A DNA stretch of 10,651 bases, taken from assembly GCA_050049995.1 (NCBI GenBank), contig JASFVE010000065.1, forward strand, positions 1 to 10,651, given 5' to 3'. How positions within the stretch are numbered: position 1 is the first letter of the stretch; every line of letters begins with the position of its first letter. A program made the translations under genes and the position numbers. This document shows, one piece after another, positions 1-10,651 of the stretch. The notes under the pieces are model-generated. The model saw only the letters and a program-made list of their open reading frames with translations, made no database searches and was not told the origin of the DNA. This DNA comes from Chlamydiota bacterium (GTDB lineage: Bacteria; Chlamydiota; Chlamydiia; Chlamydiales; SM23-39).

Positions 1-829
1 TTATCTCATCATATTTAATGCTTTGAATCTTTTCTTCCACATTACCTAAAACACTGAGATGCATTTTAACCGTATTTAAAGTAGGTATTAACTGAGGCCA
101 TTTGGCTTCAGAAATATAGGCTTCGATAATAAGAAGACCATCAAATGTGATTGTGATTTGATTAGGAGGTGATACTTTTTCTTCCAAAAAAGTAATCTTA
201 TATGGGTGATTATTATCTTGCAGAAAAGCTAACCACTTCGCTAAATCAGACCAAAAAGAAAGCTCAAAATTGATTTCATGAGAGGCCTGTCCTTTTTTCC
301 ATTGAAAAAGCTCTTCTTCCGATATTTGAGAAAATTTCAGAGGAACAGCTTCCTGATCTATTTTAGAAGAATTTAATGAGTTATTAAACTTTTCTATAGC
401 TGCATCGGATAAAAGCTGGAGTTCAAATAACTTTTTATGCGTTTTAGAAAGAAAAAGATAATGTCCTTTTTTCTCTTTTTTTAAGACTTTGTCTGTAAAC
501 CCTATTCTTAATGATAAATAAAAGCAAAAAGCTTTCCAAAATGACTTTTCATATCTTTTTTCTAAAGTTTCTTTTGAACCTCTAAAAATAGCAAGATAAG
601 CAGCGGCTAAGTGAAGGCATTGCTTTTCCTGAACGCAAGTACAAAAAGCATCTTGAATAATTCCTTGCGCATCAAATTGTATGAAAGGGAAATAAGAGGC
701 CTGCTCATTATCATCAAATATTTCAACTTGATATGTCCCTTTAGAAAAGACAATGTCTTTGACATGACCTGCCTTAATAATATGTTCTGCTCTATCCAAA
801 TATTGTAAAACGAAGTCAGGTAAACTCAT
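1..829 (-). CDS. SWIM zinc-finger protein, probably the N-terminus of a chlamydial SNF2/SWI2-family helicase (partial, runs off the left edge; absent from the ORF track)
   Basis: Manual translation from ATG at 829 is open to the window edge (276 codons): MSLPDFVLQYLDRAEHIIKAGHVKDIVFSKGTYQVEIF...DAFCTCVQEKQCLHLAAAYLAIF...ELSFWSDLAKW. A CxC-x5-CxH SWIM motif lies at 611-643. The SNF2 call is inferred from the SWIM-SNF2 architecture known in chlamydiae, and the helicase motifs would lie outside the window. Confidence 0.75.
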   Translation of the reverse strand, partial: MSLPDFVLQYLDRAEHIIKAGHVKDIVFSKGTYQVEIFDDNEQASYFPFIQFDAQGIIQDAFCTCVQEKQCLHLAAAYLAIFRGSKETLEKRYEKSFWKAFCFYLSLRIGFTDKVLKKEKKGHYLFLSKTHKKLFELQLLSDAAIEKFNNSLNSSKIDQEAVPLKFSQISEEELFQWKKGQASHEINFELSFWSDLAKWLAFLQDNNHPYKITFLEEKVSPPNQITITFDGLLIIEAYISEAKWPQLIPTLNTVKMHLSVLGNVEEKIQSIKYDEI

Positions 830-915
830 TTTTTAAATATACAATTTCCCTAACTTCGTTTCTAATAGTGTTGGAATTACTTGTCTAGCGATTTAAGACT
901 AATACGAATGCAATG

Positions 916-2031
916 CTATTTTAACATTTCATCCGGTGACACATAGTCATAGCCTAAATCTTTAGCAACAGGCTCATTTGTAACTTTGCCTAAGCAGACA
1001 TTAAGCCCCATTTTAAGATGAACGTCTTCTTTCATTGCCTTTTTATAGCCTAGATTAGCGAGCTTTAAAGCAAAAGGAAGCGTTGCATTAGTAAGTCCTT
1101 CTGTTGCTGTTCTAGCTGCTGCCGATGGCATATTTGTCACGCAATAATGAACAACACCTTCTACAACATAAGTAGGTTCTTTATGAGTAGTTGGTCGAGA
1201 TGTTTCAAAACATCCACCCTGGTCTATTGCAACATCCACTACAACTGAGCCAGGTTGCATTTTTTTCACCATGTCATACGTCACAAGTTTTGGTGCAGCG
1301 CCTCCTGGAATCAAAACAGCACCAATAACTAAGTCTGCAGTTAGCAGCTCTTCTTCGATAGCTGCTGGAGTAGAATATCTTGTTTTCAATGCAGGTGCAT
1401 ATTGCTCATTAAGCTGTCGAAGCCTTGGGAAAGAGACGTCAAAAATAGTGACATCAGCTCCAAGCCCTAACGCCATACGCATTGCTTCAGTTCCTACAAT
1501 ACCACCCCCTAAAACAACCACTTTACCTGGTTTAACTCCGGGAATACCACCTAAAAGAACACCTCTTCCTCCATTAATCATTTGAAGAGAAGTAGCACCT
1601 GCTTGTACAGAAACTCTACCAGCAACTTCACTCATGGGAACAAGAAGCGGTAATCGATTATATACATCTGTTACAGTTTCATAGGCTATACCTACTACTT
1701 TTTGCTTTAAAAGAGCTTCTGTTTGATCTGGATCTGGAGCTAAATGTAAATAAGTGAAAAGAATTTGCCCCTCTTTTAAAAGAGGAAACTCTTCTGGCTG
1801 AGGCTCTTTTACCTTTATAATCATTTCAGCATAAGAATAAACATCTTCTATAGTAGGAACAACTTTTGCTCCTGCCTCTTTATACATTTCATCGGTAAAG
1901 CCAATTTTTTCCCCTGCTTTAGTTTGTATGACAACTTCGTGCCCTTTAGCAAGAAAAGCTTTTACTGTATGAGGAGTTGCACCAACGCGAAATTCACTAG
2001 ATTTAACTTCTTTAGGTACTCCAATTTTCAT
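916..2031 (-). CDS. ald: Alanine dehydrogenase
   Basis: 371 aa. [16 protein letters not shown]-terminus, IIKVKEP (catalytic Lys), YLHLA (catalytic His), PMSEVAGR, Rossmann [32 protein letters not shown]. Confidence 0.97.
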
Positions 2032-2831
2032 TTTCTCTCTCCAATTTTAAGGTTAACTTGTCCAGAAAATATTTTTTCCGGTTTCGCTACAAGCTGCACT
2101 TGCTCTGGCAATGAGAAGCGGATCTCAACCACCCCTCCAGGATGCACCACTTTTATAGGGCCTTCAAGCTTGAGTACTTCTTTAGCTGCAAATGCAGATG
2201 CAATTGCACCAGTCCCGCATCCCAACGTTTCACTTTCCACTCCTCTTTCATAGGTCCTAACAAAAATAGAAGAACCTCCTTTATAGGAAGCAAAATTTAT
2301 ATTTGCCCCTCTTGGTTGAAAGTGGGTGTGATTTCTTAGCAGGCTCCCCAGAGATGAGACATTGACAAGCTCTAGGTCGTCCACAAATGTGATCACATGG
2401 GGAACTCCTGAGTTCACGAAATGGTAAGTAATTTCTTGCTTTCCTAAAGTAACTTTTTGAAAAAATTTACTCTTTTCAGGCACTTTAATGGCAAGGCTTA
2501 CATTGCCCTGATCAATGTCTACACTGACTTGTGTATCAACTAACTCAAGCGAAACCCGCTGGTCGATCAACTCCTTATCATGCAAATAATGAGTTAAACA
2601 GCAAATGCCATTTCCACAGCTTTCTGCTTCATTGCCGTCAGAATTCAAAATGCGCATTCTATAATCGCATTTTTTCGATTTTTGTAGCAGTATTATTCCA
2701 TCTGCACCGATTCCAAAATTTCTATGACAGAGTTTTTTTATAAAAACTTTATTTAGAATAGGGAAATGACCTTCACGATCATCTATGATGATAAAATCAT
2801 TCCCTACTTGATTGTATTTTGTGAAAAACAT
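2028..2831 (-). CDS. dapF: Diaminopimelate epimerase
   Basis: GNDFII, GIGADG, NSDGNEAESCGNG (first catalytic Cys), NSGVPH, RTYERGVESETLGCGTGA (second catalytic Cys). The stop overlaps the ald start (ATGA). Confidence 0.96.
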   Translation of the reverse strand: MFFTKYNQVGNDFIIIDDREGHFPILNKVFIKKLCHRNFGIGADGIILLQKSKKCDYRMRILNSDGNEAESCGNGICCLTHYLHDKELIDQRVSLELVDTQVSVDIDQGNVSLAIKVPEKSKFFQKVTLGKQEITYHFVNSGVPHVITFVDDLELVNVSSLGSLLRNHTHFQPRGANINFASYKGGSSIFVRTYERGVESETLGCGTGAIASAFAAKEVLKLEGPIKVVHPGGVVEIRFSLPEQVQLVAKPEKIFSGQVNLKIGERK

Positions 2832-3424
2832 TATTGTAAAAAGGCATCAAGCTCTTTGCTGCTCTGAATAACGTGATCTATAAGGTTCATTTCTTCAGCA
2901 GCCTCTTTAGCTGTCATCCAATTATCTCTATCAATCGCTTTTTCAATAGTTTGTTTGTCTTTTCCAGAAGATTGACAATAGATATCAACAATGATTTCTC
3001 TTGTTTTCAGCATTTCTTTTGCTTGAATTTCTAAGTCTGTTGCTTGACCTTTAATAATACCACCAATCAACGGTTGGTGAATCATAATCCTTGAGTACTG
3101 CGTAGCAAGACGCATTCCCTTAGAGGCCGACAAAGACAGCAAGGATCCCATAGATGCTGCAAGTCCTGTTACAAGAGTAACGACGGGGCTTGTAAGAAGC
3201 TGAATAGTATCCCAAATGGCAAATCCTGCATCCACTGATCCTCCAGGAGAATTAATCATAAATAAGATAGGCTTTCCTGGATTCTCCCATTCTAAGAACC
3301 ACAATTTTCTAATAAGGTCTTTCGCGGTATTTTGATCAACTTGATCAGAGAGAAATACCCTTCTTTTAGATAAAAGTGCGTGCTCTATTCTATCATCTAA
3401 ACTTTTTAGTTGACCTTCTGCCAT
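2831..3424 (-). CDS. clpP: ATP-dependent Clp protease proteolytic subunit (chlamydial ClpP1-like by position)
   Basis: INSPGGSV, GLAASMGS (Ser), IMIHQP (His), DRDNWM (Asp). The stop overlaps the dapF start (TAATG). Confidence 0.96.
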   Translation of the reverse strand: MAEGQLKSLDDRIEHALLSKRRVFLSDQVDQNTAKDLIRKLWFLEWENPGKPILFMINSPGGSVDAGFAIWDTIQLLTSPVVTLVTGLAASMGSLLSLSASKGMRLATQYSRIMIHQPLIGGIIKGQATDLEIQAKEMLKTREIIVDIYCQSSGKDKQTIEKAIDRDNWMTAKEAAEEMNLIDHVIQSSKELDAFLQ

Positions 3425-3448
3425 ATTATTTCCTTCCCTTAAACTTAA

Positions 3449-4972
3449 TCATAATTTGCTTGCAACTTCTGTTTTTTTCAAGACATTTTGTGCCTCGTTA
3501 CCTAAAACAAGCTCTGGGTAAAGTGGATATTCTATCAATAATTCCTTAACTTGACCTTTAGCTTTTTCTAAAGCTGAAGGGGTAATTTCAAATTTTGCCT
3601 TAGAAAGCTTCCCTTCTTTAGTTGTTGTAGGTTTTGTATTTTTCAATAAATATACCATAGTTTTTGCAATAACTTCCATTTCATCTTCTTTCATACCCAA
3701 TGTGGTAACAGCTGGGGCTCCTAGGCGAATCCCCGATGTATACCAAGGTCCGTTTTCATCTAGAGGGATAGAATTTCTATTACAAGTCAAGGAAGCTGCT
3801 CTTAAAGCAAGTTCAGCCTGCCGACCCGTTAAACCAAACCCTTTGGCAACATCTACTAAAACTATATGATTATCTGTTCCACCAGTAATTACAGGAATAT
3901 TTTCTTTAATCAGAGCTTTAGCTAATGCTTTGGCGTTTTTAACGATTTGAGAAGCATAAGTTTTGAACGCATCTGTTTTTGCTTCTGCAAAAGCAACAGC
4001 TTTTGCAGCTATTACATGAGGCATAGGGCCTCCTAAGACAATAGGACATCCTTTGTCAACTGTTTCACTAAACTCTTTTTGACAAAGCACTAATCCCCCC
4101 CTTGGCCCTCTAAGCGTTTTATGAGTAGTGGAAGTCACAATATGAGCATAAGGGATAGGATTATTCACACCTGTCATCACCTTTCCTGCGACCAACCCTG
4201 CAAAATGAGCCATGTCAACTAACAGTACAGCGCCAACACTATCAGCAATTTCTCGCATTTTAGCAAAGTCGATAAGCCTGGAATATGCTGAGTAACCAGC
4301 AATAAGAATTAAAGGCCTCACCTCTTTTACCTGCCTTTGCAAGGCTGCATAATCAATAAGAGCAGTATTTGGATCTACTTCATATGGAAAAGAGTTCATC
4401 ATTTTAGCTGTAACGTTGTATCTATATCCATGAGTTAAATGTCCTCCAGAATTTAGAGACATTCCCATCACTTTCTGATTGATTAACAGCTGCCTAATTT
4501 TTTCGTGTTCTTCTTTAGTTAGCTCATCCAAATTTTTTTTAGACAAAGCTTCCATTTCCGGCGTTTGCACCTTTTGGTACAAAATAGACCAAAGAGCAAC
4601 AAGGTTGGCATCTGCACCCGAATGAGGTTGAACATAGGCATGATCTGCTTCAAAAATTTCCTTAGCAAGTTCATTAGCTCTTCCTTCTACGGCATCAACA
4701 TTTTCACAGCCGGCATAAAATCTATGCCCTACATACCCTTCGCTATATTTGTCCGTAAAAAGATTACCCATTGCTAGCTGCACCTCTAGAGAGGAATAGT
4801 TTTCTGAGGCAATCAGCTTTAAATGAGACCTTTGATCTTCTAGCTCTCTAATAATTTCTTTAGGGATCTCGGGGCTTTTTTCCCCTACTGCATCCAATGC
4901 AGCCATGTAAGCAATCGCTTTTTTTGTCCTTTTTTCTTTCTTGACTTTGTCAAAATAATTTTCTAAATACAT
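3449..4972 (-). CDS. glyA: Serine hydroxymethyltransferase (long chlamydial type)
   Basis: LKLIASENY, DKYSEGY..RFYAGCE, VQPHSGADAN, GGHLTHG, VDMAHFAGLVAG, TSTTHKTLRGPRGG (PLP lysine), SGIRLG. There is an insertion after HSGADAN. SD AGGAG at 4978-4982. Confidence 0.97.
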   Translation of the reverse strand: MYLENYFDKVKKEKRTKKAIAYMAALDAVGEKSPEIPKEIIRELEDQRSHLKLIASENYSSLEVQLAMGNLFTDKYSEGYVGHRFYAGCENVDAVEGRANELAKEIFEADHAYVQPHSGADANLVALWSILYQKVQTPEMEALSKKNLDELTKEEHEKIRQLLINQKVMGMSLNSGGHLTHGYRYNVTAKMMNSFPYEVDPNTALIDYAALQRQVKEVRPLILIAGYSAYSRLIDFAKMREIADSVGAVLLVDMAHFAGLVAGKVMTGVNNPIPYAHIVTSTTHKTLRGPRGGLVLCQKEFSETVDKGCPIVLGGPMPHVIAAKAVAFAEAKTDAFKTYASQIVKNAKALAKALIKENIPVITGGTDNHIVLVDVAKGFGLTGRQAELALRAASLTCNRNSIPLDENGPWYTSGIRLGAPAVTTLGMKEDEMEVIAKTMVYLLKNTKPTTTKEGKLSKAKFEITPSALEKAKGQVKELLIEYPLYPELVLGNEAQNVLKKTEVASKL

Positions 4973-5025
4973 AAGATCTCCTAATAACTAGTAAACAATA
5001 GAACATATTTGATATTCCTTTTTCC

Positions 5026-5055
5026 TTGAAGGAATCATTTATTTTCGGTTAAATT
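5026..5055 (+). promoter_or_regulatory. Possible primary-sigma promoter for cdsZ-rnpB
   Basis: TTGAAG (5026-5031), 18 nt spacer, TAAATT (5050-5055) in the divergent glyA/cdsZ intergenic region. Weak match in AT-rich DNA. Confidence 0.3.
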
Positions 5056-5098
5056 ATTTGGTGACGTCTATTCATAAACCAAAATCCTCTGAGGTAAA

Positions 5099-5866
5099 AT
5101 GCTTAAAACTCTCAAAAATATTATTGATGTTCAAGAACTCGACATGAAGATGATACGTTTAATGCGTTTAAAAAAAGAACGTCAGAACGAGCTTGCTCAT
5201 ATTGACTCTTTACGTCAAGACTTGAAAAAACAGCTTTTAGAAAAAGAAAATGAAATTGTAGAACTCAATCAAAATATTGCTTCACAAGAGGCTAAAATTG
5301 AAGAAGTTTCCGAAAAAATCCAAAAACTTGAATCTAAGCAAATGAGCGTGAAAAAAGTTGATGAATTCAACGCACTGACACAAGAGCTTACCCAATCTGA
5401 AAGAGAAAAAGCTGCTACTGAGCAAATAACAAGTGATTTGATCGATAAAAGAAATTTGGAAGAAGAGATTTTAGAAAAAATTAAAGAAAGTCTTAAAGAA
5501 TCTGAAGATTCAAGTCGAGCACTTGTTGAAGAAATCAAATCTAGTATTCAGTCTATCAACGAAGAAGGCAAAGAATTAAAATCTCAAAGGGATGTTCTTG
5601 CAAAAGACGCTGATGTGGAAGTTTTAAAAATTTACGACAAACTTCTTCAAAATAAAAGAGACAGAGTAGTTGTTCCTATTGAAAACAGAACTTGCAGCGG
5701 CTGCCACATTGCTTTAACTGCTCAACATGAAAATTTAGTAAGAAAAGGCGAAAAGCTTGTCTTTTGCGAACATTGTTCTCGCATTCATTACTGGCAAGAA
5801 AGTGACGCTTTAGAAGGAACATCTGTAGCTACGAAAAGACGTAGAAGAAGGATGGCTGGAGTTTAA
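5099..5866 (+). CDS. cdsZ: Coiled-coil plus C4 zinc-ribbon protein, CT398/CdsZ family
   Basis: 255 aa. QELDMKMIRLMR N-terminus, long E/K-rich coiled coil, VVVPIENRTCSGCHIALT..LVFCEHCSRIHYW zinc ribbon, KRRRRR tail. SD GAGGT at 5091-5095. Confidence 0.88.
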   Translation: MLKTLKNIIDVQELDMKMIRLMRLKKERQNELAHIDSLRQDLKKQLLEKENEIVELNQNIASQEAKIEEVSEKIQKLESKQMSVKKVDEFNALTQELTQSEREKAATEQITSDLIDKRNLEEEILEKIKESLKESEDSSRALVEEIKSSIQSINEEGKELKSQRDVLAKDADVEVLKIYDKLLQNKRDRVVVPIENRTCSGCHIALTAQHENLVRKGEKLVFCEHCSRIHYWQESDALEGTSVATKRRRRRMAGV

Positions 5867-5870
5867 TTTT

Positions 5871-6226
5871 TTAGGAAAGGCATGCAATCGCTGCTTAAAT
5901 TTTAAGCAGAGGAAAGTCTGGACTTCACAGGTGAAGATACCAGAGAAACCCTGGGGGCCGCAAGGCTACGGAAAGTGCAACAGAAAACATGTCCACTGCA
6001 TACTTTTTGCAGACAGAGTGAAAAATTTGACTTTGAGAGTCAAACACACTTAAGGCAACTTAAGGTGCTGCAAACCCTATCTGAAGCAAGACCTAAAAAA
6101 GGGAATGACTTATCACCAGAGTTTTCCCTGCGGATTGGTCGCATGAGGGCTTTGGCGACAAAGCCCCTAGATAAATGATTGCACAGCTTTTAGCTGAACA
6201 GAATCCGGCTTACAGACTTTTCCTAA
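5871..6226 (+). ncRNA. rnpB: RNase P RNA, bacterial type A
   Basis: GAGGAAAGTCTGGAC and ACAGAATCCGGCTTA (P4 halves), P1 ttaggaaagg/cttttcctaa, P2 tgcaatc/gattgca, P6 ggtga (5930-5934)/tcacc (6113-6117), plus GGAAAGTGCAACAGAAA, GCAAACCC, GAAGCAAG and AGATAAAT. Ends are approximate. Confidence 0.97.
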
Positions 6227-6232
6227 GAAAAT

Positions 6233-6261
6233 GGCAGAGGTTTTTCCTCTGCCTTTTTTTT
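6233..6261 (+). terminator. Intrinsic terminator downstream of rnpB, possibly also used by the convergent xerC
   Basis: GGCAGAGG-TTTTT-CCTCTGCC perfect 8-bp stem followed by T8. The GAAAAT before the stem gives a weaker U-tract on the minus strand. Confidence 0.9.
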
Positions 6262-6264
6262 GCT

Positions 6265-7170
6265 TTAACTTCTTGGGTGCGCTTTATCATAAGTCTCTTT
6301 CTTTAATGTGATAGACACATGGGTATATACCGTAGTTGTAGTCAATGCTTTATGCCCCAGTAACATTTGAATAGTCTTCAAGTCCATTCCATTTTCCAAC
6401 CAGTGCGTTGCTATAGTATGCCTTATTTTATGGGGAGTGATTTTTTCAGGAATGTTAGACATTTTTAAGTAAGTTTGGAAATTTCTATCTACGGACCTTG
6501 TCGTTATCCTTTTCCCCCACTTGTTTAAAAATATGGCATAAGGATCTACTTCTCCTTTATGCTCCTTAGTATCTTGAAACCTTTCAGGATGCTCTAAATA
6601 TTGACCCAACCACTTACACGCTGTTGATGTTACTGGAAGAACTCTTTCTTTTTTCCCCTTTCCTTGTACTTTTATTTGCTTTGCTTTTGGGTGAAAATCT
6701 TCTCGGTTCAAGGCAACTAGTTCACTTAACCTTATACCGCTGCTATAGAAAAGCTCCATAATGCACCTATCCCTAAACCCTAATAGCGAGCTGGTGTCAG
6801 GTTGAGAAAAAAGCTCCTCCACTTGCTGATAAGTAATAATTAACGGTAGTGTTTTTTCTCGCTTGGGACTTTCTATATCAAAGATCGCAGAAGTAGTTAT
6901 CCATTTATTTTCCAAACAAAACCTGGCAAACGAGCGAAGAGATGATAATTTGCGGTGAACAGTTCTACTCTTAGATTTTTTATCATATAAAAATGATAAA
7001 TAAGACCTTATATGAGACCTTGCAATCTCGCTCAATTGCAGTTTTTTGTGATTTTGCAAAGAATAAAATTCCCGCAAGTCTAGAAGGTAATTACGAACTG
7101 TGTGCTTTGAGCAATTTTTCACATAAAGAAGGTAATTTTCAAACCTCTCAAGCGCCTCTAGAAATAACAC
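6265..7170 (-). CDS. xerC: Tyrosine recombinase XerC
   Basis: 301 aa, GTG start with AGGAG SD. SKHTVRNYLLDL, RKLSSLRSF, RDRCIMELFYSSGIRLSEL (Arg), GKGKKER (Lys), TPHKIRHTIATH (HxxR), LLGH, TTVYTH (Tyr). XerC rather than XerD is by overall resemblance and context. Confidence 0.88.
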   Translation of the reverse strand: MLFLEALERFENYLLYVKNCSKHTVRNYLLDLREFYSLQNHKKLQLSEIARSHIRSYLSFLYDKKSKSRTVHRKLSSLRSFARFCLENKWITTSAIFDIESPKREKTLPLIITYQQVEELFSQPDTSSLLGFRDRCIMELFYSSGIRLSELVALNREDFHPKAKQIKVQGKGKKERVLPVTSTACKWLGQYLEHPERFQDTKEHKGEVDPYAIFLNKWGKRITTRSVDRNFQTYLKMSNIPEKITPHKIRHTIATHWLENGMDLKTIQMLLGHKALTTTTVYTHVSITLKKETYDKAHPRS

Positions 7171-7232
7171 CTTTTCTCCTTCCGATTTTCAAGATCTATA
7201 ATTTCTTAAAATATTAAGCAAAGAAGTATTTT

Positions 7233-8309
7233 TTAAATAACCCCGACTTCAAGAGCTACTACATCTTGAGGTAAAACCTGCTCGGAAGTCCACTCAGCTT
7301 CCTTTTTAAGAGTTTTCTCAGAAATATATGAAAATGGAACTCCCTTCACTCTTTTTTGTAGGTCAAATAAATACTGATAAATTTTTTCAAAAAAACTTTC
7401 TTGTTGGTAATGCCTGTTTTTCACCTTCAGAAGGCTTATACTTCTTTCTCTTGCTTTTTCCAAATAGCCTAACTTCCAAATATAATGAAGGGTCTTCCAA
7501 ACTTCTTTAACAACAAAGAAAGGAACAACAAAACCGGATAAATAAGTATTCTGTAGGTATTCTGCCCTAGAAGAAAAATCCTTTTCAGAATAATTTATTG
7601 AAGCAAGCCCCCTATATGCTACATACCCTCCTAAAAAGCTACCCACACATCGAAAAACAACTTCAGAAAGCTTGTTAATTTTCTTAGAGAGTAAATATCC
7701 CTTTTTAAAAGCAGAAAAAAAGCTTACTTGAAAATTTTCCATTTTTATTACCACATTAGAAGCAGTAACTTGACTCTCATCTTCTTCTGGAAAATCAAAA
7801 ACCTCTTTCTCTAAGCTGTTATCCAGTGTTTGACTTAAAGGTGGAATATAATATGTATTTTGACTTCGTAAAAAAGCTAGGTGCTTTACAGCTTCATTTA
7901 AGATCAAATTTTTATCGATAATGCTATTTAATTTTTTTGCCTCTTCAATCCATTTATCTCTTATAATAGCAAAATTTCCAACATTCCACACATCCTTGTG
8001 AAATTTCAAAAGTTGCTTTCCAAGCATATAAGGAATACAAAAAGATAGCACTAAGCTTAAGTTTTGTTGCCCTTTTGAGGAAAATTCATTTTCAGGAAGG
8101 CCCCAAGTAGAAAAAGCTAAGTAACTATGAAATAAAGCACCCACAGTTAAGATTTGCAAACCCATCAAACTAGTAAAATGTGTTTTATTTTGCTTAAGTA
8201 CTCGATAGCCTTTATGAAAGGTTTTTAAAATCCCCTCATTAGTGTTTTCCACCCTTTGATATATAGCAGAAAGATCTTTTTCTTCATTCAGATTAACTTC
8301 GTATAGCAC
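7233..8309 (-). CDS. Hypothetical membrane protein with two ~170-aa internal repeats (paralogue A)
   Basis: Long ORF (the track gives 7233-8387). The start is reassigned to GTG at 8309 because AGGGGAG (8315-8321) lies 5 nt upstream, giving 358 aa, close to the neighbour's 361 aa. Each repeat has two hydrophobic segments. Confidence 0.75.
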   Translation of the reverse strand: MLYEVNLNEEKDLSAIYQRVENTNEGILKTFHKGYRVLKQNKTHFTSLMGLQILTVGALFHSYLAFSTWGLPENEFSSKGQQNLSLVLSFCIPYMLGKQLLKFHKDVWNVGNFAIIRDKWIEEAKKLNSIIDKNLILNEAVKHLAFLRSQNTYYIPPLSQTLDNSLEKEVFDFPEEDESQVTASNVVIKMENFQVSFFSAFKKGYLLSKKINKLSEVVFRCVGSFLGGYVAYRGLASINYSEKDFSSRAEYLQNTYLSGFVVPFFVVKEVWKTLHYIWKLGYLEKARERSISLLKVKNRHYQQESFFEKIYQYLFDLQKRVKGVPFSYISEKTLKKEAEWTSEQVLPQDVVALEVGVI

Positions 8310-8432
8310 AGCAACTCCCCTAATCAATTTGAAAATTGGCAAAACATAGTCGATATCAAAAAAATTATAAACAAATTTTTTAAACAAAAAAAACTTTCGC
8401 TTTACAGTTTTGTTAAATTTAAAAAAAAAATC

Positions 8433-9518
8433 TTAGTTCATTAAGTTTAAGAATTTTAAATGTAAGGGCAAAGGAAAGAAAAAACTATGTGGAATACGCT
8501 GCAAAAAAACATCCCTAACTTGGTTAAGCCTTTGAACAAGACTTAATTGAGTTGGATCTTGTTTTTTTACTTCTTTTATTTTTTTAGCATGTGTTGAGCT
8601 TAGTTTTTGCATAATTCCTATATTGGCAATTTGCATTGCAATATTATACGAAAGATTTAAAAGACCAATCACCTCTCCTGTCCACTCTATAGGATGACCA
8701 AGTATGCTCGGGATCTCTCCAGATTGATAATCGTGGATTCCCTGTAACGTAGAATCTTTTATGCCGCTAATATAGATGCGAATTACACCTAAAAAAAGTA
8801 TTTCTCGAGCAATAACGGCTATCTTTTTTTTCAATGAAACAAATTGCCATCCCATTTTAAATCGCTGGAAAAAGGATTGGTTCATTTCTTTTTCTATTTC
8901 TTGATATGAGCTTTGTAAATCAGTATCCACTTTGAGTAGATCTTCTTTGTCATCAACATCACTAAGATTTCCTGGATCAGGAAAATGACTAAGGGAACAA
9001 AAAGAATTGTATAAATACCTTTCTTTTAACTGCAGCTTTTCAAAATATATTTTTTCGCGGTCTTTTCTTGGCACATTTGCATTTGCAATATGAACTTGGA
9101 AAAGCTTATCTATTTTTGCTAAAGCTCCAACTGCCTGCAGGTTATTTAGTATATTCCACACAGATTTTCCAACAAAAAAAGATAAGGAACCCCATTCGGA
9201 AATATGCCCTTGTACCGGAGATATTCCCAGTTCTTTAAGCTCTTGTATAGTCGATAAATACGCTAAGTAAGCTGCCGTTGCAGAGCCCCCCATAACTCCA
9301 GTCGTGAAAACTCCACTCATAAAGCCTGCTATTTTATAAGCACACTTCTTCCAAGTGGAAGCTCCCTTTGTAATAACGCCCCATCCTTCCTTAACCAGAC
9401 CCGATGAGTTATATGATTCCACTGTTTTAAATAATTCGGATAGCGCCTTATTAACATTGAAGTTTTGCCCTTCTATGTCCTCTTGAAAAACTTCTCTCTT
9501 TACATCTGCTACTGCCAT
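8433..9518 (-). CDS. Hypothetical membrane protein with two ~170-aa internal repeats, each with GHxxEW (paralogue B)
   Basis: 361 aa ORF with strong SD TAAGGAG (9524-9530). GHISEW and GHPIEW are exactly 170 aa apart, with hydrophobic segments on either side. Confidence 0.8.
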   Translation of the reverse strand: MAVADVKREVFQEDIEGQNFNVNKALSELFKTVESYNSSGLVKEGWGVITKGASTWKKCAYKIAGFMSGVFTTGVMGGSATAAYLAYLSTIQELKELGISPVQGHISEWGSLSFFVGKSVWNILNNLQAVGALAKIDKLFQVHIANANVPRKDREKIYFEKLQLKERYLYNSFCSLSHFPDPGNLSDVDDKEDLLKVDTDLQSSYQEIEKEMNQSFFQRFKMGWQFVSLKKKIAVIAREILFLGVIRIYISGIKDSTLQGIHDYQSGEIPSILGHPIEWTGEVIGLLNLSYNIAMQIANIGIMQKLSSTHAKKIKEVKKQDPTQLSLVQRLNQVRDVFLQRIPHSFFFPLPLHLKFLNLMN

Positions 9519-9535
9519 TTTTTCTCCTTAATTAC

Positions 9536-9555
9536 TATGTAGCTTTAGCTACAAT
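9536..9555. promoter_or_regulatory. Palindromic operator 1 (putative MntR box)
   Basis: TATGTAGC-TTTA-GCTACAAT, with core TGTAGC-N4-GCTACA at 9538-9553, just upstream of the paralogue B SD. Confidence 0.7.
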
Positions 9556-9576
9556 ATTTATAAAAAAACGGCGATT

Positions 9577-9596
9577 TATGTAGCATATGCTACATA
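9577..9596. promoter_or_regulatory. Palindromic operator 2 (putative MntR box)
   Basis: Perfect 20-bp palindrome TATGTAGCATATGCTACATA. Same core as operator 1, with centres 41 bp apart. Confidence 0.75.
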
Positions 9597-9633
9597 GACA
9601 AGACAAGTAATATTTTTATTTTATTAAAAAAAT

Positions 9634-10050
9634 TTAACTTCGTTGTAAATATTCAGAGATTTTTGACAGAGTCTCTTGAGAAATATGATGTTCAATTCCT
9701 TCTACATCATTTTCTGCAGTAGCCTGAGAAACACCCAGTTTAAGCAAAAATTTTAAAAGGGTTTCATGCTTTTTTTTACTTTGATGAGCAAGCTTGTCTC
9801 CTTTTTTTGTTAAAAAAATAGGCCCTCTGGTTTGATTTTTTAAGTACCCTTCGAGCTCCAGTCTGGATAAAGTCCTAATTACAGTCACGTGAGATACTCC
9901 AAGGTGTTTTGCAAGGTCGCAAACTCTGGCTTCTCCTTTATTGCTAATTAGGTCTTGGATAAGTTCCGTATAATCTTCTGCTGATTCGATTAAATCTCTT
10001 TTACGCTTGATTTTAAAAGGATCTGCTCTAGTAAGGGGCTTGTTTTTCAT
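9634..10050 (-). CDS. mntR: DtxR/MntR-family metalloregulator, short E. coli MntR-like form
   Basis: 138 aa. AEDYTELIQDLISNKGEARVCDLAKHLGVSHVTVIRTLSRL winged HTH, KKKHETL, AENDVEGIEHHIS metal-binding segment. No C-terminal SH3/FeoA domain. Confidence 0.88.
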   Translation of the reverse strand: MKNKPLTRADPFKIKRKRDLIESAEDYTELIQDLISNKGEARVCDLAKHLGVSHVTVIRTLSRLELEGYLKNQTRGPIFLTKKGDKLAHQSKKKHETLLKFLLKLGVSQATAENDVEGIEHHISQETLSKISEYLQRS

Positions 10051-10058
10051 AAGAAGCT

Positions 10059-10086
10059 ATGTTAGAATTCTTTCCAATAAAAGCAA
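10059..10086 (-). promoter_or_regulatory. Possible mntR promoter giving a nearly leaderless mRNA
   Basis: TTGCTT (10086-10081), 16 nt spacer, TAACAT (10064-10059), ending 8 nt before the ATG. mntR has no SD. Confidence 0.35.
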
Positions 10087-10101
10087 AATTTAAAAAAATA
10101 A

Positions 10102-10651
10102 ATGATTACTTTAGATTCCCTTTCTAAGAAGCTCGGAACAAGAGTTCTATTTGATGATGTAACTGTTACTTTTAACGAAGGAGCTCGTTATGGATTAACA
10201 GGGCCTAACGGAGCTGGAAAATCTACGCTTCTAAAAATTATCATGGGACAAGAGCCTCCTACTACTGGCCATGTCTCTCTTCCTGAAAAAGTAGGATACC
10301 TCAAACAAAATATTGAAGAGTTTGCTAATTTTACCGCAATAGAGACTGTTATTATGGGTAATGCCCGCTTGTGGGATGCTTTATCTGAAAGAGACAGATT
10401 ATATGAAGTAGAAATGACAGACGAAGTAGGGATGCGTCTTGGTGACTTAGAAGAAATCATTGCAGATGAGAATGGCTACACAGCTGAAGTTGATGCTGAA
10501 GTGCTTCTCATTGGAATGGGGATACCAAAAGATGCCCATGAAGAAAAAATGCACTCCCTTCCAACAGACTGGCAATTTAGGATTTTATTATGTCAGGCAT
10601 TATTTGGAGACCCTCAAGCTCTTATTTTAGACGTACCGACAAACCATTTAG
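10102..10651 (+). CDS. ABC-F family ribosome-associated ATPase, YbiT-like (partial, runs off the right edge; absent from the ORF track)
   Basis: Manual translation from ATG 10102: MITLDSLSKKLGTRVLFDDVTVTFNEGARYGLTGPNGAGKSTLLKI (Walker A)...VIMGNARLW..ERDRLYE..NGYTAE (arm)...FRILLCQALFGDPQALILDVPTNHL (Walker B region). Confidence 0.92.
   Translation, partial: MITLDSLSKKLGTRVLFDDVTVTFNEGARYGLTGPNGAGKSTLLKIIMGQEPPTTGHVSLPEKVGYLKQNIEEFANFTAIETVIMGNARLWDALSERDRLYEVEMTDEVGMRLGDLEEIIADENGYTAEVDAEVLLIGMGIPKDAHEEKMHSLPTDWQFRILLCQALFGDPQALILDVPTNHL

Follow-up and report, generated by a model that had tools for sequence, protein, structure and literature searches.

An undescribed repeat-hairpin membrane-protein superfamily linked to MntR in Chlamydiota includes a predicted manganese importer

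The window, the 10,651-nucleotide stretch of DNA analyzed here, is the entire contig C65 of a genome of 1,881,569 bases (1.88 Mb) that is 98% complete. CdsZ, xerC, and RNase P RNA are present and place this genome in Chlamydiota, as do the sources named for its nearest protein matches. An earlier note on this DNA described mntR, two palindromes, and two genes, B and A, in that order; all of these are present, with all genes on the minus strand, and the features of the locus are as follows.

9634-10050, minus strand: mntR, a short E. coli-type DtxR/MntR regulator of 138 aa
9577-9596 (core 9579-9594): operator 1, MntR-type, 29.0 bits, top of the genome scan and conserved in a genome of the same genus (G001)
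9573-9606, minus strand: putative sigma-70-type promoter for B with TTGTCT -35 candidates, a weak match that overlaps operator 1
9536-9555 (core 9538-9553): operator 2, MntR-type, 25.9 bits, located 19 nt ahead of the B start codon
9524-9529, minus strand: ribosome-binding site of B, AAGGAG, as read from the sequence
8433-9518, minus strand: gene B, a predicted Mn2+ importer of 361 aa that belongs to family 1 of a new superfamily and has two hairpin repeats
9192-9209, minus strand: B repeat-1 motif, G104-H105-x-x-E108-W109
8682-8699, minus strand: B repeat-2 motif, G274-H275-x-x-E278-W279, 98-100% conserved in a 106-row alignment
7233-8309, minus strand: gene A, 358 aa, a two-repeat paralogue of B that has diverged and lacks the H-x-x-E motif

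The regulator contains the DtxR N-terminal (PF01325) and dimerization (PF02742) domains of Pfam, both above cut-off, and has no FeoA domain. It scores 148.9 bits as an E. coli-type MntR (NCBIfam NF008273), just below the cut-off of 153, compared with only 19.5 bits as DtxR. Its closest match in the PDB is the MntR structure 2h09 (E = 1e-26), with which its EDY..E, H, and EGIEHH motifs align; the aligned residues correspond to the Bacillus subtilis manganese ligands D8, E11, H77, E99, E102, and H103. The Mn-site pattern is strict in 34 of 40 MntR homologues, five more have EGxEHY, and one is truncated, leaving the site motifs retained in 39 of 40.

Both palindromes between mntR and B have the exact form TGTAGC-N4-GCTACA, and no other exact copy occurs in the 1,881,569-base genome. 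With up to two mismatches allowed, the window holds three matches, compared with 0.26 on average after shuffling, and in a pre-filtered matrix scan the next-best site genome-wide after the two operators reached 16.0 bits. Each operator is a 20-bp palindrome upstream of its target with a TAGC-N4-GCTA core, which it has in common with the enterobacterial MntR box consensus AACATAGCnnnnGCTATGTT given in PMC1698941, while the outer bases differ (ATGTAGC here versus ACATAGC in enterobacteria). The identity of regulator and box bears on whether B might import another divalent metal (Fe2+, Zn2+, or Co2+) under a regulator retuned in the way that YtgR is for iron. The metal sensed does vary within the DtxR family, chlamydial YtgR being described as Fe2+-responsive (PMC5599777); the His and Glu ligands described below are not specific to manganese; and one gene of the related family 2 sits behind an ORF that resembles a P-type ATPase by eye. 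Nevertheless, the scores as MntR and DtxR, the retention of MntR site motifs in the homologues, and the MntR-like box all argue against this reading, which we consider improbable.

To place the locus in a wider context, we surveyed 400 Chlamydiota genomes and found mntR in 39 of them (40 genes), with one further genome outside the count; the linkage survey took in all 40 loci, the window's included. A member of the superfamily is carried by every one of the 39 mntR genomes and adjoins mntR at 36 of the 40 loci, where the neighbor is a membrane protein of 205-430 aa that falls into one of two clusters, family 1 (including B) at 21 loci and family 2 at 15. In three genomes (G212, G266, and G235) a boxed superfamily member lies elsewhere in the genome, and G186 accounts for the fourth unlinked locus (L065), its second mntR. 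Of the 28 genomes among 400 that carry family 1, 23 also have mntR, as do 15 of the 16 genomes among 340 that carry family 2. Profile comparison aligns the two families over 286 columns and shows them to be homologous (probability 95.8, E = 7e-9). Because the family alignments were seeded from mntR neighbors and related genomes are non-independent samples, we give counts in preference to p-values. Partner family is clustered on the MntR tree (7 changes versus 15 when shuffled), a pattern for which kinship alone may suffice. The usual order at family-1 loci is box, gene, mntR, to which the order in the window is an exception, and family-2 genes are mostly divergent from mntR.

Using a matrix built on 30 exact family-1 sites and a threshold of at least 9 bits, boxes were found upstream of 22 of 23 family-1 genes, a circular figure in that these form the training set, and upstream of 13 of 14 family-2 genes, which lie outside it (12 of 14 before one start was corrected). 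Conversely, in six genomes without mntR, seven of eight superfamily gene regions are box-free; in G029, where no mntR was found, one gene copy has a weak, degenerate tandem box. The earlier note had called for a check of whether homologues are linked to mntR or the box, and had allowed that the operators might be orphans left by a lost mntH-type gene. Across many Chlamydiota families, homologues of B prove to be linked both to mntR and to this box, which removes the orphan alternative. Taken together, comparative genomics supports MntR regulation of the family well, and we regard the regulon as real and phylum-wide, with an undescribed superfamily of membrane proteins as its target.

The members of this superfamily are built from a two-helix membrane hairpin present in one, two, or four copies. 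A profile search of 1.84 billion representative proteins gave 110 matches, one of which (P0112, a fish GPCR-like protein) was discarded as false. The 109 that were examined comprise 85 two-repeat proteins, two four-repeat proteins, and 22 shorter than 250 aa, many of them fragments; six of the short ones look like complete single-repeat proteins, and seven single-repeat family-2 genes lie inside contigs. Word-indexed searches with B and with A each yielded just one close relative besides the query, and the repeat alignment yielded a single protein, so that a full HMM search was needed to recover the family. Searches of the family against Pfam, NCBIfam, PADLOC, and PDB sequences gave nothing consistent. 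BrkB appeared for 4 of 22 rows (best E = 0.00045) and was dismissed as a reflection of hydrophobicity. For A and B themselves no Pfam or NCBIfam match rose above cut-off, in keeping with their earlier description as unrecognizable. They had also been called hydrophobic, a term that does not fit a GRAVY of about -0.1 for each.

Each repeat opens with a K/R-rich stretch; a membrane helix comes next and is separated by an acidic segment from another helix, which is only marginally hydrophobic. The charge asymmetry, with K/R-rich N-terminal flanks and an acidic outer end, is of the positive-inside kind. Hydrophobicity plots show three peaks for B, four for A once its start is corrected, and a family mean of four. 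The GHxxEW motif occurs in 128 of 205 repeats overall, in both repeats of all 17 rows comprising B and its 16 closest rows, and in 6/6 of the apparently complete single-repeat proteins; of 82 two-repeat proteins counted, 49 have DxxG or NxxG in repeat 1, and the motif of family 2 differs. An AlphaFold2 model of B (pLDDT 91.3, pTM 0.85) is entirely helical and contains two hairpins (residues 55-97/103-144 and 229-265/271-320), in each of which the motif begins the second helix, with its conserved His and Glu on the same face. The model of a single-repeat protein (pLDDT 86.6) resembles the fold of B. Foldseek searches of the PDB and BFVD gave no match at E <= 0.001, and VIA-align recovered generic helical hairpins only, with top Z scores of 9.2 (ESCRT-III Snf7, rmsd 2.1, 75 aligned) and 8.9 (rmsd 1.5, 67 aligned), results compatible with either a new or a known fold. 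ESM Atlas matches all scored at most 0.82 and serve as leads only.

Both A and B had been described as repeat proteins, and internal duplication is evident in each: the halves of A match each other (E = 5e-9), and the halves of B, although giving only E = 0.03 alone, each match the repeat profile strongly. The two proteins are paralogues. The repeat profile of A matches family 1 with probability 93.4, E = 2.4e-7, and a score of 45.5 (B being included in the profile), compared with 13.9 for the reversed control and at most 22.1 for block-shuffled controls; significance is confined to the repeat level, as whole-length A was not significant against the family profiles. The start of A is most likely the GTG at 8309, which is preceded by a GGGGAG site and matched by an ATG at the same place in G001, and this replaces the earlier start at 8387. 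The B-A gap of 123 nt is AT-rich, and co-transcription of the two genes is only a possibility. Relative to G001, dN/dS is 0.14 for A and 0.14 for B (mntR, 0.017; xerC, 0.034); on these alignments both A and B are under purifying selection. Homologues of A were found only in the window's genome and in G001, and neighborhood clustering found no A-like partner beside 20 other mntR-adjacent family-1 genes. In G186, a genome of the same family, the locus is flanked by the same genes, and neither A nor B lies between mntR and xerC. The earlier note proposed that A and B together form a manganese-responsive system of undescribed type. B stands as an MntR-linked membrane protein of undescribed type, whereas an A/B heteromer is not the general functional unit, given that A is genus-restricted and has no such partner elsewhere. 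A is a duplicate of B that arose locally; its role may be to modulate B or may be a different one.

The position of the boxes bears on the direction of transport. They lie 20-80 nt from the start codon, and, against a per-position background of 0.019, a TTG precedes the first box by 9-10 nt in 10 of 22 family-1 upstream regions and by 3-4 nt in 9 of 13 family-2 regions; this fixed offset suggests that the boxes sit on the -35/-10 region. The best promoter match overlaps the box in 28 of 35 regions, a count made without a control and with a box that is itself -10-like, and the 9573-9606 promoter of B is absent from the list produced by a strict promoter scan. Boxes over the predicted promoter point to repression at high manganese, as with importers such as mntH under E. 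coli MntR, and thus favor uptake rather than efflux. Like MntR-mntH of E. coli and Salmonella, the arrangement has a short MntR, a TAGC-N4-GCTA palindrome, and a membrane-protein gene whose promoter carries the operator. It differs in the target, whose repeated hairpins amount to two, four, or eight predicted membrane helices and which shows no similarity to NRAMP (about 11 membrane helices in NRAMP/MntH versus four in B).

An exporter or detoxifier activated by MntR, as a counterpart of MntP, would be the opposite reading. PMC8632737 describes E. coli MntR as a repressor of mntH and an activator of mntP, and attributes activation of mneP in B. subtilis to MntR acting at several boxes. Tandem boxes are likewise common upstream of superfamily genes, MntP is absent from the genome search, and two genomes (G142 and G250) each carry mntR, family 2, and mntH. 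Like MntP and the CDF, TerC, and UPF0016 exporters, B is an MntR-linked membrane protein. In contrast to them, it matches none of these families, its operator position suggests repression, and the yybP-ykoY riboswitch was not found in the 10 sources scanned. We therefore give an exporter a slim chance.

As the earlier note had observed for A and B, similarity to NRAMP or MntP is missing: NRAMP (PF01566) and MntP (PF02659) gave no match in A, in B, in 22 family members, or in the whole genome. This genome also encodes a ribonucleotide reductase R2 near PDB 4d8f/1syy, structures of the chlamydial Mn/Fe enzyme. Chlamydiae are described as using Mn/Fe enzymes (PMC9936198). Near mntR, the superfamily gene is usually the sole strongly boxed gene, and in this genome it is the only one. 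This, together with the lack of linkage to ABC systems and a 1x/2x/4x series that suggests a symmetric assembly, argues against B being a manganese-regulated non-transporter, one that acts as a metal sensor, as a chaperone, or in support of an ABC importer. MntR regulons do include non-transporters such as E. coli MntS (PMC8632737), and the weak hydrophobicity, large soluble helical part, and variation of the motif between families would suit such a role; we nevertheless think it has little chance of being correct.

A further reading would place these proteins among the type III-secreted Inc proteins, as a metal pore or trap in the host-derived vacuole that is made when manganese is short. As in Inc proteins, the hairpins are bilobed and hydrophobic with helical flanks, the second helix is marginally hydrophobic, and the named records of the family are restricted to Chlamydiota, one (P0005) carrying the name Ca. 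Protochlamydia amoebophila and one being labelled Halioglobus sp. The N-termini, mainly in family 2, are Ser-rich and Lys-poor; those of family 2 are long, with a median of 33 residues and 19% Ser, and in this they recall many type III signals, although this is a likeness of composition only. Unlike Inc proteins, the family combines MntR control and positive-inside charge asymmetry with an often near-zero leader: 35 of 99 family-1 proteins have at most eight residues ahead of the conserved core, and their N-terminal composition is mixed. The motif is also invariant over many families, which is unusual for Inc proteins. The in-silico rule given in PMC3048545 calls for two membrane helices and a loop of under 30 residues, and the loops here are within it (median 21, range 15-29, 49 repeats). 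Known Inc loops, however, are described there as averaging eight residues without K, R, D, or E, while the longer outer segment here has a median of five charged residues between the cores (minimum 1, 49 repeats). We judge an Inc identity unlikely. The chlamydial effector wcw_0502 also came up and was set aside as HrcA-controlled and unrelated (PMC12038028).

Most likely, with a probability of roughly 60%, B belongs to a new family of Mn2+ importers and is repressed by MntR. We infer that Mn-loaded MntR would bind the operators covering the promoter and turn the B gene off; at low manganese the promoter would be freed and B made. B would then lie in the membrane, probably the inner one, with its acidic end and His/Glu pair facing outward, and admit Mn2+. 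Some observations weigh against an importer: mutual exclusion between the superfamily and NRAMP is not significant (p = 0.61), mntH coexists with family 2 in the two genomes noted above, two ZnuA/TroA-type ABC systems of this genome, both unboxed, could also import manganese, the hydrophobicity of the second helix is marginal, the family-2 N-termini are like secretion signals in composition, and GHxxEW is not universal, given the DxxG/NxxG repeats, family 2, and A.

The natural forms with one, two, or four repeats suggest that there are probably four hairpins per unit. A dimer of B would provide these, surrounding one pore or binding site lined by His and Glu; taken alone, we put this assembly at somewhat below even odds. 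More tentative still is the proposal that the superfamily forms a third class of bacterial Mn2+ importer, a channel in the inner or, more speculatively, the inclusion membrane in which four hairpins, from a single-repeat tetramer, a two-repeat dimer, or a four-repeat monomer, encircle a His/Glu-ringed pore, comparable in action to the mitochondrial calcium uniporter (MCU) but of independent origin. The MCU motif is W-D-x-x-E-P, compared with G-H-x-x-E-W here, with His in place of Asp, and fused 2x and 4x forms set the present family apart. The resemblance is an analogy only, in a two-helix subunit, two ligand residues spaced three apart on a pore-mouth helix (D261 and E264 in MCU; PMC9757755), and, if the four-hairpin assembly is right, a tetrameric pore. 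MCU (PF04678) had no match at E <= 1 in the genome or among 49 repeats. MCU was also not within the top 50 of either fold search, a result that would be compatible with a shared fold.

The account in PMC8632737 recognizes only two types of Mn2+ importer conserved across bacteria, given in PMC9936198 as MntH and MntABC. A lineage-specific candidate manganese module beside mntR, with a box, has been described in Stenotrophomonas, also a bacterium that grows in amoebae; this TBDR-pTFP pair consists of an outer-membrane beta-barrel and a thioredoxin-fold protein, an architecture unrelated to that of B (PMC13217887). We found no paper on a stand-alone MntR or on the B family in Chlamydiota, although regulon tables or RegPrecise could already list the box, and manganese acquisition by environmental chlamydiae inside the host was not covered in the literature that we found. 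The regulator and operator are of known kinds, so the novelty lies in the membrane protein and its proposed function. B most likely serves as membrane effector in an MntR regulon that comprises a single gene in environmental Chlamydiota. If this is correct, a family unrelated in sequence and fold to known importers, yet under MntR control, would constitute a new class of transporter, and its 1x/2x/4x repeat series would document, in existing proteins, how a channel evolved by fusion.

The mntR gene closest to that of the window lies within L065 4079-5481 of another chlamydial genome (G186), where it is flanked, as in the window, by ABC-F and xerC genes. Between these flanking genes, A, B and the MntR-type box are all missing beside this mntR; the other mntR of G186 is paired with a family-2 gene. 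On the far side of xerC, the window also carries an RNA gene:

Window 5872-6229, + strand: RNase P RNA gene, flanked by cdsZ and xerC

Immediately upstream of the window's mntR, at 10051-10062, lies a GCTATGTT half-site corresponding to half of the enterobacterial box, which is also present upstream of mntR in G001; no full palindrome was found at the window site. Elsewhere in the window's genome, a box-like site at contig C31 4130-4149 ranks third, at 16.0 bits.

In G250, the family-2 gene has two boxes, whereas none was found upstream of mntH:

L093 54-1391 (G250): mntH, 2.6 kb from mntR

Another family-2 gene, with one repeat and a box, immediately follows an ORF judged by eye to be P-type-ATPase-like; this pair, at L151 2-2094 in G266, is distant from mntR.

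Other members of the superfamily have four repeats or are interrupted:

L133 5818-7797 (G309): four-repeat member
L134 2012-4039 (G029): four-repeat member
L030 7045-8143 (G357), L069 4476-5506 (G393), L099 2852-3589 (G229), L136 5081-6332 (G080), L029 3427-4109 (G029): split or broken members

The motif of the four-repeat members varies between G-E-x-x-E-W and G-H-x-x-E-W, and neither box nor mntR was found in the fetched stretches of their loci. The other five are broken or carry a frameshift or stop close to the repeat boundary, which could reflect decay, assembly error or natural splitting.

Ribonucleotide-reductase-like and catalase-like genes, identified by eye, also lie near mntR:

L087 4861-8185 (G266): ribonucleotide-reductase-like gene(s)
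L083 1486-2499 (G224): ribonucleotide-reductase-like gene(s)
L069 2596-4040: catalase-like gene
L070 2514-3959: catalase-like gene
L066 5407-6879: catalase-like gene

The catalase-like genes lie directly past mntR at all three loci, in the same orientation at two, hinting at a tie to peroxide stress.
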